From Eledone cirrhosa (taxonomy: Eukaryota): a stretch of 64,000 nt of DNA. The position numbers and the translations under genes were made by a program. The DNA is taken from NCBI GenBank assembly GCA_964016885.1, contig OZ024755.1:27032001-27096000 (forward strand), given 5' to 3'. Positions 1 through 64,000 of the stretch are shown piece by piece (the first letter of the stretch is position 1; each line of letters starts with the position of its first letter). The notes under the pieces were generated by a model, which was given only the letters and a program-made list of their open reading frames with translations, did not search any database and was not told where the DNA came from.

Positions 1-118
1 ATATATATATATATATATAATAGTAGAACACTGCTGGGTTAAATACATACATAGTATTTCTCTCTTCTGCCTCTTAGAACAATACATCAATTTTATGGAA
101 TAGAATGGATTTTTAAAA

Positions 119-300
119 TAATTGTTTCTACTATTGGCACAAGGCCAGCAATTACCCAGTACATTACTGGTACTTTATTTTATCAATCCCGTAAGGATGA
201 AAGGCAAAGTTAACCTCGGAGGGATTTGAACTCAGAATGGCAAGGGCCGTATCTCTATGCGTCAAAGCATGGCGTCCGACCCTCTACCGATACTGCCAAT
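119..300 (-). mobile_element. tRNA-derived SINE family A (Meta-domain-like)
   Basis: Reverse complement has A-box-like TGGCAGTATCGG, B-box GAGTTCAAATCC, and a central GCCTTTCATCCTTACGGG..TGATAAAATAAAGTACCAG resembling the MetaSINE domain; matches many other copies in the window. Confidence 0.8.
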
Positions 301-1105
301 TCATTTAAAATAATGTTTTTGCAATTCCTTCATCCATGTGTGGGTCTGACAAGTATGGTAGGGTTTGATGCATGTTATCTATTTTATTTATTGATTACAT
401 AGATATTAATTTTGCCCACCTAGACAAAAAATACATCAACAAAAACATACACTCCACGGAAGTGAGGCTTCTCTGTATGTTGTCAGTAGTTTAATGACTT
501 ACAACAAGTATTGTCTGCCTATTTATTAAACTAGGTAGACAATACTGAGACAATTCAGCCCCCTTTTCTGCTATCTGTTAATTTACATATCTGAATCTGT
601 TTCTGTTGTCTCTGAAACTTAGTTCTTTCTATGTCTCCTTCTGCTGATAAATATACTGCTATAACTATCAGGTCTATTTATATACTTCCATTATTGATTT
701 TCTTTCCACTACTAAGAGAAATGAGATTTATTTGAAATATTCTTGTACACTGGCTAGGTTGACACTATTATTAGCCTCCATTGAGGAAGACAGAAACAGA
801 CTATATAACTGCAGTAGATCCAAGTGAAAATACCAATGCACTACATTACATTACACATGCATTACACTTAAACATACTACACTAGGTACTGTACATAGAG
901 TGCACATTTCCTCTTCCTGCTCTTCAGAACTGCAACTGTTAACATTTAGATAAATCTCGGGAGGTATTAAGGAAAGGGCATTTTATGATCTGATGTAAAG
1001 ACAATATCATTTTATTTACTTAAATCTATTGAATCAATTTTATTTGAAATACACAGAGATATGTGTGGGTGTTGGTATATGTATGTGTGTGTGTGTGTGT
1101 GTGTG

Positions 1106-1145
<40 letters not shown>

Positions 1146-1148
<3 letters not shown>

Positions 1149-1284
1149 GTAGGGTGTCGTAAAATACCAAGTGGACCATAACCCACCAGAGTACTCGATA
1201 CTGGAGTAGTAGAGTGGGTAATATGAAAAGATTCAGGACCCTGTTCGGATCTAGCTGTCGAAACGGTCCTGAATCTTTTCATAT
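1146..1284. mobile_element. Fold-back element in (TA)n, putative Penelope-like terminal repeat fragment
   Basis: 20-bp perfect inverted arms ATATGAAAAGATTCAGGACC at 1221-1284; the flank 1146-1220 matches 57890-57947 in opposite orientation; both copies abut (TA)n. Confidence 0.5.
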
Positions 1285-1292
1285 ATATATAT

Positions 1293-1650
1293 TATCATGA
1301 TTTAATGTCTATTTTGCATGCTTGAATAGGTAAAGTGGGTTGTCATGTACTGGGGCCAGACTGGTCAGGTAACCATGTCTTGCCCATATGTTTCATTTTT
1401 GGCTTGGTTTCTATGGTTTGATTCCGTTCCTAATGCCAACCGCTTTACAGTATATAGCACTGTATTGTGATTCCGGCACTATCACCTTACAGGGTGGACT
1501 GGGTGCTTTTTCTTGTAGTACCAGCATTGCCGCCTTACAGTGCAGATTGGGTATTTTTTGTCATGGCACCAACGCAACCACCTTACTGGGTAGGCTTGGT
1601 GCATTTATCATGGCACCTGTACTACCTCATTACAACACTAGGGTGCTTAG
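1293..1650 (-). mobile_element. Degenerate RTE 3' UTR-type element with 48-bp modules
   Basis: Repeated TTACAGTG..GGGTGCTTTTT modules and a tail similar to the 3' end of the LINE at 21937-25170. Confidence 0.6.
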
Positions 1651-1718
1651 TGTGTCCTTAATGAGCCTGGGGAAACATTGATGGGAGTAAAGGGTGTGTA
1701 CATGAGAAGGTTGTAGGT

Positions 1719-2277
1719 CAGGCGTGTCAAACATGCAGCCCTTTACAAGCACACCTGCAGCCCGCACAAAGGTTTTTACAGTGCGAGTATGTTTTATCTA
1801 TGTAAAATTAGTTGTAATGTGCGCAATTAGTTGTGGTGTGTAGCCCTCAGACAACACATATGTGACCCATGTGGCCCTCAGACAACACATATGTGACCCA
1901 TGTGGCCCTCAGACAACACATATGTGACCCATGTGGCCCTCAGACAACACATATGTGACCCATGTGGCCCTCAGACAACACATATGTGACCCATGTGGCC
2001 CTCAGACAACACATATGTGACCCATGTGGCCCTCAGACAACACATATGTGACCCATGTAGCCCTCAGACAACACATATGTGATCCCTGTGGCCCTCAGAC
2101 AACACATATGTGACCCATGTAGCCCTCAGACAACACATATGTGACCCATGTAGCCCTCAGACAACACATATGTGACCCATGTGGCCCTCAGACAACACAT
2201 ATGTGACCCATGTGGCCCTCAGACAACACATATGTGACCCATGTGGCTCTCAGGGGACCCTCAATTTGATATGCCTG
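1719..2277. mobile_element. hAT-type MITE with internal minisatellite
   Basis: TIRs CAGGCGTGTCAAA / TTTGATATGCCTG; 8-bp TSD TTGTAGGT/GTGTAGGT; short sibling copy at 58584-58799. Confidence 0.85.
1844..2246. repeat. 31-bp minisatellite, 13 copies
   Basis: Unit CCCTCAGACAACACATATGTGACCCATGTGG in head-to-tail array. Confidence 0.97.
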
Positions 2278-2700
2278 GTGTAGGTTATATGCTACTTGCC
2301 AGGGTGGGTGGGTGCAGATGGGCAACATTTCACCATGGGAGAGGAAGTACGAGGTGAGGTGGAAGGGGACCTGAAGCAAGTGGGTAGTGTTGGCTGAGGA
2401 AGATGAATCACGGAAGGTTTGCTCTAGCTTTTCTCCCTAGCATGGGTTGGATGAGGAAATATGGGGGATATATAAAATGATGAATACTACAACAATATTT
2501 TAGAAAATTAGATAAAATTAGATAGATCAAACAGTATACTAATGAGACACATTCAACCACACAAAACACAAACAACAGTGACCAAACGACTTTACACAAC
2601 AACAACAACAACAGCAATAATAATTATGACTTCTAATTTAGTCAGAAGGCTAGACATTTTGGGGAGTGGAAAGTCAATAAAATTAACCATGGCACTTTAC

Positions 2701-2710
2701 GTGCGTGTGC

Positions 2711-2792
<82 letters not shown>
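2701..2792. repeat. (GT)n microsatellite
   Basis: Direct reading. Confidence 0.98.
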
Positions 2793-2793
<1 letters not shown>

Positions 2794-3049
2794 TCACATT
2801 ATCAACACCCTCATTTTTACATAATAGACAATTTTTCTCAAGGATGACTAGTCAGCAGATTATGTGTAGCTTAGTAATGCCAGCTTTCAATATAGCATAC
2901 ACATTGGTTTTGTGGTGCTTCTGTAGATTTAGAATACATGACACTACATGACTCCTGGGGTTGTATACTTGGAATAATTTCCAAATATTTTCCAATTCCA
3001 ATGGACATATGCTTGAAAAGCAAAGCAAACGACAAAGCATAAATGAATT

Positions 3050-3478
3050 AAGAGAGAGACTGAGCATAAGAGGAATCAAATGTGGGCAGAAGAGGAGGTT
3101 GCATTGGTATTGACATGTGATGCATATGAAGGATCACAGCTACATAAAAAGGTGTAGAACACTAAAAGTCGATGGAAACCTTGGAGTGGGGAGACCCAAG
3201 AAGACTTGGGATGAGGTGATAAAAACTGACCTTGCTCAATTGCACCTCTCAAAGGTGATGACACAGAACAGAAACCTCTGGCGTTACACAGTAATACAGA
3301 AGACCTGACCCTCCAAGGGTACAAGCCGAAGCTGAAGCATGTAGACAGTATTCTCCCACTTCCCTCTCACTGTAAAGTGGTCGTGTAGGTGTCGTGACAA
3401 AAATCAGTCAGTCCACACTGTAAAGTGTTCGTGTAGGCTCTACAGTAAAAAAGCACCCAGTACTCACTGTAAATGAGG
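3050..3478 (+). mobile_element. 5'-truncated RTE LINE (ORF C-terminus plus 3' UTR)
   Basis: ORF 3117-3308 (GRPKKTWDEVIKTDL...WRYTVIQKT) matches the C-terminus of ORF 23867-24790; followed by 48-bp modules. Confidence 0.85.
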
Positions 3479-4396
3479 AAAAAAAAATAGAATTTCAAAG
3501 CCCGCCTATCTTCCTTAGGTCAACTTGAGACCCATTTTTTAAATTTCTCAGGCTCGCTCGTTGGCCCAAGGGTCCATATTGAGAATCCTTGGTAAAGAAG
3601 GGGGTAATGAAAGTGGATCAAAATACAAGATTGAGTAAACCTATGATTCAGGGCTTTACAGCCATTAACATCCCATCTTTTTTCCGTCCCCAAGAATAAT
3701 GTACTTTCAATTTGTCCTTTTTTTTAAGGTGGTAGGGAATTTGGGGGAGATTTGGCTGCTATTTCTATAAAATCAAGCATATGCATTCAACTATAATAGC
3801 TGAAGAGTTTTGAACTCAGTACTGTGACATATGAGGGTGTTATGAATGGAGCATTTTAACTTTTACTTTCTATTTTCCTTTCATAGAAAGTGACTTGGTT
3901 TTGATAGTTGAGTTGTCATTGAGGTTCGTGGTATTTAGTCCCAAGTGAGATCTGGCCAGGCAAACCCATCATCAAAGATATTGTAGCCGTGACCATCCTG
4001 TTTTGTTTTTCAAATATGGTGCATCCAGGATTACATCATCCAATATGTTCCTTTTCAAGACATTCATCATCATCATCATCATTTTACGTCTGCTTTTCCC
4101 TGCTTGCAAGACAGTAGGGTGTAATTTCAAGGAGATTTGACTACTATTTCTTTGCAAGTTGAGTGACCATATATGTTGTCAGTTGTGATGAAGTAAACAT
4201 ATGAACAGAGACATTCCAGCCATGACCACTCCTTTTTTTTTTTTTCTTTATCTCTTTTCTTTTTGGTAGACAGTAAGATGGGACTAAATGTAAATTTGGC
4301 TGTTAGTTTTAGCAAATTGAATGACCACATAATGGCTTCCTTGTCGACATATTGATAACAGTAAATATTTGTAGTCATTACCTACTTCACTCTTAA

Positions 4397-4609
4397 CCCT
4401 TTAGCATTTAAACTGGCCATATCCAGCCAGAATTCTCTCATCTCTTTCTGTTCAAACTGGCTGTAACTGGCCACTGATGTTAAGGTATTGTTCTCAAAAT
4501 AAATAATATCGAAATCTCACAGATATATAATATTATGTGAGATATGTGAGGTAAAGCCTTCACTGTGAAAATACAATAGTAAATATAGAGTAATGTAAAT
4601 GCTGAAGGG
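4397..4609. mobile_element. piggyBac-type MITE family P1
   Basis: TTAA on both sides; TIR CCCTTTAGCATTTA / TAAATGCTGAAGGG; about 20 related copies in window. Confidence 0.85.
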
Positions 4610-4863
4610 TTAATCTACATTATTGTTTAACAGTGGAGCTTTACTTAGGTTTTTGGGTTACTGGTATGCTTGATTTCTCATTAGTCATGAAACAATTATT
4701 TTCACATAAAATTCAATGCATTTTAAATACCAATAATTATTACAAGACATCATTATAATTTACTGTTTTCCCATGATTGCAGAATTCTCTCCTTTTCCCC
4801 TATTAATTTCTTCCACTTGACCTAACATGTTACCAAAAATAATTAAAGAAAATGTGCCATTAA

Positions 4864-5079
4864 CCCTTTCGCATTTAAGCTGGCTGTATCCAGCCAGAAT
4901 TCTCACCTCTTTCTGTTCAAACTGACTGTAACCGGCCACTCATATTGACATTAAGGTATTGTTTTCAAAATAAATATCATCAAAATCTAATAGATTCGAT
5001 GTTATGTGAGATAATTTTGTGAAATAAAGCCCCTTTACCATGAAAATACGATATATAGAGTAATGTAAATACTAAAGGG
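4864..5079. mobile_element. piggyBac-type MITE P1
   Basis: Same TIRs and body as 4397-4609. Confidence 0.8.
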
Positions 5080-5400
5080 TTGAATAAAATGTTACTTTTG
5101 TAAATAAAACGTATTTCCTGTTTCATGAAATTTCTATTGTGCTTATGTGAGCTTAAAATATTTTTTGTACCAAAATTGGGTAACGGGGAAGAAAAAAGTA
5201 AGGAACATTAGTCTACACCTAGTTGATTTTTACCTCTCATCCTCCTCTGAGATCAATAAAATAAAGGAGTACTATTCAGAGTACTGGTTTTGATCTAAGG
5301 CAGAGGTTATCAAACTTTTTGGGCTACTACCCCACGCACAGCCATGTTACACCCACAGTGCCCTCTTCCCAGAGAGACCTGTCTGCACACAAATTCTAAA

Positions 5401-6075
5401 TCTTAACTATAATAAAGGAAGAGTGTGAATATATTTTTTTTACCCTGTTTGTAAAATAAGTTGGATAACTTTGAATAAATAATTGTTTCTGCTTTAGGCA
5501 CAAGGCCAGCAATTACCCAGTGCATTACTGGTACTTTATTTTATCGACCCCGTAAGGATGAAAGGCAAAGTCAACCTCGGCGGGATTTGAACTCAGATCA
5601 TAAAGGGACGTAACTATGCTGGAAAGCATGGCGTCCGACCCTCTACCGATACTCCCAATCCACCGCCTTTGAATAAATAATGAATGAATATTACATAATT
5701 TATCTACTAAATTTCGTGGTTGTTGATTAAATATATTTTATAGCTTATTTAATGATTCACTTCTTTAAAATTTTCAAATGTCAACACTTCCGGTTAGCGG
5801 CCGTTTTATTATAACACTTATAAAAATATCGCATATATTTCCGTCGCTAATTTTCTCCTAATGCAGTTTATATATAATATCGTCTTTTTTAAATGTATCA
5901 TGGATTACTTTACTGATTACATAAGACAGTGTAACATAGACTTCGTTCAATTTCTGTGTATATTGTCAATCACGATTTTATTTGATGTATCATATCTACA
6001 TGCATATATGTCTATAATATTTTACACACTACACTTGCTAGCAGAAAACCACCCGAAGGGTGGTTTTTCTGCTAA
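5401..6075 (+). mobile_element. Non-autonomous Helitron
   Basis: Starts TCTTAACTATAATAAAG after an A, ends with hairpin plus CTAA before a T, no TSD; removing it restores the host MITE sequence. Confidence 0.8.
5484..5667 (-). mobile_element. SINE family A, full length
   Basis: Family consensus; TSD TTTGAATAAATAAT on both sides. Confidence 0.9.
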
Positions 6076-6538
6076 TAATATATAATAAATAAAACCGTTA
6101 GTCTATATTATTTTATTTATATATAAATTATGTATAAATAAATATTATATATATATTTTATTTTATATATATATTTTATCATTTGATATTTGATGTACTA
6201 TTATATCATCTCTACCATCAACCTCCCACCACCCCCTTAGGTCCTAGTGCTCCCTGGACCTTCTCAACACCCCTTCACCCGGGGTTGGTAGCGCCCACTT
6301 TGAGAACCTCTGATCTAAGATTTTAGATAAATTTTTAAAGGCGCTATACATCAGCATAGTTGTCCAATAATTGAAACAAGGAAAATATTTATAAAAAAAT
6401 TAACTACAATGTTGTTTTCTAACATCAAATATCGATTTTCTTTTAACCCTTTTGTTAACATATTTCTAAAGAGATTTTAAAGAGAATTTCCAGCTTTGTG
6501 AACATCCTAAAAAATTATGAGTTATCAGTCTTATGCAA

Positions 6539-7386
6539 ACAGTGCGTTAGTAAGGTTGCCTTAACATACAGTGCTTTAGTAAGGTTGCCTTAACATACAG
6601 TGCTTTAGTAAGGTTGCTTTAACATACAGTGTTTTAGTAAGGTTGCTTTAACATACAGTGCTTTAGTAAGGTTGCTTTAACATACAGTGCTTTAGTAAGG
6701 TTGCCTTAACATACAGTGCTTTAGTAAGGTTGCTTTAACATACAGTGCTTTAGTAAGGTTGCCTTAACATACAGTGCTTTAGTAAGGTTGCTTTAACATA
6801 CAATGCTTTAGTAAGGTTGCCTTAACATACAGTGCTTTAGTAAGGTTGCCTTAACATACAATGCTTTAGTAAGGTTGCCTTAACATACAGTGCTTTAGTA
6901 AGGTTGCTTTAACATACAATGCTTTAGTAAGGTTGCCTTAACATACAGTGCTTTAGTAAGGTTGCTTCAACATACAGTCCTTTAGTAAGGTTGCTTCAAC
7001 ATACAGTGCTTTAGTAAGGTTGCCTTAACATACAGTGCTTTAGTAAGGTTGCCTTAACATACAATGCTTTAGTAAGGTTGCCTTAACATACAGTGCTTTA
7101 GTAAGGTTGCCTTAACATACAGTGCTTTAGTAAGGTTGCTTTAACATACAGTGCTTTAGTAAGGTTGCCTTAACATACAGTGCTTTAGTAAGGTTGCTTC
7201 AACATACAGTGCTTTAGTAAGGTTGCTTCAACATACAGTGCTTTAGTAAGGTTGCCTTAACATACAGTGCTTTAGTAAGGTTGCCTTAACATACAATGCT
7301 TTAGTAAGGTTGCCTTAACATACAGTGCTTTAGTAAGGTTGCTTCAACATACAATGCTTTAGTAAGGTTGCCTTAACATACAGTGC
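6539..7386. repeat. 29-bp minisatellite, about 29 copies
   Basis: Unit ACAGTGCTTTAGTAAGGTTGCCTTAACAT with few variant positions. Confidence 0.97.
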
Positions 7387-7472
7387 ATATATGACCTAGA
7401 TAATACACACATATGCACACACACACACACACACACAGCGGTATTTATCTCAGTTTCACCTACATATAATAA

Positions 7473-7675
7473 TTTTACTTTAGGCCAGACATTTTTTGGG
7501 GGGAGGTGAGAATCGATTAAATCGACCCCAGTGCATTACTGGTACTTTATTATATCAACGCCATAAGGATGAAGGGCAAAACTAACCTTTGCGGGATTTG
7601 AACGCAGAACGTAAAGGGACGTAACTTTATGTCAATAAGCATGGTTGTCCGACACTCTACCGACACTGCTAATCC
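7473..7675 (-). mobile_element. SINE family A (long variant)
   Basis: Family consensus with extra GTCGATTAAATCGAC-type segment. Confidence 0.75.
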
Positions 7676-7806
7676 AGATAGTATTCTTAGGGGAGTATAT
7701 AATTTGGTGGTTGGAAGGAGTGATTTCATTGGTCTTCCAGAGAATCTTAGAAATGAACCAAATGAACCATGAACTTTAGCTAGGCATTTATTGATTTCAT
7801 TAGATA

Positions 7807-8146
7807 TCATCATCATCATCATTTCATTTTACGTCTGCTTTTTCCCTGCTTGCAAGGGTGGGACAGGAACTGATGCTGGCTCAATTTCTACAGCTGGATG
7901 CCCTTCCTAACACCAACCTCATTTACTGTGAGTGGTGGGTGCTTTTTTGCCGTGGCACCTCCATGACCACTTTGCAGTGGAATGATAGGGACCCCAGTCC
8001 CCATCATCTCATTTCTACAGCTGAGTAAACTGGAGCAATGTGAAATAAAGTGTCTTGCTCAAGGAAACAACACATCACCCGGTCTGAGAATTGAACTCAC
8101 AACCTTTCGATTGCAAGGCCAATGCTCTAACCACTAGGCCATGTGC
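7807..8146 (-). mobile_element. tRNA/CORE-type SINE family B
   Basis: Reverse complement of 12547-12877; (ATG)n tail. Confidence 0.85.
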
Positions 8147-8602
8147 CTTGATGATAGTTAGCTACATGGGGGAGGGATAGATAGATAGATAGAGAGAGTG
8201 AGAGAGAGAGGTCACACTTCAATGTTGAAGTTTGATTATCAATCAGCTGGTGACCATCAACCTGGATTCATGGTACACATATCTCCAAACGAGGTGGTTG
8301 AAGCATGATGTTGCGAGATCCGGAAGGTGTTGTATATGTTAAATGCAGTTGAAAATGTTGCTCTTAGTTACTGTGTCATACTTACCATTGATTACAGGTA
8401 ATTAGTATGACACAGACAAGTGTTGATAAATCTTGTGTTGACTGATAACCATAATCTCACTAATCAATCAGTGAGCCTCTATGTCAGGTGTGTTGGACCA
8501 CTTGCCCATGGTTCTCCATGAGGGCCGTATTAAGTATGCATCCAGTGAAGCCCCCAGCCCACACTGTAAAGTGGTCATGTTTGGAGCATAAATGTTTTTA
8601 CA

Positions 8603-8790
8603 TAATTGTTTCTACTTTAGGCACAAGGCCAGCAATTACCCAGTGCATTACTGGTACTTTATTTTATCGACCCCGTAAGGATGAAAGGCAAAGTCAACCT
8701 CGGCGGGATTTGAACTCAGATCGTAAAGGGACGTAACTATGCTGGAAAGCATGGCGTCCGACCCTCTACCAATACTGCCAATCCACCGCC
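8603..8790 (-). mobile_element. SINE family A
   Basis: Near identical to 5484-5667. Confidence 0.9.
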
Positions 8791-8893
8791 CTTATATTTA
8801 CACCCTTTACTTTATATAATTAATGTTTTTACTTTTGATACCAAACATCCTGGAACTGCCCTTGGTTCTATAATACAAAACTGTTTGGTTGAA

Positions 8894-9070
8894 CACTTTA
8901 GCAATTCAAACTGGCCATATCCGACCAGAGTTCTCTCACCTCTTTCTGTTCAAACTAGCTGTAATTGGCCCCTCATGCTTATATTAAGGTATTGTTCTCA
9001 AAATAAATAATATCAAAATCTCAAAGATTCTATATTATGTGAGGTAAAACCTTTACCATGAAAATACAAT

Positions 9071-9145
<75 letters not shown>

Positions 9146-9164
9146 TAATGTTAATGCTAAAGGG
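8894..9164. mobile_element. piggyBac-type MITE P1 with expanded internal (TA)n
   Basis: P1 body; (TA)n at 9074-9142 replaces the short TATATA seen in other copies. Confidence 0.75.
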
Positions 9165-9361
9165 TTAAGGTCATCATCATCACCGTTTAACGTCCATCTT
9201 CCACGCTTGCATGGGTTTGGACGGGAGTTTTCCCACTTGAGGCAAGAGTGGTTGTCTTGCTCGCATAGGACTGTCTGGCAGGTTTTCTACAGCTGGATGC
9301 CCTTCCTAACACCAACCACGTTTACAGTGTTTATATCTATCTAAAACCCTTCCATTATGTG

Positions 9362-9541
9362 AATTGGCAGTATCGGTAGAGCATCGGACACCATGCTTTG
9401 CAGCATAGTTACGTCCCTTTACGATCTGAGTTCAAATCCCGCCGAGGTTGACTTTGCCTTTCATCCTTACGGGGTCGATAAAATAAAGTACCAGTAATGA
9501 ACTGGGTAATTGCTGGCCTTGTGCCTAAAGTAGAAACAATT
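9362..9541 (+). mobile_element. SINE family A
   Basis: Family consensus; another copy follows at about 9591-9815. Confidence 0.85.
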
Positions 9542-10185
9542 AATTATATAAAGTAAAAAAAAAAAAAATGTATTATTACTCTGTATGAGAGGGCAGTGGA
9601 TTGGCAGTATCAGTGGAGAGTTGCACACCATGCTTTGCAGCATAGAGTTATGGTCCTTTACGGTCTGAGTTCAAATCCCGCTGAGGTTAACTTTGCCTTT
9701 CATCCTTACGGGGTCGATAAAATAAAGCACCAGTAACGTACTGGGGTCGATTTAATCGACTTTACACCCCCCCCCCCAATTACTTACCGGCCTTGAGCCT
9801 ATACTAGAAATCATTATTACTCTGTGTGAGACAATATGAAATAAGTTGCAGATTCAATTATTCATTTTTTAATTTAATTGTATTCCTATTTAATTACAAT
9901 GGGTAGGGTGGGCAGTAATAATGCTTAGTCTGCTTGTATTTACTTGACAAAAAGGAGAGGAGAAAGATTACACTAAAAGTTAATCATATCTTAGCTTGGG
10001 ATTTAGGATTTGGGAACTTTGCCATATAATCCCCTTTTACAAATATTGTAATACCTCATTATCATAAGGTTCATGATAATTTGGTTCTAAAACTGAGCTG
10101 TGCATTGTGTCCTTGAGCAAGATACTTTATTTCATGTTCCTCCAGTTCACTAAGCTGTTAAAAATGAGTTGTGTTTGTAATTCAG

Positions 10186-10402
10186 CCCTTCAGTATTTAA
10201 ACCGACCATATCCGGCCAGATTCCCTCACCTCTTTCTGTTCAAACTGGCCGTAACTGGCCACTCATACTGATGTTAAGGTATTGTTCTCAAAATAAATAT
10301 CAAAATCTCATACATTCGATATTATGTGAGATAATTATGTGAGGTAAAGGCTTTACCGTCAAAATACAACAGTATATATAGATTAATGTAAATGCTAAAG
10401 GG
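10186..10402. mobile_element. piggyBac-type MITE P1
   Basis: P1 body; inserted in an older CORE-type SINE remnant (about 10065-10185). Confidence 0.8.
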
Positions 10403-12156
10403 TTAAAGCCTTGTCACACAACATGTCTCACAATACGTCTGACTGAATCGCCAAGAGACTTATGTTTAGCGTACATGTGCCTGTGGAATGCTTAACTGAT
10501 CCACTACAGTCTGAGGTCATCCTATCCACTAAAGCCTAAGGGACCTCTTCACTCTACAACCGGAAAAAAAATATAGGGAAAAATCAATAGATAAATCATC
10601 AAACTTTAATCCCTCATTATTTCAGATTTATCATATTATAGATAAAGAGATCTGGGGGCTATGTATGTCTCACATTCCTTTAAATTATGGAATAAACTCC
10701 ATAGTAAGTATTCTAATTGTGTTATCAATGGAACAGCCTGTTCATGAAAGTAATATGTAAGTGGCTGAGTATTCCACAGTCCTCTGAGCATTCTACAGAC
10801 AATGGTGACCGTAATTTTCTAATAGATTTAACATGTTACAATGTGTGGTGTGACCAGGCTGGCCCCTTGAATTTAGATATGTTCATTTTTGTCAGCTGAG
10901 TGAACTAGAGCAGTATGAAATAAAGTATATTGCTCAAGGACACAATGTACTGCTGGAAATTGAACTCACAACCTTATGATTATGAGCCAAACATCCTAAG
11001 CATTAATCCACACACTTTCACCATCTCAATTATATATGTACTATCTCAAACAGATGGTATGTAGGCTTATGATTTGGGGGAAACTGTCCATAGGATTGAG
11101 ATACACAAAACGTTTAATTTTCTTGTTATCGTCACCATCAACATATGTTCACTTTCTATATTGGCATGGGTTAGACAGCTTGTCACTGTCTAAGACCTAA
11201 AGGATCAGAGAAACCTCATCGTGCTCATACTTTCCATATTTGGCTTGATTTCTATAACTGAAGGGTCCTCTCAAACCTTATATTGTCTTCCTTTGATTAC
11301 TATCACTGTAGACTATAATTTTGAAAATAATCAAGAATTTAGGAGGATTTAATAAAATAAGTAGCTTTCTTACTATTAAGCTGGTATTTGGGAGATAACT
11401 TACAAAAGATTCTTACATAAAATTATGATGGGGGATTTTTTAGATAATTATATACATTTTAAAACAATCAATTTTAGAACCAGTGTTGGCTTTATGAGGT
11501 TTGGTAATAAAATAGTTAAAATCAATTTTCAAAAGATTACCATTAAATATATAGTTGATTTGGCAGGCTCCACTAATCACTAATAACATCTTTCAATTCC
11601 TAGAAACAACCAAAAGATTTAACAGCAAAGCACACAATTTTTTTTTTTTCATCATTTTATTAAACTTTATTTGTGGGTATTGAATATTTTGTTTTAGTCA
11701 TGGCTTTTTTGCCCTATGCCTACTGTTTTAATTAAATGTGTGTGTGTGTGTATATATATATGATACGATATTAGTTTAATCTATCAGATTTAAGAGCATT
11801 AAATCAGCTTGCCTGTTGCTCTATGTCATATAATATATTATAAAGCTTCTGATTTCAGTAATCCAGTATAATTATATTTCGAAATAGATAATTATAACAA
11901 TAACACCAATACTACTGCCACCACCTTGAAATCATAACACTATGAAAGAAGGCGGTGCTCTTCTCGGGCTTAATTTCTATTATATCTATTGGTACTATAT
12001 AAATTGGTAGCAAGTGAACAACAATGTTTTCATCAAATAAATTGGGTTTTTTTTTTTTTTAAATAAACAAAAAAATATTTAAAAAGAACAACCCTCTCTC
12101 TTACTCAGCTTATTGATATTTATATATTTAGTGTGTAATTTAGTGAATAGTGAATG

Positions 12157-12340
12157 GGCATGGCAGTATTGGTAGAGGGTCGGATGCCATGCTTTGCAGC
12201 ATAGAGTTACGCCCCTTTACGGTCTGAGTTCAAATCCCGCCGAGGTTAACTTTGCCTTTCATCCTTACAGGGTCGATAGAATAAAGTACCAGTAATGCAC
12301 TGGGGTAATTGCTGGCCTTGTGCCAAAAATAGAAACAATT
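12157..12340 (+). mobile_element. SINE family A
   Basis: Family consensus. Confidence 0.85.
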
Positions 12341-12546
12341 ATTAACTCTTAACATTCTGTAATGATTTAGCAGGAAATGTTGTCCTTTCAAATGTCTATA
12401 CTATCTTTACTACTGGACAGATCATTGTGGAAATTTGCAGTACTAGAATTTTTTTTCAACACGCTGACGCGTATGTATATATATATATATATATGTGCAT
12501 ATGCATACATTTATATGTATGAGTAAATAGATATAAGTGCAAACAT

Positions 12547-12877
12547 GGAGGCATATGGCTTAGTGGTTAGAGCATTGGCCTTGCAATCGAAAGGTTGTGA
12601 GTTTCATTTTCAGACCAGGTGATGTGTTGTTTCCTTGAGCAAGACACTTTATTTCACATTGCTCCAGTTTACTCAGCTGTAGAAATGAGATGATAGGGAC
12701 TGGAGTCCATATCATTCCACTGCAAAGTGGTCGTGGAGGTGCCACGGCAGTAAAGCACCCAGCACTCACTGTAAATGAGGTTGGTGTTAGGACGGGCATC
12801 CAGCTGTAGAAATCAAGCCAGAATCAGTTCCCGTCCCACCCTAGCAAACAGGGAAAAAGCGAACGTAAAATGAAATG
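12547..12877 (+). mobile_element. tRNA/CORE-type SINE family B
   Basis: tRNA-like head TGGCTTAGTGGTTAGAGC, CORE-like CCTTGAGCAAGACACTTTATTTCAC, 3' end matching the RTE tail at 44410-44469. Confidence 0.85.
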
Positions 12878-13112
12878 AAACAGACACACTTACAAGAATA
12901 CACACTCACTGAGACGGACATTCACACAAATACACATACATTCACACAAACACACATACATTTACACAAACCCACATACATTCACACACAGCATAGCAAA
13001 TGGAACACCAACTGCTGTTTTGCTATAGTTTTTTCACCATCCCCTTCCTTCCATTTACACACACATATTGTGTGATGAACGGACAGACAAGTCGCTCAAA
13101 TTTATATATAGA
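12878..13112 (-). mobile_element. Helitron-like 5' fragment with CA-rich interior
   Basis: Minus strand begins TCTATATATAAATTTGAG; homologous to 55803-56170 (+). Confidence 0.5.
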
Positions 13113-13384
13113 TTAGTGTAAAGGCCTTTCATTTTCATATGATGTCGTCATAGTGCTGTTTTGTATCTATTTTGTATGTCTTATTATTATAGTATCATAT
13201 AGTATATGATATAAGAGTTAAATACCAAAGATATATCTGTGTTATTATCATCATCATCATCAATTTTATATCCACCGACCTTTCTATGCTGGCATGAGTT
13301 GGGTTGAACTCTCTGAAGCAGTATTTTACGACCAGATACTCCTGTCCACACAACCCTTACACTGTGAACAAAACATATCCAGCC

Positions 13385-13720
13385 CACACTGTAAAGTGGT
13401 CATGTAGGTGTCATGACAAAAAGCACCTAGCCCATACTGTAAACTGGTTGTGTAGGTGTCATGACAAAAAGCACCTAGCCCATACTGTAAAGTGGTCATG
13501 TAGGTGTCATGACAAAAAGCACCTAGCACACACTGTAAAGTGGTCATGTAGGTGTCACGTCAAAAAGCACCCAGCCCACACTGTAGGGTGGTCATGTAGG
13601 GGTCACAAGAAAAAGCACCCAGTCCAAACTGTAAAGTGGTCATGTAGGTGTCACAACAAAAAGCACCCAGCATACTCTGTAAATATGGTTAGCATTAGGA
13701 AAGGCATCCTGCTGTAGAAA
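13385..13720 (+). repeat. 48-bp module array, about 6 copies, LINE 3' UTR-derived
   Basis: Unit CACACTGTAAAGTGGTCATGTAGGTGTCATGACAAAAAGCACCTAGC; ends in the TTAGGAAAGGCATCC motif. Confidence 0.9.
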
Positions 13721-13735
13721 CCTAGCCAGAAACAG

Positions 13736-14207
13736 AATTCCGACCTTATACACTTGCACCTCTCTAGGACAATGTCACTGGACCGAGATCTTTGGCGCTA
13801 CGCAGTAATACAAAGTGAAACCTACAGTCAGTAGGCACCTCTTAACCAAAATACACCCCCATCCCACTACCCCCCCCCCCCCCCCCCCACCTACACCACC
13901 CCTTTCGCTGTAAAGTTATGTTGGTACCACAACATCCAGGGTCCGAAATAAATGAGGTCGTGTAGGTGTCACGACAAAAAAAAAAAAAACACACAGTTCA
14001 TGCTGTAATGTGGCCGTGTAGGTAACATGGTAAAAACCTCTCAGTCCACACTGTAAACGTGATTGGTGTTAGGAAGGGCATCCAGCCATAGAAAACCTGT
14101 CAGATAGTCCTATATGAGCAAGACAACCAATCTTGCCTCAAGTGGGACAATTCCCATCTAAACCCATGCTAGCGTGGAAGATAGACGTTAAACGATGATG
14201 ATGATGA
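13736..14207 (+). mobile_element. 5'-truncated copy of RTE LINE 1
   Basis: Colinear with 24696-25170 including (GAT)n tail. Confidence 0.9.
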
Positions 14208-14634
14208 GTAAGACATGGTCACCTGACTCAACTTGCCTCAAAAGGGACAGACAACCTGTCTAACCCATGCTAGCATGGAAAATGGACTTTAACCGATGAT
14301 GATGATGAGGTTAACCTTTCTTTTAGTTGTCTCTTATTCCACACAGGAATGTATATGTTGGACATATTCTAATAATTGATTTGGGAAAGAGAGAATGTTT
14401 GATTGCTTATTAATTATGGTTAACATCATCATCATCATCATCATCATCAGTCATCTAATGTCTGTTATTGCTCTTAGCAAGGGTTGGACATATATATGTA
14501 ATATTTTACACAGTGAACAAAACAAGGAATAAAGGAAAATCTAATCAGAAAGTGAGAAAGAAAAGATGGGAAGAAAGAATATGGCGTGGAAGATAGACGG
14601 TCAACGGCAACGATGATGATGAGAGAATGTGTGT

Positions 14635-15113
14635 GAGTGAGAGAGAGAGAGAGCAAATGAAAGAACTGGTGAGAAAGGAAGAAGGAGAGAGCTGGGGAGA
14701 GAGAGAGAGAGCAAATTAAAGAACTGGTGAGAAAGGAAGAAGGAGAGAGCTGGAGAGAGAGGGAGAATGAAAGACCAGATGAAAGAAAGAAAGATGGTGA
14801 AAAATATAAAAATAAGTCCAAGTGTGTGTGTGTGTGTGAGAGAGATAGAGAGATAGTGGAGGAAATGTAAAGCTAGTAGAGAAGAGAATGAGAGAGGAAG
14901 AACAAAAGGTGAGAGAGAGAGAGTGAAAGATACAGAGTTAGCAAGAGAGCGAGGGAGGAAGATAGATAGATAGATAGAGAGAGATCTACAGAAAGGGTGA
15001 AAGATACAGAGTTAGCAAGAGAGAGAGAGAGAGAAAGATAGATAGATAGAGAGAGAGAGAGATCTACAGAAAGGGTGAAAGATATAGAGTTGGCATGAGA
15101 GAAAGAGGGAGAA

Positions 15114-15145
<32 letters not shown>

Positions 15146-15352
15146 ATCTACAGAAAGGGTGAAAGATACAGAGTTAGCAAGAGAGAGAGAGGGAGAAAGA
15201 TAGATAGATAGAGAGAGAGAGAGATCTACAGAAAGGGTGAAAGATATAGTTGGCATGAGAGAAAGAGGGAGAGAGAGAGAGAGAGATCTACAGAAAGGGT
15301 GAAAGATATAGAGTTGGCATGAGAGAAAGGGAGACACAGATAGAGAGAGAGA
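14635..15352. repeat. Purine-rich compound minisatellite with (GA)n/(GATA)n
   Basis: Recurrent GATCTACAGAAAGGGTGAAAGATACAGAGTTAGCAAG units separated by GA/GATA tracts. Confidence 0.9.
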
Positions 15353-15684
15353 GTAATAGATAGCAATAAGGAGTGATAAGAGATATCATCATCATCATCA
15401 TCATCAGTAATGAGTTAGGAGAGAGAGAGGAGTGTGGTACATGATAATGAGTAAATAACTTTCCTCCTTTCTACACTTTTTTGCTTAAAATATTCAAAAT
15501 GAGTTAATATTTTAACATACACTTTGCAGTTATTGATCCAACTAACCTGCTGCTGTATTGATTGGTTAATGTGAACATGTAATTGTGTGCCATCACACAA
15601 TAATGGTAATTAAAGAATTTGAAGGAATTAATTTGAATATATGATAATTTAGGTAAAAATATGTTCTTTCTTTTACATATTTAA

Positions 15685-15904
15685 CCCTTTAGCATTTACA
15701 TTACTTTATATTTACTATTGTACTTTCACAGTAAAGGCTTTATCTCACACGATTACCTCACATAATATTGAATCTATGAGATTTTGATATTATTTATTTT
15801 GAGAATGATACCTTAACATCAGTATGATCGGCCGGTTACAGCCGGCTTGAATAGAAAGAGGTGAGAGAATTCTGGCCGGATATGGCCGGTTTAAATGCTA
15901 AAGG
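15685..15904. mobile_element. piggyBac-type MITE P1 (opposite orientation)
   Basis: P1 TIRs and body reversed relative to 4397. Confidence 0.8.
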
Positions 15905-18035
15905 TAGTTGTTATAATGGTTTTCATATTAGCTGACTCATAATAAATACAATACCAACTGCCACAACAAAAACAGTAACAATGGTTTCTAATTTAGGCAG
16001 AAGGCCAGTGATTGCGAGAGAGAAAAGTTGATCAAATCAACCTCGGTACTTTATTCTATCAACCCCAGAAGGATGAAAGACAGAGTTAACCTCAACAGGA
16101 TTTGAAATCAAATCTTAAAGTGCCACAATTAAATACCACAAAGCATTCTCTAATACTTCTTCCAATCCAGTTTTTAAATTAGACTCAAAGCTAAAAATTT
16201 GGAGAAGGGAAGAGGAAGGAGAGAGATCAAATTGACCCCACTGCTTGTCTAGTACTGTATTTGATTGATTTCAGAAAGGTGAAAGATGCAGTTGACCTCT
16301 GTAGGATTTGAACTCAGAATAAAACAGGCCATAATTCAATGCCACAAATTAACACTACTATCTTCTCTCACTCATTCCCACCATCATCCCTTATTTTTTA
16401 CATTGGATCTGACCATATTCACATCACTCATCCTTTTACATCTTTGCCTACTTATTCTTGGGATGGTCGTGGGAGAAGAGTCCTCATCCAGAATAAACAG
16501 GTTCATTACATGATTCTTTGGACTTTCCACACAAATTAACTATTAAAGTAGCTGCTCAAAGGTTATGAGTTCAAATCTAACTATATAGTTCTTGTTGTTT
16601 GACTTTAGGCTTTCTTTTTCAAGGTTAACTTAATTTGAGAGAGATTTGGCTGCTATTTCTAACTTGTTGAACGACCATGCGAAACCTCCAGCATAGGATC
16701 ATGTTTTGGCTGGTTGTTGAATTGTTGAATCTTGATTATTATTTTTTAAATTGACATATTGATTGCTTCATTTTACCTTCAAGTGTTAGTAATATGTAAC
16801 AAGTCATTTGTGAGTATTACCCTTAGACAGGGGCTAGCATCCTAACTGCAGACATTTATCTCCACATCTGCTTCATAGCAGGCAACTGGAGCAAAGCATT
16901 AGTTCTTAAAAGTACTTTGTAATTTAGGAGGTATTTAAATTACATTTTTTGCTTTGCATTCTTGCTGTGATAGTTGCTGTAAAAATCTACCTGATTTATG
17001 GTGACAGGTGTGATATAATCAATCAGCTCCATGTGACAGGTGTACATGTGCATGTGTAACAGATTTAGCAACTCAGATTTGTAAATATTTGATTTTTGGT
17101 ATTTGTAAGTTAATTAGTTACATATAGATGAACAAGTGGAGTTTCCTTGGTGACAGCTGTGAGTCACCAATTGATTTGCTAGTAACTCTGTCCTTTAGTC
17201 ATTGGGTAACAGATTTTACATGAAATGATCATGATGTTGATGATAGTGACATGCTGAATGTCACTCTTAGGCTGATTAACAGAAAAGTTTAATAATCAAT
17301 TCAAAATAGTACTTTAGTGTAAAATAGTAGTACTTGATAAAAAAATTGTACTCCTATCTGTTAACTCCATGTTGTTGCTATTGTTTAGTCCCTAATTGAG
17401 CAGGAAAAAAGCTTTCCCAGTTATGTCTGTCCCATCTTTTTTTTTTGTTTTCAGGAATAGTATATCTCAGACCACATTATTCGATGTGTCCTTTTCTTTA
17501 TGTCAGTGGAAACAGTTTGGACAACTTGTCTAATCCACACTAACATGGAAAAATGGACATTAAATTGTGATAATGTTGATGATGATGTTGATGATGATGG
17601 AGTGTTTGGAAAGAAATTTGACTGATAATTCTAGCCAATTCAGTAACCATGGAGAAGACATTTTGTTGACTAATATTTGTAATTTTTTACTAATTTTATA
17701 ATTAGTATTCATAGGATCTTGTGTTATATTCTCGACAAATTCTGTTCATTACTCTGAAGCCTCTTTAAATCTAGTTGAGACATGTTAAAGTATTCTGTTA
17801 CTGGTTCCAAATTCTTAACTGTCACCATACTCTATAAAAACAAGTATTTCATTTCTACTAGAATACAAAAATGTTATGAGAGATATCAAATCTTTCTACC
17901 AACCTACAGTGAATACATTGAACTTTGATCATGTAACTTGTCCAACAGTGTAAATAGAAAGCCAGTGAGTTGTGAAACAGATAATTATCACCACAATAAC
18001 AACAATTGTCATTGTTGTTGGTGGAAGTATTTTAA

Positions 18036-18463
18036 CTCTTTACCATTTACATTACTCAATATTTACTATTATATTTTCATGGTAAAGGCTTTACCTCACA
18101 TAATATCTCACATAACAATTACATTACTCTATATTTACTATTATATTTTCATGGTAAAGGCTTTACCTCACATAATATCTCACATAACAATTACATTACT
18201 CTATATTTACTATTATATTTTCATGGTAAAGGCTTTACCTCACATAATATCTCACATAACAATTACATTACTCTATATTTACTATTATATTTTCATGGTA
18301 AAGGCTTTACCTCACATAATTATCTCACATAATATTGAATCTTGATATTATTTATTTTGAGAAGAATACCTTAACATCAGTATGAGCAGCTGGTTATGGC
18401 TGGTTTGAACAGAAATAGGTGAGAGAATTCTGGCCGGATACGGCCGGTTTAAATACTGAAGGG
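18036..18463. mobile_element. piggyBac-type MITE P1 with 72-bp internal segment repeated 4 times
   Basis: TTAA flanks; repeats start at 18047, 18119, 18191, 18263. Confidence 0.85.
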
Positions 18464-18624
18464 TTAAAACTGTTTTCTCATGTTAGATTAGATCGGTCTG
18501 ACTTGTTTTGATCCTTTGGGATATTGTTTGTGAGGTCCAAAATAAGAGGCTGGTTTGGCTGTCAGTAGACCCTTGGAAAAACAAAATATATTGTGTTATT
18601 TGATTACATCCTTTTATGTATTAA

Positions 18625-18843
18625 CTCTCTACCATTTACATTACTCTATATTTACTATTGTATTTTCAAGCTAATGGCTTTATCTCAAATAATTATCTTA
18701 CATAATATTGAATCTATAAGATTTTGATATCATTTATTTTGAGAACAATACCTTAACATCAGTCTGGGTGGCTGGTTATAGCCGGCTTGAATAGAAAGGT
18801 TAGAGAATTCTGGATGTATGTGGCCAGTTTAAATTATGAAGGG
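18625..18843. mobile_element. piggyBac-type MITE P1
   Basis: TTAA flanks and P1 body. Confidence 0.8.
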
Positions 18844-19247
18844 TTAAGTCAAAATCCTGAGATGATTGTCATTACCTTTCATTCTTTCTGATATCAATAA
18901 CATGAGTACCAATCAAGGATTGGTGTCAATATAATCAATAATACACTTGAACAGCAGTACAACAGCCTGGCCAATTTCAATGATTAAAAACCAATAAAAT
19001 AATAAAAATATGATTACTTATATTTGACCTATTATCTTTCCTTGTGTTCATTGGTATTTCTTTACTACATTGTCAGCATATGACCTTTTGCACTGAACAA
19101 ATGTCATCCAGTTTCATCACATATCCCTGACGCTATTGATTTTGATTTTCTGATGCCTTTAATGCTCAACTGGTTTCACAGTTCCCTTGTACATCCCCTT
19201 TCATGCAAGTTAATATTGTTGTACATCCAATAGATTAACCTATGGAT

Positions 19248-20225
19248 ATAGGCATGGCTATCTACTGACATAGGCATGTCTGTATATTGACATAGTTATG
19301 GCTATATGTTGATATAGGCATGACTATATGTTGACAGTCGTGGCTGTATGTTGACATAGTTATGGCTGTGTTGAAATAGTTATGGCTGTAAGTTGACATA
19401 GTTATGGCTGTGTGTTGACATAGTCATGGCTCTATATTGACATAGTCATGGCTGTGTGTTGACATAGTCATGGCTCTATATTGACATAGTCATGGCTGTG
19501 TGTTGACAGTCATAGCTCTCTGATGACCTAGTCATTGCTGTGTGTTGACAGTCGTGGCTGTATGTTGACATAGTCATGGCTATGTGTTGACATAGCCATG
19601 GCTATATGTTGACCATAGTCATGGCTATGTGTTGACATAGCCGTGGCTGTATGTTGAAATAGTCGTGGCTGTATATTGACATAGTCATGGCTGTATGTAG
19701 GCATAGTCATGGCTGTATGTTGACAGTCGTGGCTATGTTGACATAGTCGTGGCTGTATGTTGACAGTCATGGCTGTATGTTGACATAGTCATGGTTATGT
19801 GTTGACATAGTCGTGGCTGTGTGTTGACATAGCTGTGGCTGTGTGTTGACATAGCCATGGCTGTGTGTTGACATAGTTGTGGCTGTGTGTTGACATAGCC
19901 GTGGCTGTGTGTAGACATAGTCGTGACTGTGTGTTGACATAGTTGTGGCTGTGTGTTGACATAGTCGTGACTGTGTGTTGACATAGTCGTGGCTGTGTGT
20001 TGACATAGTCATGGCTTTGTGTTGACATAGTCATGGGTATGTGTTGACATAGTCATGGATGTGTGTTGACATACATGGTCGTGGCTGTGTGTTGACATAT
20101 ATAGTCGTGGCTGTGTGTTGACATAGTCATGGCTGTATGTTGACATAGGCATGGCTGTGTGTTGACATAGGCAGAGCTGTATGTTGACATAGGCAGAGCT
20201 GTATGTTGACATAGGCAGGGTTGTA
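19248..20225. repeat. 22-bp degenerate minisatellite, roughly 45 copies
   Basis: Unit GTTGACATAGTCRTGGCTGTGT. Confidence 0.95.
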
Positions 20226-20357
20226 TGCTGAAGAAGTCTGCTTTGCAGCTGTGTTTTGGCTCAATCCCTGTGCACAGGTTTCTTCTACCATAGCTTCTGG
20301 TTGACCAAAATCTTGTGAGTGAACTCTGTTAGATAGGAAATGTGTGGAAGCCCGTTA
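20211..20357 (+). mobile_element. Degenerate tRNA-derived SINE family C
   Basis: Head AGGCAGGGTTGTATGCTGAAGAAGTCTGCTTTGCA resembles minus-strand heads at about 26700-26765 and 49530-49640. Confidence 0.55.
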
Positions 20358-21936
20358 GAAAGGCTGCTCTTGTTCTTGGGCATGAATTAATCTGTTGCCC
20401 AATTTTATACTAACACCTGACTTGCAGGTTGACTTTAGCAGAGTTCAATCTATTGCAAACATTCGAGCAAGATTTCTAGTCTGTCGATACCTGCCTTCCT
20501 TCCAACCCACTAGTCTTGGAGGCTCTGAAAAAAATCAGGAGCATTTCCCTTCCTTCTGTGATGGAACTTATGGAAAATATATACTGAACTAATTTCTCTC
20601 CAGCATTTGCAATCTCTCATTTTATGCCCAAATCTTGTCACCACATAACACCTCTTACACATGCTTCATTCGGCCTATTTTTCTTTTGTCTTTTTTGCCA
20701 ACACAAGTAACATCTTGAACTTCATAAATTACCTTTTTACTCTAGTTGTTATACTTTCACTACTGTCATTTCCAGTATTAATTATGTTACCCCAGTCAGG
20801 AACTATCTGAACAGTCCTTGAACTATATTTGGATATGCATGTATGTAGAATATTTTCTTTCAATATTTATGTCAATGATAAGGAGACAAATCATTGTTGC
20901 GTAGGTCAATTATGATTTAGCCTTTGTAAGCGTATATAAGATTTTCTTCCCTCTCCTTTAGTCTTTGATCCTTGGCAGTACATGTTAGTAGTGTCTACTT
21001 TACTGTACTTGTAGTCTTTCATCTTTCATTATTAATCATGTCTTCTTAAATGATGGTTGAAATGATCAGCAGAAAAGGTGACTTAGATTCTCCTTTATAA
21101 GTAATCATTTGAACTTGGAGGTTTCAAATGCATTTAAACTGTCATATGTGACAGTTTAAATAGATAGAAGACGAGCTTTCTCTCTCCCTACTTGAAACTT
21201 TTAAGTGATGATTAGAAATATCATTTGTAAATAACTGGAAGTAGATTAAAGTAGATATCTGTCAGCTAGGTTAAGCTGGAAAATCGACCACAGTGTCCTA
21301 GAGCTGAAACCTTAAAACATCAAATGCTGTGATTATCATTGAAAAAAAACACTTGGGCAGTACTTGCCTCAGTTTGTCTGATTAAATGTTCCCATTTCTA
21401 TTTCAGTAGAGTGGGAAAACACTGTGCTGTAAAATCCAGTAACTCTAACAAAACTAATCCTAATAAAGCAGCATGCAAAATAGATATATATTTTTAAATA
21501 TAAACCATCGGATCTCATGGTTGAATATTTTCCTCTTATAAATACACATATATATAGATAGATAAAATGTTACTAGACAAGATTAGTAAGACAATTCATC
21601 TTAGTACTTTTGCATCTGCAAAGGTTTAAGCTTGACCATGATGCATTTTATCTTATAATATATATATATCATCATCATCACCGTTTTACGTCCATTCTTC
21701 CACACTAGCATGGGTTAGACGAGTTGTCCTGTTTTTGGCAATGCCAGGTCGGGTGACCATGTCTTGTTTATTTATATATATATATATATATCCATCCAAA
21801 GTCTGCTTTAAACATGGCTTAGTCCTTAACTCTGGGGGTATTTAATGGAAGTAATGTTAAATTTTTCAGTGGCAGTAGTTGCCATGTATATATGTATATG
21901 TATATATGTATATATGTATATATATATGTATATATT

Positions 21937-24900
21937 GGGTGGGAAATGACAATGGGCTGGGTGGAGCAGAAAAGTGGACAGATAAGATAATAGACGTAAA
22001 TAGAGTGAACGACAGAATAATTAAAATAAGACTTGTCCTCAATAGAACTACTGTGACAGTAATATCTGCGTATGCACCACAATCCGAACTGCCTGGCGTT
22101 ATAAAAGACAGATTCTATGAGACATTGATGCTCACTACCTCCCAAATAACCGACAGTGACTACATAGTTATCGCTGGCGACCTAAATGGTCACATTGGAC
22201 AACATTTTGACGGCTATGACGGAATGCATGGAGGCTGTGGGTTTGGTACTAGAAATGAGGAAGGCCCCAGAATCCTGGAATTCTGTGAGGCAAATAACCT
22301 AACTATCTGTAACACTAACTTCAAAAAACGAGACAATCACTTGATCACCTATAGATCAGGGGAACACACCTGCCAGGTAGATTATATCCTTACCAGAAGA
22401 CGTGACAGAGTGTCTGTTGTAAACACTAAATCCCTCCCCCATGAAGAATGCACCTCTCAACATAGACTCATAATTAGCGACCTCATAGTCAGGACGAGAC
22501 GTACTCGACAACAGAAGAGGACTATCCTCAGGTGAAAAATATGGAAGCTAAAGGACCCCACAGCCAGTAATAAATTTAAAAGCATATTACTTGATGCTTT
22601 TGATAGTAAGGAAGAGCAATTAGAGTCGTACAATATAGAGGAACAGTGGGAATTCCTGAAAGCTAACCTGCTGAAGGCGACAGATGAAATCTGTGGCTGG
22701 AGCAGACCTATAGGCAGGAGGAGAGTAACTTGGTGGTGGAACAGTAAGGTGGAGGGGTCAATCAAGGCCAAAAAGCAAGTTTGGAAAGCATAGCGGGATG
22801 GGGGAAGTAGAGAAGACTATCAAGTGGCCAGGAGGGAAGCTAGGAGACAAGTGTACTTCGCAAGAAGGGAAGCAGAGGAAAGAAAGTTCAAGCATGTTCT
22901 ACAACGCGAGGACCAAAAACGTGAGGTGTTCAGGATTGCTAGGCAATGTGTCAAGGAAAACCGTGATATTGTTGGGGAGAAGTGTGTCCTTAATGATGAT
23001 GGTGTACTTGCCATCACTGACGCTGATAAGGAGGTAGCTTGGAAGTGTCACTACAAAAGGCTACTAAATGAGGAGAATAATTGGGAGAAAGACAGTCTCC
23101 CCCACATCGATCCAATAGAGGGACCAGCAGTGCAAGTTGAAGGTAGTATAATAAGTAAGGTAATCAAAGACATGAAGACAGGCAAGGCAGCTGGGCCTTC
23201 GGAAATAGTTGCTGAAATGCTGAAAGCATCTGGAACGGTGGGACACACTATGGTCACCCGGATAGTAAACCAAGTCATACAGAATGGGGTCGTTCCGAAG
23301 GACTGGCATAGCAGCATCATTATTAACTGCTACAAGGGTAAAGGAGATGCCCTAGATAGGAGAAACTATAGAGGCATTAAATTAATTGACCAGGTCATGA
23401 AGGTCACAGAAAAAGTAATAGCGCAACTAATCAGAGAGAGAATTGATCTAGATGAAATGCAGTTCGGGTTTGTGTCAGGTAAAAGTACTACAGATGCTTT
23501 TTTCATTGTACGACAACTACAGGAGAAGTACCTAGCTAAAAGTAAACCCCTATACTTAGCTTTTGTTGACTTGGAGAAAGCCTTTGACAGAGTACCCCGC
23601 TCGATTATCTGGTGGGCCCTTAGAAAACCAGGTGATGATGAATGGCTTGTGAGAGCTATACAAGCCATCTATAAAGAAACTGTCAGTAAGGTTATAATTA
23701 ACAACGAATATAGTGAAGAGTTTAGCGTAAAAGTTGGTGTTCATCAGGGCTCCGTCCTTAGCTCCCTATATTTATTATTGACCTTAAGGCTATAACAGAG
23801 GAGTTCAAGACCGGCTGCCCATGGGAACTTCTATATGTAGATGATCTAACGCTCATAGCTGAATCAATGGCTGAACTAGAGAAGAAATTCCAAACATGGA
23901 AGCATGGCCTAGAATCAAAAGGCCTTAAAATTAACCTGCCTAAGACTAAAGTTCTAGTTTGTAGGAAGGAAAATAGGGCACTGGTCCCATCTGGGAAATG
24001 GCCATGCTCAGTGTGTAGGAAAGGAGTAAGCAGAAACTCCATTCTATGTCCCAAATGCAAAGTATGGGTGCATAAAAGATGTAGTGGGATCACAGGTAAG
24101 CTAACTAAGAATATAGATTTTATATGTGGCCAGTGCTCATGTGCAATAAGTAGCAGCAAGTGCCCACAGAATACTACCTCATTCCATTGCACAGATGGTT
24201 CTATGGAAATAGTGGACACCTTCCGTTACCTGGGTGACAAAGTCAGCAGTGGTGGAGGGTGCTCTGAAAGTACAGTAGCTAGAGTCAGAACGGGATGGAA
24301 AAAGTTCAGAGAGCTTATACCACTATTAGCCGCTAAAGGGTTCTCTCTAAAAATGAAAGGTAGGCTGTATGATGCCTGCATACGAACAGCAATGTTACAT
24401 GGCAGTGAGACTTGGGCATTGTGTGCAGAGGATATACGCAGACTGGAGAGGAACGAAGCTTGCATGCTCCGTTGGATGTGTAATAGTAATATACGTGAAC
24501 GGCAAAGCATAAATGAACTAAGGGAGAAATTAGGAATAAGAGGAATCAGATGTTGTTTACTCGAGAGAAGACTACGTTGGTACGGTCACATGATGCGCAT
24601 GAAAGACGACAGTTGTATAAAAAAGCGCAGGGCGATAAAAATAGAAGGTAGCCATGGAGTAGGCAGACCCAGAAAAACCTGGGACGACTTGATAAATTCC
24701 GACCTCACACACTTACACCTCTCCAAGACAATGTCACTGGACCGAGATCTTTGGCGCTACACAGTAATACAGAAGACCCGCCTTGCCTAAGTACAAAACG
24801 AAACCTACAGTCAGTAGGCACCGCTAACAAAAATACACCCCGTCCCACTACCCCCACCCCATCCACACCACACCTTTCGATGTAAAGTTATGTTGGTACC

Positions 24901-25170
24901 ATAACATCCAGTTCGAAATAAATGAGGTCGTGTAGGTAACAAAAAAAAAAACACACAGTCCACGCTGTAATGTGGCCGTGTAGGTAACACGGTAAAAACC
25001 TCCCAGTCCACACTGTAAACGTGGTTGCTGTTAGGAAGGGCATCCAGCCGTAGAAAACCTGCCAGACAGTCCTATACGAGCAAGACAACCAATCTTGCCT
25101 CAAGTGGGAAAATTCCCATCCAAACCCATGCAAGCGTGGAAGATAGACGTTAAATGATGATGATGATGAT
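21937..25170 (+). mobile_element. RTE-clade LINE 1, near full length (APE endonuclease, RT, PHD finger), disrupted
   Basis: APE motifs SAYAPQ, GDLNGH, VDYIL, SQHR; RT motifs NYRGIKL, QFGF, AFVDLEKAFD, GVHQGSVLS, YVDD; C-terminal GRPRKTW; stops at 22533 and 22791, frameshift near 23770; long 3' UTR and (GAT)n tail. Confidence 0.97.
22824..24790 (+). pseudogene. Reverse transcriptase region of RTE LINE 1 (ORFs 22824-23795 and 23867-24790)
   Basis: Two ORFs joined by one frameshift; non-LTR RT motifs. Confidence 0.92.
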
Positions 25171-27198
25171 GTATATATATGTATACACACACACATACTT
25201 AAAGTTCAATACTTGCTAGCAAGAAAATTAAATCAGCCCTGCTGGAGCAGATCTGTGGTCAAGGTTGTTCCAGCAGAGATCATCCCATTTTTTTTGTATA
25301 TCATCGAATACATTATCCAATATATTCTTCCTTATTTAAAACATGACATATGATTTGAGAAAGATTTCATTGCTTTTTCTAGCAAGTCAAGCAGCTACAG
25401 AGAAGCTTCTTTGTTAGTTTTAATGAAATATTTTTTACATAGGATTGTCCCAATACTTAGTATGTGGGAGATACAGAATGAAACATTTTGTCTGTGAATA
25501 AGGAAGATTGATAGTGTCATTTTGTTTGCAAGTTAGCGCCCCCTCCTCCTCCAAAAAGAAATGTTTATACGCTACATTCTCAGCTCTGTTTATTTAGAAT
25601 ATCATTTCACATATGTTTTCCAGACAATGAGAGAAGAGAAATGCTTTGGGACATTTTCTTCTAATTTCTTAGATTAGTTAATAATAGAACATATTGAAAT
25701 TAAATCAATTTATTTGACTATACATACATATCAAATTTGCACACTTGTTAAAGCATCCAATTAAATGCTTCTTGGTGTTTGTTTGGGCTCCTGGTGATAT
25801 GAGTTCAAATTTTACTGAGGTTAGTTTTTATATTTCATCTTTTCAGGCTCAATAATTAAAGTGATGGGTTGTTACTTTGTGGCATCGGTTTTGGCCCTTT
25901 ACATTCTGGTACCACGTACATCATCACTGGTACCAACCTGTATTGGTATTTGCTTTTCTTTGGGATAACATCAATGTCAGAAAGAAGAGAGACTTGCATG
26001 CATGGGTGACTGCTTGTCTGTCGTAAAAACAAACAAACAAACAAAAATCACATTGTCTGGGCTTGATCTGTGGAGAGGGATTATCCAGATGTAGAGCTTT
26101 TATCTTACAGGGGCTCATATATCTTCCCACTCTAACAATGACTTTGTGAATTTCTAAAAACATGTCTTCTTTTCTTGGTTTCTGTTTTTGAACTGCAACT
26201 GTACTGGGTGCATAACCTTGAAGTATTTTACTGTTATATCTTGGGACTTATTTTAAGTTGTCCTTTTAGAGATTTATCTCGCTTTAATGAATTTAAATAT
26301 AAGGCATTTACAACTATACACAGACGTCGGATAGAATGCTTTATGGTATTTGTTTCAGCTCTCTGTGGTCTGAGTTCAAGTCCTGCCGAGGTCAACATTT
26401 GCCTTTCCTCCTTTCGAGGTCGATAAAAAAAAATGTATCGGTCTAGTACTGGGGTTGATTCTTCCTCTATATCTCTTTCTCATTTCTCTGGAAAAAATCT
26501 GCTGTACTGAAGCCTGGAGAAGGATGGGCTCCGCCAGGCTTAAAATGCCCAAGAAACCCTGTATGTCAATATGGTGCCCCTACGAATTTATCAGGAGTTA
26601 CGGGACTAAAAGAAAAAAAAACAGCCACATGCACATACACAAAACCATACTTGCACACACAAACATATGTATATACAGCTTCTGGTAGTTTTGTAGAAAT
26701 CAATCGAACCAAGAGCCACTTGGTTGCAAAGCAAGCCTCTTACCCACATTGTAATGCCTGCACCCATCAATGTATCTTAATTTTAAGTTTTATAGTCTTA
26801 TATAAAGACCAGTGTTTGTTATAGTTTATATTATTTAAACTATTTATAGTTTATATTATTCAGATGTATGAATAGTATTTAATTTCCTTCTGTACCCTTT
26901 CCATTCAGTGAACAAAACTGCCATTGTATTTTTGTAAGTTCTCACCTCTAACATTCACATATTTTATTTTGTATAATCTCTTCCAGGTTTTCAGCTTTCA
27001 TATGTGTTCTGAAGGGTTTTGTAATGGGAATTAGGCCAATAGTTTGTATAAATTCTTATTGTTAATCAGTCCCATACAAGACAAATAAATGTAATTGTGT
27101 TTTCAAAATAGATTATTTCCTCACACATAATGGTTTTCTGTAGTTGGTGTTAGTCTGGACTGCTTGTCTCTGAAATTTGAACCTGTTTTTGTCCTTAA

Positions 27199-27704
27199 TC
27201 CTTTAGCATTTAAACCGGATGTATCCGGCCAGAATTCCCTCACCTCTTTCTGTTCAAACTGGCTGTATCCGGCCAGAATTCCTTCACTTCTTTCTGTTCA
27301 AACCGGCTGTAACTAGCCCCGCATACTGATGTTAAGGTATTGTTCGCAAAATAAATATCAAAATCTCATAAATTCGATATTATGTGAGATAGAGCCTTTA
27401 CTGCAAAAATATAATAGTATATATAGAGTAATGTAATTGCTAAAGGGTTAAGGGTATTTTACTGATTTTTTTTTTTTTTTTTTTATCCTTTAGCATTTAA
27501 ACCAGACATATCTGGCCAGAATTCTTTCACCTCTTTCTGCTCAAACTTATGTTAAGGTACTGTTCTCAAAATAAATAATATCAAACTCTCCTAGATTCGA
27601 TATCATGTGAGATATTCATATGAGATATTTATGTGATACAAAGTGTTTACCATGAAAAAACAATAGGAAATATATTCTAATCGTTTAATGTCCATGCTAA
27701 AGGG
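27199..27704. mobile_element. Two adjacent piggyBac-type MITE P1 copies (27199-27447, 27486-27704)
   Basis: P1 TIRs and body; the first has a short internal duplication. Confidence 0.8.
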
Positions 27705-29164
27705 TTAAAGCTATTATTATTTACAGCAATTTCTCTGTTTGGATGCTAACATTTCAAATTATCCAATTGCCTTGATAAAATTTGTTTATTTCTGGCTCTA
27801 TCCACAAAGCTGTTATATTTAGCACCTAATTTGGACAGAGACTGTTGCCAGCTGCCGTTTGTGTAGTGGTAACGGACTCTGTTGGAATTCAAGAGACATG
27901 GACTTCCAATCTCTTTAGTGACTGCTGGGTCATTTTTTCTGCCTCTAAGGGTATTTTACCTGATTTTCTAAAGCTATTATTATTATTGTTCATAGTGATA
28001 TGTGCCTTTGGATTTCAACATTTCAAATATGTGTATGTATATGTATCATCCTCATCATCATTGTTTAACATTCATCTTCCACGCTAGCATAGGTTGGATG
28101 GGTTTGTCCCATTCGAGGCAAGATTGGTCGGGTGACTGTGTCTCGCTCGTACAGAACTGTTTCTGGCAGGTTTTCTACGGCTGGATGTCCTTCCTAACAC
28201 CAACCACATTTACAGTGTGGGCTAGGAGCCTTTTTTACAGTGTCTCCTACACACACATACTCTCTCTCTCCCTCACACACACACACATCTATATATATAT
28301 ATCAGGGAAATCGGATGTTAAATGATGATGATGATATATGATGATTATTTTTAGAAACTGAAGTTTCTTGATTGATAACTCTGATTTTCCTGTTTCGGAT
28401 TGTATAAATGATTAATGAAGGGTATCAGTTCGACTGATATAAGCAAAAATATTTGAAAACACATCAAAATATTATTGGATTATTGTACATCAAGATTTGA
28501 TTGATTGCTTGGCAATAAATAAACAAACAAACAAACATTAGAAAATACATATTTTCATCTATTCATTCCCAAGTTTAGAAACATATTTTCATATATTCAC
28601 ATGCAAAATTATCCTGAACCTCATCTCTTCAGTACATGCTCAAAAAGCACATGAGTAGGGGTAGAGTGCCTTGTAGATGAATGTTTTGAAATATGAGACA
28701 ATTTCAATTAATATTGCAGAGTATGAATTCATTTTGTATGAAATATGTCTGCAGGAATTCAACAATTCAGATGTTTTATTCAAATTTACAAAAGGCTGCA
28801 ATGGAGCGTTATATTTCTCTGAACGATAGCGATCATACATTTTGGAGCCATTTATGCAGGGAGCTGTATATTTTATAATGGACCACATGGTCTTACAATT
28901 GTTAATAAAACATCAGGTATATTTGCATAGTAATGTACTAAGGCATTTTTGTTGTGTGTGTCTACAATGTATACATATGTTGTGAGAATCTTTTTTTAAA
29001 AAGGAATTTCTGTGAAGCCTGTATAACGTTTTGTTTCACTGTTAGATACTTTACGATGCTTTACTTTTAAAAAATCAATGCTTTAGAAAGGTACATAACT
29101 TTAAGTGTACAGCAGGTAAAGCAGATGTGAAAATGATGATATATGTGTGTGTATATATATATAT

Positions 29165-29548
29165 GGAGGTACATGGCTTAGTGGTTAGAGCATTGGCCTT
29201 GCAATTGAAAGGTTGTGAGTTCAATTCTCAGACCGAGTGATGTGTTGTGTCCTTGAGCAAGACATTTTATTTCACATTGCTCCAGTTTACTCAGCTGTAG
29301 AAATGAGATGATAGGGACTGGGGTCCCTATCATTCCATTGCAAAGTGGTCGTAGAGGTGCCATGGCAAAAAAGCACCCAGCTCACACTGTAAAGTGGACA
29401 TGTAGGCGCCACGGAAAAAAAGCACCCAGCACTCACTGTAAATGAGGTTGGTGTTAGGAAGAGCATCCAGCTGTAGAAATCAAGCCAGACTCAGTTCCCG
29501 TCCCACCCTTGCAAGCAGGGAAAAGCGAACGTAAAATGATGATGATGA
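29165..29548 (+). mobile_element. SINE family B with one extra internal module
   Basis: Colinear with 12547-12877 plus an additional CACACTGTAAAGTGG..AGCACCCAGC unit. Confidence 0.88.
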
Positions 29549-29554
29549 TATATA

Positions 29555-29592
29555 CGAGCTGAAGATCCGCTAAGGTGAAACAATTGTTCTCG
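29555..29592 (+). ncRNA. Minimal type I hammerhead ribozyme motif (Penelope-type)
   Basis: CGAG-CTGAAGA-tCCgctaaGGt-GAAA-CAATTG-TT-CTCG: stem I, CUGANGA core, short stem II, GAAA, palindromic stem III, GUU site. Confidence 0.65.
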
Positions 29593-29924
29593 GTATGGTG
29601 AACTAACTGTTGTGTTTCTACTTATATATATATATATATATATAAGTATCAACACTTATATATGTGTCAACAACTGGGGGCCTTTCACTCTCAGGTGAAA
29701 AAAAAAAACAAAAAAAAAACTACTATTTGGATGACCGCTGAGTTCCTCCGACTCTCGCCAGGTCTTGTATTTCATCCCACAGGGTATCCAAATATCACCC
29801 TCCTCACCAAGCTAGCTTGGTGGGGTTGCCAGTTTAGTCGCCGACGACCCGACCATGAGACAGGTTGTACTGGGTTACATGTTACCAGTAGCACTCGAGA
29901 GCGACCTTAACAACATATATATAT

Positions 29925-30170
29925 ATCATCATCATCATCATCTTCGTTTAATGTCCATCTTCCACGCTAGCATGGGTTAGACGAGAGTTGTCCCACTTGA
30001 GGCAAGGTAGGTCGGGTGACCGTGTCTCGCTCATATAGGACTATCTGGCAGGTTTTCTACGGCTGGATGCCCTTCCTAACACCAACCACATTTACAGTGT
30101 GGAACTGGGAACTTTTTACCGTGTTACCTACATGGCCACATTACAGCGTGGACTGTGTGTTTTTTTTTTT
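29925..30170 (-). mobile_element. RTE LINE 1 3' UTR fragment
   Basis: Reverse complement of about 24940-25170; similar tails at 9172-9330, 28045-28240, 39304-39625, 50470-50768, 59068-59257. Confidence 0.85.
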
Positions 30171-30679
30171 TTTAATGTATATATATATATATATATATAA
30201 TATATGTGTGTGTGTATGTATATATGTATCTATATATCTAGCTAATGACAGTACCTTGGGAAACACCTGTGTTTGTTCTTGTCATATGTATTGCTATTGT
30301 CATAGTTCCACTCATTATTCTTGTTGCCATTGTTGGTTGCTTTTGGTTCCGATCTCTTAACTATTCATTCACACCCTTTTCCACAGCATTGATTCCTGCT
30401 GGAGTCCTATCTCAATTTCCTTCTCACACTTAATATAGTCTACACTACCTTCAGACCAGCTTTGCTGTTTCCTTTAATTATTTAACCCTAGCTCAACTTT
30501 GCCTGAGTAAACTTTTACACAGTTTTATTTTCAGATATAGTCTGTTTAGGACTACATTATCAAATCCAAGCTTTTTCTTCTTCTTTATTTTGAAAGACTG
30601 AACCCCATGATTGTAATACAAGGGCTATTTGTGTGCCTAAGGTGCTTATATAATGTTACAATAAGGAGGATGTATATAG

Positions 30680-31036
30680 CAGAGATTCTCAAACTTTTAG
30701 ACCCACTGCCCCCCCCCCCCTCCTCAAGACCATGAAATACCCTTAGCGCCCTCTATTTCCAGAGAGACTTGCCTACATGCAAATTATATATAATAAATAA
30801 AATCGTTAATTTATATATAATAAATAATATAATATATACTATGTATAAATAGATATATATATTTTTTATTTTACTATATTTTTATATAATATATATATAT
30901 TTTTATATATGTATCATTTGATATTTAATATACTCTTATATCATCTCTAACCCCACCGACCCTTTTAGGCCTCAGCGCCCCTGGGCCTTCTCAAGACCCC
31001 CCCCCCCCCACACACACACACACTTGTGAACCTCTG
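30680..31036. mobile_element. hAT-type MITE H2
   Basis: TIRs CAGAGATTCTCAAA / TTGTGAACCTCTG; TSD GTATATAG/ATATATAG. Confidence 0.8.
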
Positions 31037-31952
31037 ATATATAGAATATTTTTGCTACTTGCTCAAATGTATGAAGCAAAGGTCATATGCATGTTTGCAT
31101 ATGGTATTTTAGTTCATTCTCCATAACTCCTACCTACATAATCTGGACTTTCCTTGATTAATAGTTGTAATCTCTAAAGAAATAACTAGGAGTCTCTTTT
31201 TAATCATTTGGAGCTCTGTTATCCCTTGTCATTTTGTGGTAGTTCATTTTTTTCTATAGTTCTTAATGTCCATATTTACACCGGTTGTTCAGTATCACTG
31301 TGTAATTCTGCAGGTCTGCCATGTGTGAGGTCATTAAACTCTAGCTTAGGAATAACGGTGTAAATGGTTAAGATTAATCATTATATGGTAGCACGAACAC
31401 GTGGAGCATACTTCGTTGTTGTTCACATGATCAAGGACATTCAGGACTCATTGTTGTTGCAGCAATAATGACAACAACAGATCACGACCACCACCACCAC
31501 CACCACCATCATCATTGCTGTTCTCACCATCATCTCCCCAACCCCATCATCATCACTTACCAGCATTCGCAATTTTAATGTTTATGTTAATTATAAAAGA
31601 CTGTTCATTCACTAGAACTTGTTACTATAGTAACTGCATTGCATAAAGGTGAAGCAGTCTTGTGTGAAATATTATAATTGGAGAGAAGTGTTTGTAACTA
31701 ATGTTAGTCACATTAAATAGGATGAAAGAGATATTTTAATGATGATGATGATGGTGAATTATAATTAGAATTTTATTCAATTCTTAAATCTTTCACCTTT
31801 AGATGGGTTGATAGTATCAGCAATGGAAAGACTAATGGGAACATTGATTCCTCGGTCCAATTTGATGAGTTCCACCTCATTTGATACCCGAATGAGGTCT
31901 GGGATATTGTTGATCGATTCGATCAATTGATTTATTTTAATTGTAACTAGCC

Positions 31953-32700
31953 CACACTGTAGAGTGGTCTAGTAGGTGTCATGACAAAAGGCACCCAGTA
32001 CACACTGTAGAGTGGTCTAGTAGGTGTCATTACAAAAAGCACCTAGTACACACTGTAGAGTGGTCTAGTAGGTGTCATTACAAAAAGCACCTAGTACACA
32101 CTGTAGAGTGGTCTAGTAGGTGTCATGACAAAAGACACCCAGTACACACTGTAGAGTGGTCTAGTAGGTGTCATTACAAAAAGCACCTGGTACACACTGT
32201 AGAGTGGTCTAGTAGGTGTCATTACAAAAAGCACCTAGTACACACTGTAGAGTGGTCTAGTAGGTGTCATTACAAAAAGCACCCAGTACTCACTGTAGAG
32301 TGGTCTAGTAGGTGTCATTACAAAAAGCACCTAGTACACATTGTAGAGTGGTCTAGTAGGTGTCATGACAAAAAGCACCTAGTACACATTGTAGAGTGGT
32401 CTAGTAGGTGTCATGACAAAAAGCACCTAGTACTCACTATAGAGTGGTCTAGTAGGTGTCTTTACAAAAAGCACCTAGTACTCACTGTAGAGTGATCTAG
32501 TAGCTGTCATGACAAAAAGCACCCAGCACACACTGAAAAGTGGTTGGCATTAGGAAGAGCATCCAACTGTAGAAACCAAATCAAAATCTGTTCTATGTGA
32601 GCGAAACACTGTTCTCCGATCTGATCTTCCTCAAAAGGACAGCCTGTCCAACCCATGCTAGCCAGGAAAATGGACATTAAACAATGATGATGGTGATGAT
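31953..32700 (+). repeat. 48-bp module array (12 copies) attached to an RTE-type tail
   Basis: Unit CACACTGTAGAGTGGTCTAGTAGGTGTCATKACAAAAAGCACCYAGTA over 31953-32528, then TTAGGAAGAGCATCC..CCCATGCTAGC..(GAT)n. Confidence 0.92.
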
Positions 32701-32825
32701 TCCTTGCTATAGAAATTTGACCATTATTTGACTCCCCATTATGTACTAAAGCAGAGTAAAGTACCAGTAATACACTGGATAATTGCTGGCCTTGTGCCAA
32801 AGGTAGAAACAATTATGTACTAAAG

Positions 32826-33106
32826 CAGAGGTTGCCACACTTTTTAGGCCACTTAATACCCTCAGCGCCCGACCCCTATTTCCAGAAAGACCTACCTACA
32901 TGCAAATTGTAAATAATATATAATAAATAAAATCGTTATACTATGTATAAATAAATATATATTTTTTATTTTACTATATTTATATATATGTATCATTTGA
33001 TTTTTAATATACTATTATATCATCTCTACCACCCCTTAGACCCCCAGCGGCCCCTGGACCTTCTCAAGGCTTCCCCGGGCAGTAGTGCCCACGTTGAGAA
33101 TCTCTG
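32826..33106. mobile_element. hAT-type MITE H2
   Basis: Body colinear with 48414-48705; TIRs degenerate. Confidence 0.7.
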
Positions 33107-33449
33107 CTCTACACAATCTCATGATTTGTTTGAAACCACTGCTAAATTATTCCTAAATCACATTTGTTATCGTATAGAAGACAGAGCACATTGGACAATA
33201 TCCTACTAGATAAACTGTGTTCAAGAAACAAAGATTGGAAGGTCACTGCTACAATGCCTTTGATCACAGGCTGTCACTTCTTATTTTGAGTTAAACAACA
33301 AATGTATACTAGTGGACAAGAAATGTATACTAGTCAACATTTTCAGTATTAGAATAAAGACTAACTTTTCATGTGATGTAGTCATTGTGCTGTTTTATAC
33401 TTTTCAAGAATGTCTTGCTAATGATGTTTTTTATAGTAGAGAACATTAA

Positions 33450-33670
33450 TCCATTAGCATTTGAACCGGCCATACCCGGCCAGAATTCTCTCACCTCTCT
33501 CTGTTCAAACTGGTTGTAACCGGCCACTCATACTGACACTAAGGTAATTTTCTCAAAATAAATAATATCAAAATCTCATAGATTTGATATTATGTGAGAT
33601 AATTATGCGAGGTAAAGCCTTTACTGCGAAAATATAATAGCATATATAGAGTAGTGTAAATACTAAAAAG
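33450..33670. mobile_element. piggyBac-type MITE P1
   Basis: TTAA flanks and P1 body. Confidence 0.8.
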
Positions 33671-34004
33671 TTAAGAGTTAAAGTTCTTAAAATGTTAGTT
33701 TCTGTGATTATAAGTTTAACAAAGTTGGTATCTATATATCTATCTACTTGGTTTTGCTATAACAATGATAAACACACAAAATCCACTCCTGTTAGAAAGA
33801 ACTCTCAAATTAATTCTATATTTAATAGGACAATTGCAATTAGAAATTGATTTAACAATGACAGCAGATTTTTTATATTATTATTTACTATCATTAGCAT
33901 TTTTTCTCTTTGCTTTTCCACTGTTACCATATTTTTAATGAAATACACTATTTGAATTGATTACTGTAGAATTTGGAGATTTACTAAAATGATTGTTTCT
34001 TTAA

Positions 34005-34215
34005 CCCTTTAGCATTTAGATTACTCTATATTTACTATTGTATTTTTGTGGTAAAGGCTTTACCTCACATAATTATCTCACATAATATCGAATCTATAAG
34101 ATTTTAATATTATTTATTTTGAGTACAATATCTTAACATCAGTATGAGCAGCCAGTTTGAACAGAAAGAGGTGAGAGAATTTTGGCCAGATATGGCTGGT
34201 TTCAATGCTAAAGAG
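34005..34215. mobile_element. piggyBac-type MITE P1 (opposite orientation)
   Basis: TTAA flanks and reversed P1 body; further copies at about 34410-34490 and 35500-35910. Confidence 0.8.
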
Positions 34216-35131
34216 TTAAGGTGGGAAAAGCTTTGTGGGTAAAATAGATTAGCCAGAACCCATACGACTGCCTATCACATAAACTGTTTCTGTAATTCAA
34301 AAGGCTTGTCACACAACATCACATTGAGTATGTCTAAAGATATTATATTAGCAGGAAAAGCATCTGTGAATATACTCAACCACTTTACTATAATTCAATG
34401 AGTAAAGTATGAGAGGCTGGTTACAGTCGGTTTGAACAGAAAGAGGTGAGAGAATTCTGTTCGGATACGGCTGGTTTAAATGCTAAAGGGTTAAGTTGGG
34501 GTATGTAACATAGCATAATAAAAGGTTCTTATATCAAATTATGTTGAAAGATTTTAATTTAGATAAGAACCCTTTAAAATCAGTGATTCCATTTCATAAA
34601 ACCAGAGGCAGATTTGGGTGGTTGTTATCAAAAGGGTTAAAATTCCCGACTAAATGCAGCTGGATGCTACCAAGAACAAAATAAACTTTTATCAAAAAAT
34701 AGCCTGCTGAACTATAAAGTTTTGGCCTTGTTAATTTTTAGTATTGTAGTTTCTTTGTTTTTTATATTTAAGTTAATTATCTTAGTGATAATATAAATTA
34801 TTTATATTAAAAGTTACCACCCAGCATCTAATGATATTATACAGTTGTTCTTACAACTGATATGTATAGTACGATAAACAATTGTTTACAGTCACCAGTG
34901 CAGATTGCTCTTATATTTCTACTAATTGGTACCGGCAGTTGTTTGGTACAAGCAAGTAATGTCATTGATTTGATACTATTGGGATTATTAGAATAACCAA
35001 GCTGTTGAGATAAGGAATGTTAGTGCAGGTTTGGGATATTAATGTTACTGGGGAAAGTAAACTAAGGAATCAATGGACCTTTGGAACGGATTCACTATAC
35101 TAATCTGACCAGCCATCTGTCTACTCTATTA

Positions 35132-35374
35132 ACCTTTCCATTACCATATTTCTGATGAAATAACCTGACTAAATAATCTTGAAGAATTTGTAGGGATGTA
35201 GTAATTAATGTAAGTAGCATTCTCATTCCTATGTTGGTATTTGGAACATGACTTATCAAAGGTTCTTATGTAAAATTATGTTGGAAGTCTTTTAGATTAA
35301 TATAAGCACTTTGAAATAAACAGTTTTGTATCATAGAACCAGGGTTGGTTACAAGTAAAGTGGTATTGAAATGG
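35132..35374. mobile_element. Older TTAA-flanked MITE family P2
   Basis: TTAA-CCTTTCCATTACC ... GGTATTGAAATGG-TTAA; related bodies at about 11320-11518, 34495-34640 and 40260-40511. Confidence 0.6.
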
Positions 35375-35982
35375 TTAAAGCTGATAATAGCATAAACATA
35401 TTCTAATAACACTTTTATGCGACTATCAGCTTTAACTATTTTAATACGAAACCACTAGAAACCATCCCTGGTTTTATAATAGAAAGCTGTTTATTTTAAC
35501 CCTTTACCATTTACATTACTCTGTAAATAATATTGTATTTCTGCAGTAAAGGCTTTATCTTATATAATTATCTCACATAATATAAAATCTATGAGATTTT
35601 GATATTATTCATTTTGAATACAATACCTTAACATCAGTATGAGCAGAAAACAATACCTTAATATCAGTATGAGCTACCAGTTACAGCCAGTTTGACAAGA
35701 AAGAGGTGTTTAACCCTTTAGCATTTATATTACTCTATATTTACTATTATATTTCCACACTAAAGGCTTTACCTCACATAATCATCTCATGTAATATTGA
35801 ATCCATGTGATTTTGATATCATTTAATTTGAGAACAATACCTTAAAATCAGTATGAGCAGTCGGTTACAGCCAATTCTGGCCAGATACAGCCGGTTTAAA
35901 TGCTAAGGTTCTTAAATACCTTACATGATAATTTTATATAAGAATTTTTAATTTATGCTCCAATTTAACACCAAATAGATAA

Positions 35983-36185
35983 TTGTTTCTACGTTAGGCA
36001 CAAGACCAGTAATTTTGGGAGAGGGGAAAGTCGATTAAATTGACCCCAGTGTATTACTGGTGCTTCATTTTATCGACACCATAAGGTTGAAAGGCAGAGA
36101 TTTGAACTCAGATCGTAAAGGGGCATAATCCTATGCCATAAAGCACATTGTCTGACACTCTACTGATACTGCCAATCTACTGCCC
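35983..36185 (-). mobile_element. SINE family A (long variant)
   Basis: TSD ACACCAAATAGATAAT on both sides. Confidence 0.85.
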
Positions 36186-36230
36186 TCACACCAAATAGAT
36201 AATGATATTACAAAACAAAGATTACATACA

Positions 36231-36331
36231 CAGGGAGTCCTAGAAAAATGTATACACACTTTGATTACCTGTACAAGCAATATTTATTAGAATGCTGTTG
36301 ACGTGTGTATACATTTTTGGGGGATACCCTG
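36231..36331. mobile_element. Tc1/mariner-type mini-MITE
   Basis: About 29-bp imperfect TIRs CAGGGAGTCCTAGAAAAATGTATACACAC / GTGTGTATACATTTTTGGGGGATACCCTG; TA on the right. Confidence 0.7.
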
Positions 36332-36811
36332 TATATATACATGTGTGTGTATAATATATATATATATATATATATATAGGCCTGGAGAGCACCCTCACAA
36401 CTCTATCATGAGTTACAAGACCACACACACACACACACACACACCACACACCACACACCACACACCACACACCACACACACATCACACACCACACACCAC
36501 ACACCACACACACACATTCTTGAAAATACCACCTATGATAATCATGATTACAAAATAACTGGAATATTTTCACGAATTTCAATGATGTTGATTCCAAATG
36601 TTGTTTCTGTGGCAACGGAATTTTTCATATTCTTAATATTTGAGGAATTTTTTTTTTTTTGCTTTGAAACTGAAGTTAATGAAATGGCCCAATTATTTTG
36701 TGGGGTCTATTTGGTTGTTTGTGATTGGCCCCAGGTCAATACCATTTTAACAACTCTGTGATGAAAGGCATTCAGGAAACTCTGAGTAGTAACCTCAGTA
36801 CTATAGTAAAT

Positions 36812-36881
36812 ATTAATTAATTAATTAATTAATTAATTAATTAATTAATTAATTAATATCCAATTAATTAATTAATTAATA
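36812..36881. repeat. (TTAA)n microsatellite
   Basis: Direct reading. Confidence 0.95.
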
Positions 36882-37388
36882 TCCAAACCAATATACATAT
36901 ATGTATTTATATAATTATATATAGGTTATTAGGTGGGTAACTTGTAGTCACTAGCGGCGATGCTGGTCGAAGCACTTGATGCGGTTACTGTGTCCGTCCC
37001 TCGCTATGTTGAGCTCCAGGTTTAAGGCGGCTGTATTTGCAGAGAGTATTGTTTTGGGAAAGCTGTACAAGAGTAAAAACTATAGCAGGGTCAAATAGAA
37101 AAAACAAAGCAACCATTTATACTTTTACCGTATATTTCATGATATTTTGGAGTTAGGACCCCCTTTTCAAAATAAAGGACCTAGAGTATGATAGTGATGA
37201 CAAGCAGAGAGAGAGAAAGCGAACCAGGTCACACACTCAAATAAGTATACGTTATAACAACGAAAATGAAAGTACACACAACATAAACAAGTGTGTGTGT
37301 CTGTCTGTAGTAAGGATGAGTGCAATTGTAGAATTGGTGAAATTTTTGCTTTACTATATTTAGTTGGCTATCCTGCAGCTGAGTTTAA

Positions 37389-37742
37389 CCTTTTAGCATT
37401 TAAACCGGCTATTTCCAGCCAAAATTCTCTCACGTCTTTCTATTCAAACCAGCTGTAACTGGCCAGTCATACGGATGTTAAGGTATTGTTCTCAAAATAA
37501 ACAATATTAAGATCTCATAGATTCAAGGTGGATTGGCAGTATCGGTAGAGGGTCGGACGCGATGCTTTGAAGCATAGAGTTACCTCCCTTTATGATCTGA
37601 GTTCAAATGCCGCCGAGGAAAGTACCAGTAATACACTGGGATAATTGCTGGCCTTATGCCAAAAGTAGAAACAATTATGTAAGATAATGCCTTTACCGTG
37701 AAAATGTAATAGTAAATGTAGAGTAATGTAAATGCTAAATGG
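37389..37742. mobile_element. piggyBac-type MITE P1 interrupted by SINE A (37527-37676)
   Basis: P1 left and right halves separated by an internally deleted SINE A. Confidence 0.8.
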
Positions 37743-37944
37743 TTAAAATACTGTTGTGAGTGATCTTACATTTCATCTTTCTGAAGAGGCAAGAATGAAA
37801 TGTATAGAATTCAATGAACTTTAAACCTTTTCCTCTACAAAATAGTGCACCATTCTTAGAGGAAAAAAGCCTAAAGTGCATTGGTAGAATGTTATCAGTA
37901 TTTTTGTTGTGCAATTGTTGTTGATAAATTCTCATTATTCCTTG

Positions 37945-38167
37945 AAGGGGTCGTGGGGACAGTCCTCAAACACTCGCTCCAGCGGGTCCTGTCAAAAGCA
38001 ACCGTCTTCTACTGATCTGGCTGGATCCCTAAGCATGACCAGCCAAGCTCTTGGATGTTATCTGACCATCTTGCTCGGTGTCTACTCCTGGGTCTCCTGC
38101 CTGTTAGTTTTGCCCCTAAAATCTGTCCAGTGATTCTTTCCTGAGACTTTCTAACCACATGACCATA
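37945..38167 (-). mobile_element. RTE-type LINE 3' fragment, distinct family
   Basis: Minus strand reads YGHVVR...TGRRPRSRHRARWSDNI, typical RTE C-terminus. Confidence 0.65.
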
Positions 38168-38625
38168 TTTTGGAAATATTTATTTAATTGCGTTTGTAAT
38201 GCATCCAACATTTAAGCCTGACTTATCGTTAAGTCTTTTAATCATTTTCATAAAGCACATTAAATTTGTTTGCACACTTGTTTTTTTCCTTTTTTTGGTT
38301 ATATTTTTATATATACTTGTCAAACGAATGCCATCAGTGTTTTAATTAAAAAGGTATCAGTGTAAGCATATTTCAATGGATGTTACTTTATACATGTTAC
38401 TTGTAATTAAAAATTAAATTATATTTCTGATCCCAAGGGCTTTACAAACCAGTGTTTTAAGACACTTATATTCATCTGCTTATTTAATAAATTAGTTGTC
38501 CTTCCATTGAAGAAATCACCTGTCATCATCCGATGTTGATGGCCATGAGAATCAATACTCAATGCTGAAGTAAAGTTTAAATATTCTTTATTATGGTTAA
38601 GTGAAAACTCTTCACTTAACCATAA

Positions 38626-38842
38626 TAGTTTCTTATATAGGCACAAGGCCAGCTATTATGGGGGAGGGGAAAGTTGATTAAATCGACCCCAGTGTGTGAC
38701 TGGTACTTTATTTTATCGACCCCGTAAAGATGAAAGGAAAAGTTAATCTCGGCGAGATTTGAACTTAGATCATAAAGGGCCGTAACTCTATGCTGCAAAG
38801 CATGGCACCCGACTCTTTATCGATACTGCCAATCCACCGCCC
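38626..38842 (-). mobile_element. SINE family A (long variant)
   Basis: TSD CTTCACTTARCCATAATA on both sides. Confidence 0.88.
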
Positions 38843-38933
38843 TTCACTTAGCCATAATAACATATGTATATATTTATTATGGACTGTCTTCTGATTGATG
38901 CATAAGGGCCAAAAATGTTACTTTATATATATA

Positions 38934-39267
38934 CAGTGTATCCCTGTCATTCACGGTCCCGGTTATTTGTGGAATTTTCCTTAGACTAAACTAATAATTA
39001 TTTGTGGAAACCACCTCATGTTTGCAGAATCATAAATATCTTCCGCGTTTTTTTAATGACTTTTTTCCTGGCAATATATATATTTTTTAAACTAAATTAT
39101 TAACAACAATATACTGTATTTGGCAGCCTATTGGACACCCCTTCACATGAGACGCTCCCTCTTTTTTTATACTATTTTATGTTATATTTTGACGTTTATA
39201 GGCATTTTTATGGACCACGTCCAATATTTTCAGTTTTTCACTCTTCACGAATACCGGGGGACTACTA
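38934..39267. mobile_element. pogo/Tigger-like MITE
   Basis: TA-CAGTGTATCCC ... CGGGGGACTACT-ATA; body homologous to 59650-59922. Confidence 0.65.
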
Positions 39268-39689
39268 TATATATATATATGTATATATGTATATATATAT
39301 ATATATCATCATCATCGTCGTTTAACATCCATTTTCCATGCTAGCATGGTTTAGACGGGTTGTCCCATTAGAGGCAAGTTGGGTCAGGTGATCGTGTCTT
39401 GCTCATATAGAACTGTTTCTAGCTTGGTTTCTATGCCTGGATGCCTTTCCTAACACCAACCACATTTACAGTGTGTGCTGGGTGCTTTTTATCATGACTT
39501 CAACACAACCACTTTACAGTGCGGGCTGGGTGCTTTTTGTAATGACACCCACATGACCACTTTACAGTGTGGGCTGAGTGCTTTTTGTCTTAAAACCTAT
39601 GTGACCCCTTTACAGTGTAGACTGGGGGGGGCTTTGGTGGGAAGGGTGAAATACTCATGTGAATGTGTGTGTTTTTTTAAAAATAATAT

Positions 39690-39765
39690 GTATAATTTGG
39701 CAACAGTACTTCCAATGTAAGAGCCACCACATTTTTTACATGTTATTTTGTGAACAACATAGGAC
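39690..39765 (-). mobile_element. Penelope-like GIY-YIG N-terminal fragment
   Basis: Minus strand encodes YVVHKITCKKCGGSYIGST, matching the VVYxIxCxxCxxxYIG pattern. Confidence 0.6.
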
Positions 39766-39779
39766 CTCAAGCACATATC

Positions 39780-40236
39780 CACATTACAGATGGGATTTCA
39801 CCAAGACTCAGGAATTCTAGACTGGTTGTTCATGGGAACTCTTATATGTTGATGATTTAGCCTTCATCATCAAAATGGTAAAAAAAGCTAGAGACATTTA
39901 AGACATGGAAGCAAAATCTGGAATTGAAAGGTTTCAGACATAGGTAAGACTAAAGTTTTAGTAAGTAGAAAAGAGGGTAAAACACTGCTACCATCTTGGA
40001 AATAGTTGTGTTCAACATACTGAAAGGAAGTTGGTAGGAATTATATAATGTGTACCCAGTTTAAACTGTGAACACACAAAAAAATGTAATGAAATCGCAA
40101 TTACACTGACAGAGGGTGGACTTTGTATTTGCCAAATGTACAGTAGTCAACTATAAGTAAACAATCTACCTATAATGCTCAGAAGGCTCACTAGAAGTAG
40201 TAAAAAGCTTTTGCTATCTAGGTGACCTCATTGGCA
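39780..40236 (+). mobile_element. Highly degenerate RTE RT fragment
   Basis: GCSWELLYVDDL and downstream sequence colinear with about 23790-24245. Confidence 0.75.
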
Positions 40237-40589
40237 TATTTCCTCTTTATTACTAACTCTAATATTTCAAATTAAATTTTGATTAAGTCTTTCTTTACTA
40301 TATTTTAAAACTAATCAAGAACTTGGAAATATTCATTTAGTAATGTAACTAGCTCTCTCATTATTAAGATGGTGTTTGGAGCAACACTTAACAAAGGTTC
40401 TTACATAACATTATGATAGAAGCTTTTTAGATAACTGTAAACACTCTAAAATAAAAAGCTTGATATCAGAAAACCAAGGGATTTCAGGCAACTTAGTATC
40501 AAATGAGTTAACTGTTCTAACTTCTCTCGTTTGTTCCTGTCCTTCCCCTAACATATATAAAAAGACTATATATGCATATATATTATATC

Positions 40590-40611
40590 TTTAATTTCTC
40601 TTATTTTGCAG
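40590..40611 (+). promoter_or_regulatory. Splice acceptor of the WDFY3 start-codon exon
   Basis: Pyrimidine tract TTTAATTTCTCTTATTTTGCAG; exon begins 40612 with 20 nt of 5' UTR. Confidence 0.8.
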
Positions 40612-40631
40612 CTGTTACCGGCTAAAAAAAA

Positions 40632-40829
40632 ATGAGTTTTATGCGGAAGCTAGTTAGCCCTCGGGCAACACCAGAGCCATCAACCTCTGCGGCAATCAGC
40701 TCACAGGATAATGCTCTTGGTTTGATGCATCTGAGGAAACTATTTGCGGAGTTCCGCCAGCCACAAGGAAATGTTACTCAGAAAGAACAGGAGGATAAAC
40801 TCTACAACATGTTACCTCTCTTCTGCAAG
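40632..40829 (+). CDS. WDFY3: WD repeat and FYVE domain-containing protein 3 (Alfy/blue cheese), first coding exon, 66 codons
   Basis: SQDNALGLMHLRKLFAEF..TQKEQEDKLYNMLPLF matches the WDFY3 N-terminus as I recall it (QDNALGLMHLRRLF..TQKEQEEKLYMMLPVF); canonical AAG|GTAAGT phase-0 donor at 40830. Confidence 0.93.
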
Positions 40830-41138
40830 GTAAGTTCACAACACTACATACTTAATGAACGGTGTGTGTGTGTAGCAAATTGAAAGTGTCTTTGGATCTT
40901 CATACAGAAAATTGTTCTAAAAGCGAGAAACTCAATCCAATGTTTGATCACTGGGGTTACAACTACACATTGTAAAACAATTGATTTGTAAAGAATTACA
41001 ACTACCAGAAAAGTAATTCTTATCACTATATATATATATATGGCATAGACATTACAATACAACAGGAGGAAACATAATAGTACCACTGATGATGTCACAG
41101 GTGTGTGATGAAAGAACTTTGATAGACTGTATATATAT

Positions 41139-41394
41139 ATAGTTATGTAATAAACAACATAAGGCAATTATTCAATTTACCAGTGGTTTCTTAAAAGCAA
41201 AAAATTTTGCTTTCAATCATCAGAATGAAAAAAAATCCTGGTGTATTTATTGATATTGGATTCTAAAAACCAATTTTTAGAATCCAATATCAATAAATAC
41301 ACCAGGATTCTGATGATTGAAAGCAAAATTTTTTGCTTTTAAGAAACCACTGATAAATGGAATAATTGCCTTATTTTGTTTATTACATAACTAT
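41139..41394. repeat. Long near-perfect inverted repeat (putative inverted Penelope terminal repeat)
   Basis: Arms 41139-41269 and 41274-41394, loop CCAA, 3 mismatches and one ~10-nt bulge. Confidence 0.95.
41174..41227 (-). ncRNA. Minimal hammerhead motif in left arm (mirror copy on + at 41306-41360)
   Basis: CATT-CTGATGA-TTGAAAGCAAAA tt TTTTGCTTTTAA-GAAA-CCACTGG-TA-AAT on the minus strand. Confidence 0.6.
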
Positions 41395-41456
41395 TAAGCT
41401 CTGTTACCTACATAGAGCACTCTTTTTTCCTGGACTTTTCCGACAGAATTACTTCA

Positions 41457-41525
<69 letters not shown>

Positions 41526-41526
41526 C

Positions 41527-44469
41527 TTGAGATGAATCAATAAGACAATAGAGATAGTTCGAGTTAGTAATTGAATAATTAAGCTTAGATTAGTTGTAGG
41601 CAGAAGACTACTGACAATCATCTCTGCCTATGCTCCCCAAGCAGGCCTAGGCAAAGAAGAGAAAGACTGCTTTTATGAGCAAATTTTTCAAACAACCGCA
41701 ATGACAGAGGACAGAGACATCGTTATACTAGCAAGGGACTTCAATGGTCATGTTGGACAGCTCCAGGATGGTTACACTGGTGTACATGGTTACAGCTGAA
41801 GAAATGAAGAAGGATTGAGACTTCTTGTATTTTGTGATGCAAGTACACTGACTATTTGCAACACTAACTTTCAGAAACCTACCAACCACCTAATAACCTA
41901 CAAATCAGGCGAGCATATAAGCCAGATTGACTTCTTACTAGTTAGGCACTGACTTTACTGACAGCACCTCTGAAGAAAAGTTTGCACTGTCCTCACAAGC
42001 CATTCCTCAACACCTAGTTTCCTTAGGGACCACCAGATGACAGATCGGGGTACTCTATCAAAGGCCTTCTCTAGGTAAACAAAGGCTAAGTATAGTGGCT
42101 TATTCTTCTCTAAGAATCTATCTTGTAATTGTCTCACCAAGAAGAGGGCATCTGTTGTACAAAACCAGGTACAAAACCAAACTGCATCTCATCTAGTTTG
42201 ACCCTTTCTCTAATTAGTTGTGCTAATATCCTTTCTGCTACTTTCATAACCTGATCCATCAGTTTTATACCTCTATAATTGCACCTCTCCAGAGCATCCC
42301 CTTTACCTTTGTAGCAATTTATGAGAATACTGCTGAATCGGTCTTTAGGTATGACACCACCATATATAGCCTGATTGATGATGCGTACAACCAGCTTAGT
42401 ACCTACGTCCCCTGATGCCGTCAGCATCTCAGCAACTATCCCCGACGGTCCAGCAGCCTTACCATTTTTCATTTCTTTAATCGCCTCTTGGACCCTATAT
42501 TCATCAATCTCAATAGCTGGTCCCTCTGTCGGATCTACTGAGGGTAATTTCTCTCTCTCCCATTCGTTCTCCACATTCATCAGTCTCTCATAATGACATT
42601 TCCAGGCCTCCTTTTTCTGATCATAATAATAATAATGAAAATATTGCATACAGTGCTCAGGTACACTACAACTCATCAAAAAGTGTATGTATAGTACATA
42701 GGGTAATGTATAAACGTCAGGAAAATGAACAGTGCATGAGTCATGATATACACATGTGTGCATGTGTATGGAAGGGGTACATCAGGTGTAGTTTTGGCGA
42801 ATTTTGGGAAGCATGAGGGTTTTAAAGGATGCAGTGTCTCAGCAGCTAACAACTGAAATCATTTGTGACACTAAGTACACCGGCATCATTCCAGACACAT
42901 CTATCTCCAACAACATCCTGATTTGCATTGACACACTGCCTTGCAATGTGGAACACCGCATGCCTTTGATCTTCCCATCGCAGAACATTGGCAAACCTCC
43001 TACTCTCAGCCTCCCTGCGTGCTAAGTACACCTGACGCCTAGCTTCTCTCTTAGCGGCTGTATATCCTTCCCTACTCCCACCCTTTTTCCAAGCCTTCCA
43101 TGCTAGTCTTTTGTCTCTAATGGCCTTATCTACTGTACTGTTCCACCACGAAGTCACCCTCTGTCTGGTTGGAGCTCTGCTCCAGCCACAAGTTTCATCA
43201 GTAGCCTGCAGTAAGTTGACATGTAAGAAATTCCAGTTATTATCTATGTCATATGTCTCTAAATCGTCTTCTTTTTCGTCATACACATCTTAAAGGGCTT
43301 TCCTAAATTTGTATTTTAGTGAAAAGTCTTTTAGCTTCCAGACCTTTCTTCTCCACACCTTCTTGTATGTCTCATTCCATCTCTTGCTTACTGAGATATC
43401 ATTAACGACTAACCTATGCTGTGGGGTACATTCTTCCCCAGGGTATGCCTTGGTATTTGACACCATCTACTTGCTGACGATCTGGTTCTTATAGCAGAAT
43501 CAGTAAAGGAGCTAGAGAATAAATTCTGGCTATGGAAACAGCAGTTGGAAGCAAGAGGACTGAGAGTGAACCTAGCTAAGACAAAAGTGTTGATGAGTAG
43601 AAAAGAGGACAAAACTCTGATTCCATCAGGGAAATGGCCATGTTCGATATGCAGAAAAGGAACTGGCATAAATTCTATAAAATGCACACAATGCAGATCT
43701 TGGGTACACAAGAGATGTAGTGAGATAGCAGGCAAACAAACAGGAAGGGAGAAATACGTACGCAGTAGATGTACAGGGAAATTAGACAGTAGAAGTCGCA
43801 TTGATAGACACATTTTTCAAATGCAGGTGGTTGCTATAGAAGTGGTGGATAGCTTCCGGTACCTAGGAGATCAGATTAGCATGGGAGGGGGGTGTTCCGA
43901 GGCCATAGTATCTAGAATAAGGACGAGTTGGAAGAAGTTTAGGGAGCTGCTTCCTCTGCTGACGAAGAAGGGTTTCTCCCTGCGTACGAAAGGCCGGTTG
44001 TATGATGCCTGTGTGAGGAGCACGATGCTGCAAGGTAGTGAGACATGGGCAGCAACTGCAGAGGATATTCGATGGCTGGAGAGAAATGAGGCAAGCATGC
44101 TCTGTTGGATGTGCAATGTGAATGTGAGTGAACGACCCAGCATGAATGTGTTGAGAGAGAAACAAACTGTGTCTGAGAGAGGGATAGAATGTAGTGTGCG
44201 AGAGAGGAGACTGCGGTGGTATGGACATGTGATGCGCATGGAGGATAACCGATGGGTGAAGAAGTGCCAGGAAATGCCAGTTGAAGGAAGATGTGGTAGA
44301 GGTAGACCACGAAAAACACGAAGTGGTGAGAACAGATCTCAGATCGCTGAAGCTCACGGTGGAGATGACGAAGGACCGTGACAAGTGGAGAGATGCTGTA
44401 CTGAATAAGACCCGTCCTACCCTTGCAAGCAGGGAAAAGCGGACGTAAAATGATGATGATGATGATGAT
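41527..44469 (+). mobile_element. RTE-clade LINE 2, rearranged (+/-/+)
   Basis: APE remnant + (41527-41950), inverted APE-RT segment (41955-43470), RT C-terminus + from ADDL (43473) to (GAT)n tail. Confidence 0.93.
42623..42857 (-). mobile_element. CR1-type LINE 3' fragment nested in RTE LINE 2
   Basis: Homologous to 58063-58297; (TTA)n tail; ATCAT duplicated at flanks; interrupts SVTND|QKKEAW. Confidence 0.85.
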
Positions 44470-44635
44470 CTGCATTTTTAACCATTGGTCAATCAATGAG
44501 AAACATTGATTGCCAGATAAATTAACTATGGAGATATAAAAGATACAGAAGCGAAAACCAATCCAATCCAAACAGTGAGTGTTTTATTATTACTAGGAAT
44601 ATTCTAACAATATAACCCTCCCCAAATATAACAAT

Positions 44636-44684
<49 letters not shown>

Positions 44685-44740
44685 TACATATCTCTACATT
44701 GTACTGTGTTGTTTGCTTTTTTGTGTCTGTTTACTTTTTG

Positions 44741-44788
<48 letters not shown>

Positions 44789-45067
44789 CACACTCTAAAG
44801 TTGTTGGTGATAGGAAGGGCATCTAGCCATAGAAAACTTGTGAAACAAATTGCCAGGATGAGTCTCCAGTTGTGTCAAAGACATGATAACCACCCTAGTG
44901 TTGGTGTTTAGGTAGACTGTGGAAACGTGTGTAAGCAAGAGGAAGGTCGCAGGCCCATCTGAGAGGTCAGCAGCTTCACATGAGTTCTGACTTGGTCTGC
45001 AATAAATTGTACAATCTTTGCTAGAAGGGAAAACTACTGTTGAATGATAATGATATTATATATATGG

Positions 45068-45248
45068 GGATTGGCAGTATCAGTAGAAGGTCGGATGTCA
45101 TGCTTTGCAGCATAGAGTTGCGGCCCTTTATAGTCTGAGTTTAAATTCTGCCGAGGTTAACTTTGCCTTTCATTCTTATGAGGTCGATAAAATAATGTAC
45201 CAGTAATGCACTGGGACAATTGCTGACCTTGTGCCAAAAGTAGAAACA

Positions 45249-45252
<4 letters not shown>
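45068..45252 (+). mobile_element. SINE family A
   Basis: Family consensus. Confidence 0.82.
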
Positions 45253-45280
<28 letters not shown>

Positions 45281-45489
45281 ACCCCTTAGCCTTTGTCAAG
45301 GCAGAATTCTAGGAGAAGGAAAACTCTGATATAACACCTGCAACCCTGATGGTATCCAATGATATTGACTTATTCTTCTTTTTGGTAAATATCATCTTGG
45401 TTAAGAGAGTGGGACTGGCTTTGTGCAGTGCCTTTGCTCACTATAAAAGCTTCACGGCACAGCCATTGCATTATATCTGGAGATCTCTC

Positions 45490-45724
45490 TGCACTTGTCA
45501 TCACATGGTACCATGGGCCCAGCACTATGTGTCAATAATTGTCAGAAGTGTAGTGTTTGTACCAGAGTTTTCAAGTCGCTGGCTGGACTAAAAAGTCACA
45601 CTCGTTCAGCGCATCGGTAGGAGTTCTCTTACATGGATATAAAGTAGTGGCCGTACTCGAAAAAGAGTTGGCAGCCACCGTGTATGTATGTATATGTATG
45701 TATGTATACGTACGTATGTATATG

Positions 45725-45730
<6 letters not shown>
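45490..45730 (+). mobile_element. LINE 3' end with C-terminal C2H2 zinc finger and (GTAT)n tail
   Basis: 45549-45620 reads CSVCTRVFKSLAGLKSHTRSAHR-stop, followed by a short UTR and GTAT repeats. Confidence 0.6.
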
Positions 45731-45786
<56 letters not shown>

Positions 45787-47509
45787 CGTATGTGTGTGTG
45801 CAGCTTATATTGGAGCTCATGTTTACCTAATTCTTTTTCATAAGTGAGTCAGAGAAGGGGGAGTAGTGCTATTGATTTTTGCCAGCTCTCCCTGAGTGGT
45901 GATATCAATGTAGTTGATGCTGAGCCAGGTCAATGTATGCAGTAAGAATGTGTGTGAGTAAGTGGCCTAATGTGCTATCTTGTCCAAATACTTGCTAACG
46001 AGTGAATTCTGATAAAAACACTCAAGGGCCAGGTGGTGGTGTTTAACAGAGTGATGTGTTAGGCATACCCTCACATATACGTTTTGGGATGCTTAAAAGA
46101 AACTTGATAAAATAGATTGAACTAAAAACAGTTTTAAAAAAAGTATTAGCATCCATAACAATGTTTATGTACAAGAGCGATTGTTTGTGTATATGTGCCT
46201 TTGTGTGTATGTGTATGTGAGTTTGTGTTTAGCATTGGTATTGTTTAGCCCTGGGTCAGTTCTGATCAAATAGATCTTTAATCAAAGGCGTTTCGGCTGT
46301 GACTGCCCCATCTTTTTCCTATGTACAAGGAACTCATGAGCATCGAGTTGGTTCTTTTCTAAGATTGAGTGGGGGGTAAGGGAAATTTGGCTACTTTTTC
46401 CATAGAAGCTCAATTTGGGGCTCAAATATAATATATATGTGTGTGTTTGAGTATATGCATGTTTCTAAAATAAAAGTGAGAAGCAGAGATCTGCCAAATA
46501 TAGTTGTACATATCTACTGGCCTTCTCAGTCTAACATTTACATTTAAAAAATATAATCTGATCTGTAATTTGAAGACCACATGTTGCAAATTTGTGACCT
46601 CAATTCTTTTTCTATGTGTTTCAATTATTGTTTTGAAATTAATCGAAAATATGATGTTTGTAACAAGTTAGTAAAGCTTTTTGCATTAGTGAATGAATGT
46701 TTTAATTTAACTACGAGCACTTTAAACAAGCAGGTGATGAAGGACAACATTCCCAAACATTAGATTCTTCACTTCTCAATTAAACTTAAAACACACAATA
46801 TCCTTCATATTAAATAGAACCTCAAAGGAAGCTAGCTACACCTATACAGATGTGAATCTTTGCAAGAACAGCAACAGCTTTCCTATTGACTAATTTTTGC
46901 TGACATAGACCCTTGCCAGTTTCCTTGGAATCCAGATTTTATTCTTTCTGTGTGGCCTCTATTCCTATATTAAGGCTGGAAATACATAATCAAAGTTACT
47001 GTTTGTTATGTTAAGAATCTGTTAAACTAGTCAAGTCTCCTTGCCTTCTAAACATTTATATAATCATCAAGGCTTCAAGTATCTTTAAACACAATCACAA
47101 TTGAAAAGAAAAAGAAGAGAACACCAAAGAATTATTATATAAACACAGAATAATTAGAATTTCCTGTCCACATTTTTTTAATTCTTGCCATTATGTTTAT
47201 AAGACATAATTAGCAACTTTTTTTTTAGGGCTTTGGTGGGGGATATTTTCAAATGGGAGCAAGTACTGTTTTACTTTGAAGAGATTTATTGGTGGGAATA
47301 TAAGAAATATTCATATCTATTTTTAGAATGTAATAATGTAAAGTGGAGGTGCGTGGCTTATGATCATCATGTTGTGGGTTCGATTCCTGGGCTGGGTTGC
47401 GTGTTGTGTTCTTGAGCAAAACACTTCATTTCACGTTGCCCCAGTATACTTAGCTGAAAATGAGTACCAGCAGTAGCTTGGGGTTTAACCCTGAGATGGA
47501 CTGGCATCC

Positions 47510-47660
47510 TCATGGTCAAGAGGAGAAAGTTGAGGTGATTTGGGCTTGTGATAAGATCAGACAGACTCTCTAGAATGATTCTCCAAGGAACAGTGCAGGG
47601 GAGAAGAGAAGGCAGGGCAGATAGAGGAATTGGTGGATTGACAACAAATTTTAGTGGATG
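47510..47660 (+). mobile_element. Degenerate RTE/BovB-like C-terminal fragment
   Basis: RRKLR*FGLVIRSD..ILQGTVQGRR..WIDN. Confidence 0.6.
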
Positions 47661-48413
47661 GCGAGATTATAGAATTATAATAGTAAATTAGAAAATATGT
47701 TTTATTAAGGCTTTATTTTGTCTTTTTAAATTCTTATCAGTTTGTACATGTGTTTCATTGCTGGCATATTTTCAGCCATATCTGCTATACCCACATTTAA
47801 CATTAGCTAAGAAGTATCTTAATGCACAAGCAACAAGTTCTTTAGTTCCTTTTAGCCATCACAGCTAAAGCAGTGCCAAAATATCTTAGACAAATTATGT
47901 TTTTTGAAATTGTTTTAATACTTTTCCTTGCTATGTCAAATGGTATGTCTGAATTCATTGCTTTAATTTTCAGTAAACAGCAATATTGTGGAAAAGGGTG
48001 GGGTTTACAAATTTAATTTTGTAAGTATTAACCTAACTGAGGACCTTTCATGGTCTCACTGTACTTGTTTGCTGGAGAAGAAGGTTAAGAAATGTATGTT
48101 CTACCTTTGGATGTGAGGCAAACTGAACTTTCTTTGTCCAACTTCTAATATTAAAACCTACAGCAATACAGTAAGGTATGGTACTTAGACAATCTGAATT
48201 TTGTCATCAAATTAAGTGAAATACTTGACAATCATGAGCAGTACTATCCAGAATTGGATGATCTGCTAAATTGATTTTAAAATCAGTCTCAACCTAGTTT
48301 CCCTCCTGACTGCACCCATGGAAAGAGAAGAACTTGGCATTGAAAGGAAATAAAATATTTGTTAATTTTACAATGCTGTTGCTTTAAACAGCAATAAACC
48401 AATTTAGCTAGGT

Positions 48414-48705
48414 CAGAGGTTCTCAAACTTTCGGAGCCACTGCTCCCCCTCACGGCCACATAAAACCCTCAGCGCCCGCCCCCACTCCAATTTCCAGAGA
48501 GACCTGCCTACACACAAATTATAAATAATATATAATAAATAAAATCGTTAATTTATATATAATAAATAATATGTATCATTTGATATTTAATATACTGTTA
48601 TATCATCTCTACCGTCCCCACCACCCCCTTGAGCCCCAGCTACCGCTTGGACCTTCTCAACACTCCCACCTGGGGTAGGGGTAGCGCCTACTTTGAGGAC
48701 CTCTG
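48414..48705. mobile_element. hAT-type MITE H2, intact
   Basis: TIRs CAGAGGTTCTCAAA / TTTGAGGACCTCTG; perfect 8-bp TSD AGCTAGGT. Confidence 0.92.
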
Positions 48706-51700
48706 AGCTAGGTAGACTAGGCCACTTGTAGTATTACCTATTTCATATCTGTGTTAAAAGCTCCTAACATCTAATGAGAACTGTAAAATCTTATCAGAGT
48801 TCTACTTTCTTCATTCTCTTTCGTGGCTTTTCTCTATGGAGACTGGTTAAATGACGACACATGTCATTCCAACTTCAAACTTCCTGGGTGAGTGAATCTC
48901 TACATGGTTCCTGAACCTGCTAGAAATGGCAGTAAAATGTTTATCAAATCACGCTCTTCTGTCTTAAAAATATGAAAGTATATGAAAGACACATTAAATA
49001 ATTTAGTCTTAGATCCACAATGCCTAAATTTAAGACTGAATAATCACATCTGGAATTCTTTCGATTATATATCTGCTTGGCAGTGGATTGGCAATATCGG
49101 TAGAGGGTCGAGCGTCATGCTTTGCAGCATAGAGTTATGGTACTTTACGAGTCTATGAGATTTTGATATTATGTGAAGTAAAGCCTTTACCGTGAAAATA
49201 CAATAGTATATATAGAGTAATGTAAATGCTAAAGGGTTAAAATACCGATCTTACATTTCATCTTTCTGAAGAGGCAAGTATGAAATGTATAGAATTCAAT
49301 GAACTTTAAACCTTTTCCTCTACAAAATAGTGCACCATTCTTAGAGGAAAAAAGCCTCAAGTGCATTAGTAGAATGTTATCAGTATTTTTGTTGTGCAAT
49401 TATTGTTGATAAATTCTCATTATTCCTTGAGTAAAATTTTGGATTCGATATTATGTGAAGTAAAGCCTTTACCAAGAAAATACAATAGTATATATAGAGT
49501 AATGTAAATGTTAAAGGGTTAAGTTGGCTCAAGGCTGTAGTAAAAAACATTTGACCAATATTTTGTGCAATATGATTGAACCCAGGACAGTATTAATGCA
49601 AAGCACACTTTTTAACCGCATGGCTTTTCCTATGCCTACATGACCTGGCTTAGAAACATTTATTTTCCTAGAACAGTAACAATCATAAAGCTGAATGCAG
49701 CTCTCCACACTTAATACATGCAGACTGGTATTTATTTATGTCAGAATAATCATGTTGTTATTGTATTAATTGCTGTTGCTGTTGTTTATTGATTTTGTTC
49801 CTTCCACTTGGGAAACAAATCCACTTTCATTGTACTTGTATGGAATATCAATATCATGATAGTAAACTGGATCAGTGTGAATCAGCATATTGCATATCCA
49901 CCTCCAGACATGGCTGCTATTATGTCATAAGTCTCTACTGAAAATGATATATGGGTATGATTTCCTATTGCTTTCTTTTAGAATTTTTACTTGGGAACGT
50001 TGGAGGTTGTTTATGTTGCTGTTTACTCCAAAATCAATACCATGATTGAACAAACCTATGATAAAAAGCATTCCAACATTGACCATCAAGTGTTTTTGTA
50101 TATTTGGAACTATTATACAACATATCCTTCCTTTATTTGTGAAATCGTGGAGTATATTTGATGGTGACTTGGTTGCTATTTCTAGCATGTCAACCAACTA
50201 TGTAGAGAGCCCCTGGGTGGTTTGTAGTTTTGGGAGTGTTAGAAAATGGTAGTTGTAGCATTCATGTTTTCCAAGGACATCCGTGTATAACAAGATGGCC
50301 AAATTAGTAAGATACTAGACTTTGATTACTGCCCCTTTCACTATTTCAAATACACTGATAGTATTTTGTTGTTTTTTAATTTTCAACATATTACTGATTT
50401 TTTTTTTTAGTTAATTTTGTGGATGGATAAAAGGCAAACTAGACATTGGGAGGAACAGTCAATATACACCCCACCCACACCCCCTACTCCATCCTCCCAC
50501 TTCTGTCCACACCACTCTTTCTCTGTAAAGTTATGTTGGTACCACAGAACATCCAGTCCGCACTGTAAAGTGGTCGTGTAGGTGTGACGACAAAAAGGCT
50601 CCCAGTCCACACTGTAAATGTGGTTGGCGTAAGGAAGGGCATCCAGCCAGATAACCTGCCAAAAGCAGTTCTATATGAGCAAGACACAGTCACCCGACCA
50701 ATTTTGCCTCAAGTCGGACAAACCCGCCCAACCCATGCTAACGTGGAAGATGGGCGTTAAACAATGAGGTTCCATTCTGTTAGTTTGTTGACCTAACTAT
50801 TTACACCAATATTTCTAGTTAGGCACGTGGCTGAGTAGTTAGAGGATTGGATTTACATTTGTGAGGTTGTGAGCTCGATTCACGGACCAGGCGATGCGTT
50901 ATGTCCTTGAGCAAGACACTTTATTCATGTTACTCCTTTTGCCTGGATTTGCGACCGATAACAATTGGAAAGACTGATGGAAACATTGTTTCCTCAGTCT
51001 GATTTGAGAAGCTCCACCCAACTCATTAAGCGAATGATTTCTAGTTATTGTATCATAGGAGTAGAATGGGTGAGCAGATTTGTCTTGAGTTCAGAGCCTC
51101 TGCAAGCCTTTTGTTATATATTTGATCAATACAGTTAATCCTGAAATCTATATTTCACCTAATTTTCAAGAAAAGCTAATGGATTATATGGAAATGTTTT
51201 CTGTCGTAGCCTGGAAATTGACGGGAATATTTATTTCTCATCCTTTTCACAGAATGAAATCAGAGCCAGGCACCAGCTCCATTTTATTAGAAAGGCATTT
51301 AAATTAAGATTATATGACATTTACAGGGACCCTTTATTTATTTATTTATTTATTCAAAACTGTTTAGTCAGGTAGATAAAGGCAGTACACATTGGCTCAT
51401 TTCAGGACCTCTGTAACTGGTGAGATGAAGTTATTTTCAAACCTAAGGCCAAATGTCTGCAACATAGTGGACTTGAATAAAGGCATTGAAGAGCCAAATA
51501 GTAGTGTTAAAATCTGTGATGAATTAAGTCTATCACCCAAGAAGGCTTCAGTGGGATTTGAACTAAAAATGCAGAGAGTTAAAACAAATATCACAACACT
51601 AATAATTCCACCAATCCACTGTTCTGGACTTATTTTATATTATAGAGAACTTAGGTGAATTTAGACTCTGAATGTAGAGAATGAGAATAAATAAAATTTC

Positions 51701-52653
51701 CTTGCTGGTTGTTTAAGTGAAGTGAAAAGACTGCAACTGGGAATCAAAATGAAGTAACCAACTCATCTTGTTAAGTCACTTCCTTCTACTCTACAGAAAA
51801 CAGGAAAGGAAAGCAATCAATTCTCAAATCGGACCAAGGAAACAATGTTTCCATTAGACTTTCCAGTGCTGATACTATCTGCTGGTTGCAAGTCTAGTGG
51901 TGAGGATAATTGCAATGATTATGATGGAGATAATGGCGATGGTGATAATGGTTTCTAATTTTAGCACAAGGCCAACAATTTAATGGAAGGGAAAACTGAT
52001 TAAATTGACTCCGGTTCATGATTGGTTCATTATTTACTGACCCCCAGAAGGATGAAAAGCAGAGTAGACTTTGCGTGGATATGATGGAGATAATAATTAT
52101 GGCAATGATGGAAGTAGTGATGGTTGTAATGATGATGATGCTAACAATCGGTTTAACTTTCAAAACACACCACACCATGCAGAATATCTTTCAGTTTTGG
52201 GGAGCCACATTTAAAAACAAAAAAAAAAATGTCCTTGTTCTGCTCCCATTAACATCATTAGAAACATTATCCCTCCCCCTCAACCACCACTACCGCCACT
52301 ACTACCACCACTGCTGCTGCTGTTCCTGACATCACATGCAACAAGTGAAATCACCCACTCACAACAGAACATCTCCTCCTCCCACGCCTCAAACAAACAA
52401 ACAAATAATAAAGAAAAAGAAAGCAAAATGGAAACTAAGTCAAATAAAAGAATGTATGTATAACATGCAAAGGCTTAACCTGTTCCAACAGATATTGATC
52501 AGAGCAGTTTGTATTGAATAGCAGTGTAACTGTGAAACTGTAAACTGTTTACTACACAAAACAATTAAATTGGAGTAATTGCTGTAGTATGTAGCAACTG
52601 ATGGTCGGGGTAAAATGTAATGCATGGATTCTTGGAGACTAATTTGTGGTTAA

Positions 52654-53086
52654 CCCTTCAGCATTTACATTACTCCATATTTACTGTTATCTCCATCATA
52701 TCCCCGCAAGGTCTACTCAGCCTTTCATCTTTCTCGGGGTCAGTAAATAATGTAACGGTCATGAACTGGAGTTGATTTAATCAATTTTCCCTGCCAGTAA
52801 ATTGCTGGCCTTGTGCCAACATTAAAAACTATTAACACCATCACCATCACCATTATGATCATTGCAATTATCAACATCACTATCAAAATCCTCATTAACA
52901 TGATGTAACACGTAAAGGCTTTATTTCACAAAATTTTCTCACATAATATCGAATCTATAAGATTTCAATATTATTTATTTTGAGAACAATACCTAAACAT
53001 TAGTATGAGTGGCCGGTTACAGCCGGTTTGAACAGAAAGAGGTGAGAGAATTCTGGCCGGATATGGCTGGTTTAAATGCTAAAGGA
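52654..53086. mobile_element. piggyBac-type MITE P1 interrupted by a SINE fragment
   Basis: P1 ends with TTAA; Meta-like SINE piece at about 52700-52830. Confidence 0.75.
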
Positions 53087-53479
53087 TTAATCCAACAGCA
53101 TTGACTGGAGATTGTTGTTGTTTTTGTTTAACTTCAGGTTAAACCAGACCAAGCAGGCTTGTGATCAAAAGTATTCCATCTCTGACCCTCTTCTCTTCTT
53201 TTCTTTATTTGATAGGTTGGTGGGGAGGGGAGGGGCTATCTATTAATTAAGACTCTGGCTTGTGGTTTGGAGGAAATTTGTCTGCTATTTCTAGCAGGTA
53301 AACTGACTGTGTAGAGACTTCATTGTTGGCTTTACAAAATGTAAAGTACTTCACCTGATGAGGAATGGCACCTCAGTGTTCCTTATGACAGACAGATACA
53401 TACTTACCAGTCTACTCATGAAGAAGAAGTACAGATGGTGAAGAGCTGTAGTCACATGATTTTATGATAACTAGTTTAA

Positions 53480-53699
53480 CCCTTTAATATTGACATTACT
53501 CTATATTTACTATTGTATTTTCACGGTAAAGGATCTCACATAATATCTTACATAACATCGAATCTATGAGATTTTGATATTATTTATTTTTAGAACAATA
53601 CCTTAACATCAGTATGAGTGGCTGGTTACAGCTAGTTTGAACAGAAAGAAGTGAGAGAATTCTGGCCGGACATGGCTGGTTGGTTTAAATGCTAATGGA
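53480..53699. mobile_element. piggyBac-type MITE P1
   Basis: TTAA flanks and P1 body. Confidence 0.8.
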
Positions 53700-54265
53700 T
53701 TAAGATACTTTACATTTCTCAATTGAAATTCTGCTGAGGAATGGATGCCTTTACTGCTTATCTGATTAAGTCAAGATACTTTACTGCACTGGTCTCTATT
53801 GCAGTCAACTGAATCAGGAAGGACAGAAATAAATAAAAGAGGAAGGTTGGTTGGTGGTTGTGGGGAGGTCATGTAGAACTTGTTGTTTAGATATGGGTCT
53901 GCCCTGATTGAGCAGACCTATAATCAAAGGTGCTCCAATTGTGAACATACTGTCATTTTCTTTTCAGACTATACCTAGGACTACATTATATTTTTAAGAT
54001 GGCAGGATGTGATTTGAAGGAGATTTGGTTGAAATTTCTTACAAATTCATGTGTCTAGTTCATAGCAGTGTAGATTGTCAGAAAGAAGATCAAGATAGTT
54101 ATAATTGGAATGTCTTTGATCATAGGTTTGCAATCAAGGTTAACCTGGCACTAAACAACAAAAAGAAAAAGTAGATAATAAAAAATGAAAGATGTAGTAA
54201 GTGTTTATCGCTGGATATTATAAAATACTAGACCATCTGTGACCCATTGGATCATATTCACTTAA

Positions 54266-54484
54266 CCCTTTAGCATTTACATTATTCCATAAACACTATT
54301 GTATTTTTGTGGTAAAGGCTTTACTTCACATAAATATCTCATAATATTTAATCAATGAGATTTTGATATTATTTATTTTAAGAACAATACTTTAATGTAT
54401 GTATGAGCAGCCGATTACAGCCAGTTTGAACAGAAAAGGGTGAGAGAATTCTGGCCGGATACAGCTGGTTTAAATGCTAAAGGG
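54266..54484. mobile_element. piggyBac-type MITE P1, perfect ends
   Basis: TTAA-CCCTTTAGCATTTA ... TAAATGCTAAAGGG-TTAA. Confidence 0.9.
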
Positions 54485-55566
54485 TTAAAAATATTTTTTT
54501 TAAAATCATGTTCACTTAAAAATAATTTTTAAACAAATAAAATACCACTATCTCTTTCTTTCTATTTATGAAGGTACCCAGAAAAACCCCGTATCTTGGG
54601 AACCCATGCTCCGATTTATGCGAAACTTGTTTTATTCCATTTGTATTCCCATTCCAGGCGTAACTTCCTTTCAAAGTATTTTCCCATTATGCTCCATTTT
54701 GGCTGTTTTAAATTACAGACAAGACATTATCACAGAGTTTTAGTAGTATATAGATAGATAAGGTTAAGATATATGCTAGCAACAAAAAGAAATACACCTT
54801 ATTGTGATTTATGGACTTTACCACTCTATGATGGTTATATTTGCAAAGAAGCTTTATAAATACTTAAACATGTTTAAATAAGACTAAATATATTGTATAA
54901 TAAATATGTGCAACACAGCGTATATTAGAAAATATGAGATTAATTTAATGTAGGTATAACTATAGTTTTAAATGATAAGCCTTGCTGTGAAAAAGAAACA
55001 ATTTTTAACACATTTATGTTATTCTCTTCATACACAGAAAAGCCTTATCTCTTCTCACTTATCTCTTCGGTTTATAATTTAAACCTGTAGTTACAAGTAT
55101 ACCTACATTAAATTCATCCTAGGCTTTCTAAATGTACTGTCAATGGCAGCAGATGGGGGGAAACAAGTAAACCATAACTTGTCAAGTAATATCTTAAAAT
55201 TTATTGGATTTGTTCATTTGACTGGAAACTTAAGCAATTATAGGTTGTTCCTTTTCTCCTTTTTTTTGTCTGCTTTTCTTTCGTTCTTTTCCTATAATAT
55301 CGATCAGAGAAAAGAATACAAACAATGAATTGCAGAGGAAGATGATGGGATAGAGTAGTGAATGAGGTGGTTGAGTCATGTGTTGAGCAAAGCTGAAAGT
55401 AATTGGGTGAGAGGAGTAAGGGAAACATGTAGGAGGAGGCGGAGGAAAGGAAAAAAGAAACATAACTAAAGATGATAGAAGAGGAAATGAAATTGTTGTT
55501 GCTATTGTTATTGTATATTGTCAGATTATAATGGAGGACAAGGCAAAGCAAACCATTAATGGCATC

Positions 55567-55750
55567 AACTGGCAGTGTAGAGCGTCAGACACCATGCTTC
55601 GCAGCATAGTTATGGCCCTTTACGCTCTGAGTCCAAATCCGGCCGAAGTTAACTTTGCCTTTCATCCTTACGGCGGTCAATAAAGTAAAGTACCAGTAAT
55701 GCACTGGGGTGGAAATTGCTGGCCTTGTGCCAAAAGTAGAAACAATTATT
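55567..55750 (+). mobile_element. SINE family A
   Basis: Family consensus. Confidence 0.8.
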
Positions 55751-55802
55751 ATATTTCTGTTTTTAAATAACGACCTGGCAGCCGGTATAGATAGATAGAT
55801 TA

Positions 55803-56064
55803 TCTGTATATAAATTTGAGTGGCTTCCATCCGTCTGCCCATCAGACAATGTGTGTGTGTGTGTGTTTGTATGAATATGTATGTGTAAAAGGAAGGAAGG
55901 AAGGGGGTGGTGAAAAAAACTATAGCGAAACTATAGTGACTAGCATTTCATTTGCTACGTTGTGTGTGAGTGTATGCGCATGTTTGTATAACTGTATATA
56001 TGTGTAAATGTATATATGTGTAAATGTATATATGTGTAAATGTATATGTGCGTGTTTGTGTTAA

Positions 56065-56095
<31 letters not shown>

Positions 56096-56170
56096 TAATG
56101 TGTGTATATTTGTGTGAATGTATGTCTGTGGGTGTGTATTTTTGTAAGTGTGGCTGTGTTTGCGTGTTAA
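55803..56170 (+). mobile_element. Helitron-like 5' fragment with GT-rich interior
   Basis: A|TCTGTATATAAATTTGAG start; homologous to 12878-13112. Confidence 0.5.
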
Positions 56171-56263
56171 TATTTATCGATAAAATAAAGTACCAGTAAT
56201 GAACTGGGTAATTGCTGGCCTTGTGCCTAAAGTAGAAACATATTTATATATACATACATATAT

Positions 56264-56610
56264 GGAGGCACATGGCTTAGTGGTTAGAGCATTGGCCTTG
56301 CAATCGAAAGGTTGTGAGTTCAATTCTCAGACTGGGTGATGTGTTGTTTCCTTGAGCAAGACACTTTATTTCACATTGCTCCAGTTTACTCAGCTGTAGA
56401 AATGAGATGACAGGGACTGGGGTCCCTATCATTCCACTGCAAAGTGGTCGTGGAGGTGCCCACGGCAAAAAAAAGCATCCAGCACTCACTGTAAATGAGG
56501 TTGGTGTTAGGAAGGGCATCCAGCTGTAGAAATCAAGCCAGAATCAGTTCCCGTCCGACCCTTGCAAGCAGGGAAAAAGCGGACGTAAAATGAAATGATG
56601 ATGATGATGA
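56264..56610 (+). mobile_element. SINE family B
   Basis: Colinear with 12547-12877; (GAT)n tail. Confidence 0.9.
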
Positions 56611-57178
56611 TATAAATGTATGTACATGCACATCCGCGTTAGTTTGTTGAAAAAAAATCATAGTATTATAAAAGGCAGTGAAACTAAATCTAGGGTTAAA
56701 ATTAGCCTCCAGACTTTAGTTATTTGTCAACAGCAGGGTCTGGAGAATATAGCAGTGAAACAGATGAAGTGCATAATATAGCACATACAGTACTGGTTGG
56801 GTCACATTTTAAATGCTCCAATTAAGGTCGAAACAGCAGCAGCGTCAATTAAGACTATCATGTGGCTACTGACTTAAATACAACAATAACAACATTGGAT
56901 ACTGTAGTCTTGCCTGACATAAATAATAAACAGAACCGTCATGGTTGGAATGTCTTTCATCGTAGGTCTGTTTGATCAGGGCCAACTTGGGACTAAACAA
57001 CTATAACAACAATGGTTGAACAAGACCATTTATAAATAGTTATTTTTCAGATTGAGGTTATTCTGTCTGTCTGTATATATATATATTGTTATATATAATA
57101 TATATATTGTTTTATATAAAATATATATATATATATATACTGCCTCTCTGTTTTGTTCCCGTTCAGTTTTTCACTATC

Positions 57179-57236
<58 letters not shown>

Positions 57237-57766
57237 GAATCACTAAATACATAAGAATGGTAGACAGGAAATAGTACCCTCATCTTTCCACCACCTGTTT
57301 TCGTTTTTTTTTTTTTTAGGTTTATACAGGAAACAGGTGATATCATTTAAGACAAAAATGGGGACAAAAAGGGATAGTTTATTTTAGTACCAAAAAAACA
57401 TCCCCAAACTTACCAAAATATTTGGTGAGTTGGTAATTATTTTGTGAGTTGGTAATTATTTTGACTCTGGTGGAGACAAAGAATATAATATACATTTCAT
57501 ACACCCCACTCCCTACCAAATAACCCATACTGCATATATAAATATACACACATGTAGACAATTTTTTTTTTAATATAATTCTTTACATGTAGAAACACAT
57601 ACACATATACATTCACACACACGCATATATATTTGTATATACACACACAGGAAAATAGGATGTTAAAATGACAATGGTGATGATGATGATGATACACACA
57701 CACAGGGAAATTAGATGATAAAACGACAATGATGATGATGATGATGATATATATATATATATATAT

Positions 57767-57947
57767 ATATGAAAAAATTCAGGACTCCAACAGTTGAGCT
57801 CCGGCCATTTCGACAACTAGATCTGAAATGAGTTCAGATCTAGTTGTTGAAACAGCCGAGCTCAGCCGTTGGGGTCCTGAATCTTTTCATATTATCCAGT
57901 ACTCTGGTAGGTTATGGTCTAGCTGGTTTTTACCACACCCTATCTGA
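57767..57947. mobile_element. Fold-back element in (TA)n, same family as 1146-1284
   Basis: About 60-bp imperfect inverted arms 57767-57892 plus a one-sided extension. Confidence 0.6.
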
Positions 57948-57949
57948 TA

Positions 57950-58445
57950 TATGAAATTATTGTGTACAGTGCTCAGGTGCACTACAACTCATCAAAGGTG
58001 CATGTATAGTACATAGAATAATGTACAAGTGTCAGGAAAATGAACAGGGTATGAGTCATGATATAATAATAATAACAATGAAATATTGTGTACAGTGCCC
58101 AGGTGCACCACAACTCATCAAAAAGTGCATGTACAGTACATAGGGCAATGCACAAACATCAGGAAAATGAACAGTGCACGGGTCATGATACACACATGTG
58201 TGCATGTGTATGGAAGGGGTACATCAGGTGTAGTTTTGGCGTATTTCGGGAAGCATGAGTGTCTTAACGGATGCAGTGTCTCGGCAGCTAACAACTGATG
58301 CAGGCAGTTTGTTCCATGCTTTAGCAACTCTGAGCGGGAAAAAATGTCTACGAAAGTCATGGGAGCTGTGCTGTTTTCTGATTTTGTAGGCATGTCCACG
58401 TGTGTTAGACACATGGAGATAAAAAAGGTGCTCAGGGTTGCAATT
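57950..58445 (-). mobile_element. CR1-type LINE 3' end with partially duplicated tail
   Basis: ORF 58224-58412 TRGHAYKI..HFFPLRVAKAWNKLP is the typical CR1 C-terminus; 57950-58062 repeats the UTR. Confidence 0.88.
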
Positions 58446-58583
58446 GGCGATATCAGGATATTACCAGTTTTAAACTAGTAAGACCATTATTCAGCAGAGT
58501 GATATTAGAGAGAGTCAGGGCCTGATAGCTGAGATATATATATATACTATATATAATGGCATAAGTAGCAATGACTGCTACAT

Positions 58584-58799
58584 CAGGCATGTCAAACAGG
58601 CTGCCTGCAGGCCGCATGCATCCCTTTACAAGCACACCTGCAGCCCACACACACATTTTTACAGTGCGAGTATGTTTTATCTTTCTAATATAAAATGAAA
58701 AAAATTAGTTGTAATGTGCGCAATTAGTTGTGTGTGGCCCTCAGACAACACATATGTGACCCATGTGGTCCTCGGGCGACCCTCAGTTTGACATGCCTG
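58584..58799. mobile_element. hAT-type MITE, single-unit form
   Basis: Perfect 14-bp TIR CAGGCATGTCAAAC; TSD TGCTACAT/TGCTATAT. Confidence 0.9.
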
Positions 58800-59289
58800 T
58801 GCTATATGTTGCTTGCTGAGTGGTGTTGAAAGCAAGTGTTTGTGTCATGGTGATAGTCTTGAATCTTACATAAATACACCCATGTGGCAAGTGAACAAAC
58901 AAACAAAAAGAAGAGCACTCAATACATAGTATTTATTTTGGCATGTCTGTAGTGAATGAGTTACATGGTTATTAGACATACAGGTGTGCATGACTCTGCT
59001 TTAGGTTTATATGTAGATGCACACACACACATGCACACACATGCACACACATGCACACACACACACACATCATCATCATCGATTAACGTCTATCTTCCAC
59101 GCTAGCATGGGTTAAACGGGAGTTGTCCCACTTGAGGAAAGATTGGTCGGGTGACCGTGTCTCGCTCGTATAGGACTATCTGGCAGGTTATCTACGGCTG
59201 GATGCCCTTCCTAACACCAACCACATTTACAGTGTGGACTGGGAACCTTTTACCGTGTATATAAAAAAATATATATGTTGGGAGTGCAG

Positions 59290-59589
59290 AAGAACAATCA
59301 CACAAACTCTTTCAAGGACCGGAGCAAGAGACACTCTACTAGGCCGGCGGACCTGATATGGGACTTGAAGGACACCGGCACCCCGTATGATCTCAACTGG
59401 TGTATCATTCAACGTCCCAGTGCATATTCGGCCGGCGAGAGGAAGTGCAGGCTGTTCCTGTCCGAGGCCATGGAGATAGTCAGATTAAAGGATGGCACAG
59501 TCAACCTGAAATTGAAGATTATCATGACATGTAGACACCAGCGAAGGTGCACACTCTCTGCATGGCTACCTCCGGATGGCCCCAACTAG
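59290..59589 (+). mobile_element. Penelope-like element, GIY-YIG endonuclease C-terminal half
   Basis: NHTNSFK..HST..IWDLKD..W.II..Y..KCRL.LSE..CRH pattern in ORF 59275-59589. Confidence 0.75.
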
Positions 59590-59649
59590 TCGGGGTGGCA
59601 GCGCGGGTCCATGGAATCTGACACCATACCTTGATGACATATTTAAATC

Positions 59650-59922
59650 ATGGAATTTTCCTTAGAACCTAACTAATAATTGTTCATGGCAACCCACTGC
59701 ATATTCACAGAATCGTAAATATCTTCCGCGCTTTTTTCATGGGAATATAAATTTTTTTAACGCTAAATTATTAATAACAATATACTGTATTTGCCGACCT
59801 ATATCTTACATGATGTTTAGTCGTTTATAGGCATTTTTATGGACCACAACCAATATTCGTGGTTTTTCACTGTTCGCGGGTGCTCTAGGAACATAACCCC
59901 CACAAGTACCGGGGAACAACTG
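59650..59922. mobile_element. pogo/Tigger-like MITE, partial
   Basis: Homologous to 38934-39267; right end CGGGGAACAACTG-TA. Confidence 0.65.
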
Positions 59923-59930
59923 TATATATA

Positions 59931-60796
59931 TCTATATATATATAAAACAGAGAATGTCTGTCTGTCCGTTTTACTAAAACTCAAGAACCACCCAACCGAT
60001 ATTTTTCAAACTTTACACATGTAATACTTATGGTCATGTGAGTGTTTTGAGCAAAAAATATTTCAAATTTTCAATGCCCTAGGGACCGCATTAGGTGAAA
60101 AACTGCATATTTTAGGCTTTAAAGGCTTTTTTGAGGCATAACGGAACAATAATCCAGGCGATTTCTTCAAAATTTGCATTACTTATGTCGTTTAGAGTTT
60201 TGAACAAAAAAGATTTTCTCATCTTTTGCCCCAGGGACCGCATTAGGCAAAAAACCGATTTTTTAAAAAAGCATTTTGGTTGCGTTAGGGCCTGTAACTC
60301 GAGAAGTACCCAACCTATTTTTATTAAACTTTGCATATGCATTACTTATGTTTCACAAATTTTCTTGACTGAAAAAGATTTCAAATTTTTTACCCGGGAA
60401 CCGCATTGTTTAGCATTTTGGTTGCGTTAGGGCCTGTAACCTTAAAAGTATCCAACTAAATTCCTTTATGCTCTCCACCACTGCAGTCCCACATGCTTAC
60501 TGCTCTGTAACTATTGCTTTCATTGTACCATAGCACAACAAATACATGTTTGGTTTGTCGAATGCCTTTTTACTTAACCCTATCGTCTTGGCTTTCGTGG
60601 GTTGAACATTTTACTCTCAGGCACCCAATTAAGTTAAACCCCTGGTAATCTACAACAAATTTCTTTTATAAGCACAAAATGTAGACATGATCCCCAGGCC
60701 GAGGTATTGCGTACTTCTCTGTACTGTTTCAGAAAGGAGGGATAAACATGCCAATCTATGTTTAGAATCCCGAGCAACACCGGGCCATTCTGCTAG
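59931..60796 (+). mobile_element. Non-autonomous Helitron, complete
   Basis: A|TCTATATATATATAAAA start, GTCT repeats, subterminal CCCGAGCAACACCGGG hairpin, CTAG|T end. Confidence 0.88.
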
Positions 60797-60801
60797 TATA
60801 T

Positions 60802-61149
60802 ATCATCATCATCATCATCATCATCATTTTACGTCTGCTTTTCCCTGCTTGCAAGGGTGGGACGGGAACTGATTCTGGCTTGATTTCTACAGCTGGATGC
60901 CCTTCCTAACACCAACCTCATTTACAGTGAGTGCTGGGTGCTTTTTTGCCGTGGCACCTCCACGACCACTTTACAGTGGAATGATAGGGACCTCAGTCCC
61001 TATCATCTCATTTCTACAGCTGAGTAAACTGGAGCAATGTGAAATAAAGTGTCTTGCTCAAGGAAACAACACATCACCCGGTCTGAGTATTGAACTCACA
61101 ACCTTTCGATTGCAAGCCCAATGCTCTAACCACTAAGCCATGTGCCTCC
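60802..61149 (-). mobile_element. SINE family B
   Basis: Reverse complement of 56264-56610. Confidence 0.9.
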
Positions 61150-62091
61150 ATATATATGTGCCTCCATATATATATATATATTTATTTATATACGCACACA
61201 CACGTGTGTGTATGTGTTAAAGAATTATAAGAATGCAATCTTTAAGAAAGTTTCTGTTGGAGAGGGTGTAACGTTCAGAAAAGAATTATCAAAATATTTT
61301 TTCTTTTTTAGTTTAAAGAAGACATATGTATGGGGAAAATGTATATCTGCATATATATAGATAGATACACCCACATTTATACATACACACTCACAAATGC
61401 AGGCATACATATACGACATTAATGCAGACGTACATACTGACATATATATATACAAGCATTCATACTTACACATGTACAAATATACAAATAGATTGAATCA
61501 CACAGACATATACATGGACCCACAAGTACAATCATACACACACACACACAATATACATACACAGACACACAAACATTACTTAGACAGATACACCAAAGCG
61601 TGCACACACACACACTCGTATAGACATACAGATGCACACACACACACACATACACACAAAAACTAGCTTATGAATCTCATTTATTCATTATTTTTTGTAT
61701 AATGGAAGTTTAATCTAGAATTCTGCAAGTTGCATTTATTATGACATTAGTGAGATAGGCTTTGGAACTTTGTATATCTATATCAATATAAATGTGTATA
61801 CTTGGCCTTCTATATGTGTGTGTGTGTTTTGGATGCTTAATGCATTCAATCTATATTTATTTTTATATTAGAAACATCCAGTAGTTTAAACTGCTACTAA
61901 TGAAACAGATTAATGACTTTCTTGTACATTCCAGTGTATTTCATTAACATATTTCATGGTGAATTATGTCTTTAATGCTTAACATCCTGCACCACATGAA
62001 ACCGCATTAGCAAGACATTCTTGAATATTTAAGGGGGCCATGTGAAAATGATGTTAATGAGAACAAACCTTTGGTTTTACTTTATTACTTT

Positions 62092-62269
62092 TACACCAAG
62101 GCAACTTTGGTACACATTACTGTCAAAAACTCCTGCCTCACCTCCTCTATATGTTATTGTGTATCTGGCACCACCTACACCAAGGTGACTTTGGTACACA
62201 TTACTGTCAGAAACTCCTGTCTCACCTCCTCCATATGTTATTGTGTATCTGGCACCACTTATACACCAA
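62092..62269. repeat. 84-bp tandem duplication
   Basis: Units start 62092 and 62176. Confidence 0.9.
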
Positions 62270-63601
62270 TTTGTTTACACTTGTAGTTGGTCATTGCTGT
62301 TTTCATATCAGGGGGGGGGGGGGGTAACAATTTTTTTAGATGTTGAGGTGGGGCATGGGGCACAAAAGGTTGGGAACCACTGGTCTAGCCCTTCCAAATC
62401 AACCCTCCCTCTGCAAGTCAATAAATGTCTGCTTTTTCTAACAAAACTCTAAGAACTCTAACTTTACTCATTCATCTTTATTCCAACTTTTAAAAAAATT
62501 GTGAGCATTGGTTTCCATTGACAAGAAGCCAACATCCACTTCTAATTCTGTCAAATGGTTATATTTTCATCTGACCTTCATTGTTGATTATTGAGCTAAT
62601 CCTATGCAGTTGTAATATCACCACTTGATAAATGTTTTAATAATTAAACTAATTATTGCCACAACATTAACATCAACTAAATACAAATATGTTCTATTCT
62701 TAGATTTATTATTGTTAATAAGAAGAAACTTCTTTAGTTATAAAATATTAAAGAAATTTCTCCCTGTTGCATTATAAACCATTGAAAAATGTTCAATAGT
62801 AACTAACTTAATTTCTGATTAAATACTATTAGTCATTCAGTAATTATTTCTGAAGTAATCTCATTAAAGCTGTTATATTGATTTTTGAACTACGTAACAA
62901 TAGTTCTTCTGTGCTATTTTCCTTGGAGTACAGTAGACCTATAGATTTGATTTCTTTTCTCTAACCTCCATGAATGTCTGTATATTTAAGAGATGTTTCA
63001 TAGTAGGTGCCAAAATTTAGATACAAACTTAAAGCCTGTATTATTGATTAATTAAAGCTGTGGGTATTTATAGCCTTTCTTGACTATTTCACTTATAGAT
63101 GTCAAGTTACTTAGCTAGAGCTAAGCTGAATTGCAATTTTTCAGTAAGACTTGGTTCTACTCATTTTAATTTACTCCAGTTTGATATCTTATTAACAAAG
63201 ATTTCTAATATTGGCACAAGGCCAGTCATGTTTGAAAAAGCTACCGATGATTATATTGACTCTCATACTGACTGGTCAGGTACTTATTTTATTGATTCCT
63301 AAAGGATGAAAGGAAAAGTCAGCTGTGGCAGGACTTGAACTCAGAATATGAAGCAACATGACTAAATACTGCAAGGTATTTTTTCTGGCATACTACAAAT
63401 TCTGTCAATCTCCCACTCTAGTAGTAAATAATAATAACAATAACAATAATTTATTTATTGGCCACTAGGGCCAAAACACAAAGGACAACATAAATGAAGA
63501 GGGAGAGTGAGGGTTTACTTAAATTGAGTAAACTGAGAAAACAAAAACAGATAACAAAGTAACAATAAATTAACAACTACAACAATAATGATGATAATAA
63601 T

Positions 63602-63925
63602 AATTGTTTCTACTTTAGGCACAAGGCCAGTAATTACCCAGTGCATTACTGGTACTTTATTTTATCGACCCCGTAAGGATGAAAGGCAAAGTCAACCTTG
63701 GCGGGATTTGAACTCAGATCGTAAAGGGGCGTAACTATGCTGGAAAGCATGGCGTCCGACCCTCTACCGATACTGCCAATCCACCGCCTTATTAATTGTT
63801 TCTACTTTTGGCACAAGGCCAGCAATTACCCAGTGTATTACTGGTACTTTATTTTATCGACCCCCGAAAGGATGAAAGGCAAAGTTAACCTCGGCGGGAT
63901 TTGAACTCAGAATGGCAAGTGCTGT
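63602..63925 (-). mobile_element. Two tandem SINE family A copies
   Basis: 63602-63789 full; 63794-63925 lacks the head. Confidence 0.88.
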
Positions 63926-63951
63926 AACTTGGGGAGGAGGAAGTCAATTAA

Positions 63952-64000
63952 CCCTTTAGCATTTACATTACTCTATATATATACTATTGTATTTTTGCAG
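63952..64000. mobile_element. piggyBac-type MITE P1 cut by window edge
   Basis: TTAA-CCCTTTAGCATTTACATTACTC. Confidence 0.75.

Follow-up and report, generated by a model that had tools for sequence, protein, structure and literature searches.

In the account of Craig et al. (2021, PMC8557442), the Hydra clade of Penelope-like elements (PLEs) is defined by the RWK, DKT and CxCX5C motifs, insertion into (TA)n and the presence of hammerheads. Hydra-1_Obim from Octopus bimaculoides is listed in the same source among the Hydra PLEs. This was the only paper found in our search for literature joining Penelope-like elements, octopus and hammerheads, a search outside of which lay subscription papers, Repbase/Dfam and bioRxiv supplements, and the family characterized here may already be catalogued. 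PLE insertions are reported as units in which an inverted truncated copy lies head to head with a direct copy and a tail is present at one side only (PMC3846280, PMC8557442), while metazoan PLE hammerheads are reported to cleave poorly even as dimers (PMC4209133). Here, we describe a hairpin in the first coding intron of WDFY3 in Eledone cirrhosa which very probably represents two 5'-truncated copies of a Hydra-clade PLE 3' end, joined head to head in a (TA)n tract, likely now a decaying relic without function.

The hairpin was analyzed within a window of 64,000 nucleotides (contig OZ024755.1), taken from a 3.0-Gb genome rich in microsatellites. Its left arm (41139-41269, 131 nt, minus strand) is an inverted 5'-truncated PLE 3' end from which the tail is absent, and its right arm (41274-41394, 121 nt, plus strand) is the corresponding direct copy. 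The two meet in a 4-nt loop (41270-41273) which is the head-to-head junction. Alignment of the arms gave 3 mismatches and one 10-nt gap, in full agreement with the geometry put forward in an earlier sequence-only reading of this DNA. RNA folding of 41139-41394 likewise returned a long hairpin at -176.3 kcal/mol compared with -53.8 +/- 4.6 kcal/mol for shuffled sequences (z -26.6), with 0 of 100 shuffles equally stable. When computed in sequence context, right-arm bases pair with the left arm at a mean probability of 0.96, which supports the earlier proposal of long double-stranded RNA in the WDFY3 pre-mRNA. Five changes private to this copy relative to its family are distributed over both arms. 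The sequence-only reading captured the hairpin part of the element and overlooked a one-sided 65-nt tail on the plus strand (41395-41459), which is 92-98% identical to the tails of ORF-bearing copies, so that the whole insertion spans 41139-41459. Both ends are flanked by (TA)n target tracts as read from the sequence (41130-41141 on the left and 41460-41525 on the right), and no target-site duplication is readable within the tract of this insertion.

The 3' end of the first coding exon of WDFY3 (40612-40829, plus strand, ATG at 40632), which itself lies outside the element, is located 310 nt upstream of the hairpin, as had been claimed. Its identity was confirmed by a protein match of the encoded N-terminus to cuttlefish WDFY3 (87% identity, E 9.6e-25). 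The following exons begin ca. 64 kb further downstream on the same strand and the hairpin is therefore intronic. A contig from a related organism diverges from the window at both exon boundaries. The part of the WDFY3 intron contained in the window carries additional inverted repeats (e.g. 57767-57892, 51895-52882 and 56236-61183). With 12 inverted repeats of at least 80 nt and at least 80% identity in the window, the hairpin is not the sole possible source of double-stranded RNA in this intron. Other mobile element remnants are also present. The stretches 21879-24790 (plus strand) and 41.6-44.4 kb we take, by their visible motifs, to be LINE-type endonuclease and reverse transcriptase (RT) remnants. 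Positions 59215-59589 (plus strand) hold a relic of a different Hydra-like endonuclease C-terminus, showing 33% identity over 93 residues to the endonuclease of the parent element described below.

Both arms contain CUGAUGA, a stem II, GAAA and the near-palindromic ACCAC-UG(G/A)U, as previously noted, with stem II consisting of 11 bp and a 4-nt loop rather than the 12 bp claimed before. The minus-strand copy (core 41223-41187, GUA site after 41178) is intact in its core and stem III and carries one stem I mismatch at 41174. In the plus-strand copy (core 41310-41346), the G to A change reported earlier could be placed at 41353, where it breaks stem III, and the 10-nt bulge has removed the 5' strand of stem I. 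In stem I, 3 of 8 positions remain, and in stem III 2 of 3 pairs, so that this copy cannot be considered intact. Predicted hammerhead folds follow the same trend with -11.7 kcal/mol for an intact sister copy, for which the hammerhead is also the minimum-energy structure, -6.4 kcal/mol for the minus copy and +0.2 kcal/mol for the plus copy. It had been suggested that AATGG downstream of the plus-copy site could pair with the stem I strand TTCATT of the left arm. We reject this rescue because TTCATT lies on the minus strand and AATGG on the plus strand, and the left arm is antisense in the pre-mRNA, making such pairing impossible in one transcript. The idea of a ribozyme locked under its own antisense holds in part. 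Masking itself is borne out by prediction, with the four stem II pairs tested in the hairpin context having probabilities of about 0, but stems I and III are already defective in the only hammerhead that the pair places on the WDFY3 strand, which renders the locking largely moot. Selection against cleavage could underlie these two lesions, although five changes cannot separate it from chance.

The proposed covariance-model search yielded no hammerhead-family match. An Rfam scan of 39000-43500 gave 19 matches at E<=5, all under the gathering score, and the miRNA matches among them merely mirror the long stem. We consequently base the hammerhead call on motif anatomy and family variation. Across 72 distinct family motifs, the N7 position is occupied by any of the four bases and loops II and III are variable, while stem I position 5 is paired in all 72 via three pair types; the invariance of the core among these motifs was fixed by the search pattern and is not a result. 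At the family level, the CUGANGA/GAAA core, the three helices and an NUH site are those of a type I PLE hammerhead.

Genome searches showed the hairpin to be multicopy. All 40 scored places among 2,355 candidates matched the 256-nt hairpin nearly over its full length (from query positions 1-6 to 251-256), and a 20-mer spanning hammerhead stem III had 4,169 exact genomic matches (control: 0). Using exact 14-nt anchors spaced 138-168 nt apart, at least 514 similar short hairpins were counted (control: 0), which is a lower bound as the copy in the window would itself escape the anchor criterion. Among the first 100 listed 20-mer matches, 52 were arranged head to head, forming 26 pairs, compared with a single tail-to-tail pair. 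Sixteen of the head-to-head pairs were less than 200 nt apart, and widely spaced ones flank RT and endonuclease fragments. At 17 hairpin loci, one end adjoins (TA)n and the other passes into the common tail. The tail, which was not part of the query, was found on one side only in 16 of these 17, the exception (L010) having a partial second tail. Counted genome-wide, the PLE end is followed by the tail in 2,093 cases and abuts (TA)n without it in 4,222. This is the insertion unit known from endonuclease-bearing (EN+) PLEs, in which a truncated copy in inverted orientation meets a direct one head to head and one end bears a tail. The earlier suggestion of a Penelope element inserted with an inverted repeat is hence supported, and the element can now be assigned to a family of the Hydra clade that has intact coding copies.

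To characterize the parent element, we analyzed sixteen stretches selected because they share long upstream sequence or contain widely spaced pairs, in several of which RT and endonuclease fragments lie between the arms, as well as 16 intact frames of 713-714 residues from 15 stretches chosen for that ORF length. When the genome was searched with the RT piece, 106 of 38,080 candidates were scored and yielded 107 matches, many of them within open frames of ca. 714 residues. All 16 intact RT/GIY-YIG frames examined are terminated by the end sequence seen in the window, always in the order ORF, internal hammerhead-bearing repeat and end sequence, a linkage that makes a chance neighbourhood unlikely. 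In 11 of the 16, the same end plus tail is also present ca. 105 nt upstream of the ORF as a pLTR, and in full-length copies the tail runs on into the 5' UTR ca. 105 nt ahead of the ORF. RWK, DKT and CxCX5C were found in every intact frame. YRDD at position 350 and YVGMT at 598 indicate, by motif and by likeness to Hydra-1_Obim, an RT followed by a C-terminal GIY-YIG endonuclease in a single ORF. Pfam searches with the RT piece, the endonuclease piece and the frame at window position 59215 returned neither an RT nor a GIY-YIG family. One fully scanned frame (L126) contains CxxC at 662 and CxH at 693 and is devoid of a CX2-5CxxC finger. A placement in Neptune or Naiad was rejected, given the lack of this finger and the presence of DKT instead of DKG or DKA. 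Together with insertion into (TA)n, as is typical of the Hydra clade, the motifs and the likeness to Hydra-1_Obim identify the parent as a Hydra-clade PLE. Owing to a long microsatellite-rich 3' region, its unit of ca. 4.3 kb exceeds the length of generally under 3 kb given for Hydra, a figure presented as a tendency and not as a criterion (PMC8557442). Against the ends of three intact copies, the left arm of the window copy shows 90.6% identity, and against those of four copies with broken ORFs the value is slightly higher (90.8-92.4%), which assigns the arm, by sequence identity, to a sister subfamily.

Two further features of the parent were observed. A second, internal hammerhead is located 1.3-1.5 kb upstream of the terminal one in all 16 intact copies (e.g. 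L132:6016-6106). Its core is kept and it ends in GUG, as do 10 of the 72 distinct motifs, all nine of those displayed being of the internal type. Cleavable hammerhead sites follow NUH, which GUG does not fit, and the internal hammerhead could serve as a non-cleaved dimer partner, so that only the terminal site would be cut. In addition, a pyrimidine tract followed by CAG and resembling a splice acceptor lies ca. 70 nt upstream of the terminal hammerhead in three copies (L022, L030 and L048). This suggests that the parent may have kept an intron as its microsatellite-rich 3' region, as is known for other PLEs.

Copies of nearly equal length and outer end, located in TA, would also be expected of a MITE or foldback DNA transposon, mobilized as one palindromic unit of constant build, in which hammerhead-like motifs are incidental. 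We regard this as highly improbable. Symmetric terminal inverted repeats around a fixed unit are not what is found: the ends are asymmetric with a one-sided tail, the sequence of the central junction varies from locus to locus, members of the 26 head-to-head pairs lie between 30 nt and 7.7 kb apart, and RT/GIY-YIG frames are closed by this very end. Further, mean arm divergence was 1.7% within a hairpin and 3.3% between hairpins in a sample of 31, selected by similarity and including one duplicated locus, as expected for a palindrome made at insertion. The varying junctions and the closer similarity of arms within than between loci suggest that the palindrome is likely formed anew at each insertion. 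An origin of the palindrome in assembly or fold-back sequencing is hardly credible at all. Inverted PLE structures are known to cause assembly trouble (PMC8557442) and none of the contigs listed from three DNA-like runs spans the whole hairpin. Against this stand the 3 substitutions and the 10-nt gap between the arms, the tail on one arm and the hundreds of loci with the same build and different junctions. Run contigs do cover the junction, mostly with the letters of the window, though they come from one sample, possibly the source itself, with other copies contributing. Of 24 sequencing runs screened, three contain the exon stretch in full and derive from a single sample, and the remaining 21 share 0.2 of its words and stem from other organisms.

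A different question is whether this copy, of the same PLE origin, was co-opted so that ADAR, attracted by its duplex, would edit the WDFY3 start exon more strongly, or so that splicing of this exon would change, as the sequence-only reading had proposed. The predicted duplex of ca. 120 bp contains 99 adenosines, and a long stable duplex near an exon, as known for editing inducers, is thus present by prediction. Editing inducers are described as sequence-independent and effective at 150-300 nt in mammalian reporters (PMC4053975), which makes the idea possible in principle, and intronic editing in cephalopods is reported to overlap repeats (PMC9068888). Compared with the exon, a contig of run X22, which stems from a related organism, shows 6 listed differences, four of which have G for A (40679, 40682, 40683 and 40703; one Thr to Ala change). 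These come from another organism without matching DNA and may reflect either editing or species differences. Run X22 has no cover over the hairpin family, which is not evidence of absence, and in the contigs of the four runs aligned here, family copies swamp the locus-specific signal over the hairpin, including any sign of editing or of an empty allele. The co-option reading is weakened by the hairpin being one among at least 514 alike and by the private decay mutations in its arms. The exon plus 70 nt folds no differently from shuffles (z -0.14), and its summed pairing probability with the hairpin was computed as 0.0003. Our literature search, with subscription papers outside its scope, found no paper joining WDFY3, RNA editing and cephalopods. 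We therefore find no support for an editing inducer or splicing modulator and consider co-option of this copy improbable. Equally doubtful is the broader scenario in which an active Hydra element seeded the genome with hundreds of 120-bp ADAR-docking hairpins, of which this one drives editing of the WDFY3 exon.

A truncated Hydra-clade insertion can be explained by the following sequence of events. The GIY-YIG endonuclease of the element would have nicked the TA tract, after which reverse transcription would have begun at two internal sites separated by 65 nt, so that the tail was included in one arm and is missing from the other. Both reverse transcripts would have ended ca. 45 nt upstream of the hammerhead. 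The two short products would then have been joined head to head, either through priming from both target strands or through fold-back self-priming. We infer this mechanism of two starts and joined arms as the simplest reading, with fold-back self-priming as the alternative. It draws on in vitro work in which AT-rich DNA was nicked and extended on both strands by a PLE protein and reverse transcription had two internal starts, with the tail corresponding to the sequence in between (PMC11167929). The hammerhead would belong to the RNA cycle of the parent and be passively carried in the stub. Once transcribed as part of the WDFY3 pre-mRNA, the arms are predicted to pair into ca. 120 bp of double-stranded RNA, which ADAR would edit as it does repeat duplexes elsewhere, with no selected consequence for the exon. 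Such passive editing of the duplex is likely considering that intronic editing in squid overlaps repeats (PMC9068888). As one of hundreds of such hairpins with a broken gene-strand hammerhead, the window copy is likely an inert and neutrally evolving relic.

Immediately upstream of the insertion lies the end piece of a different repeat family (41040-41128, plus strand), identified by genome matches (40 of 40 scored among 1,369 first-look candidates). Members of this family also end at (TA)n, frequently with a tail of their own, and the trailing (TA)n of the present piece is the target tract into which the PLE inserted. On the WDFY3 strand, the piece contains a third hammerhead-like core (41086-41113), which the hairpin does not include and hence does not mask. 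As its stem III comprises only 2 bp, this motif is probably inactive alone.

The hairpin itself is a standard PLE footprint of little significance as it stands. The family is of greater value as a resource, providing many intact near-identical coding copies alongside short hairpins, at least 514 in number, whose junctions are copy-specific, and could reveal how inverted PLE ends form and whether their duplexes raise editing of nearby exons. If the hairpin did induce WDFY3 editing, transposon activity would be linked to the origin of cephalopod editing sites, and retroelement stubs would create new lineage-specific sites.

As regards known systems, published work already covers inverted ends with a tail, insertion into (TA)n and a Hydra family of an octopus. 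As described for Hydra-1_Obim, the parent has a single ORF with RWK, DKT, the CxCX5C linker, CxxC and CxH, a (TA)n target and a 3' hammerhead whose ACC...GGT stem III has a 3-nt loop. With 24 of the first 44 residues matching by eye, the proteins are clearly related but distinct. The parent, a separate family, differs from that description in its unit length (ca. 4.3 kb versus 2,507 bp), its 11-bp stem II of unrelated sequence, its second internal hammerhead and its formation of pLTRs, Hydra-1_Obim being given as having 'no pLTR'. The hammerheads resemble those described by Cervera and De la Pena (2014, PMC4209133) in being type I with a long helix II and a short palindromic helix III and in their position within the terminal repeat, and depart from them in a longer helix II (11 bp), a helix III of 3 bp and a gene-strand motif that is broken, all as known from sequence. 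Like editing inducers such as Gabra-3 and inverted Alu repeats (PMC4053975), the locus presents a long stem-loop within an intron, a few hundred nt past an exon; the systems described there have an edited site and a structured exon target, while the present one is known from a predicted duplex. Metazoan non-LTR retrozymes, as described in bioRxiv 10.64898/2026.07.22.740005, are likewise short, non-coding, PLE-related and equipped with a type I hammerhead, but consist of head-to-tail tandem units, whereas the window copy is a head-to-head truncation of a coding element and thus not a retrozyme. The insertion further resembles EN+ PLE units (Arkhipova et al. 2013, PMC3846280; Craig et al. 2021; Frangieh et al. 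2024, PMC11167929), which share the arrangement and the tail at one end. The tail measures 65 nt here compared with 30-40 nt in the published units, and, unlike in those, both copies are only ca. 125 nt long and the entire insertion is a hairpin.
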